Below are positions 1 to 64,000 of a stretch of 64,000 nt of DNA, piece after piece. This stretch comes from a virus. Positions within the stretch are counted from its first letter, which is position 1, and each line of letters begins with the position of its first letter. The notes under the pieces are model-generated. The model was not told the DNA's origin. It made no database searches and worked only from the letters and a program-made list of their open reading frames with translations. The stretch spans positions 64,001 through 128,000 of IMG/VR virus record IMGVR_UViG_3300017917_004222, one strand, 5' to 3'. The translations under genes were made by a program, and so were the position numbers.

Positions 1-8427: not shown

Positions 8428-10236
8428 ATGGCTGACAAGAAGAATGCCTCATGGCGCAAGTATTTCAAGGTCGCTGACACCTCAGGTGTGATGAGCCCAA
8501 TTTCGGGCAGTAACCAATATGGCCTTCCGGGCTATGGCAAAAACGACGGATCTGGCTCAACCACAGCTGATTTTACTTTCAAGAACTATGCCAGCCGCTT
8601 GCCTGAAGTGTATTCGGGCCACCCCAACCGTGTGGAGCGTTACAACCAGTACGAAAACATGGACATGGATTCGGAAATCAACGCCTGCTTGGACATCATT
8701 GCTGAATTCAGCACACAGATGAACCTGGACAACGGCACACCGTTTGAGGTCGAGTACACTGACAAGCCCACTGATCACGAAGTCAACATCATACGCAAAC
8801 AGTTGCAACAGTGGGTCAAGCTCAACCAGTTGGATCAGCGCATATTCAAACTGTTCCGCAACACCATCAAGTATGGCGATCAAGTGTTTGTTCGTGACCC
8901 CGAAACATTTGAAATGTACTGGGTGGACATGAGCAAGGTCATGCGTGTGATCGTTAACGAAAGCGAAGGCAAACGTCCCGAACAGTATGTGATTCGAGAC
9001 ATCAACCCCAATTTTCAAAGCCTCAGCATAGCGCAGAAAACCACCACGGACTACATGACCAATCCAGTTACTGGTACTATTTCGGGGTCAGCAAACTACA
9101 CCATGCCCAACGGCGGTGTTGGCGGCGGGGTAGGCAATTCACGCTTTATGACTGCCATGAACGAGACTTGCATTGACGCCAAGCATGTGGTGCACCTGAG
9201 TCTCAACGAGGGCTTGGATGTGTTTTGGCCGTTTGGTCGCAGTGTGTTGGAACAGATTTACAAGGTTTTCAAGCAGAAAGAACTGCTGGAAGACGCTATC
9301 TTGATCTATCGTGTGAGTCGTGCTCCGGAACGCAGAGTGTTCAAAATTGACGTGGGCAACATGCCTAGCCACTTGGCTATGGCGTTTGTGGAACGTGTCA
9401 AAAACGAGATGCATCAGCGTCGTATCCCCACTGTGGCCGGTGGCGGACAGAACATGATGGATGCCAGCTACAACCCGCTCAGCATCAACGAAGACTACTT
9501 CTTCCCCCAAGGTCAAGACGGCCGTGGATCTAGTGTTGATGTGCTGCCTGCTGGCGCAAACCTAGGCGAAATCGACGACCTCAAGTACTTCAACAACAAA
9601 ATGGCCCGTGGTCTGCGTGTGCCCTCCAGCTATCTGCCCACTGGTCCGGATGACTCAGATCGCAGTCTCAGCGATGGCAAAGTGGGCACAGCCCTGATTC
9701 AAGAGTATCGTTTCAACCAATACTGCGAGCGTTTGCAAGGACACATTGCACAGAAGTTGGACGACGAATTCAAGATGTTCTTGAAGTGGCGCGGTTTCAA
9801 TATTGATTCCAGCCTGTTCAACATCAAGTTTGCACCACCACAGAACTTTGCCAGCTATCGCCAGGCCGAGCTAGACACCACACGAATTCAAGCATTCAGC
9901 AGCCTTGAAGCACTGCCCTACATGAGCAAGCGTTTCTTGATGGAACGATTCCTGGGCTTGAGCGAGGACGAGATTAGAAAGAACGAAGAAATGTGGCGTG
10001 AAGAGCGAGATCAGCCCGAAGTGCAAACCACATCTGGACAAGATCTTCGCAGTATCGGTATCACCCCAGGCGGTATTGAATCTGACCTTGACATGGGTCA
10101 AGAAATGGCTGGCCTGGAGCAAGCTGGTGCCATGCCCGGTGCTGCGCCTGGCGCCATGCCCGGTGCTGCTCCTGGTGGCGCGCCTGGTGGAGTTTTGCCA
10201 GCATCGGGAACACCGCCAGCACCAGGTTCGGTATAA
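8428..10236 (+). CDS. gp20: Portal protein
   Basis: LLEDAILIYRVSRAPERRVFKIDVGNMP, EDYFFP, LRVPSSYL; first gene of the head module. Confidence 0.95.
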   Translation: MADKKNASWRKYFKVADTSGVMSPISGSNQYGLPGYGKNDGSGSTTADFTFKNYASRLPEVYSGHPNRVERYNQYENMDMDSEINACLDIIAEFSTQMNLDNGTPFEVEYTDKPTDHEVNIIRKQLQQWVKLNQLDQRIFKLFRNTIKYGDQVFVRDPETFEMYWVDMSKVMRVIVNESEGKRPEQYVIRDINPNFQSLSIAQKTTTDYMTNPVTGTISGSANYTMPNGGVGGGVGNSRFMTAMNETCIDAKHVVHLSLNEGLDVFWPFGRSVLEQIYKVFKQKELLEDAILIYRVSRAPERRVFKIDVGNMPSHLAMAFVERVKNEMHQRRIPTVAGGGQNMMDASYNPLSINEDYFFPQGQDGRGSSVDVLPAGANLGEIDDLKYFNNKMARGLRVPSSYLPTGPDDSDRSLSDGKVGTALIQEYRFNQYCERLQGHIAQKLDDEFKMFLKWRGFNIDSSLFNIKFAPPQNFASYRQAELDTTRIQAFSSLEALPYMSKRFLMERFLGLSEDEIRKNEEMWREERDQPEVQTTSGQDLRSIGITPGGIESDLDMGQEMAGLEQAGAMPGAAPGAMPGAAPGGAPGGVLPASGTPPAPGSV

Positions 10237-10239
10237 ATA
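10232..10239 (+). promoter_or_regulatory. T4-type late promoter TATAAATA
   Basis: Exact consensus, 5 nt before ATG 10245. Confidence 0.8.
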
Positions 10240-10244
10240 TCAAC

Positions 10245-10478
10245 ATGCTGCTAAACGAATTTTCCAACTCTGGCGCCATCAGCAAAGAGCCCGATGCTTA
10301 CCAGGATCTTGCTGATGACAACAGCCAAGTCAAACTCAGTGACCTGAGAAAGACGCGCCTTACCCTGCGGCAACTGAACAAACTTCGCAAAATGAACGAC
10401 GTGCGGTCGGTGGAATACAAGGAAAAACTGAAACTGTTGCGTCAACAGTATGCACCGCCTGCTGCCCCAATGATGTAA
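10245..10478 (+). CDS. Small head-module protein
   Basis: Between portal and core genes; RKTRLTLRQLNKLRKM. Confidence 0.7.
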   Translation: MLLNEFSNSGAISKEPDAYQDLADDNSQVKLSDLRKTRLTLRQLNKLRKMNDVRSVEYKEKLKLLRQQYAPPAAPMM

Positions 10479-10501
10479 AAATCGCAATTTATCGCAAATT
10501 T

Positions 10502-10526
10502 GACGCTGTAATCCGCGTCTTTTTTT
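10502..10526 (+). terminator. Intrinsic terminator
   Basis: gacgc/gcgtc stem followed by T7. Confidence 0.55.
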
Positions 10527-10574
10527 GCTGCGATGTAAATATCAGTACACTTTACCTAACAGGAGTTTCCCCTT

Positions 10575-11354
10575 ATGAACAAATTTGAACAGTTGATTGA
10601 ATACGTGATCAACGATGAAGAAAGCAAAGCTCGCGAGCTGTTCCACGAAATCGTGGTTGAAAAGAGTCGTACCATCTACGAAAGTCTCATGGACGATGAA
10701 GACCTCGGCGGCGATGCTGCTGATGACTTGATTGATGAAGTTGAGTCTGAAGAAGAGTCCGACATCAACATGGAAGCCGAAGGCGACGAAGAGATCGATG
10801 ATGAAGAAATCGACATCGACATGGGCGACGACCTAGGCGATGACATGGGCGACGACCTAGGCGATGACCACCACGACGATGTGGGCGGTGACGAAGAGCT
10901 CGAAGACCGCGTGATGGACCTGGAAGACAAGCTGGACGAACTCATGGCCGAATTTGAAGAACTCATGGGCGACGAAGGTGGCGACATGGGCGACGGCGAT
11001 GACTTTGGCGATGACGAAGGCGGCGATGCCATTGAAATGGACGACACCGAAGAAATGGAGCCCATGGCTGAAGCCATCAGTCTCAAGGCCGCTCCCAAGC
11101 CAGTGACATCTGAACAAGGTGACGGAAAGGCAGGACCTGTTGCATTCAACAGCGGCGCTGCTGGTATGGCAGCCAAGCCTGTGCACCCAACTGGCACTGA
11201 AGCACAAGGCCGTGCAGCCCCCACAACCAAGGATCTGATTGGTGACTTCCAGAACAAAGCTGGCGCCAGCATGAAAGATCAAAAAGCGGCTCCCAAGCCA
11301 ACAACTGGTCAGGCCAGCGGCGTTAACACCCGCACACCTTTCCCGAAGGGTTAA
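10575..11354 (+). CDS. Highly acidic prohead core protein (gp67/gp68 position)
   Basis: Asp/Glu-rich; immediately upstream of the protease; SD AGGAG. Confidence 0.65.
   Translation: MNKFEQLIEYVINDEESKARELFHEIVVEKSRTIYESLMDDEDLGGDAADDLIDEVESEEESDINMEAEGDEEIDDEEIDIDMGDDLGDDMGDDLGDDHHDDVGGDEELEDRVMDLEDKLDELMAEFEELMGDEGGDMGDGDDFGDDEGGDAIEMDDTEEMEPMAEAISLKAAPKPVTSEQGDGKAGPVAFNSGAAGMAAKPVHPTGTEAQGRAAPTTKDLIGDFQNKAGASMKDQKAAPKPTTGQASGVNTRTPFPKG
10818..10865 (+). repeat. Exact 24-nt tandem duplication (DMGDDLGD x2)
   Basis: gacatgggcgacgacctaggcgat x2. Confidence 0.9.
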
Positions 11355-11358
11355 TTGA

Positions 11359-12000
11359 ATGTCGTCTCGTTACCTAAGAGAAGATCTTACTTTTGTCCAG
11401 GCCAACATTCAGGTTCTTGAGGAATCTGATGCGGCCACCGGCGGTAAGAATCTGTATCTCAAGGGCATTTGCATTGAAGGCGACAAGCGCAATGCAAACG
11501 AGCGAATCTATCCACGCCACGAGATCATCAAGGCAGTTGAAACCATTAACGAACAAATCCGCAATGGCAACTCTGTATTAGGTGAAGTGGACCATCCGGA
11601 TGATCTCAAAATCAACCTTGACCGAGTGTGTCACTCGGTCGAGAGTATGTGGATGGACGGACATGCCGGCTGCGGCAAACTCAAAATATTGCCCACCCCC
11701 ATGGGCAACCTTATCAAAACATTGCTACAATCTGGCGTGAAACTGGGTGTTTCCAGTCGCGGTAGTGGCAACGTGGATGATAGGACCGGACATGTAAGTG
11801 ACTTTGAAATTGTCACTATAGATGTGGTTGCTCAACCCAGCGCCCCCAACGCATACCCAACCGCGGTGTACGAAGGACTCATGAACATGCGACACGGTCA
11901 CCGTGTCCTGGATATGGCTCGTGAAGCTGGTCAAAGTGACAAAGTGCAGAGATACTTGGCCGAGGAAGTAAAACGCCTTATCCGGGATCTCAAAATCTAA
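11359..12000 (+). CDS. gp21: Prohead core protease
   Basis: NANERIYP, LGEVDHP, LGVSSRGSG, DVVAQPSAPNA. Confidence 0.95.
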   Translation: MSSRYLREDLTFVQANIQVLEESDAATGGKNLYLKGICIEGDKRNANERIYPRHEIIKAVETINEQIRNGNSVLGEVDHPDDLKINLDRVCHSVESMWMDGHAGCGKLKILPTPMGNLIKTLLQSGVKLGVSSRGSGNVDDRTGHVSDFEIVTIDVVAQPSAPNAYPTAVYEGLMNMRHGHRVLDMAREAGQSDKVQRYLAEEVKRLIRDLKI

Positions 12001-12012
12001 GGAGAATCAGGA

Positions 12013-13110
12013 ATGTTTGATGCAATCAAACCCTTGCTTGAGAGCGGACTGATCAATGAGGACATCGGAAGAGAACTCAACGAAGCTTGGGAATCAAAAC
12101 TAGGCGAAGCCCGTGAACAAGTGCGTGCCGAACTCCGCGAGGAGTTTGCACAACGCTACGATCATGACAAGAGTGTCATGGTTGAAGCCTTAGATAAAAT
12201 GGTAACTGAAGGTCTGCAGGCAGAACTGCAAGCCTTTGCTGCTGAAAAGCAAGCATTGGCCGAAGATCGCGTGAAGTTCCAAGTCAAGATGAAAGAAAGT
12301 GCCACCAAGTTCAACAACTTCTTGGTCACCAAATTGGCTGAAGAAATCAGCGAGCTGCGCAAAGACCGCAAAGTGCATGCAGAAGGACTAGCCAAGCTAG
12401 AAAACTTCATGGTGCATGCGCTGGCTCGTGAAATTCAAGAATTCGCACAAGACAAGCGTGCAGTGGTGGAAACCAAAGTCCGCCTGGTGCGCGAAGCTCG
12501 TGAAAAACTTGAAACACTCAAGGCTCGCTTTGTAAAAGAAAGTGCTGCCAAGATGAGCCGTGCAGTTAGCCTGCATCTCAAGGCTGAATTGACACAGTTG
12601 CAAGAAGACATCAAGGTTGCTCGTGAGAACAGCTTTGGACGTCGTATCTTTGAAGCTTATGCTGCTGAATTTGGCGCTACTCACCTCAATGAGAAAGCCG
12701 AAGTCAAGAAGCTCTACAACATGTTGGCCGACAAGGACCGTAAATTGTCCGAAGCCATCAAACTCAGCGAGCGTGCGAGAGCCGTGGTTGAGTCCAAAGA
12801 ACGCGAAGTACGCATGCTTAAAGAAAGCAACGAGCGTGAAGCTACCATGCGTGAACTGCTGGCCCCTCTCAACAAGGACAAGGCCGAAGTCATGCGTAAT
12901 TTGCTCGAGAGCGTTCAAACTCCACGTTTGAAGTCAGCTTTTGAAAAGTATCTACCAGCAGTGTTGGAAGATCGTTCTGCAAAAGCCCGCAAAGTGATTG
13001 CAGAATCGGTTACCGAAGTAACTGGTGATAAAACTGTTCCCACCCAGCATGAAGCAGATCGCAATGCATCCAGCAACGTGATTGACCTTAAGCGCCTGGC
13101 CGGGCTATAA
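12013..13110 (+). CDS. gp22: Prohead scaffolding protein
   Basis: Coiled-coil, many [LVI]xE sites, between protease and major capsid protein. Confidence 0.85.
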   Translation: MFDAIKPLLESGLINEDIGRELNEAWESKLGEAREQVRAELREEFAQRYDHDKSVMVEALDKMVTEGLQAELQAFAAEKQALAEDRVKFQVKMKESATKFNNFLVTKLAEEISELRKDRKVHAEGLAKLENFMVHALAREIQEFAQDKRAVVETKVRLVREAREKLETLKARFVKESAAKMSRAVSLHLKAELTQLQEDIKVARENSFGRRIFEAYAAEFGATHLNEKAEVKKLYNMLADKDRKLSEAIKLSERARAVVESKEREVRMLKESNEREATMRELLAPLNKDKAEVMRNLLESVQTPRLKSAFEKYLPAVLEDRSAKARKVIAESVTEVTGDKTVPTQHEADRNASSNVIDLKRLAGL

Positions 13111-13127
13111 TTAAATAGGAGACTCTA

Positions 13128-14324
13128 ATGTCACAAGAACTACTCGAAAGTCGTTGGGATGAAACCAAAGAGGCCCTTCTCGAAGGCCTTAATGGTACCA
13201 AACGCAACAGCATGCGTGTTATCCTCGAGAACACACGCAAGTACCTGAAAGAAAACGCTTCTGCAGGTAGCACCACAGCTGGCAACATTGCCACCCTGAA
13301 CCGCGTGATCCTCCCAGTGATCCGACGTGTGATGCCAACCGTTATTGCTAACGAGTTGGTTGGTGTTCAGCCCATGACTGGTCCTGTTGGACAGATCCAC
13401 ACTCTGCGTGTGCGTTATGCCCAAAGCCTGACCGACACCAGCGCAGCCGCCACCAGCGTCACAGCTGGCCAGGAAGCTCTGAGCCCGTTCACCATCGCTA
13501 CTGCATACAGCACAGTGCCCAAAGACACTGCGTCTACCAACAGCTACACTGGTGGTAACACTGCTGTGATGGAAGGCAACGGCGGCAAGCAGATCTCCGT
13601 GCAGATCCTGAAGCAGGCTGTTGAAGCCAAGACCCGTAAGTTGCAAGCTCGTTGGACCTTTGAATCGGCCCAAGACGCTCAAGCCATGCACGGTATCGAC
13701 GTTGAAGCTGAAATCATGGCCGCTCTGGCTCAGGAAATCACAGCTGAAATTGACCAGGAAATCCTGTTGAGCCTGCGCTCACTGGCTGCTACTGAGTTCA
13801 CATACAACCAGGCTACCGTTAGCGGTACTGCTACTTTCGTTGGTGACGAACACGCCGCTCTGGCAGTTCTGATCAACCGCGTGGCAAACCTGATTGCTCA
13901 GCGTACACGTCGTGGTGCTGGTAACTACGCTGTGGTCAGCTCTGCTGCTCTCACAGTGCTGCAAAGCGCTACCACTTCGGCTTTTGCTCGTACCACTGAA
14001 GGTACTTTCGAAGCTCCTACCAACACCAAGTTTGTTGGTACACTGAACGGCGCAATGCGTGTGTTCGTTGACAGCTATGCCAGCGACACCACTCCTGTGC
14101 TGGTTGGTTACAAGGGCTCCAGCGAAGCTGACGCTCCTGCATTCTACTGCCCATACATCCCCTTGATGAGCAGTGGTGTTGTGTTGGATCCAACCACATT
14201 CGAACCAGTCGTGTCATTTATGACGAGATATGGGTACATCGAGTTGACAAATACTGCAAGTTCGTTCGGTAACGCGGGCGACTACGTGGGCGAAATTGCT
14301 GTTTCGAATTTGAGCTTCAGCTGA
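13128..14324 (+). CDS. gp23: Major capsid protein
   Basis: LVGVQPMTGPVG, TRKLQARWT, EITAEIDQE, FYCPYIPL, FMTRYG. Confidence 0.97.
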   Translation: MSQELLESRWDETKEALLEGLNGTKRNSMRVILENTRKYLKENASAGSTTAGNIATLNRVILPVIRRVMPTVIANELVGVQPMTGPVGQIHTLRVRYAQSLTDTSAAATSVTAGQEALSPFTIATAYSTVPKDTASTNSYTGGNTAVMEGNGGKQISVQILKQAVEAKTRKLQARWTFESAQDAQAMHGIDVEAEIMAALAQEITAEIDQEILLSLRSLAATEFTYNQATVSGTATFVGDEHAALAVLINRVANLIAQRTRRGAGNYAVVSSAALTVLQSATTSAFARTTEGTFEAPTNTKFVGTLNGAMRVFVDSYASDTTPVLVGYKGSSEADAPAFYCPYIPLMSSGVVLDPTTFEPVVSFMTRYGYIELTNTASSFGNAGDYVGEIAVSNLSFS

Positions 14325-14350
14325 TCTTCGATTGGTATTTTACCAACTCA

Positions 14351-14376
14351 GAAAAAGGGCCACAAGGCCCTTTTTC
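14351..14376 (+). terminator. Bidirectional intrinsic terminator after the capsid gene
   Basis: gaaaaagggcc-acaa-ggccctttttc. Confidence 0.85.
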
Positions 14377-14377
14377 A

Positions 14378-14406
14378 TTGACTTCTTTTCTGTAATGTGT
14401 TATTGT
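14378..14406 (+). promoter_or_regulatory. Sigma70-like promoter
   Basis: TTGACT-17-TATTGT. Confidence 0.45.
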
Positions 14407-14443
14407 TATAAGGTGAAATCGCAGTGAGAAACTAAATAACAAT

Positions 14444-15208
14444 ATGAAACCTTATACCTATCTAATCAAACATCGTCCTTCGGGCAAAGTCTATTACGGA
14501 TTCCGCTGTGCAAATCGAGTGGAACCGCACGAAGACTTGTGGAAACATTACTTTACCAGTAGCCCTAAAATTCAGCAACTTATAGAAGAAACAGGCGCAG
14601 ACAGCTTTGATACAGAAATACGTCGAGTGTTTGAAACCAAAGAACAAGCTGTGGCTTGGGAAACTCGTGTGCTGACTCGATGCAAAGTTCTACATGACGA
14701 TCGTTGGATCAATCAAAACGTAGCAGGGTATATTGTGCCCACCGAGGAAAGCCGAAAGAAGATCAGCGACTTCCACAAAGACAAACCCAAGAGCGAGGAC
14801 CATAAAGAAAAAATACGCCAAGGCAATCTTGGAAAAAAGAAGCCGCCTCGTAGCGAAGAATATAGAGCTCTGATGTCTACGTTAAAATCAGGAGAGAATA
14901 ATCCAAGGTACGGCAAAGAAGTATCAGAGGAAACTCGACGTCGAATCAGCGAAGCCAAGAAGGGCAAACAGGTAGCACATAACAAAGGACAGGCTATGAG
15001 TGAAGAACAAAAAGCCAAGATACGTGCCGCCAAAGCTGCTAACCCTGTCAAGATGAGTGCAGAATCAATTCAAGCAAGAGCTGATAAACTACGAGGACAA
15101 CGTCGACCCAAGCTGCACTGTGGTCACTGTGGTAGAGACATTGCAGCAGGCTGGTTTCACCGGCACGGTGATCAGTGCAAACACCGCGGCAGTAGCGCCC
15201 AGGACTGA
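14444..15208 (+). CDS. GIY-YIG (Seg-like) homing endonuclease with NUMOD3 repeats
   Basis: YTYLIKHRPSGKVYYG, YFTSS; repeated SEE..RKIS motifs; C-terminal CGHC. Confidence 0.85.
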   Translation: MKPYTYLIKHRPSGKVYYGFRCANRVEPHEDLWKHYFTSSPKIQQLIEETGADSFDTEIRRVFETKEQAVAWETRVLTRCKVLHDDRWINQNVAGYIVPTEESRKKISDFHKDKPKSEDHKEKIRQGNLGKKKPPRSEEYRALMSTLKSGENNPRYGKEVSEETRRRISEAKKGKQVAHNKGQAMSEEQKAKIRAAKAANPVKMSAESIQARADKLRGQRRPKLHCGHCGRDIAAGWFHRHGDQCKHRGSSAQD

Positions 15209-15221
15209 ATCAACCGCCAAC

Positions 15222-15246
15222 AAAAAAGGGCCCGGGGGCCCTTCTT
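15222..15246. terminator. Terminator-like hairpin
   Basis: aaaaaagggccc-gg-gggcccttctt. Confidence 0.6.
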
Positions 15247-15502
15247 GTAACAACCGTCGATGCGTTTGAAATGCATTGGCAGTTGATCAAGTAACTCAAA
15301 ATCGACGGAACATCAGTGCTGGTCAGGCAACGAGTGGCCCTTTGTTTCAATAATATTGTTGTTTAACGACCTTGTTTATTTATTTTCAATCTTGGTTACT
15401 TGGGTACTGCATCAAGTCTCAATATCATGCAGTGTGTGTATTTTACATGTCGCAGTTGGCAGTGTCAATGCATTTTGGATCCAGGCAAAAACACAGTTTG
15501 GA

Positions 15503-15600
15503 CATAAATAATCAGTCCGCAATTGTGCGGCTTATGCTGAGATTAACACCCACAGCGTAGCGGTTAGAACCCGCATCGGGCTTCTTGAAGGAGAAAACAA
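15503..15600 (+). promoter_or_regulatory. Late promoter CATAAATA followed by a structured 5' leader
   Basis: Stems ccgca/tgcgg, tatgctg/cagcgta and gcgg/ccgc, then SD AAGGAG. Confidence 0.5.
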
Positions 15601-16305
15601 ATGGGACGTCCACTCAAAATCAAAAAAACAACCACCGTTGACATCGGTTTCAATCCGTTCAGCGCACTGACCAATCCAATCTATCCTAGCGATCCAACCA
15701 CCTTTGATGGCACAGAATATCTGGGCGTGGTGGGCGGAGCCAACGCAGGTGTGGCCACTGCAGCATATCCAGTGGTCAAGGCTCGTGCCTACATCTCAGG
15801 TGCAGCTGCCGAAGACGATGCCTACATCATCACTCAACGCGGTACAACCAAGTACTTGGTGGCCACAGTGAGCGCTGTTAACGACGAAGACATGGTTGTG
15901 GGCAACACCTACCGTATTCTGTCAGTAGGCACCACCGACTGGGCCGCATGCGGTGCCACCCGCGCCAACGCTGCCGTGGGCGATATTTTCACTGCAACTG
16001 CCGCTGGAGCCGGAACAGGCACTGTGCAGCAGGTGGGAGTTTGTGTGCTGGCCAATCAAGCCGACGGCGCACTCACTGCTGGCAACATGAATATCACATT
16101 CAGCAACGGCGACAGCACTGTTCAACGGATCAGCAAGCTGACCAACAAATTTGCACTGGACTACAGCAATCCTCCGGTGCGCTACTTGGTCAACTTCTTC
16201 AGCGATGAAGGCTACGAAATCAAGTCTGGAACATCTGGCGCCACCAACGTGTCTGGACAACAGAACCAAGTGAGCTTGGCCATTGTAGAGAAGTTTACTT
16301 CTTGA
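15601..16305 (+). CDS. Putative virion structural protein
   Basis: Late promoter and strong SD; Ala/Gly/Thr-rich, beta-type sequence. Confidence 0.6.
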   Translation: MGRPLKIKKTTTVDIGFNPFSALTNPIYPSDPTTFDGTEYLGVVGGANAGVATAAYPVVKARAYISGAAAEDDAYIITQRGTTKYLVATVSAVNDEDMVVGNTYRILSVGTTDWAACGATRANAAVGDIFTATAAGAGTGTVQQVGVCVLANQADGALTAGNMNITFSNGDSTVQRISKLTNKFALDYSNPPVRYLVNFFSDEGYEIKSGTSGATNVSGQQNQVSLAIVEKFTS

Positions 16306-16325
16306 TCATTTGATTGAGCCACACG

Positions 16326-16358
16326 GTCCTCCCAGCTAATTACTGGGAGGACTTTTTT
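16326..16358 (+). terminator. Terminator-like hairpin that also holds the next gene's SD
   Basis: gtcctcccag/ctgggaggac stem plus T6, immediately followed by ATG 16359. Confidence 0.7.
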
Positions 16359-16946
16359 ATGAGCATGGCATTTGTATTGGGCAATGGCGTTAGTCGTCGT
16401 GCAGTTGATCCTGCAGCATTACTGGATTTGGCACCAGTTTACGGCTGCAACGCACTGTATCGGGATTTTGTGCCCACGGCCTTGGTGGCTACAGATCGTC
16501 CCATTGCTGAACAAATACAGAATTCGGGGTACAGTGCCCAGCATCGTTTCCACACTCGCAAGCCTTTGCCTGGTCTGGGTGCACTGGATGTGCCTCGCAA
16601 ATACTATGGATTCAGTTCAGGACCATTGGCTGTGGGCATCGCAGCTGGTGACGGATTTTCGGTGATCTACATGTTGGGGTTTGACATGGGCCCAACTGCA
16701 GTGGGACGATTCAACAACATCTATGCCGACACTGAGTTTTACAAACGCAGCGCTGACCTGCCCACATACACTGGAAACTGGACTCGACAGGTGATCACAC
16801 TGTGCCAGGACTTTTCGCAAACCCAATTCATTCGAGTTCAAGGCGAGACCACAGCAGACATCGCCGAGTTCCGCGGCATACCAAATCTAGCACACCTGCC
16901 CATGCAAGATTTCCAACAGCGCTTGGCCGCACGCCACGGTCTCTAA
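16359..16946 (+). CDS. DUF115/MptE-like (sialyltransferase-fold-like) protein
   Basis: AFVLGNGVSR, YGCNALYRDF, SSGP, IYMLGFDM; start reassigned to the ATG after SD GGAGG. Confidence 0.55.
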   Translation: MSMAFVLGNGVSRRAVDPAALLDLAPVYGCNALYRDFVPTALVATDRPIAEQIQNSGYSAQHRFHTRKPLPGLGALDVPRKYYGFSSGPLAVGIAAGDGFSVIYMLGFDMGPTAVGRFNNIYADTEFYKRSADLPTYTGNWTRQVITLCQDFSQTQFIRVQGETTADIAEFRGIPNLAHLPMQDFQQRLAARHGL

Positions 16947-17008
16947 CCGCAGCCCAAAAGTTTAGTCTGCATCCTTTGATAAATACTCCAGAGGATCCAG
17001 ATTGAACC

Positions 17009-18169
17009 ATGACTCAAATTATTATCAATGTCGGTGAAATAGCCAATGATGGCACTGGTGAAGCCTTACGAGATGCATTTGTTGCGGTAAACGAGAACTT
17101 TACCGAAGTCTACACAGCCGGGCCAGTTGGCAGCAACGTTCGAATTGCCAACAACACCATCACCACCACTGTGGTCAATCAAGATCTTGTGTTGCGTCCC
17201 AACGGTATTGGCAACATACAAGCCAACGCCACCATCATGCCAGCACTGGACGGGGTGTACGACATTGGCCGCCCCAATCGACGATTTGACAGCATACATG
17301 CCGCTTACTTTTACGGCAACGGTGCGGGCATCACTGGACTGACGACTGGTGGCTTGGCCAACGGCACCACCACACTGAACACAGCATTCAACGGCAACAT
17401 CACTTTCAACATCAGCGGCGTGCCCAACGTTGCTGTGTTTTCGGCTAATGCTGTGTTGATCAACACTGGCTTGACAGTAACTGGCAACTTACAAGCCAAC
17501 AGCTTTGTGGGCAATGGTAGTCAGTTGACCGATGTTGATGCTGTGAGCATCAGCAGCGGAAACAGCAGTGTGCAATTTGACCAGGCCAACGGCAATGTCA
17601 ATATCAGTGTGCACGGCACAGCCAACGTGGTCACAGTCACGCCCAGTGGACTACAGGTACAAGGTAATCTTGTTGCTGGCAACATCATTGGCAATATCAC
17701 AGGTAATCTTGCAATATCGGGTGCCAACACCGGAGTGCTGTTCAACGACAGCGGTGTAGCCAACGCGGTGCCTGGCTTGTTGTTTGACAAGAACTCGGGC
17801 AATCTAACCGCTGCAGGCAACATTGCCGGCAACTATCTAGTGGGCAACGGTGTGGCCATTTTGGGAGTGTTGGCAGACCGTGGCAGCGATCCCAATAATT
17901 GGAACACCCTGACCCAAATGGGGGTGTATGCGGTAAATAGAACAAGTTGGGCTGGAACCATTGGCACACCAATCGACAGTCAGATATATGTTGGGTTACT
18001 GGAAGTCAAAAACAGTACCGGAAATGCATTGCAACAGACCTTTTACCCTGGACAGTACCAGTCGGGGGATGTCAAGACGCAATGGAATCGATCAAACTGG
18101 GCTGGATCATGGACCAGTTGGATCAAGGTGGTCAATGATGACCAAGTAGTTATAGGTGGGGAATTTTGA
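17009..18169 (+). CDS. Baseplate/fibre protein with gp9/gp10-like N-terminus and knob-like C-terminus
   Basis: IINVGEIANDGTGEALRDAF; WNTLTQMGVY...WTSW end. Confidence 0.7.
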   Translation: MTQIIINVGEIANDGTGEALRDAFVAVNENFTEVYTAGPVGSNVRIANNTITTTVVNQDLVLRPNGIGNIQANATIMPALDGVYDIGRPNRRFDSIHAAYFYGNGAGITGLTTGGLANGTTTLNTAFNGNITFNISGVPNVAVFSANAVLINTGLTVTGNLQANSFVGNGSQLTDVDAVSISSGNSSVQFDQANGNVNISVHGTANVVTVTPSGLQVQGNLVAGNIIGNITGNLAISGANTGVLFNDSGVANAVPGLLFDKNSGNLTAAGNIAGNYLVGNGVAILGVLADRGSDPNNWNTLTQMGVYAVNRTSWAGTIGTPIDSQIYVGLLEVKNSTGNALQQTFYPGQYQSGDVKTQWNRSNWAGSWTSWIKVVNDDQVVIGGEF

Positions 18170-18191
18170 CCAAGTTGGTCGGAGATAAATT

Positions 18192-20879
18192 ATGTCAAAT
18201 ACAATTTTAATTAAGCGATCAGGCACACCAGGCGCCGCTCCAGCAGCTGGCAACATAGCCTATGGTGAACTGGCGATTAACTATGCCGACGGCAACTTGT
18301 TTTTCAAGAACAGTCTTGATTCTGTAACTGTAATTGCCAGCACACAGTTTGTGAACGTGACTGGCAACGTGTCGGGTGGCAACGTCACCACCACAGGTGT
18401 TGTGACTGCAACTGGTAATGTAACAGGTGGCAACATTATCAGCTTGGGCACAGTGGCTGCAACTGGCAACGTGTCGGGCAACTACTTCCTGGGCAACGGG
18501 CGATTCCTAACAGGTATTGACACCACACTGATCAGCAACGGCAACAGCAGTGTTCAAACACTGTCCAATGCCAATATCACAGTAAATCCTGCAGGCACAG
18601 CCAATGTGGCGGTGTTTGCCAGCACAGGCGCATATGTCACAGGTGTTGTTGATGTCACTGGCAACATTGTGGCCAGCGGCAATGCATCAGCCAACAACCT
18701 TTCGATATCCAATGCAGCCGCTGTGGGTACTCTGACATCTACTGGCAACATCACAGCTGGTGCAGGCGCTTACTTTATCGGTGATGGTAGCCTGTTGACC
18801 GGTATCGACGCCACATTGATCAGCAACGGAAATGCGTCGGTACAAACCCTGAACAATGCCAACGTGGAAATCAAAGCCGGTGCGAACGGCAACATTTCTG
18901 CAGTTTTCTATGATGGCGGGGCAACTGTTACTGGCAACGTTGCAGCAACTGGTATTTTGACCAACAACTATTACTATGCCAACGGTACCCCAGTTGATTT
19001 CCAGCAAGCAGCAGGATCCAACACACAAATTCAGTTCAACTCCAACAACAACTTTGGTGCCAGCGCTGCATTTACATTTGATTCTGCAAGCAATGTTTTG
19101 AGTGTGGGCGGCACCGCCAACGTGACTGGCAACGTCAATGCTGGCAATGTCAATGCTGGTATTGTGGCTGCTACCGCAGTGTCTGCAACTGGCAACATTA
19201 GTGGTGGCAACATCTCTACCGCTGGCACTGCCAGCGCAGCAACACTCAGCGCAACTGGCAACATTAGTGGCGGTAATATTGCAGTGACTGGCGCAGCCAG
19301 CGCAGCAACACTCAGCGCAACTGGCAACATTAGTGGTGGCAACATCTCTACCGCTGGCGAAGTCAGTACAGCTACACTCACAGTGTCGGGCGCAACCAAC
19401 GCCAACACCATTGCTGCCAACAGCATCACAGTATCGGGCAACATCCAGAGCAACAACACTGTGTTGGCCAACAGCATCACCAGCGTGAGTGGTGCACTCA
19501 CAATTGCACCAGCATCGGGCAACATCAACTTGTTCACAGCCAATGTGGGCGCAGTGGTGCTGCAAGACAACCGAATCACTGGCCTGGCCACTCCTACCTT
19601 TGCAACTGATGCAGTGACCAAACAGTATGTGGACGATGCGGTATCGACTGGCATCACCATCCACACTCCAGTGCGTGTGGAAACACCCACAGCACTGACA
19701 CCTGTGACATATGCACAAGGTGGCACAGTGGCCACAGTGACTGCAGTTATTTCTCCCAACACAGTCACCGTCAGCGGCAGTACACCCACAGTGAATGACC
19801 AGTATTGGTTTGCCAACACCTTCAACGGCATCCTGGCCAACACCTCTTACTTTGTGGTGGGCGTGAGCGGGCAAGATGCCACACTGAGCCGATCGTACGG
19901 CGGCGCACCTGTGACGAACTTGACTTCGGGAACCAGTCTCACACAGAGCGTGCGAGTCAACTCAGGCGTGGGCGCCACACTCACCAGCAACACCAACGGT
20001 GCACTGGTTGTGGACGGTGTGACCTTGAGCACAAACGATCGTGTGCTGGTATACAATCAGACTCCAGCATACCAAAACGGTGTGTATGTGGTTACTGATG
20101 CAGGTTCGGTCAGCACACCCTGGGTCTTGACACGTGCCACCGATGCCGACAGTTACATCCCCGACAACATCACCGGCATGGACTCGGGCGACTACTTCTT
20201 TGTTCAGCAAGGTGTTACTGGTGCAGGCGAAAGCTATGTGCTCACTGCACCTCCGGGACCAATCCTTATCGGTTACGACTCGATTACATATACCCAGTTC
20301 AGCGCCAGCCAGGTGTACAGCGCCGGCAGCGGTATTGCACTAACTGGTACCACATTCTCGGCCAACGTTGACAACGTCACCACAGCTATTGTGAGCGGCA
20401 ACATTGTGGTCAAAGCTAGTGCACAGCTGACCACTCCCAATATTGGTGCTGCAACCGGTACCAGCTTGAACGTTACCGGATCAGTCACAGCCACCAGCGT
20501 GGATGCAGGTTCGGGCAACATTGCAACCACTGGTAATGTGCTGGCTGGTACAGTAACTGCTACCACAGTGTCTTCGGGCACAGTGACAGCTTCGGGTAAT
20601 GTTGCTGGCGGAAATCTTACCACAGCAGGCCAAGTAGCCGCAACTGGCAACATCACTGGTGGCAATATTGCAACCACTGGCACAGCCAACGTGGCAACGC
20701 TGATTGTGACCACGGTGGCCAATATCACATCAACAACTCCCAGCTCAAATACCACCACAGGTGCGTTGATTGTGGCAGGTGGTTTGGGTGTAGCAGGCAA
20801 CATTTATGCTGGTGCACTGTATGACAACGGCACAGCGGTATTAACTATCAACTCGATTGTGGACGGTGGTACATACTAA
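18192..20879 (+). CDS. Tail fibre-like protein
   Basis: IKRSGT..GELAINYADG N-terminus, (A/T)TGN(V/I)SGGN repeats, DAVTKQYVD, DRVLVYNQT..QNGVY. Confidence 0.75.
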   Translation: MSNTILIKRSGTPGAAPAAGNIAYGELAINYADGNLFFKNSLDSVTVIASTQFVNVTGNVSGGNVTTTGVVTATGNVTGGNIISLGTVAATGNVSGNYFLGNGRFLTGIDTTLISNGNSSVQTLSNANITVNPAGTANVAVFASTGAYVTGVVDVTGNIVASGNASANNLSISNAAAVGTLTSTGNITAGAGAYFIGDGSLLTGIDATLISNGNASVQTLNNANVEIKAGANGNISAVFYDGGATVTGNVAATGILTNNYYYANGTPVDFQQAAGSNTQIQFNSNNNFGASAAFTFDSASNVLSVGGTANVTGNVNAGNVNAGIVAATAVSATGNISGGNISTAGTASAATLSATGNISGGNIAVTGAASAATLSATGNISGGNISTAGEVSTATLTVSGATNANTIAANSITVSGNIQSNNTVLANSITSVSGALTIAPASGNINLFTANVGAVVLQDNRITGLATPTFATDAVTKQYVDDAVSTGITIHTPVRVETPTALTPVTYAQGGTVATVTAVISPNTVTVSGSTPTVNDQYWFANTFNGILANTSYFVVGVSGQDATLSRSYGGAPVTNLTSGTSLTQSVRVNSGVGATLTSNTNGALVVDGVTLSTNDRVLVYNQTPAYQNGVYVVTDAGSVSTPWVLTRATDADSYIPDNITGMDSGDYFFVQQGVTGAGESYVLTAPPGPILIGYDSITYTQFSASQVYSAGSGIALTGTTFSANVDNVTTAIVSGNIVVKASAQLTTPNIGAATGTSLNVTGSVTATSVDAGSGNIATTGNVLAGTVTATTVSSGTVTASGNVAGGNLTTAGQVAATGNITGGNIATTGTANVATLIVTTVANITSTTPSSNTTTGALIVAGGLGVAGNIYAGALYDNGTAVLTINSIVDGGTY
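19185..19358 (+). repeat. 66-nt period tandem repeat (about 2.6 units) within the fibre gene
   Basis: gcaactggcaacattagtgg at 19185, 19251 and 19317. Confidence 0.8.
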
Positions 20880-20893
20880 TTTAAAGACCACAC

Positions 20894-21934
20894 ATGACAA
20901 ATAGGGTACTTATAAAGCGCTCGGGAACGGCAAACGCTGTTCCTGGGGCAGCAAATCTTGAGCTGGGCGAGTTGGCCATCAACTATGCCGACGGTAACCT
21001 GTTTTACAAGGATGCTGCCGGAAACGTGGCTGTGATTGCCAGCAACCGATCTGCAGTCTACAGCGGCAACGTCACTGCACAGTATTTTATTGGCAACGGT
21101 AGCCAACTGACTGGCGTCACAGCCACTGGTTGTGTTGTGGTCAGTTCAAACTCACCTGGGTCGCCTAAAATTGGCGACATCTGGATTGATTCCGACGATG
21201 GTACTGAATACTTGTATTTCAATGATGGCACCAGCAATGTGTGGGCCGAAATGGCATCGGTCTACAGCTTCAGCTCGGGTGGCGGCGGTGCTAGTGTAGC
21301 TGGGGCAAACACTCAAGTTCAGTACAATTCCGACGGCGTGCTGGCAGCATCGGCCAACTTCACATTCAACGGGTCTAGTGTCACAGTTTCGGGCAACATC
21401 AATGGCGGAAATCTAGTCACTGCAGGCGCTGTAACAGCCACAGGCAACGTGTCTGGTGGCAACATCATCACCGCAGGCGCAGTATCAGCAACAGGCAACG
21501 TCACTGGCAACTACTTCATTGGCAATGGCTCACAACTGACTGGTATAGTTTCCAGCGCATATTCGGCCCAGTACACCCTTACTGCCACAACCTCTAACAA
21601 CACCGAAACCGAAGCGTTTGTAGGCGGAGTAGCTGGGACCAGAATCCCTGTACCGCTCAACACAACCGTTTATTACACAGCCGACATCGCCTGCCGCAGA
21701 ACTGATACAGCAGGAGATCATGCAGCATGGTTCCTCAAAGGTGTGGCCACCAACAACGCAGGCAACGTGACCGACGTGGGCTCGTTGTATGAAGTGATTG
21801 TGTCACGAACAGACACATCATTGACCGTGGATTTGCGAGCCGACAACACCAATGACAGCGTGGGTGTGTTTGTGACTGGTGCAACGGGTAAAACACTGTC
21901 GTGGCGTGTTGCAATAACTACAGTGGAGGTATAA
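20894..21934 (+). CDS. Tail fibre-like protein
   Basis: Same N-terminal module as the 18192 ORF; GDIWIDSD; GANTQVQYN. Confidence 0.7.
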   Translation: MTNRVLIKRSGTANAVPGAANLELGELAINYADGNLFYKDAAGNVAVIASNRSAVYSGNVTAQYFIGNGSQLTGVTATGCVVVSSNSPGSPKIGDIWIDSDDGTEYLYFNDGTSNVWAEMASVYSFSSGGGGASVAGANTQVQYNSDGVLAASANFTFNGSSVTVSGNINGGNLVTAGAVTATGNVSGGNIITAGAVSATGNVTGNYFIGNGSQLTGIVSSAYSAQYTLTATTSNNTETEAFVGGVAGTRIPVPLNTTVYYTADIACRRTDTAGDHAAWFLKGVATNNAGNVTDVGSLYEVIVSRTDTSLTVDLRADNTNDSVGVFVTGATGKTLSWRVAITTVEV

Positions 21935-21935
21935 C

Positions 21936-22409
21936 ATGCCAAGAACAAGAAGTGTGCTGGTTGACAACACAATCGGACGAATTTTTAGAAACGTGACCAC
22001 AGTTGCACAAGCCAGTGCAGCCAGTGTGATTGCAGGTGACCGTTTGACCACACGATCCATTGGGTCTGGGCAAGCCGCATTGATAAAAATTGCCAACAAC
22101 ATCGGTGGCAAGGGTTTGTTTTTTGTTACAGGTGCGTCTGTGACTCAGTTGCGAGTAAGTTTGATTCGTGCTCCGCGTGGGCGCGATGCATTGATCCAAG
22201 TGCGCAAAGGTCTCACGTATGCCACCTCTACCACAGTTGGAGAACCATACGCTATTCCTGCTGGCAATGTCAATGTTGCAGCCACAGCCACTTATACCGT
22301 TGCTATTACTCTAGCAGCTGGCGAATCGTTGTATTTCGATGTGGTTCAAGTGGGCAGTATGTTCGCCGGCACCGGGTTAACAGTCACTGTGAACCTTTAT
22401 ACAGTATAA
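21936..22409 (+). CDS. Hypothetical (fibre-associated) protein
   Basis: Tightly packed in the fibre operon; SD GGAGG. Confidence 0.6.
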   Translation: MPRTRSVLVDNTIGRIFRNVTTVAQASAASVIAGDRLTTRSIGSGQAALIKIANNIGGKGLFFVTGASVTQLRVSLIRAPRGRDALIQVRKGLTYATSTTVGEPYAIPAGNVNVAATATYTVAITLAAGESLYFDVVQVGSMFAGTGLTVTVNLYTV

Positions 22410-22412
22410 AAC

Positions 22413-22601
22413 ATGGAACAACAACTCAAACAACATTTTGGCGACGTTGACATTTACCGCTTCAATGGGCACCGCAGCCGCATTGGGGAATTGGGTATCG
22501 CTGTCAACTACGTGATTGTAGAAAACGAAATCTACTTTGTATCCGAACAAGTCAGTACCGACATTCGTGTTGAACTTGTGTATCCGAAAGGAACTGAATA
22601 A
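22413..22601 (+). CDS. Hypothetical protein
   Basis: Fills the gap; stop overlaps the next ATG. Confidence 0.55.
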   Translation: MEQQLKQHFGDVDIYRFNGHRSRIGELGIAVNYVIVENEIYFVSEQVSTDIRVELVYPKGTE

Positions 22602-23629
22602 TGTATGCAAAACTCGTGGTAGGCGCAACTGCCATCAACGTGCATCAAGCCATGCGAGACATTGGCCGCTTGATCACATCTGAAACTCCATCAACTGCCC
22701 TGCTGGGCGCATTCAGTCAAGTCAACTCGGTGATTGTGGATGACACCCCAGCAGGCTGGACCTATGTGGGCAGTGTGAGTGCAGATGATCGTCCCACCAT
22801 AGCCGCGGTGGGCGCAGCCATCAACTATACCATTGATACCCACTGGAATCTGGCATTTTCAGCCCCGTGCCTGGAAGGAGAAGCCCTCAAGTACATGACA
22901 CTGAACGTGGCCTGGCGCGGACTCACTGCCAATAACAACCGCAACTTTACCATGACTGGTGCAGAGAGCGTGACTTCATTGGGTGTGGCCACTAACGAAG
23001 GCGGACGATACTTTTGGGGTTCTGCCGAAGGTGTAACCGAGCCAGACGCAGTGTCGCTACAGACCACAGCAGGATCTATCATTCATGTGATTGCCACACC
23101 GCGACATGTGACTTTGATCAATGAAGGTCGTGGCATGCAGGCCATCTGGGAAACCACCATGACTGATGTGCATCGTTTTTACGGTACAGCACCTTTTGTG
23201 CATTTTAGCAATGCCAGCAGCGTGACTGGCTTGGCCGGTGCAATCATCCCCACAGTGCAGACCACTGCAGCGGCCAACTCATTCCATGCCACTGTGTTTG
23301 CAATTACTGATCTAACCACAAGCACATTGTATGGCACATACGGCCCCACAGTGAATGACACACTGAATCAGACCTACTTCCGTCAGCAGTCGTCGAGTCT
23401 GCGTCGAGCCACAATCTCTGATACCGGAGCACCGCGATACCAAATCAGTCCATGCTTTTTCCAACTGGGCAACTTTGGGTATCCTACCCAATACGTCACC
23501 GGAGTGGTGCCCATGTACTGGACTGCTCCACAAATAGGAACCACTGGCGACACAATTGACATCAATGGCGACAGTTACACATTTTTCAACTCCGGCACCA
23601 TATTTGGTGTTGCAATGAAGACTTCGTAA
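22601..23629 (+). CDS. Hypothetical virion protein
   Basis: Operon context. Confidence 0.6.
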   Translation: MYAKLVVGATAINVHQAMRDIGRLITSETPSTALLGAFSQVNSVIVDDTPAGWTYVGSVSADDRPTIAAVGAAINYTIDTHWNLAFSAPCLEGEALKYMTLNVAWRGLTANNNRNFTMTGAESVTSLGVATNEGGRYFWGSAEGVTEPDAVSLQTTAGSIIHVIATPRHVTLINEGRGMQAIWETTMTDVHRFYGTAPFVHFSNASSVTGLAGAIIPTVQTTAAANSFHATVFAITDLTTSTLYGTYGPTVNDTLNQTYFRQQSSSLRRATISDTGAPRYQISPCFFQLGNFGYPTQYVTGVVPMYWTAPQIGTTGDTIDINGDSYTFFNSGTIFGVAMKTS

Positions 23630-23631
23630 TC

Positions 23632-24546
23632 ATGGCCACCAACGCAGGACTTGTTTCATACATCAACTCTCTATCGCCAGCTGTGTACTGGCGACTGGAC
23701 GAAGCCAGCGGCACCTCTTTTGCGCAAACTGGTTCCAGCACAGCTGGGGCCATGACCGCATCGGGCACAGTCACTGCCAGCGACGCCACACTGATCCCAG
23801 GCGATGCAACAGAGTTTGTGACGTTCGGGGTAGGTGGGTATGCCAGCGCAGCTCGCGGCAACATCACAGTGCCCTTGACTGACGTGACCATTTCCTACTT
23901 GATTCGTTTCTATCCGCCCTACACTTCCTCGGCCAACATCTTTGCACTGAGTCTCATGGGCTCAGGCGACTCGTCGTCAACCACCAACGTGCAGACCTAT
24001 CAGTATTTCACACCCACCACCGGCATATTCAACGAAATCATGGAATATGGCACAGGTGTGAACGAGTTGATTGAATCCATCAGCCCCATGGATCCAAGAT
24101 TTGCGGTGAATGGCATTGACAACACTTTCATGATCACAACTGTGCGCAACAGCGTGGCCAAGCAACTGTCTACCTATGTGAATGGTGTGCTGTTTGACCG
24201 TCAAACATATGTCAACAATGCCACAGGCGGTACTGCAGCAGGTGTGGTATGGAGTCTAGGCAACAACACCGCTGTTGGTATTGCAGCTGGCGGCAGTGCT
24301 ACCAGCATGGGTCATGTGTGTGTGTTTACTCGATTGTTGAGTGAGCAAGAAATCCGTGACATGGCAGATGCCGCCGGACGTTTGGATGCCAGCCCAGGCC
24401 AGTTGAGATTTGACATGTCTGCAGCAACGGGCCCAGCAAGCAATTTCCTTGAAACCAATGTAGTCAAAACCTTACTGTGTGCAGTTGATCCGTTGGTGGA
24501 CATCAGTGTGGCATTTCCGAGCGAAGCCTACACAACCGAAGAATAA
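23632..24546 (+). CDS. LamG/concanavalin-like lectin domain protein
   Basis: PAVYWRLDEASGT, LSTYVNG, VFTRLLSEQEI. Confidence 0.7.
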   Translation: MATNAGLVSYINSLSPAVYWRLDEASGTSFAQTGSSTAGAMTASGTVTASDATLIPGDATEFVTFGVGGYASAARGNITVPLTDVTISYLIRFYPPYTSSANIFALSLMGSGDSSSTTNVQTYQYFTPTTGIFNEIMEYGTGVNELIESISPMDPRFAVNGIDNTFMITTVRNSVAKQLSTYVNGVLFDRQTYVNNATGGTAAGVVWSLGNNTAVGIAAGGSATSMGHVCVFTRLLSEQEIRDMADAAGRLDASPGQLRFDMSAATGPASNFLETNVVKTLLCAVDPLVDISVAFPSEAYTTEE

Positions 24547-24573
24547 ATACAAGATCAACAACGGTAACACAGT

Positions 24574-26883
24574 ATGGCTCTAAGTTTTCCAATTTCCCCA
24601 ACCCCAGGTCAAACCTATACCTACAGTGGTAGAACCTGGGTATGGACCGGGTCAGCCTGGAAGGTCAACGACACCGGCGCCATCAACGGCATCATAATTG
24701 GCAACACAACTCCAGCAGCTGGCTCGTTTACCACGCTCACAGCCAACGGAGAAGTCAATCTTGGCAACGTGGGCAACATTACCATACTGGGCGGCACCAG
24801 CGGCCAAGTGCTCAGTACAGACGGAGCAGGAAACTTGAGTTGGGCCGACGGCGGCGGAGGCAGCAACGTCACTTCTATTGTGGTGGACAATTTTACCGGC
24901 AATGGAGTGGCCAACAGCTTTGTGCTCACTACCACCCCCATCAGTGAAGACTGGGTCTCTGTGAACTACAATGGTGTGATGCAACAAACTGATGCATACA
25001 GCGTGAGTGGTAACACCATAACATTTGTTACCACCCCGGCCAACACCGCTGCTATTGAAATTCGCACAGTGACATTTGGGGGCACTGTGGCCCTGGCCAA
25101 CACAGCCGAAACCGTGACTGGCAACGCACAGGCCAACATCACCAGTGTGGGTACATTAACCAGTTTGACAGTGTCGGGCAATGTCACGGTGTCAGGTACC
25201 GGAAGTCGTATTGTTGGCGACTTCACATCCGCGGCCAACAACCGTCTTGCGTTTCAAACCAGCACAGCCAACTCACTTTCAATTGTGGCTGCATTGCCGT
25301 CTGGTACGGGTACCACATCAATTTTGCGGGCCTACTGCGGCTCAACCCCGTCTACAGCATCTTTCCTTGACATACGTGCCACATCCACTGCCACACAACT
25401 GTGGTCTGGCCGCGAAATCTCGTCCACATTTGGCTTCTTGCCACTGACTTTTCACACCAACAATGCGGAGCAGATGCGATTGGACACATCGGGTAACCTG
25501 GGTGTTGGTACCAATGCACCGTCGCAGCGTCTAGATGTAAATGGTAATGTTGCAATCACTGGCTCGGCGCGCCGGATCATTGGCGACTTTAGTGACGCTA
25601 CATTCTCAAATCGGCTTTTGTTTCAGACCAGTGTTGCAAACACAAACACAATAGTAGGAGCTGTACCGAGTGGAACCGGACAAATTGCCGGGTTCCGTGT
25701 GTTCAACAGCTCTGATTCGGTCAACGCATCTTTTGCCACACTGGCTTGCAATGCCACAGTGGCCTACATTGATTCATCTCTTTCGGGTACTGGGTCATAC
25801 TTGCCTTTAGCGTTCTTCACAGGTGGCAGCGAGCGCATGCGTATTGACACTGGTGGTAACTTGATTATTGGCGGCAGTTTTAGCAGCGATGCCGGCGCAG
25901 TCACACTAACAGGGGACGGAACTGTTCGGGCAATCCTTGCCAATGCAGCTGGCGGACAATCAATTATTGGTGCAGTTGGCGGGGTTTCAAACGGGTTTGA
26001 GGTATCAGTTGCTGCAACCAACGCAACAACATATAGGTGGAACAACCCTGCGGGCACAGTAATGACACTGGACGCCGCTGGCAACCTCGGCCTTGGAACG
26101 GTTCCGAGTGCGTGGTCTGCGCCCGCGCGGGCGATCCATCTCGGTAATTTTGGGGCAGTCTACCAGAACGCATCAGGCTATCCAGAACTGGCGTTCAACA
26201 CCTTCCAGAACACATCCAACGTCTACACCTACCGAAATACGGACGTAGCTACGCGTTACAGCCAAACCAACGGTCAACACCAATGGTTTACCGCCCCCTC
26301 CGGCACCGCGGGAAGCCCAATCACATTCACACAGGCGATGACGCTGTCTGCCGCTGGAGACCTGTTGGTGGGAACAACAGATACTGGTCTTACCACAGGC
26401 AACGGCTTTAAACTCTTAACCAGCGCAACTGGTCGAAACTTGGTCATAAATGCCCCAGCAAGCACAAACGCCAACGAAGGTTTTATGATGTACTCCACTG
26501 GCGCAGGTGCATATCGATTCTATGTACAATGGAACGGGCAAATTAATGCAACCAACACCAGTATTACAGCCATTTCAGATGTATCGCTTAAAGAGAACAT
26601 CCGCGATCTCGAAACTGGACTTGATGAAATCATGGCCTTGCGCCCTCGCCGGTTTGATTGGAAAGAAGAAACACACCTCGGTGAAAAAAATGTTGCTGGC
26701 TTCGTTGCTCAAGAGCTTGAGCAAGTCTTGCCAGATCTGGTGTACGAATACAAGTACAATGAAACTGGAACAAAAAAGTCAATCAAGATGGGCGACATTT
26801 TGCCTACGCTAGTAAAAGCGGTACAAGAACAACAGGCCATCATCCAACAATTACAAGCCCGTCTCGACGCCGCCAATCTTTAA
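24574..26883 (+). CDS. Tail fibre/spike with C-terminal intramolecular chaperone (peptidase S74)
   Basis: FPISPTPGQTY..WVWTGSAW N-terminus; ERMRIDTGGN repeats; SDVSLKENI...LRPRRFDW..GFVAQE; terminal coiled coil. Confidence 0.85.
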   Translation: MALSFPISPTPGQTYTYSGRTWVWTGSAWKVNDTGAINGIIIGNTTPAAGSFTTLTANGEVNLGNVGNITILGGTSGQVLSTDGAGNLSWADGGGGSNVTSIVVDNFTGNGVANSFVLTTTPISEDWVSVNYNGVMQQTDAYSVSGNTITFVTTPANTAAIEIRTVTFGGTVALANTAETVTGNAQANITSVGTLTSLTVSGNVTVSGTGSRIVGDFTSAANNRLAFQTSTANSLSIVAALPSGTGTTSILRAYCGSTPSTASFLDIRATSTATQLWSGREISSTFGFLPLTFHTNNAEQMRLDTSGNLGVGTNAPSQRLDVNGNVAITGSARRIIGDFSDATFSNRLLFQTSVANTNTIVGAVPSGTGQIAGFRVFNSSDSVNASFATLACNATVAYIDSSLSGTGSYLPLAFFTGGSERMRIDTGGNLIIGGSFSSDAGAVTLTGDGTVRAILANAAGGQSIIGAVGGVSNGFEVSVAATNATTYRWNNPAGTVMTLDAAGNLGLGTVPSAWSAPARAIHLGNFGAVYQNASGYPELAFNTFQNTSNVYTYRNTDVATRYSQTNGQHQWFTAPSGTAGSPITFTQAMTLSAAGDLLVGTTDTGLTTGNGFKLLTSATGRNLVINAPASTNANEGFMMYSTGAGAYRFYVQWNGQINATNTSITAISDVSLKENIRDLETGLDEIMALRPRRFDWKEETHLGEKNVAGFVAQELEQVLPDLVYEYKYNETGTKKSIKMGDILPTLVKAVQEQQAIIQQLQARLDAANL

Positions 26884-26898
26884 TTAAGGAACTCAGCA

Positions 26899-27243
26899 AT
26901 GGCAACATTCAAATGGATTATTTCTGCGCTGGATTGCGTGCCCTCACTTGACGGTCGCACCAACGTGGTACGCACAGTACACTGGCGCTGCACAGGGCAC
27001 GGCACTGTGGCGGATCGCGAATATATTGGCACAGTGTACAGCACTTGCACTCTTCCTGATCCCGCTGGTTCGGGCGATTTTGTTGCGTATGCAGACCTAA
27101 CGCAAGAACAGGTGTTGGCGTGGATTTGGGATAACGGAGTTGATCATGTGGCTACAGAAGCTTTGGTACAGCAACAACTGGATCTGCAAATCAATCCGCC
27201 TGTTGTACAACCACCGTTGCCATGGAATTCTACTGCCGACTAA
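26899..27243 (+). CDS. Tail fibre-associated small protein
   Basis: VVRTVHWRC, FVAYADLTQEQVLAW, PLPW. Confidence 0.65.
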   Translation: MATFKWIISALDCVPSLDGRTNVVRTVHWRCTGHGTVADREYIGTVYSTCTLPDPAGSGDFVAYADLTQEQVLAWIWDNGVDHVATEALVQQQLDLQINPPVVQPPLPWNSTAD

Positions 27244-27279
27244 AAAGCGGTGTAAATATTCCCGTCAACGGAGACACAC

Positions 27280-27441
27280 ATGAACACTGAATCCACAATC
27301 TCAATCCAACTCACAGTGAACGAAGTCAATTTTGTTCTGCAAGTGCTAGGCGAGCTACCTACCAAATCTGGCGCCTGGCCTCTAGTTACCAAAATTCAAG
27401 GTCAAGCACAGAGCCAGGTAGAATCCCCTGCAGCAGAATAA
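27280..27441 (+). CDS. Small 53-aa protein (not in ORF track)
   Basis: TGTAAATA at 27251, SD GGAG, MNTESTISIQLTVNEVNFVLQVLGELP... Confidence 0.65.
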   Translation: MNTESTISIQLTVNEVNFVLQVLGELPTKSGAWPLVTKIQGQAQSQVESPAAE

Positions 27442-27497
27442 GTCTGGCAACCCAGCAGGGTCGAGATCAGCATAAATACACCAAACAGTGAATATCT

Positions 27498-27932
27498 ATG
27501 TCTATCACCCTAGTTCAACCATTCAACATCGACACCAGCAAGACGTTTGAGTTTGCCAATGTATCAGTAACAGGCAACACAGTGATTGGTTCACAATCTG
27601 CTAATGCTAAACTAGACGTCAGTGGCAGCATTGCAGTCAACGTGGTAGCGGTGCCTGCGCTAGACATTGATTGTTCGCAAGGCACATTTTTCACAAAAAC
27701 CATCAGCAGTGCGTCGGAATTCACATTCAGTAATCCGCCAGCTGATCGCGCATATGGGTTTGTGCTTGAACTCACACTTACTAGTGGCACAGTGACTTGG
27801 CCAGCGTCGGTTCGTTGGCCTGGCGGCACCGCCCCCACACTCTCAACTGGCAAAGTTCAGATTTTGATTTTCATTACTGACAACGGCGGCACCACCTGGT
27901 ATGGTGCATCTAGCATCAATTACAACACGTAA
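27498..27932 (+). CDS. Fibre-tip-like protein
   Basis: IDCSQGTFF, VTWPASVRWPGGTAPTLS, TDNGGTTWYG. Confidence 0.65.
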   Translation: MSITLVQPFNIDTSKTFEFANVSVTGNTVIGSQSANAKLDVSGSIAVNVVAVPALDIDCSQGTFFTKTISSASEFTFSNPPADRAYGFVLELTLTSGTVTWPASVRWPGGTAPTLSTGKVQILIFITDNGGTTWYGASSINYNT

Positions 27933-27942
27933 AGGCAGGTGA

Positions 27943-30900
27943 ATGCTTACTATTCCAAGTCAATTGCTTTTGGGTGCAGGAGCATCTGAACCCGCACCGA
28001 CCCCGGGGCAAAACTGGATACCCCGAATGCCCGGGGTATCGGCTTTCAACGTCAAGTCTACATATTCGCCCGAGCTGGGTATTTTTGTTGTTGTAGGCGC
28101 CAACGGAACAGTACTGACATCCCCGGATAATTTGGCCTGGACCAGGCAAATATCCGGAACCTCATTTCAATTGAACGATGTGGTCTGGTCAGGCACTCAG
28201 TTTGTAGCAGTGGGCAACACAGGTACAATCATCACCAGTCCCGATGGCGTTACATGGACCGCCAGAACTTCGGGTACCACTGTTACGTTGAACGGGGTGT
28301 CTTGGTCGGGTACTCAGTTTGTGATAGCAGAAGCCTTTAGCGCACGTTTTATCACATCAACTGACGGCATCACATGGCAACGAGTGCAGTTTTCACAGCC
28401 CTATGCTGGCATGGTATATGTGTCATCATCTAACCTGTTTGTGTCAGTAGGTACTTTCGGGGTAATTCAAACCTCGCCTGATGGCGACACTTGGACTATA
28501 CGCACCAGTCCAACTTCGCAGACGCTTAACTCAGTTGCATGGAATGGAAGCATTCTAGTAGCAGTGGGCAACTCGGGCACAATCGTCACCAGTCCCGATG
28601 GTGTCACTTGGACGGCTAGAACCTCAAATACCAACGTCACATTGTCGTCGGTCACATGGTCAAGCTCCAACAATCAGTTTGTGGTTGTGGGCAACAGTGG
28701 TACAGTGTTAACGTCACCCGACGGAGTATCTTGGACATCACAGTTGCTTGGCCAATCTATATTGGATGTGACCTACGCACCAACATTGAATACGTTTTTG
28801 GCAGTGGGCACAATTGGGCTAATTGCAACCAGCACCGACGGCGCCACCTGGACGCCGCAACAACCGGCCACACTCAACCAATTGAACGGGGTCACCTGGA
28901 GTGGCAGCCAGTTTGTGGCTGTAGGCAACTCGGGCACAATTTTGACCAGTCCCGATGGCACCACGTGGACTTTGAGGACCTCGGGCACAACTGCCATCTT
29001 GACTTCGGTAGTTTGGGGCAACAACATATTTGTCGCAACTGCGTTTGGTCAGGTGTTTACTTCTCCAGACGGCATCACTTGGACCCCACGAACAGTAAGC
29101 AGTGGTAATCAATTCACCAACATCACTTGGTCTGGGACTCAGTTTGTGGCTGTGGGCAACACTGGCATCGTGGCCACCTCGCCTGACGGAGTCACATGGA
29201 AAGTAGTAGGCCATAGCAATACGCTTTTGGGCAATATAGCATATTCATCCTCGCTGGGTGTGTTTGTGTCAGTGGGTGCAAACGGCACAATATTACGATC
29301 AACCGATGGCAATTTCTGGGAAAGACAGGTATCGGGCACTGCCAACCAATTGAACTCAGTCATATGGAACGGTACAAATTTTGTAGCGGTGGGAAACACC
29401 AGCACGGTGCTGATCTCGCCTGACGGTATAACATGGACCCTTAGGGGTGCCGCCGCACAGGATGTTCTGTGGATTGCACAATCGCCCAGTTTAATGGTTG
29501 CTGTGGGAACAACTGGCATGATTTCGACCAGCACCGACGGGCAGGCTTGGACTGGAAGAGTAACGGGCACTACCAACCGAATGACCTCGGTGGCCTGGAG
29601 TGGCAGCCAGTTTGCGGCAGTAGGAGCCGGGGGTACAGTTCGCACCAGTCCTGATGGCATCACGTGGACCGCACAAACTTCGGGAACCACTAGTCAATTT
29701 CAGGGCGTGGTGTCATCTGGAAGTCAGTTTGTGGCCGTGGGAGCCGGGGGTATGATTTCCACCAGTCCCGATGGCGTCACATGGACTGTACGAACTTCGG
29801 GAACTGCTAACCAATTGAACAGTGTGACCTGGTCAGGAACTCAGTTTGCGGCAGTGGGTGCCACAGGCACAATTGTTACCAGTCCAGATGGCATCACGTG
29901 GACCACCAGAACTTCGGGCACCACTGTTTCGTTAAACGGGGTATCTTGGATCGGCAGCCAGTTTGTGGCAGTGGGTGCCACAGGCACAATCCTTACCAGT
30001 ACCGATGGTGTGACCTGGACACTAAAATACCAAGGCATTACCAACAACCTTTTGGGAATCACTTGGGACGGTGCTCAGTTTGTAGCGGTGGGAGCCACCG
30101 GTATTATTCGTACCAGCCCCGACGGTGTCACCTGGACCACCCAGTCGTCGGGGGTTAGTACTCAGTTAAGTGGTATAGCTTGGACTGGAACCACTCTTGT
30201 GGCTGTGGGGGCCCCGGGTGTGATTCGCACCAGTCCCGATGGCATCACCTGGAGTGGGCGAGCCAGCGCCACAACCACAACATTGAACCGAGTCGTTTGG
30301 TCGCCACAGCAGTTTCTTCTTGTGGCTGTGGGCGCCCTGGCAGTTACCACAAGGTCGCCCACATCTAACGGAGACGGATGGATTGCCCAACCCACTGGTA
30401 CCTCTAGCAACTTGGTGGGAGTGACATGGTCAGGCACTCAGTTTGTGGCTGTGGGCGCGTCAGGTACAGTTAGCACCAGTACTGATGGTGCCGCGTGGAT
30501 TTTGAGAACGTCGGGTACTACTAGCCAATTGAACAGTGTGGTCTGGTCAGGCACTCAGTTTGTAGCAGTGGGCAACACAGGTACGATTGTTACCAGTACT
30601 GATGGTGCCGCGTGGATTTTGAGAACGTCGGGTACTACTAGCCAATTGAACAGTGTGGTCTGGACTGGCACCCGGTTTGTGGCAGTGGGCGTCAGCGGTG
30701 TCATACGTGCTAGTGACGATGGCAGTACCTGGACTGGTCCTTTTTACTCGCAAAACTTAACATACACCCCGGTGTATGCAAGTTCTCTAGGTTTGTATGT
30801 TGCAACTGGAGCCGGTGGAACAATAATCACATCTCCGGACGCAACGTCTTGGACCACACGTACAGTTGCCACCACGCTTGAACTATACATGACTGCATGG

Positions 30901-32955
30901 TCAGGTACCACACTAGTGGTGGTGGGGCAAAGCGGTGTAATTTTTACATCAACTGATGGCATCACATGGACCAGCCGCACTTCGGGCACCACCAACAACT
31001 TGTTGGCAGTGACTTGGAGTGGAACACAGTTTGTGGCGGTGGGTGTGTCGGGCACAATTCGTACTAGTCCAGACGGCACCACCTGGACCACTAGAACCTC
31101 GGGTACCACTACAACATTTCAGTCAGTAACATGGTCAGGCAGTTTATTTGTGGCCGTAGGCAACTCGGGAATGATTCGTACCAGTCCCGATGGCATCACT
31201 TGGACAGTTCGCACGTCGGGGACCTCTAACACTTTGACATCAGTGGTGTGGACTGGCAGCCAGTTTGTGGCAGTTGGCGCTTCGGGCACGGCTCTCACCA
31301 GCACTAACGGCATCTCTTGGACCATTAGATCCACAGGAACCACCAACCAATTGAACGGTGTGGCTTGGAGTGGAAGTCAGCTGGTGGCAGTGGGATCACT
31401 GTCTACAATAATAACATCCACCGATGGCATCACATGGCAACGTGTAAATCTCGGTAGTGAAGCGTCTGGTACTGGTGTGGCATGGGTCAACAGTCAATTC
31501 TTAACTGTGGGGCCCAGCGGGTTCGTTGCCACATCAGCCAACGGGTCTAGTTGGACAGTGAGGTCCTACAATCCCAGCCTCAGTACGCTGAACACAGTTG
31601 TGTGGTCAGGATCGAAGTTGGTAATTGGAAGCGTAAACGGGCGGGTATCAAACAGCAGTAATGGAATCAACTGGCAAACCACGTTCTTGGGTTATCCAAC
31701 TGACACTAGAGACATAGCGTTTGGTAACGGTCTTTATGTTGCTGTTAATGTTGGATCTGTTTTCACAAGCACTGATGGTGTAAATTGGACATTTGTGCCT
31801 ATTTTTGGGACCTCATCCACCAACCTAAATGCAGTGGTCTGGAGTGGCACTCAGTTTGTGGTTGTGGGTTCCACAGGCACAATTGTCACCAGTACCGATG
31901 GTGCCACCTGGACCATTAGAACCTCGGGCACTGTGCAGAATCTCAGCGGGGTGGTATGGAGTGGTACTCAATTTGTGGCCGTGGGGGTTAGCACTATTCT
32001 CACCAGCCCCGATGGTGTCACTTGGACTTCAAGAACCCCGGCTGCTTCCACTAGTTTTTTTGATGTATCGTGGTCAGGCAACCGATTCATAGCGGTGGGT
32101 CTCGACACGCTTATCACCACCAGCACTGACGGCATCTCTTGGATTGTAACCAAAACCAATCAGTCTTTGCTGGATACTGCTTATGCATCCTCTCTTGGTC
32201 GTATTGTGTCTGTGGGCAGCAACGGTGATGTGATGACCTCTGCTGACGGAATCACATGGACTGGTCGCGTGTCGGGCACAACCAATCAGTTGAGAAGATT
32301 GACCTGGACCGGCAGCCAGTTTGTGGCAGTAGGCGCGTCGGGCACAATTCGCACCAGTCCCGATGGCATCACTTGGACAGCTCAAACATCGGGAACTGCC
32401 AACTCTTTGATCGGAATTGCTTGGAGTGGTAGTTTATTCGTGGTTGTGGGCAACACAGGTACAATCATTACCAGTCCAGATGGCGTGACCTGGACCACCA
32501 GAACTTCAGGTACCACTGCCCAATTGTTTGATGTGGCCTGGGGCGGCGGCCAATTTGTAGCAGTGGGAGTAGCAGGGACAGTGCTTACCAGTCCAGACGG
32601 TGTGACCTGGACGTTACGAAATTCGGGATTAGCCAACGCGGCCCTGTCAAGAATAATTTGGGACGGTACTAGATTTTTAGCAGTGGCTTCCATATTGTAT
32701 TACAGTACTGATGGTATCACATGGCAAACATCAGCACCTCAAGACTCGGCATCGATAATATTGGGAGGCCTAACAAGTGGCAATCAGATTGTTGCCGTGG
32801 GCAGTAGTGGTCGCATTTATGTGTATACCGGAGTCTCATCCTGGACCAGGACACTAGCAACGCTCACTGGCGGCGAACTCAACTCAGTTCTCTGGACTGG
32901 TACACAATACGTAGCCACTGGACAAACTGCTGCAATACTAACCAGCAACAACTAA
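27943..32955 (+). CDS. Very large BNR/Asp-box beta-propeller repeat protein (putative adhesin)
   Basis: About 40 copies of a ~39-aa repeat L-x-x-V-x-W-S-G-x-Q-F-V-A-V-G-x-x-G-T-I-x-T-S-P-D-G-x-T-W. Confidence 0.85.
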   Translation: MLTIPSQLLLGAGASEPAPTPGQNWIPRMPGVSAFNVKSTYSPELGIFVVVGANGTVLTSPDNLAWTRQISGTSFQLNDVVWSGTQFVAVGNTGTIITSPDGVTWTARTSGTTVTLNGVSWSGTQFVIAEAFSARFITSTDGITWQRVQFSQPYAGMVYVSSSNLFVSVGTFGVIQTSPDGDTWTIRTSPTSQTLNSVAWNGSILVAVGNSGTIVTSPDGVTWTARTSNTNVTLSSVTWSSSNNQFVVVGNSGTVLTSPDGVSWTSQLLGQSILDVTYAPTLNTFLAVGTIGLIATSTDGATWTPQQPATLNQLNGVTWSGSQFVAVGNSGTILTSPDGTTWTLRTSGTTAILTSVVWGNNIFVATAFGQVFTSPDGITWTPRTVSSGNQFTNITWSGTQFVAVGNTGIVATSPDGVTWKVVGHSNTLLGNIAYSSSLGVFVSVGANGTILRSTDGNFWERQVSGTANQLNSVIWNGTNFVAVGNTSTVLISPDGITWTLRGAAAQDVLWIAQSPSLMVAVGTTGMISTSTDGQAWTGRVTGTTNRMTSVAWSGSQFAAVGAGGTVRTSPDGITWTAQTSGTTSQFQGVVSSGSQFVAVGAGGMISTSPDGVTWTVRTSGTANQLNSVTWSGTQFAAVGATGTIVTSPDGITWTTRTSGTTVSLNGVSWIGSQFVAVGATGTILTSTDGVTWTLKYQGITNNLLGITWDGAQFVAVGATGIIRTSPDGVTWTTQSSGVSTQLSGIAWTGTTLVAVGAPGVIRTSPDGITWSGRASATTTTLNRVVWSPQQFLLVAVGALAVTTRSPTSNGDGWIAQPTGTSSNLVGVTWSGTQFVAVGASGTVSTSTDGAAWILRTSGTTSQLNSVVWSGTQFVAVGNTGTIVTSTDGAAWILRTSGTTSQLNSVVWTGTRFVAVGVSGVIRASDDGSTWTGPFYSQNLTYTPVYASSLGLYVATGAGGTIITSPDATSWTTRTVATTLELYMTAWSGTTLVVVGQSGVIFTSTDGITWTSRTSGTTNNLLAVTWSGTQFVAVGVSGTIRTSPDGTTWTTRTSGTTTTFQSVTWSGSLFVAVGNSGMIRTSPDGITWTVRTSGTSNTLTSVVWTGSQFVAVGASGTALTSTNGISWTIRSTGTTNQLNGVAWSGSQLVAVGSLSTIITSTDGITWQRVNLGSEASGTGVAWVNSQFLTVGPSGFVATSANGSSWTVRSYNPSLSTLNTVVWSGSKLVIGSVNGRVSNSSNGINWQTTFLGYPTDTRDIAFGNGLYVAVNVGSVFTSTDGVNWTFVPIFGTSSTNLNAVVWSGTQFVVVGSTGTIVTSTDGATWTIRTSGTVQNLSGVVWSGTQFVAVGVSTILTSPDGVTWTSRTPAASTSFFDVSWSGNRFIAVGLDTLITTSTDGISWIVTKTNQSLLDTAYASSLGRIVSVGSNGDVMTSADGITWTGRVSGTTNQLRRLTWTGSQFVAVGASGTIRTSPDGITWTAQTSGTANSLIGIAWSGSLFVVVGNTGTIITSPDGVTWTTRTSGTTAQLFDVAWGGGQFVAVGVAGTVLTSPDGVTWTLRNSGLANAALSRIIWDGTRFLAVASILYYSTDGITWQTSAPQDSASIILGGLTSGNQIVAVGSSGRIYVYTGVSSWTRTLATLTGGELNSVLWTGTQYVATGQTAAILTSNN

Positions 32956-32969
32956 TTTAAGGACAAAGC

Positions 32970-33527
32970 ATGTATCTAAAGATCACACAAAACCAAATGG
33001 TATACCCGTATGATGTTTCGCTCCTGCGAACTGAACACCCAAATGTGTCATTTCCGTCGGACTACAAAACCAATTATGCACTGCTGGCAGAGTTTGGAAT
33101 ACACTGGGCGACCGAAACCCCGCCGCCCCAAGTTGACAAATTCACCCACCGGGTTCAAGCAACAGACCCAGCCGAAGTCAACGGTGAGTATGTTCAGCAG
33201 TGGCAGGTTATAGAACTCTCGGAGCAAGAACAGCAAGACAAAATACGTGCGGCTCAGCGTGAGTTTGAAGCACTGGTGCAAGAACGGCTGAATGCATGGG
33301 CCATGCAGAAGGGCTACAACGGCATTGAGTCAGCTGTGTCTTACGTGTACAGCAAAGTAGCTAAATTCGCCGAAGAAGCAAGATATGCAGTTGATATGCG
33401 AGATGCTATGTGGGCTAAATTGTACGAGATATTTGATCAAGTGAATCAGGGCCAACGAGCCATGCCGCGATCACTTGCTAAAATCGAATCTGAGTTGCCA
33501 ACCTTGACCTGGGACACCGCAGAATAA
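32970..33527 (+). CDS. Tail fibre assembly-like protein
   Basis: YPY..LRTEHPNVSFP, VQERLNAWA..GY, ELPTLTW. Confidence 0.6.
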   Translation: MYLKITQNQMVYPYDVSLLRTEHPNVSFPSDYKTNYALLAEFGIHWATETPPPQVDKFTHRVQATDPAEVNGEYVQQWQVIELSEQEQQDKIRAAQREFEALVQERLNAWAMQKGYNGIESAVSYVYSKVAKFAEEARYAVDMRDAMWAKLYEIFDQVNQGQRAMPRSLAKIESELPTLTWDTAE

Positions 33528-33539
33528 CTGCCACAGTGG

Positions 33540-33956
33540 TCAACTGATGCTGTGTTCCACCTGTTGCAGCTTGGCCTGCACAGCATCCACATTCACAGTG
33601 TTCCACAGGCCTGGGTGCAAGGGCCTGGGCCAATGCCCACGATCTATCCAAGCCCAGCCCAGGTGCTCGTGATTGAGAACCGGCACAAACTCCGAATCCA
33701 CCACGCACACCCAGGTGTGATATTCAAACATGCCATCGGCGCTGGTGAATTTTTCCAGGGGAACCAAGCGTTGGTAATCGGGGAAGAAGCCCAGCTCTTC
33801 TGTGCACTCTCGCTCCATGCCGCCCAGCAGGGTTTCGTTGAGTTCCAGTTTGCCCCCGGGCAAGGCCCAGGTGCTGGGGTGCCGTGGATCGTTGCGCAAC
33901 AAGAACAGGTAGCGTCCGGTTGCTGCGCTCTTGAACAGCACACCAACCGCTTTCAA
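33540..33956 (-). CDS. NUDIX hydrolase
   Basis: WALPGGKLELNETLLGGMERECTEELG Nudix box; probable TTG start overlapping the upstream TGA. Confidence 0.85.
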   Translation of the reverse strand: MKAVGVLFKSAATGRYLFLLRNDPRHPSTWALPGGKLELNETLLGGMERECTEELGFFPDYQRLVPLEKFTSADGMFEYHTWVCVVDSEFVPVLNHEHLGWAWIDRGHWPRPLHPGLWNTVNVDAVQAKLQQVEHSIS

Positions 33957-35356
33957 AGTACCAGACTCCAAAGGCCGCCGGGATAGACTCCTTGGTAACT
34001 CTTGATCCATGCCTCTCCGGTCCATTTGTATTGTGTTCCTGTGGTGATGTTGGTAACGTATTGAATGTCTTGCTGGTTTGTGCTGGCAAACACCACACGC
34101 CATCTTGTGCCATCGTACTCGATGATGTCGTTGGCCTGGGCCACCAAGGGCTGCCCTAGATCCCCGCGCCAGGCTTGGGGATTGTATGCGTTTATTGTAG
34201 CACCAGTGGGTTCAGTTAGCAAGTATCGTGTGCCAGCCGCAGCAGGCGGCAGCCCGTTGTCGGGTCCACTCACTTGAGGATCAATAATGGCATCAATTGG
34301 TGCCAGGGTATTTTGCGGAGCAGTATCTGGATCTGGCGAGAATATGATCAAGCGGGTGTCATTGGGATCCACAACAAACGTACCCACAATGGGAGACTCG
34401 TCGTTTTGGTCTCTGAACAGTCGAATTTGACTCACACCTGGGCGGTATACCCCGTATGCATCCAGCAGCGCTGGCCACAACAGCGGACTGTCGCCCACAA
34501 TTTCGGTGGGAGTCAGTGTGTCTAGGCTGCCGTTGGGTACCACAGCAGGGGCATACAAGCACTGAATCTTGTTGTCAATCACCACCAGTTTGTAGTTCCA
34601 GGGAGTGACCATGACTCGAGTGCCCAGCAACAGATCATTGTTGGTGATGGCGTCGCGCAGGTCGCCTTGAGCATCGTAGATGCCGGCCACGATGCGCTCT
34701 ACCACACCCAGCTTCTTGACCTTGGCCGGAGCGCTGATCCAAATGGGAATGTTGAATCTCAGGGTGGCAATGTCAATGGGATTTTCAGTACCAGTGGGTA
34801 TGGTTCTTGACGTCCAGGTTGTGGATTCAAGCTCAACTACCGAGAGACTGGTCCAGTCAATATAGTTGTCGGTGCTCTGTACTTCCAGGCTGGGGTTGAA
34901 CAAGGTCACAATCTGTTCCAGCAGTTGAAACTTTTGATTGGTGTTTGAAGTCCAAATATCCAAATTGATGGTGAGTTTGTAAGGCACTGGCATCAGCCGC
35001 TCGATTGTGAATGCATTGCCCTGTGTGGTTTCGTATGTTTCGGTCACGGGATCGTAAGTTCGCTGCCGTACATGCATCTTGCTCACATGATACGGCTCTT
35101 GCATCCTGGGGCGATCGTAGTCAAACCCAGTGATGTAGAAAGTCATGAGCGGTGTACTGGGCAGGTTGTTGGCCGAGTTTTCTTGCAGAATAGTTTGCGC
35201 ATTGCGGCTGGCATCGCCGTAGCGAATGGGCACACGAATCAGTGCAGCAGCCTGGGTATTGGGATCGATGCCATACTCCACTTGAAACCCGCTGAAGATT
35301 CGAGTGAACTGCAGCAGGAAACGTCGGATTTGTTCGTCGTAAAAGAAGGCTTGAAT
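33953..35356 (-). CDS. Tail completion/sheath stabiliser (gp15-like), probable ATT start
   Basis: VPIRYG, MPVPYKL, QLLEQIVTLFNPS; open frame extends to ATT at 35356, 7 nt after SD AAGGAG. Confidence 0.7.
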   Translation of the reverse strand: MQAFFYDEQIRRFLLQFTRIFSGFQVEYGIDPNTQAAALIRVPIRYGDASRNAQTILQENSANNLPSTPLMTFYITGFDYDRPRMQEPYHVSKMHVRQRTYDPVTETYETTQGNAFTIERLMPVPYKLTINLDIWTSNTNQKFQLLEQIVTLFNPSLEVQSTDNYIDWTSLSVVELESTTWTSRTIPTGTENPIDIATLRFNIPIWISAPAKVKKLGVVERIVAGIYDAQGDLRDAITNNDLLLGTRVMVTPWNYKLVVIDNKIQCLYAPAVVPNGSLDTLTPTEIVGDSPLLWPALLDAYGVYRPGVSQIRLFRDQNDESPIVGTFVVDPNDTRLIIFSPDPDTAPQNTLAPIDAIIDPQVSGPDNGLPPAAAGTRYLLTEPTGATINAYNPQAWRGDLGQPLVAQANDIIEYDGTRWRVVFASTNQQDIQYVTNITTGTQYKWTGEAWIKSYQGVYPGGLWSLVL

Positions 35357-35376
35357 TTTGATTCTCCTTGATAGTG

Positions 35377-36747
35377 TCAGCTACTGGGCTGCCCAGGCTG
35401 TGTACCCGGCCTTGGTCTAGACGGCTTGTTGCCGCCTGCATCGCCGTTGTCAGCACGAGGCTTGAGAATTTCGCTGAGACTCTGACGGCTGGGAATGTTG
35501 CCCTGGTCAGTAGTGGGCACTGTGTAACTGTTGTTCACAAAGCCCGAACGCAAGGTGTTGTTGTTTGGACCGTTGTCAAGATTGGTTCGCACCTTTTCTT
35601 CGATCTTGATCCAAGTGGATCCGTTGTAACGGAACAGACGATTGGGGAAGTAATCCAAACGCAAGCAGTAGTCGCCGGCCACTGCATTGGGCGGAAAGCT
35701 CACACCTGGAGTCACTGGCAATCCGTTGGGAGGAATGCCGTCGCCTGTGAGGTAACCGGCTGTGTAACCATCGCTGCGCGGAGTCACGTTCATACCGCCC
35801 TGTGTGCCATCCACTGTGTCGGTATCTTCAGTTGTGAGAGAAACAGGGTTAGCCGGCTGCCCATCCACTGTGGTGGGCTCGATGTAGAACGACACAGTGT
35901 CGTAGCCACTTAGTGGTACCTCCACGTTGGCTTGTGTGACAATGGCATCGTTCAGTGCAGTGTCTTTGGCTCTGGTACCTTGCACTTCGCTGATGGTGGG
36001 CGGAGTGTATTCAGTCCAGTAACTGGGGTTGGAGATTTCAACGCCGGCAGGTACGTTTTGTGTGGCACGATAGTACACATCGCTGGAGTTCACAATGCTG
36101 CCAGCAGGATAGTAGTCACCCGGATCCCAGATGTATTCGCTCACAAACGGGCGATTGGTAATGGAGTTGTATTCTTGCGAGTCTGTCAATGGCGTGGCCT
36201 TTACTCTCCACAGGTGCGGAAGCCATGTTTGCGAGAACCCCTCGCTGGCAAATGCAGCATCCTGTATCACATAGTATTTGGGCAGGGGCAGCATGGCAGG
36301 GTTCAAGGGATTGTAATCCTTGAGATTGGGCAGTTCCAGCACATCACCGTTCATGAGCTTGCGCCCAATGGTGTCGATCATGCTGTTGTAGTGGAATGTG
36401 ATAAACAGGGTGTCGTTGTTGAGAAACAGGCCAAACTGACTGAGGTCAAAGTCCACGTCTTGTTGGTTGTAAACACCTCGCATGACATACACATCAGGCG
36501 CATACACCCGATCGCGGTTTTCCAACAGCAGCAAGTCTTGGATGTTCAACACGCTTTGTTCTTCGTACACCGGCTGTGTGGCATCAGCATTGCCCGAAAA
36601 TGCCGAATCCTCGCCCCCAGTTTGTGGACCTATGTAGCGATGAACATAGATATCCAGTCCGCCCACGGTGTATTGTTCTCTTATCGTCCGGTCAAGAAAC
36701 TGGTAGTCTCTTGTGCGGTTAGGCCGCCACAAACTTAATCTTGGCAT
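35377..36747 (-). CDS. Neck protein (gp14-like)
   Basis: DLSQFGLF, GRKLMNGDVLELP; adjacent to the gp15-like gene. Confidence 0.65.
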   Translation of the reverse strand: MPRLSLWRPNRTRDYQFLDRTIREQYTVGGLDIYVHRYIGPQTGGEDSAFSGNADATQPVYEEQSVLNIQDLLLLENRDRVYAPDVYVMRGVYNQQDVDFDLSQFGLFLNNDTLFITFHYNSMIDTIGRKLMNGDVLELPNLKDYNPLNPAMLPLPKYYVIQDAAFASEGFSQTWLPHLWRVKATPLTDSQEYNSITNRPFVSEYIWDPGDYYPAGSIVNSSDVYYRATQNVPAGVEISNPSYWTEYTPPTISEVQGTRAKDTALNDAIVTQANVEVPLSGYDTVSFYIEPTTVDGQPANPVSLTTEDTDTVDGTQGGMNVTPRSDGYTAGYLTGDGIPPNGLPVTPGVSFPPNAVAGDYCLRLDYFPNRLFRYNGSTWIKIEEKVRTNLDNGPNNNTLRSGFVNNSYTVPTTDQGNIPSRQSLSEILKPRADNGDAGGNKPSRPRPGTQPGQPSS

Positions 36748-37439
36748 GTTGGATCCTTTGCTCGCATGCAGTTATTATTGTGCCATCTTTCAAGATTTGA
36801 TTTCCCGCCAACAGTCTTGCCACAATGCTGGCAGACATATTTTGGTTTTGGTGCACGAAGTTTCATTAGGGTGGCATCGGTGTGTGTTTTTCCGAAAAAC
36901 GAATTATCGACCCCAGTTTTTCTTACACCGTAAAAATGATTGTTCACCCCGGATTGATGTGGTCTTTTCTCTCCCTTGCGTCGCTGGTTGATCGCAATCA
37001 TGTTATTGCGTCTAATGGCTTTTTTGTCATCGCCTTCACTTTGGGCGCGGGCTTGTGCAGAGATTTTTAACTTTTCAATCCATTCGTCGGTGAATTTTCT
37101 GCCTTTAAGAGATGAGTTTAACGACTCTCTAAGGTTCTGATAAACTCGAGAACCAACTTTGTATCTGTCTTGTTTGGTGTTATTGCTATGCATCATTTTC
37201 TTGCATGCGTACACCATTTTTCTTTTAGGTTCCCCAGTTACCATCTTAGTAAGCAACCAGTGAGCAATAAAATGCTCGCGAGCTGTTAACCTAACCAAAT
37301 TCTCTGTATTATCGCTACCACCAAGTGACTTGGGGATGATGTGATGGCACTCGGAATAACACTCGTTGGGCAACTGACGTCCTTGTGCTCGGACAATTAT
37401 TTGGTAGTACCACTGAGTATATTTGTTATCACTGAACAT
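36735..37439 (-). CDS. HNH homing endonuclease with NUMOD3
   Basis: ECHHIIPKSLGGSDNTENLVRLTAREHFIAHWLL; FFGKTHT; CQHCGK; AT-rich; start reassigned to ATG 37439. Confidence 0.88.
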   Translation of the reverse strand: MFSDNKYTQWYYQIIVRAQGRQLPNECYSECHHIIPKSLGGSDNTENLVRLTAREHFIAHWLLTKMVTGEPKRKMVYACKKMMHSNNTKQDRYKVGSRVYQNLRESLNSSLKGRKFTDEWIEKLKISAQARAQSEGDDKKAIRRNNMIAINQRRKGEKRPHQSGVNNHFYGVRKTGVDNSFFGKTHTDATLMKLRAPKPKYVCQHCGKTVGGKSNLERWHNNNCMRAKDPTCQD

Positions 37440-37464
37440 AGTGGTGTATTTAGCAACCGCTTGG

Positions 37465-37493
37465 TTGCTCAAAATCCTCACATGCGCTATAAT
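37465..37493 (+). promoter_or_regulatory. Sigma70-like early promoter
   Basis: TTGCTC-17-TATAAT. Confidence 0.6.
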
Positions 37494-37525
37494 ATGGTTT
37501 TGCAGCAACAAACCCCAGGATCACC

Positions 37526-37762
37526 ATGCCACAGTTCTACACAGACCAACAGGTGCGTGATCACGCACAGGCACAGGGCCTGCATGCCCGCAGCACTGAA
37601 CAGGAAATCCGTGCAGCGTTCCCCGATCTGCCAGCTGAAAGCGAAGTTTTTGGGCCCGAGGGGCGCCTGCGCATGGTTGACGGCATTCCGGGTTGGGTCA
37701 GCCCCCGTGCCGCACGCCCGGTTGACCATAAATCCGCCCTGTGCTACAATACAAGTTACTAA
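37526..37762 (+). CDS. Hypothetical early protein
   Basis: Downstream of promoter; SD AGGA. Confidence 0.5.
   Translation: MPQFYTDQQVRDHAQAQGLHARSTEQEIRAAFPDLPAESEVFGPEGRLRMVDGIPGWVSPRAARPVDHKSALCYNTSY
37722..37750 (+). promoter_or_regulatory. Sigma70-like early promoter
   Basis: TTGACC-17-TACAAT with TG extension. Confidence 0.75.
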
Positions 37763-37789
37763 ACAACTGAACCCTTTCAAGGAAACCAC

Positions 37790-38332
37790 ATGACACTGCG
37801 TTCTTTCTCCCACCCTGGTCTGGTTGATTACAAGTATGACACTGAAAAGCGTCAGGTCATCAGCTACAAGGTCAATGCCGCCGGTCAACCCCGCGCCTGG
37901 AGCTTTGACAACAGTCGCATCGCTCGCATGGGCCTGCGCACTCGCAGCGGCAGCACGGTGAACATCCGTCGGGACCAGATCGAGCAACACCTTGTTCCGG
38001 AAGCTCGCAAAACCACTGTGACCCGCATTGGCAGCGCCACCCAGCGCCAGATCAACGAAGCCCGCGACATCCGTGCCAAGATCAACTCTGGTGCCACTGT
38101 GACCAACAACCTGGACTTGCTCAAGCCCGACTTTGAATACGTGCTGTTCAGCGTGAAAAACCAGTGCAGCCAGTATTTCTTCCGTGGCACTTCGGTGGGC
38201 GATGCTCTGCGCATGTTTGCACGTCGTGGCGAACACATCGCGCCCAGCGACATTCGCATCCTCAACACCCGCACCAACACGGTGACGGAACTGCAAACCC
38301 AGGTGATCACCACCTACGTGCTGGCTGCGTGA
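37790..38332 (+). CDS. Hypothetical early protein
   Basis: SD AAGGA; Arg-rich. Confidence 0.7.
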   Translation: MTLRSFSHPGLVDYKYDTEKRQVISYKVNAAGQPRAWSFDNSRIARMGLRTRSGSTVNIRRDQIEQHLVPEARKTTVTRIGSATQRQINEARDIRAKINSGATVTNNLDLLKPDFEYVLFSVKNQCSQYFFRGTSVGDALRMFARRGEHIAPSDIRILNTRTNTVTELQTQVITTYVLAA

Positions 38333-38335
38333 TAC

Positions 38336-38362
38336 ACACTGCCCGGAGATCCCGGGCAGTGT
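38336..38362. terminator. 11-bp stem-loop after the 37790 gene
   Basis: acactgcccgg/ccgggcagtgt; no U-tract. Confidence 0.5.
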
Positions 38363-38368
38363 CACGAC

Positions 38369-38397
38369 TTGACCCAAAATGGCAGGTGTGCTATAAT
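38369..38397 (+). promoter_or_regulatory. Sigma70-like early promoter
   Basis: TTGACC-17-TATAAT with TG extension. Confidence 0.8.
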
Positions 38398-38427
38398 TAC
38401 AGTGTTGACAACAAGGAGCCATCAAAC

Positions 38428-39570
38428 ATGAAAAGCACTGCAACAGTTCGAGCCCTGAATCCCCGCAATCCGGACACCAAATACATGGGCAACGAGCCCA
38501 CTTGGGAAGTCCAGCCCACTGCGGGCCGCATCACTGCCATGAGCCGTGCCTTCAACTGGTACAACTACTTCTACGGCAAAAAGGATGCCAAGGACTTTGT
38601 GGCAGCTTGGTTGGACAGCCAGGGTCGCACTGCAGATGCCAAGAAGATTCGTGCACTGTCTGACAGCCAGGTGCGAGCCACCACTGGCTGGTTGTGCCGC
38701 ATGGTCATGGTGGGTCTGGAACTGACTGAAGCGGAAAAGGTCAAGCTGTTGGCATCTGTGTCTGAACTCCTGATCAAGCACGATGAGCCCGCTGCAGAGG
38801 CTGAAGTGGTCAGCACCGAACCCGAAACACCGCGAGTGACCATTCAGGATCGCCTGCGTGAAAAGGTCAGTGAGTGCCTGGGCGAGCTGGACGGCTTGTT
38901 TGATGACTTTTTGGCGGCAGGCGCCAAGATGAGTGCAGATTACAAGCCCATTGCCACCATCCGTGGCATGAACGTGGCTCCGCAAATGATCAGCATGATC
39001 AGCGATCGTTGGAAGCAACGCCTGGCTGAATTCGAAGCGGTGCAAGCGGGCAAAGATGCCCAACTGGCGGAAGGCTATGGCAACTGGAGCAAGATCCAGG
39101 TGCGCAACATTGTCAAGTTCTGCGAGACTGTGGTGTCTGACTGCGGCGCATACGTGCAGATCAAGAAGGTGGAACGCAAGCCCCGCAAGGTCAAGCCCAT
39201 CACTCCGGAAAAACAAGCCAGCCGATTCAAGATCTGCGCTGAGTTTGCCGAACTCAAGCTCCGCAGCCTGCCAGCTGCACAGTTGGTGGACAAGACCGAA
39301 GCCTGGTTGTATGACAGCAAAAAGCGCAAGTTGATCCACTTGGTGGCTGACGAATACACCAAGACCTTCACTGTGAAAAACAACGCGGTGATTGGGTTCA
39401 GCACCACCGAAACTCAGCAGAAGACGCTGCGCAAACCTGCAGAAACGCTCAAATCCATCATGACCAGTGGCAAGCCCAGCTGCCGCAAGGTGTTCAAAGA
39501 CATCAAGGCCACTGAAACTGCCTGGAACGGGCGTGGCACTGAGAATCTGCTGGTGCTGCGAGTCTGGTAA
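38428..39570 (+). CDS. Conserved-looking hypothetical phage protein
   Basis: SD AAGGAG; start reassigned to MKSTATV. Confidence 0.75.
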   Translation: MKSTATVRALNPRNPDTKYMGNEPTWEVQPTAGRITAMSRAFNWYNYFYGKKDAKDFVAAWLDSQGRTADAKKIRALSDSQVRATTGWLCRMVMVGLELTEAEKVKLLASVSELLIKHDEPAAEAEVVSTEPETPRVTIQDRLREKVSECLGELDGLFDDFLAAGAKMSADYKPIATIRGMNVAPQMISMISDRWKQRLAEFEAVQAGKDAQLAEGYGNWSKIQVRNIVKFCETVVSDCGAYVQIKKVERKPRKVKPITPEKQASRFKICAEFAELKLRSLPAAQLVDKTEAWLYDSKKRKLIHLVADEYTKTFTVKNNAVIGFSTTETQQKTLRKPAETLKSIMTSGKPSCRKVFKDIKATETAWNGRGTENLLVLRVW

Positions 39571-39586
39571 GGTTGGGTGTTTTACA

Positions 39587-39612
39587 AAGTGGCGCTGAAT
39601 TCAGCGCCACTT
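39587..39612. terminator. Perfect 26-bp palindrome closing the early island
   Basis: aagtggcgctgaa|ttcagcgccactt. Confidence 0.65.
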
Positions 39613-39663
39613 CTCACATGTGTTCGGACAGGCACTCCCATAAATATAACATTGGAGCGCAAC

Positions 39664-40434
39664 ATGGCCGAGCAACAACAGGATACCCTATCTGTACTGA
39701 AACAACAACTGATTGACTACGTCAAGCTACAGCTGGGCGATCAAATCGTAGACATCGAACTGGACCCAGCCCACTACGAGGCTGCATACCAGCGCACCAT
39801 TGGCACTTATCGCCAACGGGCTAACAATGCATATGAAGAAAGCTACAGCTTCTTCATGCTGGTCAAGGATCAAAACGTTTACCAACTGCCGCAGGAAGTC
39901 ATGAGTGTGCGCCAGATTTTCCGCCGTACATTTGGTGATGCAACCGGACCCTACGCTTCAAACTTTGACCCGTTTGCACAGGCCAGTATCAATGTTTATC
40001 TCATGAACTTCAACGTGGCTGGCGGTCTTGCCACATACGACTTCTACAGTCAATACGTGGAACTGGCAGCCCGCATGTTTGGCGGTTATGTGAACTACAC
40101 TTTCAACCCAGTGACCAAAATGTTGCAAATCATTCGTGACCCCAAAGCCACTGGTGAAACTGTGTTGTTGTGGACCTACAACCTCAAGCCTGAAATTCAA
40201 CTGTTGAGCGACATGCAAATCCGGCAATGGATTCGTGACTACATGGTGGCCAACTGCAAGTTGATCATTGGTGAAGCTCGCGAGAAGTTTGCCAGCATTG
40301 CGGGCCCACAAGGTGGAACCAGCCTCAACGGTGCAGCAATGAAAGCTGAAGGCCAGGCGCAGATGGATGCCCTGATCGAACAGCTCAAAATGTATGTAGA
40401 CGGAAGCCAGCCGCTGACCTGGGTGATTGGATAA
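39664..40434 (+). CDS. Neck protein (gp13-like)
   Basis: LIDYVKLQLG..VDIEL; KFASIAGPQGGTSLNG; CATAAATA at 39639. Confidence 0.8.
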   Translation: MAEQQQDTLSVLKQQLIDYVKLQLGDQIVDIELDPAHYEAAYQRTIGTYRQRANNAYEESYSFFMLVKDQNVYQLPQEVMSVRQIFRRTFGDATGPYASNFDPFAQASINVYLMNFNVAGGLATYDFYSQYVELAARMFGGYVNYTFNPVTKMLQIIRDPKATGETVLLWTYNLKPEIQLLSDMQIRQWIRDYMVANCKLIIGEAREKFASIAGPQGGTSLNGAAMKAEGQAQMDALIEQLKMYVDGSQPLTWVIG

Positions 40435-40437
40435 TTC

Positions 40438-40884
40438 ATGTACCCATTGACATTTTACATCAAGTCCAAGCAGGTTCTTCGTGGTTTTGCAGGACTGACT
40501 TTTGGTCCTGTGGTGCTGATTGACGAAGCATATCGCAGCGATCGCGGCCTGCTGGTGCATGAACTCACACATGTTCAACACTGGGCAGTGCTCACAGCAT
40601 TGTGTTGGGCTGTGTTGTGGTGGTTCATGCCTTACACCAGCCCTTGGATTTTGGCAGCCGGTGCCAGTTCAGGTTATGGAATCTTGTATCAGTTTGTGGC
40701 CCCATTCCGCATGTGGGCTGAAATACATTGCTACCGCCGACAGTTGGCAGTGTATCGGGATGAGGGCGCCAGCGCGGCCGAATTGGCACGCCGCAAGAGT
40801 CGCCTGGCCCAGATCATCATGACCAAATATGATGATGCTCACGGCAGCCGCTCGCAGTCGTGGATTGAATCTCAACTGCAATGA
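40438..40884 (+). CDS. HExxH metallopeptidase-like membrane protein
   Basis: LLVHELTHVQH plus hydrophobic segments. Confidence 0.55.
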   Translation: MYPLTFYIKSKQVLRGFAGLTFGPVVLIDEAYRSDRGLLVHELTHVQHWAVLTALCWAVLWWFMPYTSPWILAAGASSGYGILYQFVAPFRMWAEIHCYRRQLAVYRDEGASAAELARRKSRLAQIIMTKYDDAHGSRSQSWIESQLQ

Positions 40885-41414
40885 GAGCCACGGAGTTTGC
40901 CAAAAACACTTGGCACATGTTGCTGAGCACCAGTGACAAAGAGGATGCAAGCGACCAGCTGATTGATCTGGTGCAAACTGCCTATGCCGCTGCACCACGT
41001 GGCAGCTTTGTTGCCAGTCTCGGTGATGTGTTGCCCAGCGACTGGCATGTGCTGGACTGGGACCAAGATCCCGACCTGGATTGTGCTGTGTTTTATCGTG
41101 GACCCCGGGCTCGGGAAACCTGGCGTGGATTCAAAATACAGGGCATTGGACACGATGGGCAGCCGGGCAGTCGCCGACGTGTGATCGAGCGTGTGCAGGA
41201 TCTGTTGAACCGCTCAGGCTGGTGGATTGAAACCTCAGATGCCATGCGATCGGCACTGTTGCGAGTGAACCAAACTCCTGTGACCGATGTGCGTGTGCTG
41301 CGGCGCCTGTTTCGTGATCCCGAGCTGGCGATGATTGACCGCGTGACCTACCGACGCAGGCTCAGTGACGGCAGCTCAGTGCTGGAAACTGTGTTCGGAC
41401 GGCCTGAGTTCTAA
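40881..41414 (+). CDS. Hypothetical protein
   Basis: ATGA coupling to the previous gene. Confidence 0.65.
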   Translation: MRATEFAKNTWHMLLSTSDKEDASDQLIDLVQTAYAAAPRGSFVASLGDVLPSDWHVLDWDQDPDLDCAVFYRGPRARETWRGFKIQGIGHDGQPGSRRRVIERVQDLLNRSGWWIETSDAMRSALLRVNQTPVTDVRVLRRLFRDPELAMIDRVTYRRRLSDGSSVLETVFGRPEF

Positions 41415-41429
41415 CACTTGCCTATTGTG

Positions 41430-41458
41430 TTGATCTCCCCTGTGATGTTTGCTACAAT
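41430..41458 (+). promoter_or_regulatory. Sigma70-like promoter
   Basis: TTGATC-17-TACAAT, 5 nt before ATG 41464. Confidence 0.6.
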
Positions 41459-41463
41459 GCAGC

Positions 41464-41985
41464 ATGCACTTGATGATCGACCTCGAAGGACTGGCAACTG
41501 GTCCCGACGCAACCATATTGACCATTGCTGCTCAGGCGTTTGACCCGTTTGGCAACAGCTATTACGATCAGCACTACTATGCTCGAATCACCTTGGAAAG
41601 CCAGGAAAATCGAGTCATTGACCAAGACACCATAGACTGGTGGGCCACACAACCAGCTGTGGTGCGCGATGAAGCCTTTGCCGAAGATGGGCGCATTCCC
41701 TTGGACCAGGCCCTGGACGAACTGGGGCGCTTGATTTGGCGCTCCCAAATGATCTGGAGTCAAGGCCCCACATACGACATGAACATCCTGGAGCATGCCT
41801 ACAAGAGCTATCACAAGTCCTTGCCCTGGAAATACTACATGGTTCGAGACAGCCGCACTGTGTTCAGTTTGTGGCCAGATCAGCCCATCCCACCCACCAC
41901 TCACCATGCGTTGGAAGACTGCCGCAGACAGATCGGTATGCTGCAGAGAACCCTGCGCCATCTCAAAGTAACAGCACTCAAATGA
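41464..41985 (+). CDS. DEDDh 3'-5' exonuclease (Rv2179c/DexA-like)
   Basis: HLMIDLE, WSQGPTYD, RDSRT, HHALED. Confidence 0.85.
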   Translation: MHLMIDLEGLATGPDATILTIAAQAFDPFGNSYYDQHYYARITLESQENRVIDQDTIDWWATQPAVVRDEAFAEDGRIPLDQALDELGRLIWRSQMIWSQGPTYDMNILEHAYKSYHKSLPWKYYMVRDSRTVFSLWPDQPIPPTTHHALEDCRRQIGMLQRTLRHLKVTALK

Positions 41986-42551
41986 CCCTACCCAAGCTAC
42001 TAATCATTGGCCACGGACGCCACGGCAAGGATACCGTGTGCGAGATCTTGCGAGACCAGTTCGGATTCCGATTCCAAAGCAGCAGCGAGTTCTGCGCTCG
42101 GCAGTTCATCTACCAAGAGCTGGCACCCAAATACGGTTACACCAGCTATGAACAGTGTTATGCAGATCGACACAACCACCGTGCCGAGTGGTTTGACATG
42201 ATCTACAACTACTGCCGCGAAGACAATGCCCGGCTGGGCCGCGAGATCTTCGCTGAATACGACATCTACTGCGGCCTACGCAACCGGGCTGAGTTTCATG
42301 CCATGCGCAACACCGGTGTGTTTGACCATTGCATCTGGGTGGACCGTAGCAACCATTTGCCCCCAGAAAACGCCAACAGCATGAACTTGGAAATCTGGAT
42401 GGCTGACTATGTGATCGACAACAACGGCACCCTACAAGCTCTTGAACGCAACGTGTGCGACTTGGCTAGGCATCTGGTGTCAAATCACCTCGCCGCCACA
42501 CAGAATCAGACTTTGATAAATCGATCTCGCAGTTACGGCACACAGTTTTGA
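41982..42551 (+). CDS. Deoxynucleoside monophosphate kinase-like P-loop protein
   Basis: IIGHGRHGKDT; ADYVIDNNGTL; start at ATGA overlap. Confidence 0.75.
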   Translation: MTLPKLLIIGHGRHGKDTVCEILRDQFGFRFQSSSEFCARQFIYQELAPKYGYTSYEQCYADRHNHRAEWFDMIYNYCREDNARLGREIFAEYDIYCGLRNRAEFHAMRNTGVFDHCIWVDRSNHLPPENANSMNLEIWMADYVIDNNGTLQALERNVCDLARHLVSNHLAATQNQTLINRSRSYGTQF

Positions 42552-42813
42552 GATTCTTGGCTTCGCAGTTGTTGAGATTGCCGTCCACATGATACACCAG
42601 GGTCTGCGCTGAATAACGTGCCCTGAAGCCACAGCGGTCACACACCATCTTTTTTCGATACCCAGCTGATTCCCAGTTGGGTTTTCTTTTGGGCAAATTT
42701 TTGTTCTTGCGAATGCAGTTCTCGCAACGGCTGCGATAGTGTACTACATCGCCCTTGCGATAGTTCACAGCACATGGTCGCTGGTTACAAACTGGACATG
42801 TGGGGCGGCTCAT
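42466..42813 (-). CDS. Zinc-finger/HNH-like protein
   Basis: CPVC, RCENC, CDRC, YHVDGNLNN...VCRNC; TATAAATA 4 nt upstream. Confidence 0.75.
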   Translation of the reverse strand: MSRPTCPVCNQRPCAVNYRKGDVVHYRSRCENCIRKNKNLPKRKPNWESAGYRKKMVCDRCGFRARYSAQTLVYHVDGNLNNCEAKNLKTVCRNCEIDLSKSDSVWRRGDLTPDA

Positions 42814-42817
42814 CAGG

Positions 42818-42825
42818 TATTTATA
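42818..42825 (-). promoter_or_regulatory. T4-type late promoter TATAAATA
   Basis: Exact consensus on the minus strand. Confidence 0.8.
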
Positions 42826-42910
42826 GTCCGGACCTTGGCAAAGGGCACCCTAACAGGGGTTTTTTACAAGAACCCAATAAATATCAATAACTTGAAAGGG
42901 AACCCATAAC

Positions 42911-45900
42911 ATGGCTCTAATATCACCTGGCGTAGAAGTTAGCGTAGTTGACGAAAGTCAATTCATTCCTTCTGCTGTTAACTCAGTACCATACTTCTTG
43001 GTCGCTACAGCGCAGAACAAAGTATCCAGCGACGGCGTCACTGTCGCAGCAGGAACCTTGGCTGCAAACGCAAACAAAACATACCTGATCACCAGTCAGC
43101 GAGATCTGGCTGCAACATTCGGCGTGCCATTCTTCTACAACACCACTACTGGTACTCCAATCAACGGTTACGAACTCAACGAGTACGGCTTGTTGGCTGC
43201 ATACAGCGCCCTGGGCGTTACCAATCGTGTGTATGTGCAACGTGTTGACGTTGATCTGACCCAACTGTCAGCAACACTGACTCGTCCAACTGGCAATCCT
43301 GCAAATGCAACTGCCTGGGTTGACCTGGGCGCAAGTCGTTGGGGTATTCAGGAATGGAACCGCGATACCAACACATTCACAGTCAAGACTCCACTGTTGA
43401 TCACCGAAGCAGCTGACATGGTTGATGCAGTCGGTGGTGACTTTACACCGCTGACCACTATTGGCAGCATTGGCGACTACGCACTGTCGTTCTATGATCC
43501 CAGCATTGTGGGCTACTACAAGAACAACAGCAACGTCTGGGTGAAAATTGGTAGCGATGCTTGGAAATTGAGCTGGCCAACTGTGCAGGGCTCGGCTACC
43601 CCCAACTCACTCACAATTGGCGCCAACCTCCTGATCAACGGTGTGTTGTGCACCGTGGGCGTGACAAACACCGTGAGCGGGTTTGTCGCAGTAGTCAACG
43701 GACTGTCCATTCCTGGTGTCACCGCAGCCAACGTGGGCGGCAAGTTCACTCTGTATGCAGACAGCACAGCAACCAACGATGGATCTTCAGCAGATGGCGG
43801 CATTGTCAGCATCGAAGCTGGCCCCAACAGCGGTGCTGCATTGTTGACCGAACTGGGCATGACTGCCAACGAATATGGTGCACCTGAGTATCTGCCCAGC
43901 TACAGCTATCAAGCTCCGCGCTGGCGCCTGACTGACACTCTGCCCAAGCCAACTGGCTCTGTGTGGAACAACATGAGTGCAGCCAACAACGGTATCAATC
44001 TGGTGTTCAAGCGCTATGATTCTACCTTGGGTGCATGGGTAGCACAGTCTACTCCGGCATACTACGACGATGCTGATGCATTGTTTGGCCTTGCTCCTGG
44101 ATCTGGCGGCGCCACACTGGCAGTGAATTCCACATATGTGTCGTTTGACGCCTACAGCCTAGGCGACACCGACGCCACACTGGGCTTCCGAATTCTGTCT
44201 CGCACAGCATCGGGTCCAACTGTGATCACCGGCAACGAGCAATTGAGCGGTACCCCGTTCATCGCTGGCAACCAGTTCACTCTATCTGCCACAGCAGCAG
44301 GGCAAGCAGCTCTGAACACAGCCACAGTCACAATTGGTGGCACTTCGGCGTCTGACTTTGTGGCAGCAGTGAGCGCAGCCAACGTGCCGTTTGTCAGCGC
44401 CAGCGTCAACAGCGATGGTTACATGGTTCTCACACACAGCCAAGGTGGCAACATGTACCTGGACAACATCCAGGGTCAAGGAACTCCAATTGAGGACGCA
44501 GGCTTTGTGGGCGGTCTTCCTGGTGTGCGCGTTGACACCCAGCTGAGTGCTTCTCCTGGCAGCTTGATTCTGTCCAACTGGGGTACTGCACCATATGTGC
44601 AATGGACCGCTGGCACAAGCGAGCCAACTGTGAACCCAGCTGACGGAACCCTGTGGTACTACAGCACCGCAACCGAAGCTGACATCATGATTCAGAACAA
44701 TGGTTCCTGGGTGGGATACAAGACTGTGACCAACGATGTTCGTGGTTACAACCTGAGCTTGACCAACGCAACTGGCCCAATCTTTGCAACCAGTGCCCCA
44801 ACCACACAAACCAACACAGCAGCAAGTCCGCTGGTACCTGGCGATCTCTGGATCGACACCAGCGACCTTGAAAACTATCCCAAGCTGTATCGCTGGGAAT
44901 TGGTGGATGCTGTGGGACAGTGGGTCGCTGTGGATGTTGCTGATTCTGTGACACAGAACGGCGTGCTGTTTGCCGATGCACGTTGGGGCACAAACGGGTC
45001 TGTAAACCCAATTGAAGACCCAATCCCCACCATCACAAGCCTGCTGACCAGCAATTATCTGGACCTGGACGCACCCGATGCTGACTTGTATCCACAAGGT
45101 ATGCTGTTGTGGAACACTCGTCGCAGTGGCTACAACGTCAAGAGCTTCCGTAGCAACTACTTCACACAGGCCAACTTCCCTGATGCGCCATCGTTGCCTG
45201 CTGAAGCCAACGCTTGGGTCACTGCCAGCGGCAACCGCCCCGACGGTGCAATGTATGCAGGACGCCTGGCTCAGCGACAAATGATCGTGAAAGCCATGCG
45301 AGCCGGTATCGACGGCAGCGCAGGAGCCCGAGAAGAATCCACAGAGTTCAACTTGCTGGCTTGCCCTGGCTATCCAGAGTTGATCACCAACATGGTTGCA
45401 CTCAGCAACGAGCGCAACAACACTGTGTTTGTGGTTGGTGACACCCCCATGCGCTTGCCTGGCGATGCAACTGCTATCACCAACTGGAGAAACAACAACG
45501 GTGGTGATGGATTGCCATCCGGTGACGGCCTTGATGTGTCTGGATCTACATCATTCAGTCAGTATCTGGCCACTTTCTGGCCCAGCTGCCAGACCAACGA
45601 CCTCAACGGCAACACTGTTGTGGCTCCTCCAAGCCACATGATGGTACGCACAATTCTGCGCAACGACGAGATTGCATATCCGTGGTTGGCTCCGGCTGGT
45701 ACACGTCGCGGTGTTGTGGACAATGCAAACGCTATTGGCTACATCGATGCAGCTACTGGCGAATTTGTGCAAGTGGGTGTGAACCAAGGCTTGCGCGATG
45801 TGCTGTACAACTTGTCGATCAACCCAATCACATTCGTGCCTGGTGTTGGTATCACCAACTTTGGTAACAAGACATCGACCACAATTGACAGTGCGCTGAA

Positions 45901-46222
45901 TCGCATCAACGTGGCACGATTGGTTGCGTTCCTGAGACAGCGTCTGGACCAAATTGGCAAGCTGTACCTGTTCGAACCCAACGATCAGATCACACGCAAC
46001 GAGATCACAAACACCATCAACAGTTTGATGATCGACTTGATTGCCAAGCGAGCAATTTATGACTACCTGGTGGTTTGCGACTTGAGCAACAACACACCAG
46101 CACGCATTGACCGCAACGAACTGTGGGTGGACATTGCTATTGAACCTGTCAAGGCCGTGGAATTTATCTATATTCCGCTGCGCATCAAGAACACAGGTGA
46201 GATCTCGGGAACAGTGGCCTAA
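42911..46222 (+). CDS. gp18: Tail sheath protein
   Basis: ISPGVEVSVVDES, PWLAPAGTRRG, LNRINVARL, LFEPND, IEPVKAVEFIY. Confidence 0.95.
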   Translation: MALISPGVEVSVVDESQFIPSAVNSVPYFLVATAQNKVSSDGVTVAAGTLAANANKTYLITSQRDLAATFGVPFFYNTTTGTPINGYELNEYGLLAAYSALGVTNRVYVQRVDVDLTQLSATLTRPTGNPANATAWVDLGASRWGIQEWNRDTNTFTVKTPLLITEAADMVDAVGGDFTPLTTIGSIGDYALSFYDPSIVGYYKNNSNVWVKIGSDAWKLSWPTVQGSATPNSLTIGANLLINGVLCTVGVTNTVSGFVAVVNGLSIPGVTAANVGGKFTLYADSTATNDGSSADGGIVSIEAGPNSGAALLTELGMTANEYGAPEYLPSYSYQAPRWRLTDTLPKPTGSVWNNMSAANNGINLVFKRYDSTLGAWVAQSTPAYYDDADALFGLAPGSGGATLAVNSTYVSFDAYSLGDTDATLGFRILSRTASGPTVITGNEQLSGTPFIAGNQFTLSATAAGQAALNTATVTIGGTSASDFVAAVSAANVPFVSASVNSDGYMVLTHSQGGNMYLDNIQGQGTPIEDAGFVGGLPGVRVDTQLSASPGSLILSNWGTAPYVQWTAGTSEPTVNPADGTLWYYSTATEADIMIQNNGSWVGYKTVTNDVRGYNLSLTNATGPIFATSAPTTQTNTAASPLVPGDLWIDTSDLENYPKLYRWELVDAVGQWVAVDVADSVTQNGVLFADARWGTNGSVNPIEDPIPTITSLLTSNYLDLDAPDADLYPQGMLLWNTRRSGYNVKSFRSNYFTQANFPDAPSLPAEANAWVTASGNRPDGAMYAGRLAQRQMIVKAMRAGIDGSAGAREESTEFNLLACPGYPELITNMVALSNERNNTVFVVGDTPMRLPGDATAITNWRNNNGGDGLPSGDGLDVSGSTSFSQYLATFWPSCQTNDLNGNTVVAPPSHMMVRTILRNDEIAYPWLAPAGTRRGVVDNANAIGYIDAATGEFVQVGVNQGLRDVLYNLSINPITFVPGVGITNFGNKTSTTIDSALNRINVARLVAFLRQRLDQIGKLYLFEPNDQITRNEITNTINSLMIDLIAKRAIYDYLVVCDLSNNTPARIDRNELWVDIAIEPVKAVEFIYIPLRIKNTGEISGTVA

Positions 46223-46228
46223 ACTGTA

Positions 46229-46250
46229 GGGGGCCGGGAAACCGGCTTCC
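46229..46250 (+). other. GAAA-tetraloop stem-loop between sheath and tube genes
   Basis: gggggccgg-gaaa-ccggcttcc; no U-tract. Confidence 0.55.
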
Positions 46251-46283
46251 ACAATAGGTAAATAAAGATATAGGAGATAACAA

Positions 46284-46925
46284 ATGGCAGTTTCATCACT
46301 ACAGAGAATGACAGTGCCCTTGGCAAGTGACCAGAGTGCAAGCACTCAGGGCTTGCTGATGCCCAAACTGAGATATCGCTTCCGCGTGTCCTTTGAGAAC
46401 TTTGGTGTAAGCAAACCCACAACTGAACTTACCAAGCAGGTTGTGAGCTTTGCTCGTCCCAACTTGAACTTTGAGCAGATTGCTCTTCCAGTTTACAACT
46501 CGACCCTGAAGTTGGCCGGACGTCACAGCTGGCAGCCAGTGCAGTGCGAAGTTCGCGACGATGCCAGCAACGCAGTTGCCAAGCTGGTGGGCGAACAGTT
46601 GCAGAAGCAGATGGACTTCTTGGAAATGAGCTCGGCCAGCTCGGGTATTGATTACAAGTTCCTGACCAAAGTTGAGATTCTCGACGGTGGCAACGGAGCT
46701 AACGAGCCGGTTGTGTTGGAAACCTGGGAACTGTACGGTTGCTACCTGGCCAGTGTGGACTACGGTCCCCTGAACTACGGTGCTAACGAAGCCGCTGCAA
46801 TCACCATGACCATCGAATATGACAATGCCAACCAGACTCCTAACGGAACTGGTGTTGGTACTGCAATTGGTCGTACCCTGGGTGACGTTGTAACTGGTGC
46901 TGGTACCACTCAGACTCAGGTCTAA
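46284..46925 (+). CDS. gp19: Tail tube protein
   Basis: Directly after sheath; PKLRYRFRV, LAGRHSW, WELYGC, ITMTIEYD. Confidence 0.85.
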   Translation: MAVSSLQRMTVPLASDQSASTQGLLMPKLRYRFRVSFENFGVSKPTTELTKQVVSFARPNLNFEQIALPVYNSTLKLAGRHSWQPVQCEVRDDASNAVAKLVGEQLQKQMDFLEMSSASSGIDYKFLTKVEILDGGNGANEPVVLETWELYGCYLASVDYGPLNYGANEAAAITMTIEYDNANQTPNGTGVGTAIGRTLGDVVTGAGTTQTQV

Positions 46926-46940
46926 CACAAGGGGTAGCCC

Positions 46941-48080
46941 ATGAACGGTGGCGGCCCTTTCGGTCAACAAATTCTACAAGGGTTTTTTGGGTCAAGTAAC
47001 TTGCGTGATTACACTCACGCAAGCAAGACCTTTCTTACCAACAGCTACGAACTTAAACCTCGGTTCAAGTTCTTGTTTCACGTCAAATTTGTGCTCAACG
47101 TGGGTGAGATTCGCGGACTGCAAAATGCTGGCATTTTTCAACAGCAAGAAATAACAAATTTGAGCTTGGCAGTCAAGACCATTGATCTGCCCAAGTATTC
47201 GGTTGATACCGAAGTCATGAATCAATACAACCGCAAGCGACTGATTCAGACCAAGATCAACTACGATCCCATCAACATCACATTTCACGATGATGGTGGA
47301 GACAACATTCGTGAACTTTGGTATCAGTACTACAGCTACTATTACAAAGATCCCAGCTACAAACTGGACACCACTCCCAACACCAACGGGTCCATAGGCG
47401 AGATACAGCAACAACAGACTGGATTTGGCTATCAGCCGCGAGACATCTACTCTCAGCAGCGAACAGGCAATGTCAACGACTGGGGCTTTATTGGTGAAAA
47501 CTACGGCGATGCCAGCAGCGGCACCAGCGGCAAGCCACCTTTTTTCAAGCAGATTGAAATCTACGGTTTCGATCAGCACAAGTACGCCAAGTATGTGTTG
47601 TTCAATCCGCTGATTACCAACTGGTCGCATGACACTTACGACTACAGTCAAGGCAACGGTATCATGCAAAACTCCATGACTGTGCGATATGAGACTGTCA
47701 AATATTTCAGCGGTGCACTGAGTGAGTCCAAGCCTGATGTCAACATTGGAACCTTCCCGGATCCAGCACACTACGACACCACCACAAGCCCAATTTCCCG
47801 TCCTGGCTCAACTGCCACAGTGTTTGGTCAGGGTGGAGTGTTGGAAACCGCAGATGGTATTCTCAAGGACTTGCAATCGAACAGTGTCATGGGCCTGCTG
47901 GGCGCTGCACAAAAGGCCGGAACAGCATACAACACTTACAAAAACAAAAATCTTGCGGCCATTGCCAAGAGCGAAACAGTCAAATTGGGCACCAATGTGT
48001 TGATCAACAACTTGCCTGCAGCCACAAGAGCCATGACAAACAAAGCTGATGGGGTATTCTTCCCCAAGGAGAAAAAGTGA
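46941..48080 (+). CDS. Tail-tube-fold protein (tube initiator, gp48/gp54-like)
   Basis: VKTIDLP, INYDPINITFHDD, MTVRYE. Confidence 0.65.
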   Translation: MNGGGPFGQQILQGFFGSSNLRDYTHASKTFLTNSYELKPRFKFLFHVKFVLNVGEIRGLQNAGIFQQQEITNLSLAVKTIDLPKYSVDTEVMNQYNRKRLIQTKINYDPINITFHDDGGDNIRELWYQYYSYYYKDPSYKLDTTPNTNGSIGEIQQQQTGFGYQPRDIYSQQRTGNVNDWGFIGENYGDASSGTSGKPPFFKQIEIYGFDQHKYAKYVLFNPLITNWSHDTYDYSQGNGIMQNSMTVRYETVKYFSGALSESKPDVNIGTFPDPAHYDTTTSPISRPGSTATVFGQGGVLETADGILKDLQSNSVMGLLGAAQKAGTAYNTYKNKNLAAIAKSETVKLGTNVLINNLPAATRAMTNKADGVFFPKEKK

Positions 48081-48436
48081 GCACAGTAAACAACACCAAC
48101 TATCAGTTGGATCAGAGCGTGAGAATCTTTGACGAATTCTACAACTACGATGCTCTGGTTCCGTCTGCCGAGTATGACCTGGTGTACAGTTTCTTCAAGA
48201 AAGAAATGCCCAGCGACACGGTGGCAGCAAACTTTGCTGCCAACTTGTTTAGGGTAGCAGACACCACTGGAGTTCCAGTCATGGATCTGCTCAAGAGCAT
48301 ACAAGGATCCACAGGACTGCAACTCACTGCCAGCTTGGCCTACTATCTCAACAACATTCGAAGCAATGCTACTCTGCTGGGCGTGAACACCGCCACCAGC
48401 CCCAATCTCTATGCTGCACGGGCTGTGATCACATGA
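48077..48436 (+). CDS. Hypothetical virion protein
   Basis: GTGA and ATGA overlaps with neighbours. Confidence 0.65.
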   Translation: MSTVNNTNYQLDQSVRIFDEFYNYDALVPSAEYDLVYSFFKKEMPSDTVAANFAANLFRVADTTGVPVMDLLKSIQGSTGLQLTASLAYYLNNIRSNATLLGVNTATSPNLYAARAVIT

Positions 48437-48867
48437 GCAACAACTGGGCACAGGGCTTTTACGAAGTCATGAACCCGCAAAAATATGTGGGCAATCGCCG
48501 CCCACGATATCGTTCGGGCTGGGAACTGGGATTCATGCGCTTCTGTGACACCAACGATCACATACTGCAATGGGCCAGCGAAGCCATCCAAATCCCATAT
48601 CGACACCCGCTCACTGGCAAACAAACCATCTATGTGCCGGACTTTTTGATCACTTACCGAACTCGCAACAACACAGTTCGTGCCGAATTGATCGAAATCA
48701 AGCCCAAAAAACAGAGCGTGCTAGAGTCAAAAATGAGCAGTCGAGACCGTGCTGTGGTTGCAGTCAACTACGCCAAGTGGGATCAAGCTGCCAAGTGGTG
48801 TGCTGCACAAGGCATTCACTTTAGAATCCTAACCGAAGACCAGTTGTTTCACCAAGGCCGAAAATAA
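48433..48867 (+). CDS. gp4: Head completion nuclease (T4 gp4-like, TnsA fold)
   Basis: NPQKY..YRSGWE, WASE, YVPDF, IEIKP, AKW, FRILTE. Confidence 0.85.
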   Translation: MSNNWAQGFYEVMNPQKYVGNRRPRYRSGWELGFMRFCDTNDHILQWASEAIQIPYRHPLTGKQTIYVPDFLITYRTRNNTVRAELIEIKPKKQSVLESKMSSRDRAVVAVNYAKWDQAAKWCAAQGIHFRILTEDQLFHQGRK

Positions 48868-48872
48868 TATCC

Positions 48873-48880
48873 TATAAATA
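48873..48880 (+). promoter_or_regulatory. T4-type late promoter TATAAATA
   Basis: Exact consensus, 4 nt before ATG 48885. Confidence 0.8.
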
Positions 48881-48884
48881 TAGG

Positions 48885-49382
48885 ATGACTTTATCCAACA
48901 AACGACTCGAACAATTGTTTGATCTGCCTCCCACAGAGTCAACTGATCAGGACAATGCACCTGCGCTGCCGCCCTCAACTGAGACTATCGAAGCCATTGA
49001 CCAAGCCATTGACAAGATCGACAGTGCATTGCCTGCAGTGCGCGGTCTAGATGCCAGTGACAGTGAGATGGACGAATTGGCGCAGTTGGCCACTGGCAGC
49101 TACAAAGATCTCATGGAGCTAGGCATGCAAGTTGACTCGAGATTTGCGTCAGACATATTCAGCGTGGCATCCAACATGCTGGGTCATGCCATCACTGCCA
49201 AAACAGCCAAGCTGGACAAAAAGCTCAAAATGATTGACCTGCAGTTGAAAAAGGCTCGTCTGGATCAATCACAGCCGGAAGGTGCTGCACAGCCGCAGCA
49301 GGGCACTGGTCATGTGCTGAGTCGCAATGAACTGTTGGAAAAAATACTGGCCGGTACCCGTCAAAACGGTACAAATGAATAA
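48885..49382 (+). CDS. Putative terminase small subunit (gp16-like)
   Basis: Size, helical content and ..SRNELL C-terminus; inference. Confidence 0.5.
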   Translation: MTLSNKRLEQLFDLPPTESTDQDNAPALPPSTETIEAIDQAIDKIDSALPAVRGLDASDSEMDELAQLATGSYKDLMELGMQVDSRFASDIFSVASNMLGHAITAKTAKLDKKLKMIDLQLKKARLDQSQPEGAAQPQQGTGHVLSRNELLEKILAGTRQNGTNE

Positions 49383-49402
49383 ATATAAAACAGGATACTG
49401 AT

Positions 49403-50011
49403 ATGAAACCATTTGCAAAATATCTTGCCGAGAGCGAACGCACATACGATTACAGGATCAAAATCCTGGGCCGTGTCGGCGACGATCTTGTGCGACAACT
49501 CAAACAAAAACTGGCACAATTTGATCCAGTCTCGGTGGGGGAGTTGAAATCAACTCCCATACAAAAAGTACCTACCGATTTCCCGGGCAGTCAAAACGAA
49601 GCAGTGAGCATGTTTGACGTCAAGTTCAAGTATCCTGCAATTGACGCACAGATCAAACAGTTGTGGCAGTTGCTGGGCCAGAACCCCAACCACATCATCA
49701 TGGGCACGGTCAAGCATGCTGAAGGTCTTGCAAAAGAATATCAACGCATCGAAGATGAAAACAAAGACCTGATCAACGATACTGATTACCCCGAACCCGA
49801 TAGCGAGCAAAAATCACTCAGCCGTGACTATGCTGCAGAACCGCATGACCATGTGGTACTAAAAAATGCTTATCGAAGTGATTTCACCATTGCCGGCGGC
49901 CGCACTCCTGCTGCCAAAACCACCAATGACATTGCGCAAGGTACCAAGAGTCCAATGACCAATGTCAAGCGTCCAGCCAAGCCAGCTACTGGCCGTAACC
50001 CAAGAGGATAA
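49403..50011 (+). CDS. Putative internal head protein
   Basis: N-terminal MKPFAKYLAE resembles the T4 capsid-targeting sequence. Confidence 0.55.
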   Translation: MKPFAKYLAESERTYDYRIKILGRVGDDLVRQLKQKLAQFDPVSVGELKSTPIQKVPTDFPGSQNEAVSMFDVKFKYPAIDAQIKQLWQLLGQNPNHIIMGTVKHAEGLAKEYQRIEDENKDLINDTDYPEPDSEQKSLSRDYAAEPHDHVVLKNAYRSDFTIAGGRTPAAKTTNDIAQGTKSPMTNVKRPAKPATGRNPRG

Positions 50012-50016
50012 ACCAA

Positions 50017-52521
50017 ATGTCATTTTTTTACGATCTCAACAAAAAACTACAGCAAGTGCTGGAATCCCCCAAGAGCGAGCACAAACAACTGAACGAGGGC
50101 TGGAAGGGCGGCGCAGCTGGTGCTGGCGTGGGTGCAGTGGCTGGCGGGCCAGTTGGTGCTGCCATTGGCTCGGTGCTGGGCGACAAAATTGGCGATGAGC
50201 TGGGCGAAACTGGCTACAGCGCCCGGGCAGCCAGTGCTGGACGAGACATTGGCAAACCCGGCAAGAACTTTGCCAAAATTGCCAAAAGTGCTGGCGAGCG
50301 CTACGGCTCTAAAGAACGCGGCGAAGCTGTGGCAGGCGCTGTGCTCAAGAAGCTGCGAGCCAAAAACGAAGGTGTTGATTCTGACGCTGGCGATGACAAC
50401 CGAGTGTCCACAGTGGTCCGACTGTTGAAGCGATTGCTGACTTCGGAAGCACTACGTGACGCCTACGACATTGGCGAAGATGATGTGTTCCAAATTGAAG
50501 AGCTGGCAGCTGCATTGGAAAACAATGACATGGAAGCAGCACAAGACGCATGGAGCGTGTTTGATGTGAACGAGCTGGACAATGCATTGGACAGTTATGT
50601 GGCCGACAATGGGCTCGAAACCGGTTACTTGTTTGACCTACTGGGCCACAATGTGAACGAAGGCTCCAAAGTTCCAACAGACTGGATGGGAGTCCCTACT
50701 AAGCTGGGCAAAAATGACAAGAAGCCAATCCAGTTCCCAGCAGGGTATGATGAATATATCAAGCAGGGTGCCAAGCATGGATTCCAAGATGATCCCAACA
50801 ATCCTCTGCGTAAACGAGTCAAAAAAGCAGGCGTAGCAGAAGGCCGCCATACTCAATCCAACGCACTGGAACTGAACCCTGACCTCCGGGCCCAGGCCAA
50901 CAAGCCCACAGTGGCCGGCCGCATTGGCAGCGCAGCCAAGCGGGTGGCAAACGCCATCACTGGTGGCAGCGATGAAGACGCCAAGAATCGTTTGCTGAAC
51001 CGCATGGGCGGCCGCCGCACTCCCCTGGCACGTGATGACATGTCCGAAGCCACTAAAGAAATCCCGGGCGGTCGTCGTCACACATCTGAGCCAGGTGGCT
51101 ACGGTCGCAAGGACGACGACGAAGCCCCCAAGGCAAAAACTCAGCGTGGTCGTGGTCGTCCCAAGAAGGGCGGCGACAGCGAAACAGGTGAAGTCAAGAA
51201 GTACGACTGGAGCGCATTTGGTGCAACTGGCAAGGATGTCAAGTTGCCCAAGCACTCGGGTACCGTTACCAAGCACAAAATGAGCGACGAAGAACCCAAA
51301 AAGAAAGTCAAAGAAGCCACCAAGGAAATCCCAGGTGGACGTCGTCACACTGCTGATGCAGGCGGCTATGGTCGCCGAGACGACGAAGATGACAAGGGCA
51401 AGCGAGTCGCAGCTCAAGTCAAACGTGGCCGTGGTCGTCCCAAGAAGGGCGGCGATAGCGAAACAGGCGAAGTCAAGAAATATGACTGGAGCGCATTTGG
51501 CGCCACAGGCAAAGAAGTCAAACTGCCCAAGCACAAGGGCAATGTTACTCGGCACAAGATGGACGAGGCTGTGAGTGAAGATGATCTTGCAGTTCTTGAA
51601 CGACTCATGGACCAGGCGTTTGCCGAAGGCAACACTGCCCTAGGCAATGATATTCAGGGTGTGATCGAGCGCATCCAGGGCGATCAAGACGAAGGCCAAT
51701 ACGATGACGAGCCGGTGAACGAAAAAGCTGTGAGTAAAAAGCAGCAACGGTTCATGGGCATGGTGCATGCTGCACAAAAAGGTGAAAAGCCTGCGTCAAA
51801 AGAAGTGGCCAAAGTGGCCAAGGAAATGCCCAAGAAGGAAGCTGAAAAGTTTGCCAAGACCAAACAAAAAGGCCTGCCCGAGAAAAAACAAGCCACTGAC
51901 GAAACATCAGACAGCAAGCCAGCCAAAGGCGGCATGACTTTTGGCAAGGGCATTTATGACAGCATGAATCGTGAGCTAGAGAGCATGATTGCTGAAAGCA
52001 TGAGTGTTAACTTGAGCATGAATGATGACGGCCATGGCGGTCCACGCCGCAGCCTCACAGTGACTGCCACTGACGACGATGCAACCAAGCTGGCTGAACT
52101 ACTGAAAATGGCTGGCATTGGCGACGAATCATCTGCTGAGTCAAGTGACTGTGGCTGCGACGAGCTTGAGGAAAACCAAGCCGATTGGCCAACTGATGCT
52201 GAAACCAGCAATGATCCGTTCCAGTACTCGGGAGGACTCAATGGTCCCAAGAGCACAGGACAGACCACTGGTGCTCCGTTCAACCGTCAACCGCAGCGCC
52301 AGGGCGCCATGGTAGACGAAGAGGACGAATTGGCTCGCATGATGGAAATGGCTGGTGTCAAGAAAGGCAGCAAGCCCGACTATGTTGACCTTGACAAAGA
52401 CGGCAACAAAACCGAGCCCATGAAGCAAGCGGCCAAAGACGCCAAGGAAGACAGTGCAGATCAAGTGGACGAAGGCATCCTCGGCGCCACTCGCAATCTG
52501 TGGAAAACCTATCAAGGCTGA
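50017..52521 (+). CDS. Modular putative internal head polyprotein with two AT-hook modules
   Basis: Many x-x-E|G/A junctions; duplicated module containing RGRGRPKK. Confidence 0.65.
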   Translation: MSFFYDLNKKLQQVLESPKSEHKQLNEGWKGGAAGAGVGAVAGGPVGAAIGSVLGDKIGDELGETGYSARAASAGRDIGKPGKNFAKIAKSAGERYGSKERGEAVAGAVLKKLRAKNEGVDSDAGDDNRVSTVVRLLKRLLTSEALRDAYDIGEDDVFQIEELAAALENNDMEAAQDAWSVFDVNELDNALDSYVADNGLETGYLFDLLGHNVNEGSKVPTDWMGVPTKLGKNDKKPIQFPAGYDEYIKQGAKHGFQDDPNNPLRKRVKKAGVAEGRHTQSNALELNPDLRAQANKPTVAGRIGSAAKRVANAITGGSDEDAKNRLLNRMGGRRTPLARDDMSEATKEIPGGRRHTSEPGGYGRKDDDEAPKAKTQRGRGRPKKGGDSETGEVKKYDWSAFGATGKDVKLPKHSGTVTKHKMSDEEPKKKVKEATKEIPGGRRHTADAGGYGRRDDEDDKGKRVAAQVKRGRGRPKKGGDSETGEVKKYDWSAFGATGKEVKLPKHKGNVTRHKMDEAVSEDDLAVLERLMDQAFAEGNTALGNDIQGVIERIQGDQDEGQYDDEPVNEKAVSKKQQRFMGMVHAAQKGEKPASKEVAKVAKEMPKKEAEKFAKTKQKGLPEKKQATDETSDSKPAKGGMTFGKGIYDSMNRELESMIAESMSVNLSMNDDGHGGPRRSLTVTATDDDATKLAELLKMAGIGDESSAESSDCGCDELEENQADWPTDAETSNDPFQYSGGLNGPKSTGQTTGAPFNRQPQRQGAMVDEEDELARMMEMAGVKKGSKPDYVDLDKDGNKTEPMKQAAKDAKEDSADQVDEGILGATRNLWKTYQG

Positions 52522-52523
52522 TC

Positions 52524-54167
52524 ATGAAATCATTTCGCGAACATCTAAGAGAGACACAAGAAACATTTGATCGCCCGGCAACGGGCGATGACTTCGCCAT
52601 CAACATTCGTGAAGAATGCTTGATCGAAACCTATGTGGTCGACGAGACAGCCGACGGCATTGTGCTGCATGCTGACGAGCGCATGATGCGATTGCTAGAA
52701 TCTTACGGTTACGTGCAAGAAGGTGGCGTCAAGGAAATGTTGATTGGTGCTGCCGAGCGCATGACACTTGATGAGTTCATTGATGCCTACGGCAGCCAGT
52801 TTGGACCCGACGAAGCAGAAGAATTCTGGCACACTGTGAACGACGAAAATGAAGTTGAACAGTCTGGTCCGGGACACTGGATGCACGAGGAAACTTTTGT
52901 TGCGGCAAACAGTGATGGTATATCACACCAGGATGCTGGCGAGTACGATTACGAAGGCGACATGGCCAAGGATGACTTGAGCACAATCATTCGTGCTGCT
53001 CGTCGACTCACAGGCATGCTGGACGACAACGAAAACATGCCCGAGTGGGTGCAGAGCAAAATCAACAAAGCCGCTGACTATGTGGACACAGCCGCCGATT
53101 ACATCGAGTCCAACAAAGAACGCGGTGTCATGGAAGGCGGTGATCCTGCAACTTACCGGGCAAAAGCCCAAGAGGCACACGCCAAATATCTCAAGTACGA
53201 AGACTTGGTTGATCAGGAGTTGAGAAAACTAGGTGAGCGTCTGCCTCGGTCCTGGGATGCCAACGCCTTTCAAAACAAGTTGTCCAGCGACCCCAAGTAT
53301 GCCCAGGCCTTGAAGTATTACAAACTCAGCGAAAAATTTGGCGGCCTAGCCGTTCGTTATAAAGAACTGTCCAAGAAGCGGGGCATGGCAGAAGGTCAGT
53401 TGGCCAACCCAGACAACCAAGACTCGCCTGTGGCCCGAGCAATCACACACCGCATCCTTATGCAACACACTGGCCTGTTGGCCAAATACGGCCCCGAGCG
53501 GGTCATGGACGCTGTGGATGAAGTGGCTGATTTTGTCGGCGATGTAGAAGAAATTGGGTCAAGCGATGTGTCGGGCTGGGTGCGTCATGTGGAACAGATG
53601 CTGACCAACATGCCCGACAGCTTGGATGAACAATATGGCGACGAGTTTGACAACGAAGAGGACGAAGAAGACGAAGCAAACGGATTCTACGTGGTAATTG
53701 CCAGCGAAACCAATGGCGTGTTTATTGGCCAAGTGATCAAGGACGGCAGCAAGTGGCGCGAAATGGGCGGGGTTGGTAAACAGCCCTACAGCTGGGGCGG
53801 AAACTACATGGGCTATCTTTCCCCGGATGACGTGATCAGCTGGATACGTAAAGACTACCGCAATGCTGAGGTGGACGGCCCGTTCTCAAGCGAGGACGAA
53901 GCACAACAAGCTGCTGACAATTTGAGCGAAGCCAAATACCAAGGACGTGAAGTTCCACTAGGCAAACCCATGCAGGGCGATGTCAAGAAGAGCAAAGTCT
54001 ACGTCCGCGGACCCAAGGGCAACGTGGTCAAGGTCAACTTTGGCGACCCCAACATGCGCATCAAGAAAAGCAACCCCGAGCGTCGCAAGAACTTCCGTGC
54101 GCGCCACAACTGCGACAATCCAGGTCCACGTTGGAAAGCACGCTACTGGAGTTGCCGCGCCTGGTAA
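52524..54167 (+). CDS. Modular putative internal head polyprotein
   Basis: MKSFREHLRE start; GVME|G, GMAE|G, LDE|Q and LSE|A junctions; C-terminal FRARHNC..ARYWSC module. Confidence 0.65.
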   Translation: MKSFREHLRETQETFDRPATGDDFAINIREECLIETYVVDETADGIVLHADERMMRLLESYGYVQEGGVKEMLIGAAERMTLDEFIDAYGSQFGPDEAEEFWHTVNDENEVEQSGPGHWMHEETFVAANSDGISHQDAGEYDYEGDMAKDDLSTIIRAARRLTGMLDDNENMPEWVQSKINKAADYVDTAADYIESNKERGVMEGGDPATYRAKAQEAHAKYLKYEDLVDQELRKLGERLPRSWDANAFQNKLSSDPKYAQALKYYKLSEKFGGLAVRYKELSKKRGMAEGQLANPDNQDSPVARAITHRILMQHTGLLAKYGPERVMDAVDEVADFVGDVEEIGSSDVSGWVRHVEQMLTNMPDSLDEQYGDEFDNEEDEEDEANGFYVVIASETNGVFIGQVIKDGSKWREMGGVGKQPYSWGGNYMGYLSPDDVISWIRKDYRNAEVDGPFSSEDEAQQAADNLSEAKYQGREVPLGKPMQGDVKKSKVYVRGPKGNVVKVNFGDPNMRIKKSNPERRKNFRARHNCDNPGPRWKARYWSCRAW

Positions 54168-54177
54168 GGAGAAACAC

Positions 54178-54348
54178 ATGGAACATTACAAACCCTACAA
54201 CCCTGCACCACTCACAACACCTCCGGTGCAAAACCCGCACTCGCCTGCTGGCAGCGGATATCGTCAACAGCCAGTGAACATCCCGGGTGTGCTGGACCAA
54301 ACACGAAACATGTTTCAACCATACCAACCCAAGGATCCTAACAAATGA
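54178..54348 (+). CDS. Small Pro-rich protein
   Basis: SD AAGGAG; ATGA coupling to the next gene. Confidence 0.6.
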   Translation: MEHYKPYNPAPLTTPPVQNPHSPAGSGYRQQPVNIPGVLDQTRNMFQPYQPKDPNK

Positions 54349-54632
54349 GCAGTCAAGCCAACGTTTACACCTCGGTCAGCAGCCAAACTTGGTTCACTGA
54401 CAAAGTTTTGATATCAACTGGCAACACCGCAGTCACATACAACGTGGCTCTGGCCCCAGCTTTCTCCGACACCATTTATTCCAATGCTGTGAGCGTGCCG
54501 GCATTTGACAGCACCTATGCCTATGTTGGTGTGGGCAACAAGCTCACTATCACTGGCAGCAATTTCACAGCAGCCGAAGCTGGCACAGCATCGTCGGGCA
54601 CAGCCGGTGTGTCGGGCGGCGGCAGCTACTAA
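54345..54632 (+). CDS. Hypothetical virion protein
   Basis: Operon context. Confidence 0.6.
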   Translation: MSSQANVYTSVSSQTWFTDKVLISTGNTAVTYNVALAPAFSDTIYSNAVSVPAFDSTYAYVGVGNKLTITGSNFTAAEAGTASSGTAGVSGGGSY

Positions 54633-54638
54633 GGAGTC

Positions 54639-55016
54639 ATGGTGCGAGCAAGAGAATTTTTAGGCGAAGAAAAGGTTGGAAAAATTTCCAAACGACTGCA
54701 ATCGGCCACCCGCGGTCTCAACAAGTTTAGAGACCGCTCATTCTCTGACCGCGTGTACGAACTGAACCGTGTGATGATGGCAGCCGCATGCAACGACGGT
54801 GATGATTTTGCCCATCCAGTTGACGCTGAATCCTGGGCTGGACGCCACGACATTGCGGCACCTTATACCGAGGTTGAGCAACGCATGCTGGAAAAAGCAT
54901 ACAAGGCTGTTGGATCTTTGTATCAAGACATCAACCACGGCAACATGGACAGTGAAGAGCACCCAGCTGTGAACAAAACAAGTCCTATAAATAGTTTCAA
55001 AGGATACCCAAGATGA
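54639..55016 (+). CDS. Hypothetical protein
   Basis: SD AAGGAG; MVRAREFLGE start. Confidence 0.65.
   Translation: MVRAREFLGEEKVGKISKRLQSATRGLNKFRDRSFSDRVYELNRVMMAAACNDGDDFAHPVDAESWAGRHDIAAPYTEVEQRMLEKAYKAVGSLYQDINHGNMDSEEHPAVNKTSPINSFKGYPR
54986..54993 (+). promoter_or_regulatory. T4-type late promoter TATAAATA
   Basis: Exact consensus upstream of 55013. Confidence 0.7.
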
Positions 55017-55393
55017 AAATTGCTGAAGTGCTTAGAGCATTGCTTGATGTTATTGATCGTGCAGAAGTTGCTGGCTCAGTGCCACAAATGCGCAACGATG
55101 TGCAGAATCTGTCAAGTCCAGAACAGGTAGAACCTGCCAATGTTGAAGACCCGCACGACCTGTTCATGCCCCCTTTGCAAATGAAACTGGAACTGTTGAA
55201 AAAAGCAGTGGGTGTGGAAAACGTGTACGATGATGGTACCGATGCTGATCGTGATGAATGCAACGAAGTTGGTGATCCCAGTAGTGAAACCGAAACTGAC
55301 TTTGAAGTGGAATTGAACAACATCAAAAAAGCTGCAGGTATCAATCCTGTGGTGCTATCTGATCTTGGCGACGATGAGCCATTGGACAACTGA
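55013..55393 (+). CDS. Acidic hypothetical protein
   Basis: PPLQMKLELLKK, LNNIKKAAGI. Confidence 0.65.
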   Translation: MKIAEVLRALLDVIDRAEVAGSVPQMRNDVQNLSSPEQVEPANVEDPHDLFMPPLQMKLELLKKAVGVENVYDDGTDADRDECNEVGDPSSETETDFEVELNNIKKAAGINPVVLSDLGDDEPLDN

Positions 55394-55398
55394 TACAC

Positions 55399-56889
55399 AT
55401 GGCCATTCAGAATTTCTTTACCAGTCGCGACAACAAACTTGACGGCAACACGTATGTGGGGCAGTTGGGTCGCCTTTGGTACAACCCCGATACCAACAGC
55501 ATATATGCCAGCGATGGCAGCACCGTGGGCGGAATCCCAGTAGCGCTGGCCACCAACGCCAACATCTTGGCCAACAATATCACTGTGAGCACAGTGACGT
55601 CCACCAGTGGCAACATCACCGTCAACGGCAACTTGGTCATCAATGGCAACATTTCGCCAGCCACCGACGTCAAGATTGGCGGCATCAAGGCCGGCCCAGG
55701 CGCCAACATATCAAATGATGGCACACTCACGATTGATACCACTGGCTTGCCACTCAGCTTTGGCAACTTCACAGCCAACAACAACATACTCACTATTGTC
55801 AACGTAGACGAGGACATGATTCTCGAAACTTCGGGCAATGCCGAAATACAATTGGTGGGCAACATCGGGTTCTACAAACCCAACGGTGGCGGAGTTCCTG
55901 AACCCAGTGCAAAATATTTCTTTGCCCGAGACGATGGGCAGATTACTATCTTGGTTCCTGTCGAAGACCCATTTTTGGGCGCAGTGGAGATCATAGGATC
56001 TTCCACAGGCAATGTTATATCGCCTGGCGCGCCTGGCGCCATGCTGCATCTCACTGGCAATCCTAGTGTACCAACTCGCCTGTACATGGACGGCAACAAC
56101 AGCTATGCCAGTATTGTGGGCCGCCGTTGGAACGGAAATGTAGCCACGCCCACACAGGTTTTGGCCGGCCAAGATGTGTTGCGTATCAATGCCACCGCAG
56201 CCACTGATGCAGGCAGCAGCAATGTGGGCAACGTGGCATTTGCTCAAGTGCGTATGACAGCCTTGGAAACCCAAACTGCCGCAGCACAGGGTTCACAAAT
56301 AGTGTTTACAGTGACTCCGGTGGGGCAGCCTGCTACCAGTCGTGTGGATGTGGCCAACATCACAGTGGCTGATGGAGTATGGGCTACTAAGTTTACCACC
56401 ACAGGCAATGTGTCAGCGGCCAATGCCATAATCTCGGGCAACATTTCGGTTGCCGGCAGCATTCTAGGCAATGCAGTGACCACCACCGCCACAATTGGGA
56501 CTGGCAACATCACCACATTGAATGTGAGCGGCAACGCCACTGTGGGCGGCAACATTCGTTACAACATTGCCAACAACAACGCCACGGTGACTCAGGCCAC
56601 CAGCAAGGCCACTGCAGTGACCTGCAACGGCAGGACTGGCCAAATCACCACCAGCAACAGCTCAATCGCCAAGGGCGAAGCAATTACATTCACTGTGAAC
56701 AACAGTTACATCACAGCAGCAACCGACGTTCCTGTTGTGGTTTTGCAGTCTGGTGCCACCGCCAACAGTTACTCAGTGTCGGTCACGCGGGTTCAGCCCG
56801 GCAGTTTTGCCATCACATTGGTCAACAACGGCACAGGCCCTTTGTCTGATACCATTGTCATCAACTTTGCTGTGATCAAGGTGAGCTAA
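55399..56889 (+). CDS. Fibre/decoration-like structural protein
   Basis: YVGQLGRLWY..SDGSTVGG; IGGIKAG; VTQATSKATAV. Confidence 0.65.
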   Translation: MAIQNFFTSRDNKLDGNTYVGQLGRLWYNPDTNSIYASDGSTVGGIPVALATNANILANNITVSTVTSTSGNITVNGNLVINGNISPATDVKIGGIKAGPGANISNDGTLTIDTTGLPLSFGNFTANNNILTIVNVDEDMILETSGNAEIQLVGNIGFYKPNGGGVPEPSAKYFFARDDGQITILVPVEDPFLGAVEIIGSSTGNVISPGAPGAMLHLTGNPSVPTRLYMDGNNSYASIVGRRWNGNVATPTQVLAGQDVLRINATAATDAGSSNVGNVAFAQVRMTALETQTAAAQGSQIVFTVTPVGQPATSRVDVANITVADGVWATKFTTTGNVSAANAIISGNISVAGSILGNAVTTTATIGTGNITTLNVSGNATVGGNIRYNIANNNATVTQATSKATAVTCNGRTGQITTSNSSIAKGEAITFTVNNSYITAATDVPVVVLQSGATANSYSVSVTRVQPGSFAITLVNNGTGPLSDTIVINFAVIKVS

Positions 56890-56933
56890 ATTGCTCACTG
56901 GGCAGCAGCCCTAGCACACGTTTGGAGATTCTC

Positions 56934-58520
56934 ATGATCGCTAACAAAGCCAGTTCACTAGAAACGGTATTGGTCAAAACCCCACACCGTCGTGAAACCT
57001 ATACAGACCAAGAATTGATGGAGTTTGCCCGATGTGCAGACCCAGTCAACGGCCCCATGTATTTCATGGACCACTACTTTCACATTCAGCATCCCACACG
57101 TGGCAAGATGCTGTATCAGCCGTTTCCGTACCAAAAAAAGCTGATTGAAACCTATCACCGTTATCGCTACAGCATCAGTCTCATGCCGCGACAGACTGGT
57201 AAATCAACATCAGCTGCAGGCTATCTGTTGTGGTACGCCATGTTTGTGCCCGACAGCACCATTCTCATTGCGGCACACAAGTACACAGGTTCACAAGAAA
57301 TCATGCAGCGCATTCGATTTGCCTACGAGCTGTGCCCCAACCACATACGTGCAGGTTGTACCAGTTACAACAAAGGCAGCTTGGAATTTGAGAACGGCAG
57401 TCGTATTGTGTCGGCCACCACAACAGAAAACACTGGTCGTGGTATGAGTATTTCGCTGTTGTACGCTGACGAATTTGCGTTTGTGCGACCCACCATTGCG
57501 CAAGAGTTCTGGACTTCTATTTCGCCCACGCTGGCCACAGGTGGTAAGGCCATCATCACATCAACTCCCAACAGTGACGAAGACAAGTTTGCTGAGATTT
57601 GGAAAAGCGCCAACAAGTGTCTTGACGAAAACGGCAACACCACTGAACTGGGCATCAACGGCTTCAAGGCTTATCGTGCTTACTGGAATGAACATCCGGA
57701 TCGTGATGAAAAGTGGGCTGCAGAGCAGCGGGCTCAGCTGGGCGAAGAACGTTTTCGTCGTGAGATGGATTGCGAATTTGTTATCAATGATGAGACCTTG
57801 ATTTCGCCTATCAAACTGTTGGATCTTGAGGGCGTGGAACCTCGATACAAAACCGGACAGGTGCGCTGGTACAAACCATTGTCCAAGGACCGGATGTACA
57901 TTGTGGCCCTGGATCCCAGCCTGGGCACTGGCGGCGACCCAGCAGCCATACAAGTGTTTGAAGCTGAAACAACCGAACAGGTGGCCGAGTGGAAACACAA
58001 TCGAACTGACATTCCCACGCAGATTCGCATCATGGCCGACATAGTGAAAGAAATCCACGACGTGGTCAAGGACAGCAAAAAAATCTACTACAGTGTGGAA
58101 AACAATACCCTGGGCGAAGCTGCACTGATATCTATTGCTGAGTACGGGGAAGAAAGCATTCCGGGATACTTTCTAAGTGACAACTCGGTCACAGGCTCGG
58201 GAACTCAACGATTCCGCAAAGGCTTTAACACCACCCACAAGGCCAAGGTCACTGCCTGTAACAAGTTCAAGATTCTTGTGGAATCGGGGCGTATGAAACT
58301 GCACAGCAAGCCCTTGATCAGCGAACTCAAAAACTTCGTGGCCAAGGGCAACAGTTTTGCTGCCAAACCTGGCGAGACTGACGACCTTGTGATGGCCAGC
58401 CTCTTGATTATTCGCATGTTGATGTTGTTGCAAACTTACCATGCCGAATTGGACCAGCACATCAAAGATCACAATGATGTCATTGTGGAACCTTTTCCCT
58501 TTATATCTGTCATGCGCTAA
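56934..58520 (+). CDS. gp17: Terminase large subunit
   Basis: PRQTGKST Walker A, LLYADEFAF Walker B, IITSTPN, ALDPS, DDLVM. Confidence 0.95.
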   Translation: MIANKASSLETVLVKTPHRRETYTDQELMEFARCADPVNGPMYFMDHYFHIQHPTRGKMLYQPFPYQKKLIETYHRYRYSISLMPRQTGKSTSAAGYLLWYAMFVPDSTILIAAHKYTGSQEIMQRIRFAYELCPNHIRAGCTSYNKGSLEFENGSRIVSATTTENTGRGMSISLLYADEFAFVRPTIAQEFWTSISPTLATGGKAIITSTPNSDEDKFAEIWKSANKCLDENGNTTELGINGFKAYRAYWNEHPDRDEKWAAEQRAQLGEERFRREMDCEFVINDETLISPIKLLDLEGVEPRYKTGQVRWYKPLSKDRMYIVALDPSLGTGGDPAAIQVFEAETTEQVAEWKHNRTDIPTQIRIMADIVKEIHDVVKDSKKIYYSVENNTLGEAALISIAEYGEESIPGYFLSDNSVTGSGTQRFRKGFNTTHKAKVTACNKFKILVESGRMKLHSKPLISELKNFVAKGNSFAAKPGETDDLVMASLLIIRMLMLLQTYHAELDQHIKDHNDVIVEPFPFISVMR

Positions 58521-58530
58521 ATAACTGACT

Positions 58531-61500
58531 ATGGCAACAAGCAACAATATTGGCAAAGATCTCGTGGATTTGCTGGCCACCCACAACTTTGATGTTGAAA
58601 CATCCAGCGCCAAAAACCCATCGGCCACCCCCGACGAAGCCACAGTGTTCAAGTTTGATTACGTGAGTCAACACAATCGCAACTACGGCACTGCAGTTAT
58701 CGTGATTGGTGACGACAATGACCTCATTTTGTTCTACGGTGACAATCTGGGACGGGGCATGGAACCCGAGGACAAGGACGAATGGTTTGCGTTCATGAAA
58801 GAGCTCAAGGATTTTTCAGTACGCCACAACTTCAAAACATTCAGCCCCAAAAACCTCAATCAACTCAAGCACACCATGCAAGGCATGGCAGCCATCAAAG
58901 AAGGCTTGTTTGAAGGCTACTATGGATCTCGACGGGTCAGCTACATGGGTCCGGCTACCGAAGCACGACTGGTGATCAATCACAATCGGCTGATTGGCGA
59001 AAATGACAAGCGATTCCGTTATATCGAAAGCCTGTTTATCGAGACTGTGGAGGGCGAACGATTCCGCTTGCCGTTCAAGCACATGGCCGGAGCTCGAGCC
59101 ATGCTGGAGCATGTGCGCCAAGGTGGTCGTCCGTATGACATTCGGGGCCAGCACATTGCTGATGTTGTGAACGAGATGTCGGTGTTGTCACGTTTTCGAC
59201 GTGCGCAACAAGGACGAGTGTTTGAGGGAGTGACACGGGAGTTGGTAGAGCAGGCCAACCAGTATTACCAGTCGTTGCACACCAATCTCAAGCACATGTC
59301 CAGCAATCGCGGGTACCGTTCGTATTTTGAATCCTGGACTCCGGCCGACATTGGGCCAGAAGAATCCCTAGTGGAAGATCTGCGAACCATGTTTGTGGAA
59401 CAAACCATAGACAGCAGAATTGAACAAGCATTGCCTACCCTGGCCAAGCTAAAAGGAAAAACAATGAAAGAAGCTGATATTTTTGAATCATGGGCCAACC
59501 GGTTGACCGAAGGCACTTGGGCACTGCCCGACAATCCCGAAGCACAAGAAAAGCTCAATCAACTCATGAGCAGTGAGCTGATTGTGGGGCCAGATGCAAC
59601 CAATGCCACAGAACTGTTGTACGATGTTGTGGGCGACGATGAGCTGTATGACATCCTTGACGATTTGGCCGCAAGGAACCCTAGAGCCAACATCTGGGAC
59701 GATTCTGATGTGATTCAGCGCATGCAAGAACTAGGCATTCAGCTGCCCAACGGCGATGAAGAACCCAACACCAACATGGATATGCCAGCGCCTGGCGACG
59801 CTGCCGAGGTCAGAGAAGGCGACAACCTGGCGACATTTGTCGAAGGCAGCTGCAATCACACCCGGGAAGGCGAATACTGCCCCGAGCATGGACTCATGGA
59901 ATGCGGCATGTACGAAAGCATGGGCGGCACAGTGGCTGGCGCTGTTGCTACTGGAGTGCCGCATGCGTCAGAAGGTGTGGAGGAAGGCTCCGCAAAGTAT
60001 ATCAAGCGCAGCGTGGCAGGTTGGGGCTGGTACGACAAAGACAAGCCTAAAGATGTGGTGAATAAAGTCAAGGGTCAAGACACAGATGTGCTAAAAAGGC
60101 TGCATGAACCTGACACCAAAAAAGGCAAGGGTTCTCCTGCTGAACTACAACAAAAAGCCATCAGTCGTGAGTTGAAGAGGCGTGGTAAGCAAGGTGTAGG
60201 GGAAGCTGAATATGATTCTAGAAAACCCTATGGGGTTCGTTATAGAGTATTTGCCGGGCGTGACGGCAGATTAACTACTAAAGAATTTTGGACTACCTCG
60301 TCGGAAAAATTAAAAAAGGCCGTTGCCAAAATTGAAGCCTTGGGCAACTTCTACGAAATTGACGGATATAGCTATCCCAAAGAACAGCCGGGCGTGTCAG
60401 AAGAATATACGCAAGTTCACGAACTAAGTAAAGACACTCTGCAATCATATCGTGACCGGACAAAAGAAAAGCGAGCTGCATACAACGCTGCAATCCGGCA
60501 CGCCGGCGATCCGCCACTGGGCATGACATCTACCCACTCTAGTGATGAAGTAGACCGGTGGATTAAAAAGTATGATAAAATGGGCGGCGGTATGAAAAAG
60601 GCTGCCAACAGAATCAAAAATTTAGATAAGCAAGGCGTGTCGGAAACCAATGTTGCAAAATACCGAGACCTGGGCGCTACTGCAGACACTACCCACTTTG
60701 TCAAGAACGTCACCACAGGCAAGATTGTGAGTCCACATCGCAGCCGTCAAGATGCCGAAGACGCCCTGGTTGCGTTGCAGCGTCGCCCTGACGGCAACGA
60801 ATACAAGATTGTTCGTGCCAGAAAAGATGTGACCGAAGGTGATGATCGTGGCGATTATCACTCTACTGCCCGCGCTGCCGAACAAGCCACAAGGCAAGCC
60901 AAGGACCCTGCAGGCCACCGAAAGGCAGCAGGTTTGCATGACCGTGCAGCAACTTATGCGCTATCGGCCGGTCACGACAGCAGTGTTGTCCACGATCACC
61001 AAATGGCAGCACGGGAACACACCCGAGCAGCCCGAGGATTGACTAAAAGCTCGTTGGAAGAAGCCGGCGGAGCAAAACAATACAATGAATTCAAGCGTGA
61101 ATGGCGTGCAAAACACGGTGCTGATGCCAAAGTTCCCGGCTATGATAGCCGAGAATATACATCCTACTGCTATCGTCAACTTGATAAAAAGCATGGTGTG
61201 TCAGAAACCCGAGCTGATCCCACCAGCACCTGGGTGGTGTATGACGGCAAAAAAGTTCAGCGTTTCAAAACCCACGCTGGTGCCAAGGCCTATGCTGAAA
61301 AGCACGGCGGCAAAGTTGCAAGCTCGGCGCACTATGCCGATCGCATCCAAAAGTCCGAAGTAAAGGAAGGCTTGGACATCGAAGCCGCTCGTGAACGACT
61401 TGCATCACTGCAGAGGGACCTGAAGGCAGTGACCGGCAATTATCCCGGCGATGATCGTAATCGCATGATCCTGCGCAGGCAAATATTTGATCTGAAGGCA

Positions 61501-61998
61501 CAAATCAAATCAGCAGGCAGCAAGAAATCTGAGGTGAAGGAAGGCCAACTCAACGAATATCTAGTGAACGAAGGAGAACCGTTTTCTGAGGTATTGAATC
61601 TGAATGTGTTTATGGACACCAGCCCAGATGGTCAAGTAGGGATGGATCATGATCCTCAATGGCAACAACTAATGGCAAAATATCAACCCATTGCCAAACA
61701 GTTAGAGCAACAAATACAAGCACTTGACGAGTACGAACTCTCGCCCAAAGAAGTAGACGCAATTCACAATGTTTGGTATGATGGATCAGACGCCTATGAT
61801 GACATGGAAGTTGATGTTCTAGCCAGGCTCTACGACCAGCAAATCAAGTTGGTCAAACGAATGATAACCGTTAGATTGAGAAAGCAAGGTGTGTCTGAAG
61901 ACTCAACTGACCCCATGGACCATCGTGGTGCTGTGACCGACAGCTTCCGTGAAAGTCTGGATCGCATAAAAACTCTGGCACAGATTCGCAAGAGCTAA
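58531..61998 (+). CDS. Large protein: ordered N-terminal region plus C-terminal array of small modules (putative head polyprotein)
   Basis: Late promoter; repeated KQGVSE/KSEVKE-type linkers every ~50-110 aa. Confidence 0.75.
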   Translation: MATSNNIGKDLVDLLATHNFDVETSSAKNPSATPDEATVFKFDYVSQHNRNYGTAVIVIGDDNDLILFYGDNLGRGMEPEDKDEWFAFMKELKDFSVRHNFKTFSPKNLNQLKHTMQGMAAIKEGLFEGYYGSRRVSYMGPATEARLVINHNRLIGENDKRFRYIESLFIETVEGERFRLPFKHMAGARAMLEHVRQGGRPYDIRGQHIADVVNEMSVLSRFRRAQQGRVFEGVTRELVEQANQYYQSLHTNLKHMSSNRGYRSYFESWTPADIGPEESLVEDLRTMFVEQTIDSRIEQALPTLAKLKGKTMKEADIFESWANRLTEGTWALPDNPEAQEKLNQLMSSELIVGPDATNATELLYDVVGDDELYDILDDLAARNPRANIWDDSDVIQRMQELGIQLPNGDEEPNTNMDMPAPGDAAEVREGDNLATFVEGSCNHTREGEYCPEHGLMECGMYESMGGTVAGAVATGVPHASEGVEEGSAKYIKRSVAGWGWYDKDKPKDVVNKVKGQDTDVLKRLHEPDTKKGKGSPAELQQKAISRELKRRGKQGVGEAEYDSRKPYGVRYRVFAGRDGRLTTKEFWTTSSEKLKKAVAKIEALGNFYEIDGYSYPKEQPGVSEEYTQVHELSKDTLQSYRDRTKEKRAAYNAAIRHAGDPPLGMTSTHSSDEVDRWIKKYDKMGGGMKKAANRIKNLDKQGVSETNVAKYRDLGATADTTHFVKNVTTGKIVSPHRSRQDAEDALVALQRRPDGNEYKIVRARKDVTEGDDRGDYHSTARAAEQATRQAKDPAGHRKAAGLHDRAATYALSAGHDSSVVHDHQMAAREHTRAARGLTKSSLEEAGGAKQYNEFKREWRAKHGADAKVPGYDSREYTSYCYRQLDKKHGVSETRADPTSTWVVYDGKKVQRFKTHAGAKAYAEKHGGKVASSAHYADRIQKSEVKEGLDIEAARERLASLQRDLKAVTGNYPGDDRNRMILRRQIFDLKAQIKSAGSKKSEVKEGQLNEYLVNEGEPFSEVLNLNVFMDTSPDGQVGMDHDPQWQQLMAKYQPIAKQLEQQIQALDEYELSPKEVDAIHNVWYDGSDAYDDMEVDVLARLYDQQIKLVKRMITVRLRKQGVSEDSTDPMDHRGAVTDSFRESLDRIKTLAQIRKS

Positions 61999-62181
61999 AT
62001 AAAACACTCAAGCAAGGGGTGGCAACACCGCTTGCACAGGCAGCATACTTGGCAACACTGGCAGGAACAATCTTGCCAGTTGCCTAGGAAACACAGGCAA
62101 GGCTGTGTAAAATAACCTTGAAGGCAGCATTTAAGTAAATCTTAAATTCAAACATATTAACACTTTGAAAGGCAACATAAT

Positions 62182-63219
62182 ATGGCATCCTTAGCAGAAA
62201 TTCGCGCAAGACTTCAGGCAGCTGAAAACAAACAAGGTGGGCAATCCACCGGTGGTGACAACTCAATCTATCCGCACTGGAACATGGAAGAAGGGCAAAG
62301 TGCAAGCCTGCGATTCCTGCCAGACGGCAACAGCAAAAACACATTCTTCTGGGTGGAACGAGCCATGATTCGTCTCCCATTCAACGGCATCAAGGGCGAA
62401 ATGGACTCCAAGCAAGTCATGGTCCAAGTGCCATGTGTGGAGATGTGGAACGAAACCTGTCCTATCCTGACCGAAGTTCGCACCTGGTTCAAAGACAAGA
62501 GTCTGGAAGACATGGGTCGCAAATACTGGAAAAAGCGCAGCTACCTCATGCAGGGCTTTGTGCGTCAAAACCCCATCGCAGATGACGCCACCAAGGCACC
62601 TGAAAATCCAATCCGTCGCTTCATCATGGGTCCTCAGATCTTTACCCTGATCAAGAGTGCACTGATGGATCCCGAACTGGAAGAACTGCCCACTGACTAC
62701 ATGCGTGGTCTGGACTTCCGCATTGCCAAGACCAGCAAGGGCGGCTATGCTGACTACAACACCAGCCAGTGGGCTCGCAAAGAGTCGGCCCTGACCGAAG
62801 CTGAACAGGCAGCGATCGAAACTCATGGTCTCTACGACCTCAGCACTTTCTTGCCCAAGCGACCTGGCGAAGTGGAACTGCGTGTGATCAAGGAAATGTT
62901 CGAAGCCAGCGTGGACGGTCAACCCTATGACCCTGATCGTTGGGCACAATACTTCCGTCCGCCTGGCGTGGCAGCACCTGGTGGCGCAGCCAGCGGCAGC
63001 GCTGATGTGGACGAAGACTCGGCTCGTGTCCCAGCTCGTGCACCTGCACCACGTCCTGCACCTGCTCCGGCTCCTGCAGCAGAGTCGGCACCCTGGGAAG
63101 GCGAAGATGACACCGCAGTGGCCACAGCACCTGTTGCTGCCCCTGCTCCTGCAGCCCGCGCAGGTGGCCAGAATGCACAAGACATCTTGGCCATGATCCG
63201 CAGCCGTCAACAAAAGTAA
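62182..63219 (+). CDS. gp32: Single-stranded DNA-binding protein
   Basis: LRFLPDG, CVEMW..CPI, YWKKRSY, GLDFRI.K.SKGGYADY..S.W. Confidence 0.9.
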   Translation: MASLAEIRARLQAAENKQGGQSTGGDNSIYPHWNMEEGQSASLRFLPDGNSKNTFFWVERAMIRLPFNGIKGEMDSKQVMVQVPCVEMWNETCPILTEVRTWFKDKSLEDMGRKYWKKRSYLMQGFVRQNPIADDATKAPENPIRRFIMGPQIFTLIKSALMDPELEELPTDYMRGLDFRIAKTSKGGYADYNTSQWARKESALTEAEQAAIETHGLYDLSTFLPKRPGEVELRVIKEMFEASVDGQPYDPDRWAQYFRPPGVAAPGGAASGSADVDEDSARVPARAPAPRPAPAPAPAAESAPWEGEDDTAVATAPVAAPAPAARAGGQNAQDILAMIRSRQQK

Positions 63220-63228
63220 TGTTGATTC

Positions 63229-63263
63229 AGCATGGCGCCTGGCGCGCCATGCTTTCTGTTTTT
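63229..63263 (+). terminator. Intrinsic terminator
   Basis: agcatggcgc/gcgccatgct stem followed by T-rich tail. Confidence 0.75.
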
Positions 63264-63276
63264 AAGGCAAAACCTC

Positions 63277-64000
63277 ATGGGAAAACCATTTGACATTTCC
63301 AAGTTCCGTAAGGAAATTACCAAGAGCATTGATGGCCTCAGCATTGGCTTCAATGACCCAACTGACTGGATCAGCACCGGCAACTATGCGTTGAATTACC
63401 TCATTAGCGGAGACTTTCACCGGGGTGTGCCCCTGGGCAAGGTCACTGTGTTTGCAGGCGAGTCGGGCGCAGGCAAGAGCTACATCTGTTCGGGCAACAT
63501 CATCAAGAACGCACAAGAGCAAGGCATCTATGTGGTCTTGATTGACAGTGAAAACGCACTGGACGAGGCATGGCTGCATGCCCTGGGCGTGGACACCAGC
63601 GAGAGCAAACTGCTCAAACTCAGCATGGCCATGATCGATGATGTGGCCAAGACCATCGCCACGTTCATGAGCGACTACAAGGCCCTGCCCGATGGCGAGC
63701 GCCCCAAGGTGTTGTTTGTGATTGACAGCTTGGGCATGCTGTTGACTCCCACCGACATCAACCAGTTCGAAAGCGGTGACATGAAGGGTGACCTGGGTCG
63801 CAAGCCCAAGGCACTGACTGCACTGGTTCGCAACTGTGTGAACATGTTCGGCAGCTACAACGTGGGCCTGGTTTGTACCAACCACACATACGCATCGCAA
63901 GACATGTTCGACCCTGATGACAAGATCTCAGGTGGTCAAGGCTTCATCTACGCCAGCTCGATTGTGGTGGCCATGAAAAAGCTCAAGCTCAAAGAGGACG
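63277..64000 (+). CDS. uvsX: RecA-like recombinase, 3'-truncated (not in ORF track)
   Basis: MGKPFDISKF...WISTGNYALNYLISG, FAGESGAGKS, IDSENALD, VIDSLGML. Confidence 0.92.
   Translation, partial: MGKPFDISKFRKEITKSIDGLSIGFNDPTDWISTGNYALNYLISGDFHRGVPLGKVTVFAGESGAGKSYICSGNIIKNAQEQGIYVVLIDSENALDEAWLHALGVDTSESKLLKLSMAMIDDVAKTIATFMSDYKALPDGERPKVLFVIDSLGMLLTPTDINQFESGDMKGDLGRKPKALTALVRNCVNMFGSYNVGLVCTNHTYASQDMFDPDDKISGGQGFIYASSIVVAMKKLKLKED

Follow-up and report, generated by a model that had tools for sequence, protein, structure and literature searches.

The window, a 64,000-nucleotide stretch (positions 64,001 to 128,000 of IMG/VR record IMGVR_UViG_3300017917_004222), belongs to an uncultured giant T4-like phage of the T4 superfamily. 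Between its tail tube genes and the TerL gene lie two + strand genes: gene 1 (50017..52521; P0001, 834 aa), a candidate modular head-cargo polyprotein, and gene 2 (52524..54167; 547 aa from the ATG at 52524, the Met at which most relatives begin), a candidate capsid-targeted modular protein. Neighboring genes on the same strand have starts resembling a capsid-targeting sequence (CTS), i.e., MKPFAKYLAE/ at 49403..50011 and MVRAREFLGE/ at 54639..55016 (a slash marks a predicted cut), the latter conserved in synteny. A third modular gene, with the same grammar and modules of its own, is located downstream of TerL (58531..61998, + strand). The first-pass annotation had proposed that at least three polyprotein-like genes flank the terminase, and three such genes do; they have a generic linker grammar in common, but neither gene 1 nor gene 2 shares a module with the third gene, and its GVxE linker recurs in them only partly.

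The presumed processing enzyme is a gp21-type prohead protease (11359..12000, + strand; PF03420, 80.8 bits), which aligns to the T4 gp21 structure (5JBL) and keeps the catalytic His (GEVDHP) and Ser (SSRG). It adjoins an acidic core protein (10575..11354), and a gp22-like scaffold (12013..13110, + strand) lies between it and the MCP gene (Gp23, E = 7e-98). A gp22-type scaffold identity was therefore rejected for genes 1 and 2, the position between protease and MCP being already held. Neither protein matched IPI, IPII, IPIII, or Alt in Pfam, NCBIfam, or PHROG, and searches with Pfam (E values up to 1), NCBIfam, and Foldseek against the PDB revealed neither an enzyme nor a peptidase domain in the two proteins.

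Gene 1 is a core gene of its clade, with full-length relatives of 614 to 1,150 aa in conserved synteny between the homologs of the genes at 49403 and 54345. Its 27-aa leader (50017..50097), which is longer than the T4 CTS and differs from it, is predicted by AlphaFold2 (AF2) to form a helix at residues 2 to 16 and ends in QLNE/; the L-N-E is retained in 23/23 aligned relatives, and the next module is variable. Here that module is glycine-zipper-like (aa 28 to 64; 50098..50208; end LGE/), with sub-threshold Pfam glycine-zipper matches (E = 0.007 to 0.05). The basic helical-hairpin module F (aa 65 to 118; 50209..50370; AF2 helices at 83 to 117, pLDDT 88 to 94) has upstream contexts that carry Glu in 7/7 cases and [LIVMF]xE in 6/7. 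Its own end, KNE/G, which the first-pass annotation counted as a cut site, is present (Glu118) but noncanonical, with Lys at P3; relatives have a canonical site 3 to 4 residues beyond it (SVxE/ or GVEE/), which is missing in this phage. An acidic helical domain follows (aa 119 to 215; 50371..50661; charge −19; end NVNE/), with a pLDDT of 88 to 95 over its AF2 helices (124 to 209) that falls immediately afterwards. Two basic, mostly disordered segments (aa 216 to 275 and 276 to 344; 50662..51048) end in GVAE/ and DMSE/, and GVAE/G is retained in 11/39 spanning alignments. Tandem duplicated AT-hook units with GRGRPKK (aa 345 to 433 and 434 to 517; 51049..51567) each begin directly after x-x-E, and all four distinct upstream contexts of this unit in the family end in [MV]xE. 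Beyond them lies an acidic helical hairpin (aa 518 to 569; 51568..51723; AF2 helices at 521 to 554, pLDDT 89 to 92; end PVNE/), flanked by stretches with pLDDT values of <50. The DUF3008-like module that comes next (approximately aa 570 to 622, or to 624; 51724..51882) scored 17.9 bits against the Pfam model (PF11450; gathering cutoff, 24), matched five PHROG families at E values of 1e-12 to 1e-18, and is 64 to 66% identical to cyanophage genes (tblastn). All 48 of its upstream contexts are [I/L/V]xE, with 16 for each residue.

The conserved C-terminal half of gene 1 (aa 623 to 834; 51883..52518) contains an alpha/beta unit (646 to 698), a Cys cluster, an NxPDWPT segment, a segment with MAGVKK plus KPDYVDLDKDGNK, and a 15-aa terminal peptide after QVDE/. 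Its sites are conserved to different degrees (E719 in 38/63, E777 in 56/63, and E819 in 37/41), and residues 781 to 809 match the N terminus of the virion protein ORF92 of cyanophage S-SCSM1 (66% identity). AlphaFold domain edges fall at Glu 118, 215, 517, and 569 of gene 1, of whose model 52% is of low confidence, so that these edges are partly mere disorder.

Gene 2 is accessory in the clade, being present in some syntenic relatives and absent from others, and its family members are 145 to 583 aa long. It begins with a T4-type CTS, MKSFREHLRE/T (52524..52553), a close match to the MKTYQEFIAE/A start of T4 IPII and IPIII (from NC_000866). Eighteen N termini of the family fit MK[ST][LF]..Y[LI].E, in which residue 8 is L or I and residue 10 is Glu; these two positions are the processing residues of the T4 leader (PMC9026906). 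The conserved N-domain (aa 11 to 66; 52554..52721; AF2 beta/alpha unit, pLDDT 81 to 92) ends in YVQE/, around which the pLDDT falls to 61 (residues 61 to 70) and 12 alignments end; the smallest family member consists of this domain and the C-module. The variable modules at aa 67 to 204 (52722..53135; end GVME/) comprise a helical unit, a disordered acidic stretch, and an LPEWVQ helical hairpin, which also occurs inside gene 1 relatives of other phages and in cyanophage S-H9-1 and is followed by [LIVM]xE in 14/14 complete distinct contexts. Small versions of this modular architecture are carried by cultured cyanophages. A basic helical module (aa 205 to 290; 53136..53393; AF2 helices at 208 to 291) ends in GMAE/, where five alignments stop and the pLDDT drops to <50 (residues 290 to 298). 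A further helical module (aa 291 to 369; pLDDT 95 to 98 at 302 to 362; end SLDE/) is followed by an acidic low-confidence stretch (aa 370 to 469; pLDDT <50 from 374; end NLSE/), the two spanning 53394..53930. The basic C-terminal module, or C-module (aa 470 to 547; 53931..54164; charge +16), starts with AKYQGR, and its Atlas lead is DUF5754, on 25% of one cluster. AlphaFold domain edges lie at Glu66, 204, 290, and 369, and Glu469 is at the start of the C-terminal unit. The blocks of gene 1 had been described as alternately basic and acidic; the charge swings of both genes are indeed strong (+8, −19, +5, +4, +8, +8, −13, and so on in gene 1; −10, −23, +6, −10, −16, and +16 in gene 2), but there is no strict alternation.

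All the linker motifs reported earlier, 11 in the gene 1 ORF (50017 to 52521) and 5 in the gene 2 ORF (52524 to 54167), were found at their coordinates (e.g., KKAGVAE at 50821 to 50841 and the Glu residues of RGVME and KRGMAE ending at 53135 and 53393), although these 16 sites are a selected subset of 41 [LIVMF]-x-E occurrences. We therefore rely on unselected counts, compared with 5,000 composition-preserving shuffles. [LIVM]-x-E is about twice as frequent in genes 1 and 2 as in shuffled sequence (22 versus 10.9 expected in gene 1, z = 3.8, P < 0.0002; 18 versus 10.4 in gene 2, z = 2.8, P = 0.007). The third gene (31 versus 17.6, z = 3.7) and the scaffold, which served as an internal positive control (27 versus 12.3, z = 5.2), are likewise enriched, as are known T4 gp21 substrates by the same statistic (gp22, z = 5.1; gp21, z = 3 to 4; gp68, z = 2.4). 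For sheath, TerL, MCP, and portal, the counts match expectation; T4 gp17, gp18, and gp24 are not enriched; and the control motifs [LIVM]-x-D and E-x-[LIVM] show no excess in genes 1 and 2. The first-pass proposal, against which a frequency no higher than expected from Glu content would count, was thus not refuted, an excess being found in both genes. The G-[VM]-x-E linker of the third gene (seven there, P < 5e-5) is significant in gene 2 (three observed, P = 0.01) and not in gene 1 (two observed, P = 0.13). The [LIVM]-x-E motif is short and of low information. About half of its occurrences fall in predicted helices or strands, and several lie within folded units (e.g., MIAE660 and, in gene 2, LPE174), where cutting is unlikely.

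These counts bear on whether the two genes encode ordinary multidomain non-head proteins in which the motif is a by-product of Glu-rich linkers. The motif is short, and Pfam and fold searches yield no function, but the Asp control is flat though Asp is as common as Glu, gene 2 has a CTS matching that of T4, the C-module provides a natural Met-Ala control (below), and both genes sit within a conserved block of virion genes. We regard such a non-head role as very improbable.

Comparison with 156 relatives from IMG/VR revealed modules gained, lost, and moved between genes 1 and 2, which supports both genes being chains of separable modules. Among 934 clusters of homology breakpoints, the predicted cut bond was matched 2.7 times as often as expected (2.2 times within 2 residues), compared with approximately 1 time for the comparison motifs, which are the only control for a statistic computed on related, nonindependent sequences. 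Individual modules retain a hydrophobic-x-Glu site ahead of them in differing contexts. For the C-module, Glu is the last residue in each of the 65 distinct upstream contexts, 58 of which are [LIVMF]xE, with P3 varying among L, V, M, and I. In T4-like phages it always stands behind a leader ending in x-x-E/Ala, and in 88-aa stand-alone forms a 10-residue leader immediately precedes it. A roseophage, a pelagiphage podovirus, and an archaeal spindle virus, which have no gp21-type protease, encode it as a stand-alone protein whose Met-Ala start (M-A-x-Y-x-G) falls exactly at the predicted cut. The same N-terminal Ala would thus be obtained by both routes.

A head-packaged chain that loses only its N-terminal leader and otherwise stays intact, with junction motifs that are fusion relics or partly cut, would be read differently from these contexts. 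Fusion of genes encoding the 88-aa leader-plus-C-module form would place a leader end at the junction, T4 gp21 skips many buried L/I-x-E sites, and at Glu118 the canonical site is gone while the junction is retained. Relics should decay, yet the Glu persists in every context (65/65 and 48/48), P3 drifting no further than L, I, V, and M; no junction shows the remaining part of a leader (MK..); and the motif excess equals that of the scaffold, a multiply cut protein. On balance, removal of the leader alone appears unlikely.

Evidence from virions of other phages is consistent with a location of these proteins in the particle. In PA5oct, gp282 and gp281, the positional counterparts of the genes flanking the block, are virion proteins detected by mass spectrometry (MS); gp282 corresponds to 49403..50011 in gene order, similar length, and its MKSFRDY start, a likeness limited to these features. 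In GenBank, S-SCSM1 has "virion protein" labels on a stand-alone DUF3008 protein (70 aa), ORF92, and NMNAT (ORF91), the last of which starts with MKSFLQFLKE/A and is named among the 45 virion proteins identified by MS in the S-SCSM1 paper. As the stand-alone cyanophage DUF3008 protein is in virions without a leader, a leader is not the sole route into the particle.

The T4 internal proteins (i.e., IPI, IPII, IPIII, and Alt) offer the closest comparison. Like gene 2, they have a 10-residue leader whose eighth residue is hydrophobic and whose tenth is Glu; leaders of this class are 10 to 19 aa long and end in hydrophobic-x-Glu. Like both genes here, they come from a genome that also encodes a gp21-type protease, have mature parts that are basic, and form a gene set that is hypervariable within a conserved frame. 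Whatever is fused behind the T4 leader gets packaged (PMC9026906, PMC3012670), and the L/I-X-E rule of T4 gp21 (PMC9026906) fits the hydrophobic-x-Glu at the module junctions here. The T4 proteins, however, each contain a single mature module and are cut once, at the N terminus (Alt has a C-terminal cut as well), whereas here 6 to 12 unrelated modules form a chain that has a cut motif at every joint, the mature parts show no sequence similarity, and the gene 1 leader is of another kind. Genes 1 and 2 would therefore work like the T4 internal proteins without being sequence relatives of their mature parts.

T4 gp22, gp67, and gp68 also have acidic segments and many L/I-x-E sites per chain, in the same excess, but they serve in assembly as coiled-coil or acidic proteins, and their genes adjoin that of the protease; this phage has its own versions at 12013..13110 and 10575..11354, and genes 1 and 2 contain autonomous folded modules that occur elsewhere as genes of their own. 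Genes 1 and 2 might still encode auxiliary scaffold or core proteins that are broken down into small peptides, leave the head for the most part during maturation, and serve no purpose once cut, and the gp22-like motif density, the long acidic and disordered stretches, and the core status of gene 1 with its conserved ends accord with this. Several folded modules, however, are independent genes in unrelated viruses without the protease or are cyanophage virion proteins, a scaffold and an acidic core protein already stand beside the protease, and gene 2 is dispensable in many relatives, which makes such a role quite unlikely.

Two other known systems share part of the arrangement. Polyvalent proteins combine unrelated domains that are thought to be codelivered with DNA and released proteolytically (Iyer et al. 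2017, PMC5512222), and they have been likened to the polyproteins of RNA viruses (PMC5512222). They carry large enzymatic domains, with release proposed via a built-in metallopeptidase, whereas the modules here are miniproteins without a recognizable enzyme domain and the cutter would be a trans-acting prohead protease. Membership in that class, marked by enzymatic or effector domains and often a built-in metallopeptidase, was rejected for genes 1 and 2, in which the searches named above revealed no enzyme or peptidase. The ejection or inner-body proteins of the phiKZ/SPN3US type are also head internal and are cut by the prohead protease at multiple positions after Glu (PMC10052503). They belong to another lineage, however, with an A-x-E motif and cuts that mainly clear long propeptides. 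We know of no description of cassette-like module exchange at their cut sites.

Computational analysis showed the protease, the likeness between the leaders, the excess of the motif and its coincidence with the junctions, and the natural Met-Ala control. From these we infer that genes 1 and 2 probably encode capsid-packaged cargo polyproteins processed by the head protease, a multimodule version of the T4 internal proteins. Each precursor would consist of an N-terminal loading signal (the T4-type 10-residue CTS in gene 2 and the conserved 27-residue leader in gene 1) and a chain of autonomous modules of approximately 40 to 140 aa. The precursors would enter the prohead core, where the activated gp21-type protease (11359..12000) would cut after Glu at exposed [L/I/V/M]-x-E sites, taking off the leader and splitting most modules apart. 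The products (i.e., basic AT-hook units, the DUF3008-like unit, a virus-wide basic 78-aa unit, the glycine-zipper peptide, and acidic spacers) would stay inside the head alongside the packaged DNA and, in the manner of T4 internal proteins, would probably pass into the host together with it. The approximately 25 peptides foreseen for the three-gene array are a projection. If a junction is also a cut site, modules could be gained, deleted, or transferred from one gene to another with no need for a loading signal of their own.

More tentatively, and with somewhat less than even confidence, we suggest that marine and freshwater T4-superfamily phages have a combinatorial cargo system, in which the cut motif serves as a universal joint and cassettes are shuffled between genes and genomes. 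Any small protein spliced behind a loading signal could be packed, freed with its native N terminus, and codelivered with DNA, including proteins encoded by free-standing genes in other viruses. As far as the literature was searched, no description of such a system was found; if it exists, it would be a natural counterpart of engineered delivery by T4 CTS fusions. If the cuts are real, T4-type phages can carry injected proteins that are far more numerous and far more changeable than would be expected from their number of genes, and the entry into particles of small "hypothetical" proteins, and even of enzymes such as the cyanophage NMNAT, would be explained. The motif and leader together would then allow the virion cargo of metagenomic phages to be predicted by a simple sequence rule, and the modules (e.g., the AT-hook units, the glycine-zipper peptide, and the basic 78-aa unit, which is common to podoviruses and archaeal viruses) are candidate early host-takeover or DNA-protecting factors.

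Gene 1 (positions 50017..52521, plus strand; 834 aa) and gene 2 (52524..54167, plus strand; 547 aa) are candidate modular head-cargo polyproteins, in which a gp21-type head protease would cut capsid-packaged precursors at [LIVM]-x-E joints (a slash below marks a cut after Glu, predicted unless described as known). The window covers bases 64001-128000 of its source IMG/VR record, which is 147.8 kb long with a CheckV completeness of 43%, so that the complete genome of this phage is probably >300 kb; a search for near-identical DNA in the phage collection returned no match. The window carries a T4-type head module that includes a portal (8428-10236), an acidic protein of 259 aa (10575-11354, plus strand), a gp21-family protease (11359-12000; PF03420, 80.8 bits), a gp22-like scaffold (12013-13110), and a Gp23-family capsid protein (13128-14324, plus strand; E 7e-98). 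When aligned to the T4 gp21 structure 5JBL, the protease retains both His (in GEVDHP) and Ser (in SSRG). The acidic protein, encoded between the portal and the protease, occupies the place of T4 gp67 and gp68; both [LIVM]-x-D (z 3.7) and E-x-[LIVM] (z 3.1) are overrepresented in it, and [LIVM]-x-E is not. The capsid protein contains YLKE/N about 25 residues ahead of a conserved VIRRV stretch, and the known cut of the T4 capsid protein, FLTE/A, lies about 35 residues ahead of MVRRA; by analogy, YLKE/N is the likely maturation site.

The first-pass annotation had listed linker motifs ending in Glu between the modules of both genes, and every one of these was located where it had been placed. Because they are a selected subset (16 of the 41 hydrophobic-x-Glu occurrences), the unselected [LIVM]-x-E count was instead compared with 5000 shuffles of each protein. 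Gene 1 contains 22 copies against 10.9 expected (z 3.8), gene 2 contains 18 against 10.4 (z 2.8), a third modular gene downstream of the terminase (58531..61998, plus strand) contains 31 against 17.6 (z 3.7), and the scaffold contains 27 against 12.3 (z 5.2). The counts in the sheath, terminase, capsid protein, and portal were at expectation, and the control motifs [LIVM]-x-D and E-x-[LIVM] showed no excess in gene 1, gene 2, or the third gene. Calibrated on T4, the same test singled out gp22 (z 5.1), gp21 (z 3-4), and gp68 (z 2.4), with no excess in gp17, gp18, or gp24. The motif is thus commoner than Glu content predicts. An 852-aa protein encoded upstream of the portal (5765-8323, plus strand) also had a raised [LIVM]-x-E count (z 3.1), but it was set aside as a protease substrate since the reversed control was just as high (z 4.0), a pattern that points to a periodic or coiled-coil sequence and away from protease sites. 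Enrichment in G-[VM]-x-E, the linker characteristic of the third gene, reached significance in gene 2 (p 0.01) and not in gene 1 (p 0.13).

Homologous proteins indicate that these motifs coincide with module boundaries. Among 156 distinct members of the two protein families, drawn from hundreds of IMG/VR relatives, lengths range from 614 to 1150 aa for gene 1 and from 145 to 583 aa for gene 2. The shortest gene 2 consists only of the N-domain and the C-terminal module, which meet exactly at the YVQE/ and NLSE/ positions of the first-pass annotation. An LPEWVQ hairpin of gene 2 occurs within gene 1 relatives of other phages. Across 934 homology-breakpoint clusters, breakpoints fell on an [LIVM]-x-E bond 2.7 times as often as random positions (2.2 times within two residues), and the Asp, Lys, and reversed-motif controls gave 0.3 to 1.3 times. 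All 65 different sequences found upstream of the basic C-terminal module end in Glu, and 58 of them have L, V, M, or I at P3. The DUF3008-like module directly follows [I/L/V]-x-E in 48 of 48 contexts (16 of each residue), and the LPEWVQ module has the motif after it in all 14 contexts that are complete and distinct. This combination, in which Glu is invariant and P3 varies only among hydrophobic residues, is expected under selection on a cleavage motif and not for an inherited linker sequence. One proposed joint of gene 1, KNE/G at Glu118, is noncanonical; relatives carry SVxE/ or GVEE/ just downstream, which this phage has lost. The proposal of an array shared by three genes holds for the grammar and not for the modules, as searching the modules of the third gene against the gene 1 and gene 2 families gave a single weak match (23% identity). 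Gene 2 has about six well-supported predicted cuts and gene 1 has nine or ten, and the earlier figure of about 25 peptides from the three genes is a plausible projection.

In the predicted structures, many of these joints lie at the edges of folded units. The gene 2 model (pLDDT 70.8) consists of confident units split by dips at residues 61-70, ~205, 290-298, and from 374, adjoining Glu66, 204, 290, and 369, and its final unit begins at 470. The gene 1 model is poorer (pLDDT 57.6; 52% of residues <50), with folded units at 83-117, 124-209, 521-554, 574-615, and 646-698 and edges at Glu118, 215, 517, and 569. Other motif copies, such as Glu35, 84, 270, and 333 of gene 2 and Glu660 and 694 of gene 1, are modeled within helices or strands, where protease access is unlikely. 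Pfam, NCBIfam, and PHROG assigned no function to any module besides DUF3008-like and weak glycine-zipper matches, searching the PDB with the gene 2 model in Foldseek yielded nothing at E <0.5, and Atlas matches were confined to unnamed viral clusters plus a DUF5754 lead. The sole functional leads are AT-hook repeats, a glycine-zipper-like peptide, and DUF3008. Both gene families include Gly/Ala-rich modules that resemble glycine zippers (window 50098-50208; positions 7271-7966 of sequence L016) and may be membrane-active pieces.

A putative loading signal resembling that of T4 was found at the N-terminus of gene 2. T4 IPII and IPIII begin with MKTYQEFIAE/A, and the 19-residue IPI leader ends in ITE/A (both read from NC_000866). 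Residues 4 and 7 of the T4 leader serve in targeting and residues 8 and 10 in processing; cleavage by the protease takes place after L/I-X-E and is prevented by Asp at position 10 (PMC9026906). Gene 2 begins with MKSFREHLRE/T, and 18 different N-termini of its relatives (e.g., MKTLKEYIAE/S) fit MK[ST][LF]..Y[LI].E/[SA]. The neighboring genes at 49403 and 54639 start with MKPFAKYLAE/S and MVRAREFLGE/E, respectively. The bare pattern M-x6-[LIVM]-x-E is expected by chance about two to three times in 148 proteins and was not used alone; the more extensive resemblance to the T4 leader and its conservation within the family were relied on instead. The leader of gene 1 differs: it has 27 residues and ends in QLNE/, of which L-N-E is conserved in 23 of 23 aligned relatives, and the module that follows varies. 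The scaffold N-terminus (12013-12042, plus strand) reads MFDAIKPLLE/S, with Leu8/Glu10 spacing identical to that of capsid-targeting leaders.

Both genes are positioned between the tail-tube genes and the large terminase gene (56922-58520; 53% identity to its counterpart in Pseudomonas jumbo phage PA5oct). Gene order in relatives is fixed (tube, 48077, head closure, 48885, 49403, gene 1, optional gene 2, 54345, 54639, further genes, terminase, third gene), with gene 1 in every syntenic relative and gene 2 in some only. By conserved gene order, PA5oct gp282 and gp281 are the counterparts of window genes 49403 and 55399; as they are adjacent and both are virion proteins by mass spectrometry, genes 1 and 2 are situated in an insertion inside a block of virion genes. 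The N-terminus of gp282 (L163:9808-10410), MKSFRDYYDA, corresponds to the leader in its first half but lacks the L-x-E processing site. For gene 2, a GTG start at 52500 was rejected in favor of the annotated ATG at 52524, the Met at which most relatives begin. A 122-aa, Arg/Thr/Ser-rich ORF (53980-54348, plus strand), which is in a different frame from gene 2 and overlaps its end, looks like a shadow ORF rather than a gene.

Related proteins are also encoded by cultured phages. The 180-aa QPB08180 of cyanophage S-H9-1 (L168:547-1086) has the leader MKTFKQLRE/ and three modules split by LQE/ and MKE/, the last being 60% identical to residues 145-204 of gene 2; judged by its sequence, it is a mini version of the same architecture. 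Virion mass spectrometry of S-SCSM1 detected 45 proteins, among which NMNAT (ORF91) was named (PMC9602691). ORF93, a stand-alone DUF3008 protein, and ORF92, the N-terminus of which matches gene 1 residues 781-809, are labeled virion proteins in GenBank. The S-SCSM1 NMNAT (L172:2820-4049) starts with a T4-type capsid-targeting leader, MKSFLQFLKE/A, which would explain its presence in the particles.

The C-terminal module provides a natural control. In three viruses without a gp21-type protease, namely, roseophage CRP-901, pelagiphage podovirus HTVC111P, and a Nitrosopumilaceae spindle-shaped virus, this module is encoded by a gene of its own, with the N-terminus M-A-x-Y-x-G. In T4-like phages, it is always preceded by sequence ending in x-x-E/A, as in a 134-aa HTVC008M protein (PLEE/AEFQG) and in 88-aa genes with a 10-residue leader. 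Removal of Met in the former and the predicted cut in the latter would yield the identical N-terminal Ala.

Our literature search, the coverage of which was incomplete, found no paper on natural multimodule polyproteins with a capsid-targeting sequence (CTS). Polyvalent proteins offer a conceptual parallel, although theirs are large enzyme domains with built-in peptidases (PMC5512222). Cleavage, packaging, and ejection of the gene 1 and gene 2 products are predictions from sequence and models. Genes 1 and 2 would be a multimodule, cassette-swapping version of their closest known counterpart, the T4 internal-protein/CTS/gp21 system.

Follow-up and report, generated by a model that had tools for sequence, protein, structure and literature searches.

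Background

The prohead protease of phage T4, gp21, cuts after [L/I]-x-E, as at ITE-6 and LTE-619 of Alt, and the propeptides are 10-20 residues long (PMC5694885; PMC9026906). The T4 internal proteins IPII and IPIII begin MKTYQEFIAE↓A (here and below, the arrow marks a site or putative site), and T4 gp23 carries FLTE↓A. A second set of described proteins, PA5oct gp206, NVP2275O_003 of Vibrio phage 2.275.O and the members of phrog_13484, resembles the locus analyzed here in having a homologous N-domain and a TerL-X-gp32-UvsX position, but these proteins are 445-496 aa long, consist of the N-domain only and lack a module array. The annotation of phrog_13484 is virion structural protein, and MS found PA5oct gp206 among the proteins of virions. 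In cultured jumbo phages, the N-domain family occupies the same TerL-X-gp32 position.

We analyzed a window of 64,000 nucleotides (positions 64,001 to 128,000 of IMG/VR record IMGVR_UViG_3300017917_004222), in which ORF 58531-61998 lies between TerL and gp32, as do its counterparts at 74-76 of 80 related loci.

ORF 58531-61998 joins an N-domain, nine unrelated modules and a conserved tail

The ORF runs from the N-domain (aa 1-410) through a disordered hinge and nine modules to a 32-aa tail, as follows.

58531-61998, + strand: whole ORF, 1155 aa with the stop codon; putative carrier domain, module array and tail in a single open frame
58531-59760, + strand: N-domain, aa 1-410, virion structural protein family (phrog_13484 match, E 4.8e-10)
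59761-59985, + strand: disordered hinge, aa 411-485 (AF2 pLDDT <50), with a Cys motif and the first site, GVEE↓G
59986-60204, + strand: M2, 73 aa, pI 10.0, ends KQGVGE; full-length homologues
60205-60402, + strand: M3, 66 aa, ends QPGVSE; at least 25 homologues, 62-92% identity
60403-60645, + strand: M4, 81 aa, ends KQGVSE; 93% identical to L083/P0042, also in P0194
60646-60837, + strand: M5, 64 aa, ends KDVTE; not present in L083, the closest relative
60838-61062, + strand: M6, 75 aa, His-rich, ends KSSLEE; 85% identical to L083
61063-61206, + strand: M7, 48 aa, ends KHGVSE; 94% identical to L083
61207-61368, + strand: M8, 54 aa, ends KSEVKE; absent from L083
61369-61542, + strand: M9, 58 aa, ends KSEVKE; one homologue, P0234, 84% identical; absent from L083
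61543-61899, + strand: M10, 119 aa, acidic (pI 4.4), ends KQGVSE; one homologue, P0152, 64% identical
61900-61995, + strand: 32-aa C-terminal tail (..DSFRESLDRIKTLAQIRKS), conserved family-wide

The N-domain, for which 2117 database relatives were found, is ~29% identical to PA5oct gp206 (tblastn E 1e-10), a similarity that suggests a virion location for this protein as well. The first-pass annotation had described the N-terminal region as ordered, and the AF2 model bore this out, with pLDDT mostly >90 over aa 1-410, indicating a confidently folded domain. When this model was compared with the PDB by Foldseek, no fold match was obtained (best E 0.017), and a wide search by VIA returned generic helical bundles only (Z <=7.4). 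The Cys motif of the hinge, C-N-H-T..GEYCPEHGLMEC at nt 59851-59904, is conserved, and in most homologues it follows the array and adjoins the tail. The tail, in the form D.LARIKSLALLK, is the C-terminus of nearly all family members and of some leader-bearing polyproteins; it did not figure in the earlier annotation. A T4-like N-terminal capsid-targeting leader (~10 aa with an [L/I]-x-E end) is absent from the ORF, which starts MATSNNIGKDLV (first residues MATSNNIG), and its targeting signal is therefore a guess.

The linkers of the array close with Glu at aa 485, 558, 624, 705, 769, 844, 892, 946, 1004 and 1123 (nt 59985, 60204, 60402, 60645, 60837, 61062, 61206, 61368, 61542 and 61899), and the positions first assigned to all ten of them were exact. 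Counted to this Glu, the modules are 73, 66, 81, 64, 75, 48, 54, 58 and 119 aa long; seven of the earlier sizes were right, whereas the third and ninth modules had been given as 74 and 109 aa. The commonest linker form is K-Q-G-V-S-E, [VL]-x-Glu closes 10/10 junctions, and the linkers without G-V (KSEVKE, KDVTE and SSLEE) retain [V/L]-x-E. For the motif G[VIL][SGAET]E the count is 6 in aa 431-1155 (0.25 expected; 0 of 20,000 shuffles reached 6), far more than chance would give, and 0 within the N-domain, and a stricter linker motif had 0 occurrences in the other six-frame ORFs of at least 80 aa across the whole 148-kb contig.

Profile-profile comparison gave probabilities of <=2.2% for all module pairs, so that the modules are mutually unrelated, in agreement with the dissimilarity noted at first. 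Eight of the nine are basic or neutral (pI 7.3-10). The GC3 of the modules ranges from 0.33 to 0.57 (M10, 0.42) vs 0.58 for the N-domain, a compositional mosaicism that fits the initial remark that some modules are AT-richer than the core. Purifying selection acts on the modules (dN/dS 0.07-0.18), whose dS values are unequal, with M6 at 0.77 vs 0.15-0.27 in the adjoining modules. Gene structures with internal starts or several small genes were dismissed, since the reading frame stays open over 1155 codons, the modules do not open with start codons and selection acts in-frame.

Structure prediction within the array covered M3 alone; a MAFFT alignment of the array as a whole with 47 homologues left most modules misaligned. 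The AF2 model of M3 is a compact beta-beta-alpha-beta fold between two disordered flanking linkers (pLDDT <50), and thus no continuous fold runs across the linkers of M3, as expected if the array is a string of separate units. In the linker upstream of M3, the P1 Glu is invariant in 29 sequences. A fold search with the M3 model assigned no fold (best E 0.18), and searches of Pfam, PHROGs and the ESM Atlas with the whole protein and each module matched no module to a family of known function; no module gave a significant Pfam match, and the sole PHROGs match of the whole ORF is in the N-domain. Depletion of internal [LIVM]-x-E was not seen, either inside the modules (5 observed vs 5.7 expected) or in the wider module pool (254 vs 272.5, P 0.098); such depletion would have pointed to avoidance of self-cleavage, and the test carries no information here, since uncut sites are present in folded T4 proteins as well.

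Module content varies between relatives, with breakpoints at or near the linkers

At the 80 loci with TerL-X-gp32 order, the gene between TerL and gp32 encodes 464-1391 aa. Comparison with L083 showed that the absence of M5 is an exact linker-to-linker indel, in which nt 434-450 of L083 align with both linkers that flank M5. L083 also has three extra modules between M6 and M7 and other content replacing M8-M10, and the breakpoints lie at linkers or a few codons away. The modules common to the two are 84-94% identical in DNA vs 79.5% for the flanking gp32 and uvsX. The alignment of orthologues, proposed earlier as a check on the cassette reading, thus showed that module content varies through gain, loss and exchange, at the linker or within a few codons of it.

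The second proposed check, a search with each module separately, showed that single modules recur at 63-89% identity, mostly full-length, in at least 80 proteins without an N-domain. Of the 87 shorter proteins obtained, 85 have no N-domain; each of the 85 bears one module, two of them also match the hinge motif, and most of the module-sharing proteins begin with T4-like capsid-targeting leaders. M2, for example, was found full-length at 73-85% identity in proteins with capsid-targeting-like leaders (e.g. P0164, P0167 and P0168), and many homologues of M7 are in leader-bearing proteins. M3 is 78% identical to its counterpart in P0090, whereas the N-domains of the two proteins are only 44% identical. 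Homologues of M8, at 70-88% identity, are present in P0090, P0185, P0195 and others; in the scan of viral contigs, M8-M10 had no close relatives. The 15 homologues of M5 have 15 different left neighbours, and on each side M3, M5 and M7 have 7-15 different neighbours vs 2-4 for pieces of the N-domain. Altogether, there are 386 distinct module families, and the pool also contains LPD11 (in 1 of 48 family members scanned), LysM, a SutA RNAP-binding-like motif and a sigma-70 region 4. The array is therefore made of cassettes from a large module pool that it has in common with leader-bearing head-cargo polyproteins.

A logo of the junctions beside module homologues, built without reference to the motif, had Glu at P1 in 65/73 cases, whichever module adjoined, and Val, Met or Leu at P3 in 58/73; for instance, QVDE↓G, RMSE↓G and TVFE↓G retain the Glu. 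When all HSP ends were tested crudely, no motif enrichment was seen at breakpoints because HSPs through the Cys motif, tail and linkers dominated. That test was superseded by this logo and by a filtered test, in which G[VIL]xE was enriched 3.7-fold at homology breakpoints.

Across the family, linker DNA (GGT GTG GCG GAA) is conserved even at silent positions, with GCG as the linker Ala codon in 74% vs 6% in the background, GTG for Val in 91% vs 35% and GGT for Gly in 86% vs 37%. A short element conserved in this way would serve as a frame-preserving recombination joint in addition to a cut site. The linkers of ORF 58531-61998 follow AAG CAA GGY GTR KCN GAA, but their third positions vary (Ser codons TCA, TCG and TCT; Gly codon GGT or GGC), and a role as a DNA joint is therefore weaker here than family-wide. 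Hence the similarity of the linkers as DNA, claimed at first for this ORF, holds in part, and the suggestion that they double as recombination joints fits the family better than its own silent positions.

The prohead protease and neighbouring candidate cargo genes

The presumed processing enzyme is encoded in the same window, as had been proposed from the sequence.

11359-12000, + strand: prohead protease, presumed processing enzyme (Pfam Peptidase_S77 PF03420, E 1e-22)

This protein matches the T4 gp21 structure 5JBL (E 1.9e-13), and its catalytic His, Ser and Asp are intact, with GEVDHP, GVSSRG and IDVV aligning to GELNHP, GVSSRG and VDAV of native T4 gp21. The expectation that the linkers follow the T4 gp21 [LIV]-x-E rule held at 10/10 junctions of the array, each of which has [L/I/V]-x-E followed by a small residue; those around M3 are predicted to be accessible from pLDDT <50. 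In the stretch homologous to the gp23 site, the MCP of the window has ILE↓N and LKE↓N.

Three neighbouring genes have similar leaders or sites.

49403-50011, + strand: candidate cargo gene with the T4-like leader MKPFAKYLAE↓S (leader likeness)
50017-52521, + strand: 834-aa modular protein with KKAGVAE↓G (motif)
52524-54167, + strand: putative cargo polyprotein with the leader MKSFREHLRE↓T and the sites KERGVME↓G and KKRGMAE↓G (leader and motifs)

The leader is also present in ORF 54639. Modules of 52524-54167 recur inside the arrays of ORF 58531-61998 homologues, at 40-71% identity to segments of P0027, P0105, L003, L009 and others.

Proposed mechanism and alternatives

We propose that ORF 58531-61998 probably encodes a carrier-plus-cargo head polyprotein, predicted from its sequence to be cut by the protease into small proteins that are packaged and injected. 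The N-domain and C-terminal tail would carry the polyprotein into the prohead, where a T4 gp21-type serine protease would cut after Glu at exposed, disordered junctions of the form [K/E]-Q-G-V-[A/S]-E↓[G/T/A/D]. The nine proteins freed in this way would be small (5.6-13.8 kDa, similar in size to T4 IPII) and mostly basic, and they may remain with the DNA and enter the host upon infection. Cleavage, packaging and a host role are thus what we infer for the array proteins. Small cleavage fragments of the T4 core proteins largely exit the capsid (PMC5694885), and so retention of the 48-119-aa pieces is not guaranteed.

The array might instead be cut into pieces that have no host role and merely fill the prohead core or scaffold or serve as basic DNA counter-ions, like the gp22, gp67 and gp68 fragments and the internal peptides of T4. 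The mostly basic or neutral modules, the cutting of T4 core proteins into short fragments (PMC5694885) and the failure of family and fold searches to find a module that resembles a known effector are consistent with such a role. We nevertheless regard it as unlikely, since drift in sequence should do little harm to a filler or counter-ion, whereas the modules are under strong purifying selection, near-identical copies persist in dozens of unrelated contexts across 386 distinct families, and the pool also contains the domains and the motif listed above. Still less probable, in our estimation, is an uncut, large multidomain virion protein of the polyvalent kind, in which the motif would merely be a flexible inter-domain linker. 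Polyvalent phage proteins with 2-15 domains are known, some of them delivered uncut (PMC5512222), and LPD11 is present in one family member; however, flexible linkers seldom keep an invariant Glu and a hydrophobic residue two positions earlier. In addition, the linker motif is the T4 gp21 rule, the same phages have leaders closing in [L/I]-x-E, and the ORF has neither an embedded peptidase nor any other polyvalent-protein domain.

A further alternative, to which we assign the lowest probability, is that the GGTGTGGCGGAA element serves primarily at the DNA level, in recombination or gene conversion, with the peptide motif only a by-product. Family-wide silent-site conservation, including the otherwise rare GCG codon, and the location of breakpoints on the element argue for a function of the DNA. 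In ORF 58531-61998, however, the linkers keep to the peptide rule although their DNA varies, those that lack G-V still conform to it, and the divergent junctions of the logo hold the Glu. The DNA role and the cut-site role are compatible, and the best explanation includes both.

Extended to jumbo T4-like phages of aquatic habitats, a large uncultured clade, the carrier-plus-cargo reading becomes a plug-and-play cargo system, a broader proposal that we rate at slightly less than an even chance. A dual-purpose element of 4-6 residues, kept at both the protein and the DNA level, would be where the head protease cuts and also where crossovers keep the reading frame. Small injected proteins in their hundreds could then move between a few carrier genes targeted to the head, with either a T4-like leader or, as in ORF 58531-61998, a conserved virion domain and tail.

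If packaged and injected, the arrays would be a large source of phage proteins delivered with DNA, for example anti-defence or host-takeover factors. The arrays have gone unexplored, since their carriers have not been cultured and no known family matches the modules. A junction that both keeps modules in frame during recombination and guides their release by proteolysis would account for quick changes of repertoire, and the plug-and-play proposal, if true, would imply rapid combinatorial turnover of the virion-delivered effector set. Packaging by capsid-targeting sequences is already in use for T4-type capsids, and the junction could be borrowed to load several cargos into them.

Comparison with known systems

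A literature search on the motif and on prohead-protease polyproteins found no phage paper describing such arrays; a 'polyprotein' match in the paper on PaBG proved irrelevant. Polyvalent proteins (Iyer et al. 2017, PMC5512222) resemble the array in combining many unrelated domains, in being thought to be co-delivered with DNA and in the idea of proteolytic release, and ORF 58531-61998 likewise has nine unrelated modules in a late/structural context beside TerL and a cluster of cargo genes. They differ in having an embedded MPTase or similar peptidase and large enzymatic domains; MPTase, signature LPD and enzymatic domains are absent from this ORF, which instead has modules of 48-119 aa and a fixed junction for a protease acting in trans.

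T4 gp22, gp67 and gp68 and the head propeptides of phiKZ, 201phi2-1 and SPN3US are likewise precursors cut at several prohead-protease sites (PMC5694885, PMC9026906), but the extra sites in the T4 core and the giant phages clear propeptides or scaffold, and the segments there are neither independently conserved nor shuffled between genes. The giant-phage motif (phiKZ/SPN3US type) is S/A/G-x-E, in contrast to the V-x-E type here, where the P3 residues of the junction logo are mainly Val, Met or Leu.

With the T4 internal proteins IPI, IPII, IPIII and Alt, the locus shares a homologous S77 protease and, at its putative cut sites, the rule of Glu with Leu, Ile or Val at P3. The predicted products are likewise small, basic and in the same size range, neighbouring and module-sharing genes start like MKTYQEFIAE, and gene content varies among related phages (PMC9026906); no sequence similarity was found between ORF 58531-61998 and these proteins. 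The T4 genes each hold one cargo with 1-2 cuts, whereas the arrays hold up to ten unrelated cargos joined by a standardised internal linker, and, in place of a leader, ORF 58531-61998 would use its conserved 410-aa domain and C-terminal tail.

Genome setting

The window belongs to an IMG/VR viral contig of 147.8 kb, 43% complete according to CheckV, which indicates a jumbo phage with a genome near 340 kb. A T4-type head module is present, and the ORF analyzed here lies with TerL on one side and gp32 and UvsX on the other.

Head-module genes, the array ORF and its upstream neighbor
8428-10236, portal gp20
10575-11354, extremely acidic 259-aa Asp/Glu/Gly-repeat protein, between the portal and protease genes
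11359-12000, S77 prohead protease, 213 aa
Listed between protease and gp23, scaffold-like protein
13128-14324, gp23 major capsid protein
56922-58520, TerL
58531-61998 (+), array ORF, 1155 aa

The acidic protein occupies the place of T4 gp67/gp68, and no family match was found for it. A GIY-YIG/NUMOD3 homing endonuclease gene (14444-15208) lies immediately behind the major capsid gene; T4 segD is equivalently placed after gene 23.

Linkers divide the ORF into unrelated modules

The ORF has a cassette architecture, in which an N-domain and a disordered hinge are followed by nine modules (M2-M10, 59986 to 61899) and a C-terminal tail, each module being closed by a short linker ending in [VL]-x-Glu, mostly KQGVSE. 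The ten linkers recognized by the first-pass annotation lie exactly where it placed them. With the Glu taken as the last residue, module lengths are 73, 66, 81, 64, 75, 48, 54, 58 and 119 aa; the annotation had seven of these sizes right, gave the third and ninth as 74 and 109 aa, and did not describe the 32-aa tail behind the final linker. Chance does not account for the linker motif: aa 431-1155 contain G[VIL][SGAET]E 6 times where 0.25 occurrences would be expected, 0 of 20,000 shuffles reached six, the N-domain contains none, and a stricter motif was found in none of the contig's other six-frame ORFs of at least 80 aa. Profile-profile comparison of module against module gave relatedness probabilities of at most 2.2%, and the modules are thus mutually unrelated. 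Their GC3 ranges from 0.33 to 0.57 vs 0.58 for the N-domain. By pI, seven modules (M2-M5, M7-M9) are basic at 8.9-10.0, M6 is close to neutral at 7.3 and M10 is acidic at 4.4.

Modules are exchanged at the linkers

The gene was found in 80 IMG/VR loci, with TerL upstream in 74, gp32 downstream in 76, and products of 464-1391 aa. The closest relative (locus L083, protein P0042) is truncated at its 5' end, with gp32 and UvsX behind the gene. It shares M3, M4, M6 and M7 at 84-94% DNA identity, vs only 79.5% for the flanking gp32 and uvsX. M5 is missing from L083, whose nt 434-450 align with both M5-flanking linkers; three additional modules stand between M6 and M7, M8-M10 are replaced by unrelated content, and a 33-nt stretch (linker plus 'TRAD') is common to two different junctions. 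Across the family, G[VIL]xE lies within 3 residues of 15.4% of internal homology breakpoints, vs 4.1% of random positions. Module content therefore varies at the linkers, as had been predicted, with exchange occurring at them or within a few codons. The window contributes a near-isogenic comparison displaying such linker-to-linker indels.

The modules are under selective constraint. Relative to L083, dN/dS was 0.12 for M3+M4, 0.07 for M6 and 0.18 for M7, with dS of 0.27, 0.77 and 0.15, respectively; the low ratios and unequal dS indicate purifying selection and a mosaic history. With 28 homologues, M3 was predicted as a compact beta-beta-alpha-beta fold (pLDDT 80-88) between linkers with pLDDT <50, so for M3 no continuous fold spans the linkers. 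Family and fold searches assigned no function to any of the nine modules; elsewhere in the family, the module pool holds LPD11, LysM, glycine zippers, a SutA RNAP-binding-like motif and sigma-70 region 4.

Codon usage was compared at GV[A/S]E sites of the retrieved loci, 43 of them unique, a count inflated by shared descent of sites.

Codon usage in linkers and background
GGT (Gly): linker 86%, background 37%
GTG (Val): linker 91%, background 35%
GCG (Ala): linker 74%, background 6%

This bias, far above background, implies that silent positions of the linker are conserved across the family, which fits a recombination joint. Within the ORF, linker DNA is variable (Ser as TCA, TCG or TCT; GGT or GGC) and three linkers lack G-V, while [V/L]-x-E is kept, pointing to a separate protein-level constraint. 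The ORF represents a case of a peptide motif outlasting a decayed DNA motif.

A conserved N-domain and tail flank the array

An exhaustive profile search returned 2117 relatives; among the best 150, residues 1 to ~420 are conserved at 36-68% identity, with total lengths of ~400 to 1748 aa. The most frequent 5-mers of the relatives' C-terminal extensions are GVAEG and QGVAE, and a tail of the form D-x-L-A-R-I-K-S-L-A-L-L-K closes nearly all members. AlphaFold2 (62 sequences) gave a confident fold for residues 4-410 and disorder for 410-485; no solved structure resembling the N-domain fold was found. The N-domain matches phrog_13484 (annotated as virion structural protein) and is ~29% identical to PA5oct gp206, a structural protein detected by MS. 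Like the ORF, gp206 and its Vibrio phage 2.275.O counterpart occupy the TerL-X-gp32 position, but they lack an array. In the ten syntenic loci listed (among L003-L083), N-domain identity is 48-69%, vs 71-86% for TerL, 72-93% for gp32 and 89-95% for UvsX, the N-domain evolving faster than these neighbors.

A Cys motif, C-x-H-T..GEYCPEHGL-x-EC, is conserved in the family. Because it precedes the array here and follows it in most relatives, arrays can occupy either side. Here it reads C-N-H-T..GEYCPEHGLMEC (59851-59904, aa 441-458) and possibly forms a metal knuckle; in most homologues it adjoins the tail.

Modules recur in leader-bearing genes

A search limited to shorter proteins gave 87 matches (158-633 aa), of which two contain N-domain sequence: P0206 is a fragment of that domain, and P0042 is the 5'-truncated orthologue. 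The other 85 lack it and each hold one of the modules, mostly full-length and at 63-89% identity; two of them also match the Cys hinge motif. The modules are thus shared with other genes, as the separate module searches suggested by the first-pass annotation were meant to reveal. G[VILM]xE usually stands at both projected module boundaries, and most of these proteins open with leaders such as MKSTEFIAE, MRFTEFISE or MKITDIIVE; T4 IPII and IPIII start MKTYQEFIAE/A (T4 record). They end in a few conserved units: DUF6321, GP88, ..ARYWSCRAW or the LxRIKxLA tail. A motif-free logo was built from sequence immediately upstream of 73 unique module homologues.

Junction residues (of 73)
P4: Gly 38, Ser 13, Asp 8
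P3: Val 46, Met 7, Leu 5
P2: Ala 35, Glu 11, Ser 8
P1: Glu 65
P1': Gly 27, Thr 15, Ala 9, Asp 9

Clustering of 298 proteins yielded 386 module families, with 7-15 different neighbors per side for M3, M5 and M7 vs 2-4 for N-domain pieces.

T4-like leaders also open window ORFs 49403, 52524 and 54639, and ORFs 50017 and 52524 contain the sites KKAGVAE/G, KERGVME/G and KKRGMAE/G. Modules of ORF 52524 reappear in arrays of homologues of the array ORF (40-71% identity). In two lake jumbo-phage contigs (L085, L086), leader-bearing genes are adjacent in runs, one with ten GVAE-type sites.

Several further observations concern these genes. In lake jumbo phages of this clade, genes for DnaJ and a ClpB-like disaggregase lie a few kb upstream of the cargo polyprotein clusters (L085 1130-4204; L086 2756-5886). 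The last ~80 aa of ORF 52524-54167 (53922-54167) form a C-terminal unit, ..GPRWKARYWSCRAW. Phages of Pelagibacter, Roseobacter, Methylophilales and Flavobacterium, as well as Nitrosopumilaceae spindle-shaped viruses, have this unit at 44-70% identity, and two records annotate it as 'HVA1 family protein'. In S-WAM2, a cultured T4-like Synechococcus phage, the 179-aa P29B0810_170 (L089 2147-2686) has a leader-like start, MKTFKQLRE, and a terminal module 60% identical to ORF 52524 aa 137-196. ORF 50017-52521 contains a tandem duplicate (51049-51567; unit ~85 aa) with AT-hook-like RGRGRPKKGG, and the x-x-E site noted ahead of each copy is visible in the translation.

Cleavage and comparison with known systems

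The 213-aa protease matches the T4 gp21 structure 5JBL (E 1.9e-13), and alignment to native gp21 pairs its His, Ser and Asp with those of the T4 enzyme, bearing out the gp21 homologue proposed at 11359. T4 gp21 cleaves after Glu in [L/I]-x-E; its substrates lose a 10- to 20-residue leader, and Alt is cut at LTE-619 as well (PMC5694885; PMC9026906). T4 gp23 has FLTE/A, and the window major capsid protein has ILE/N and LKE/N in the corresponding stretch. The array is probably cleaved by the prohead protease. The pieces might be kept in the head and injected, a reading we hold tentatively, and we infer that a piece may have a role in the host.

We found no literature account of such a module array. 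Polyvalent proteins (PMC5512222) share the multi-cargo idea but, unlike the array, combine embedded peptidases with large domains. Core proteins and the phiKZ and SPN3US propeptides undergo multi-site processing, yet their motif and purpose differ. T4 internal proteins and Alt agree with the array in protease family and in cutting rule but have a single cargo per gene. The window contributes a leaderless carrier, consisting of N-domain and tail, at a fixed syntenic position.
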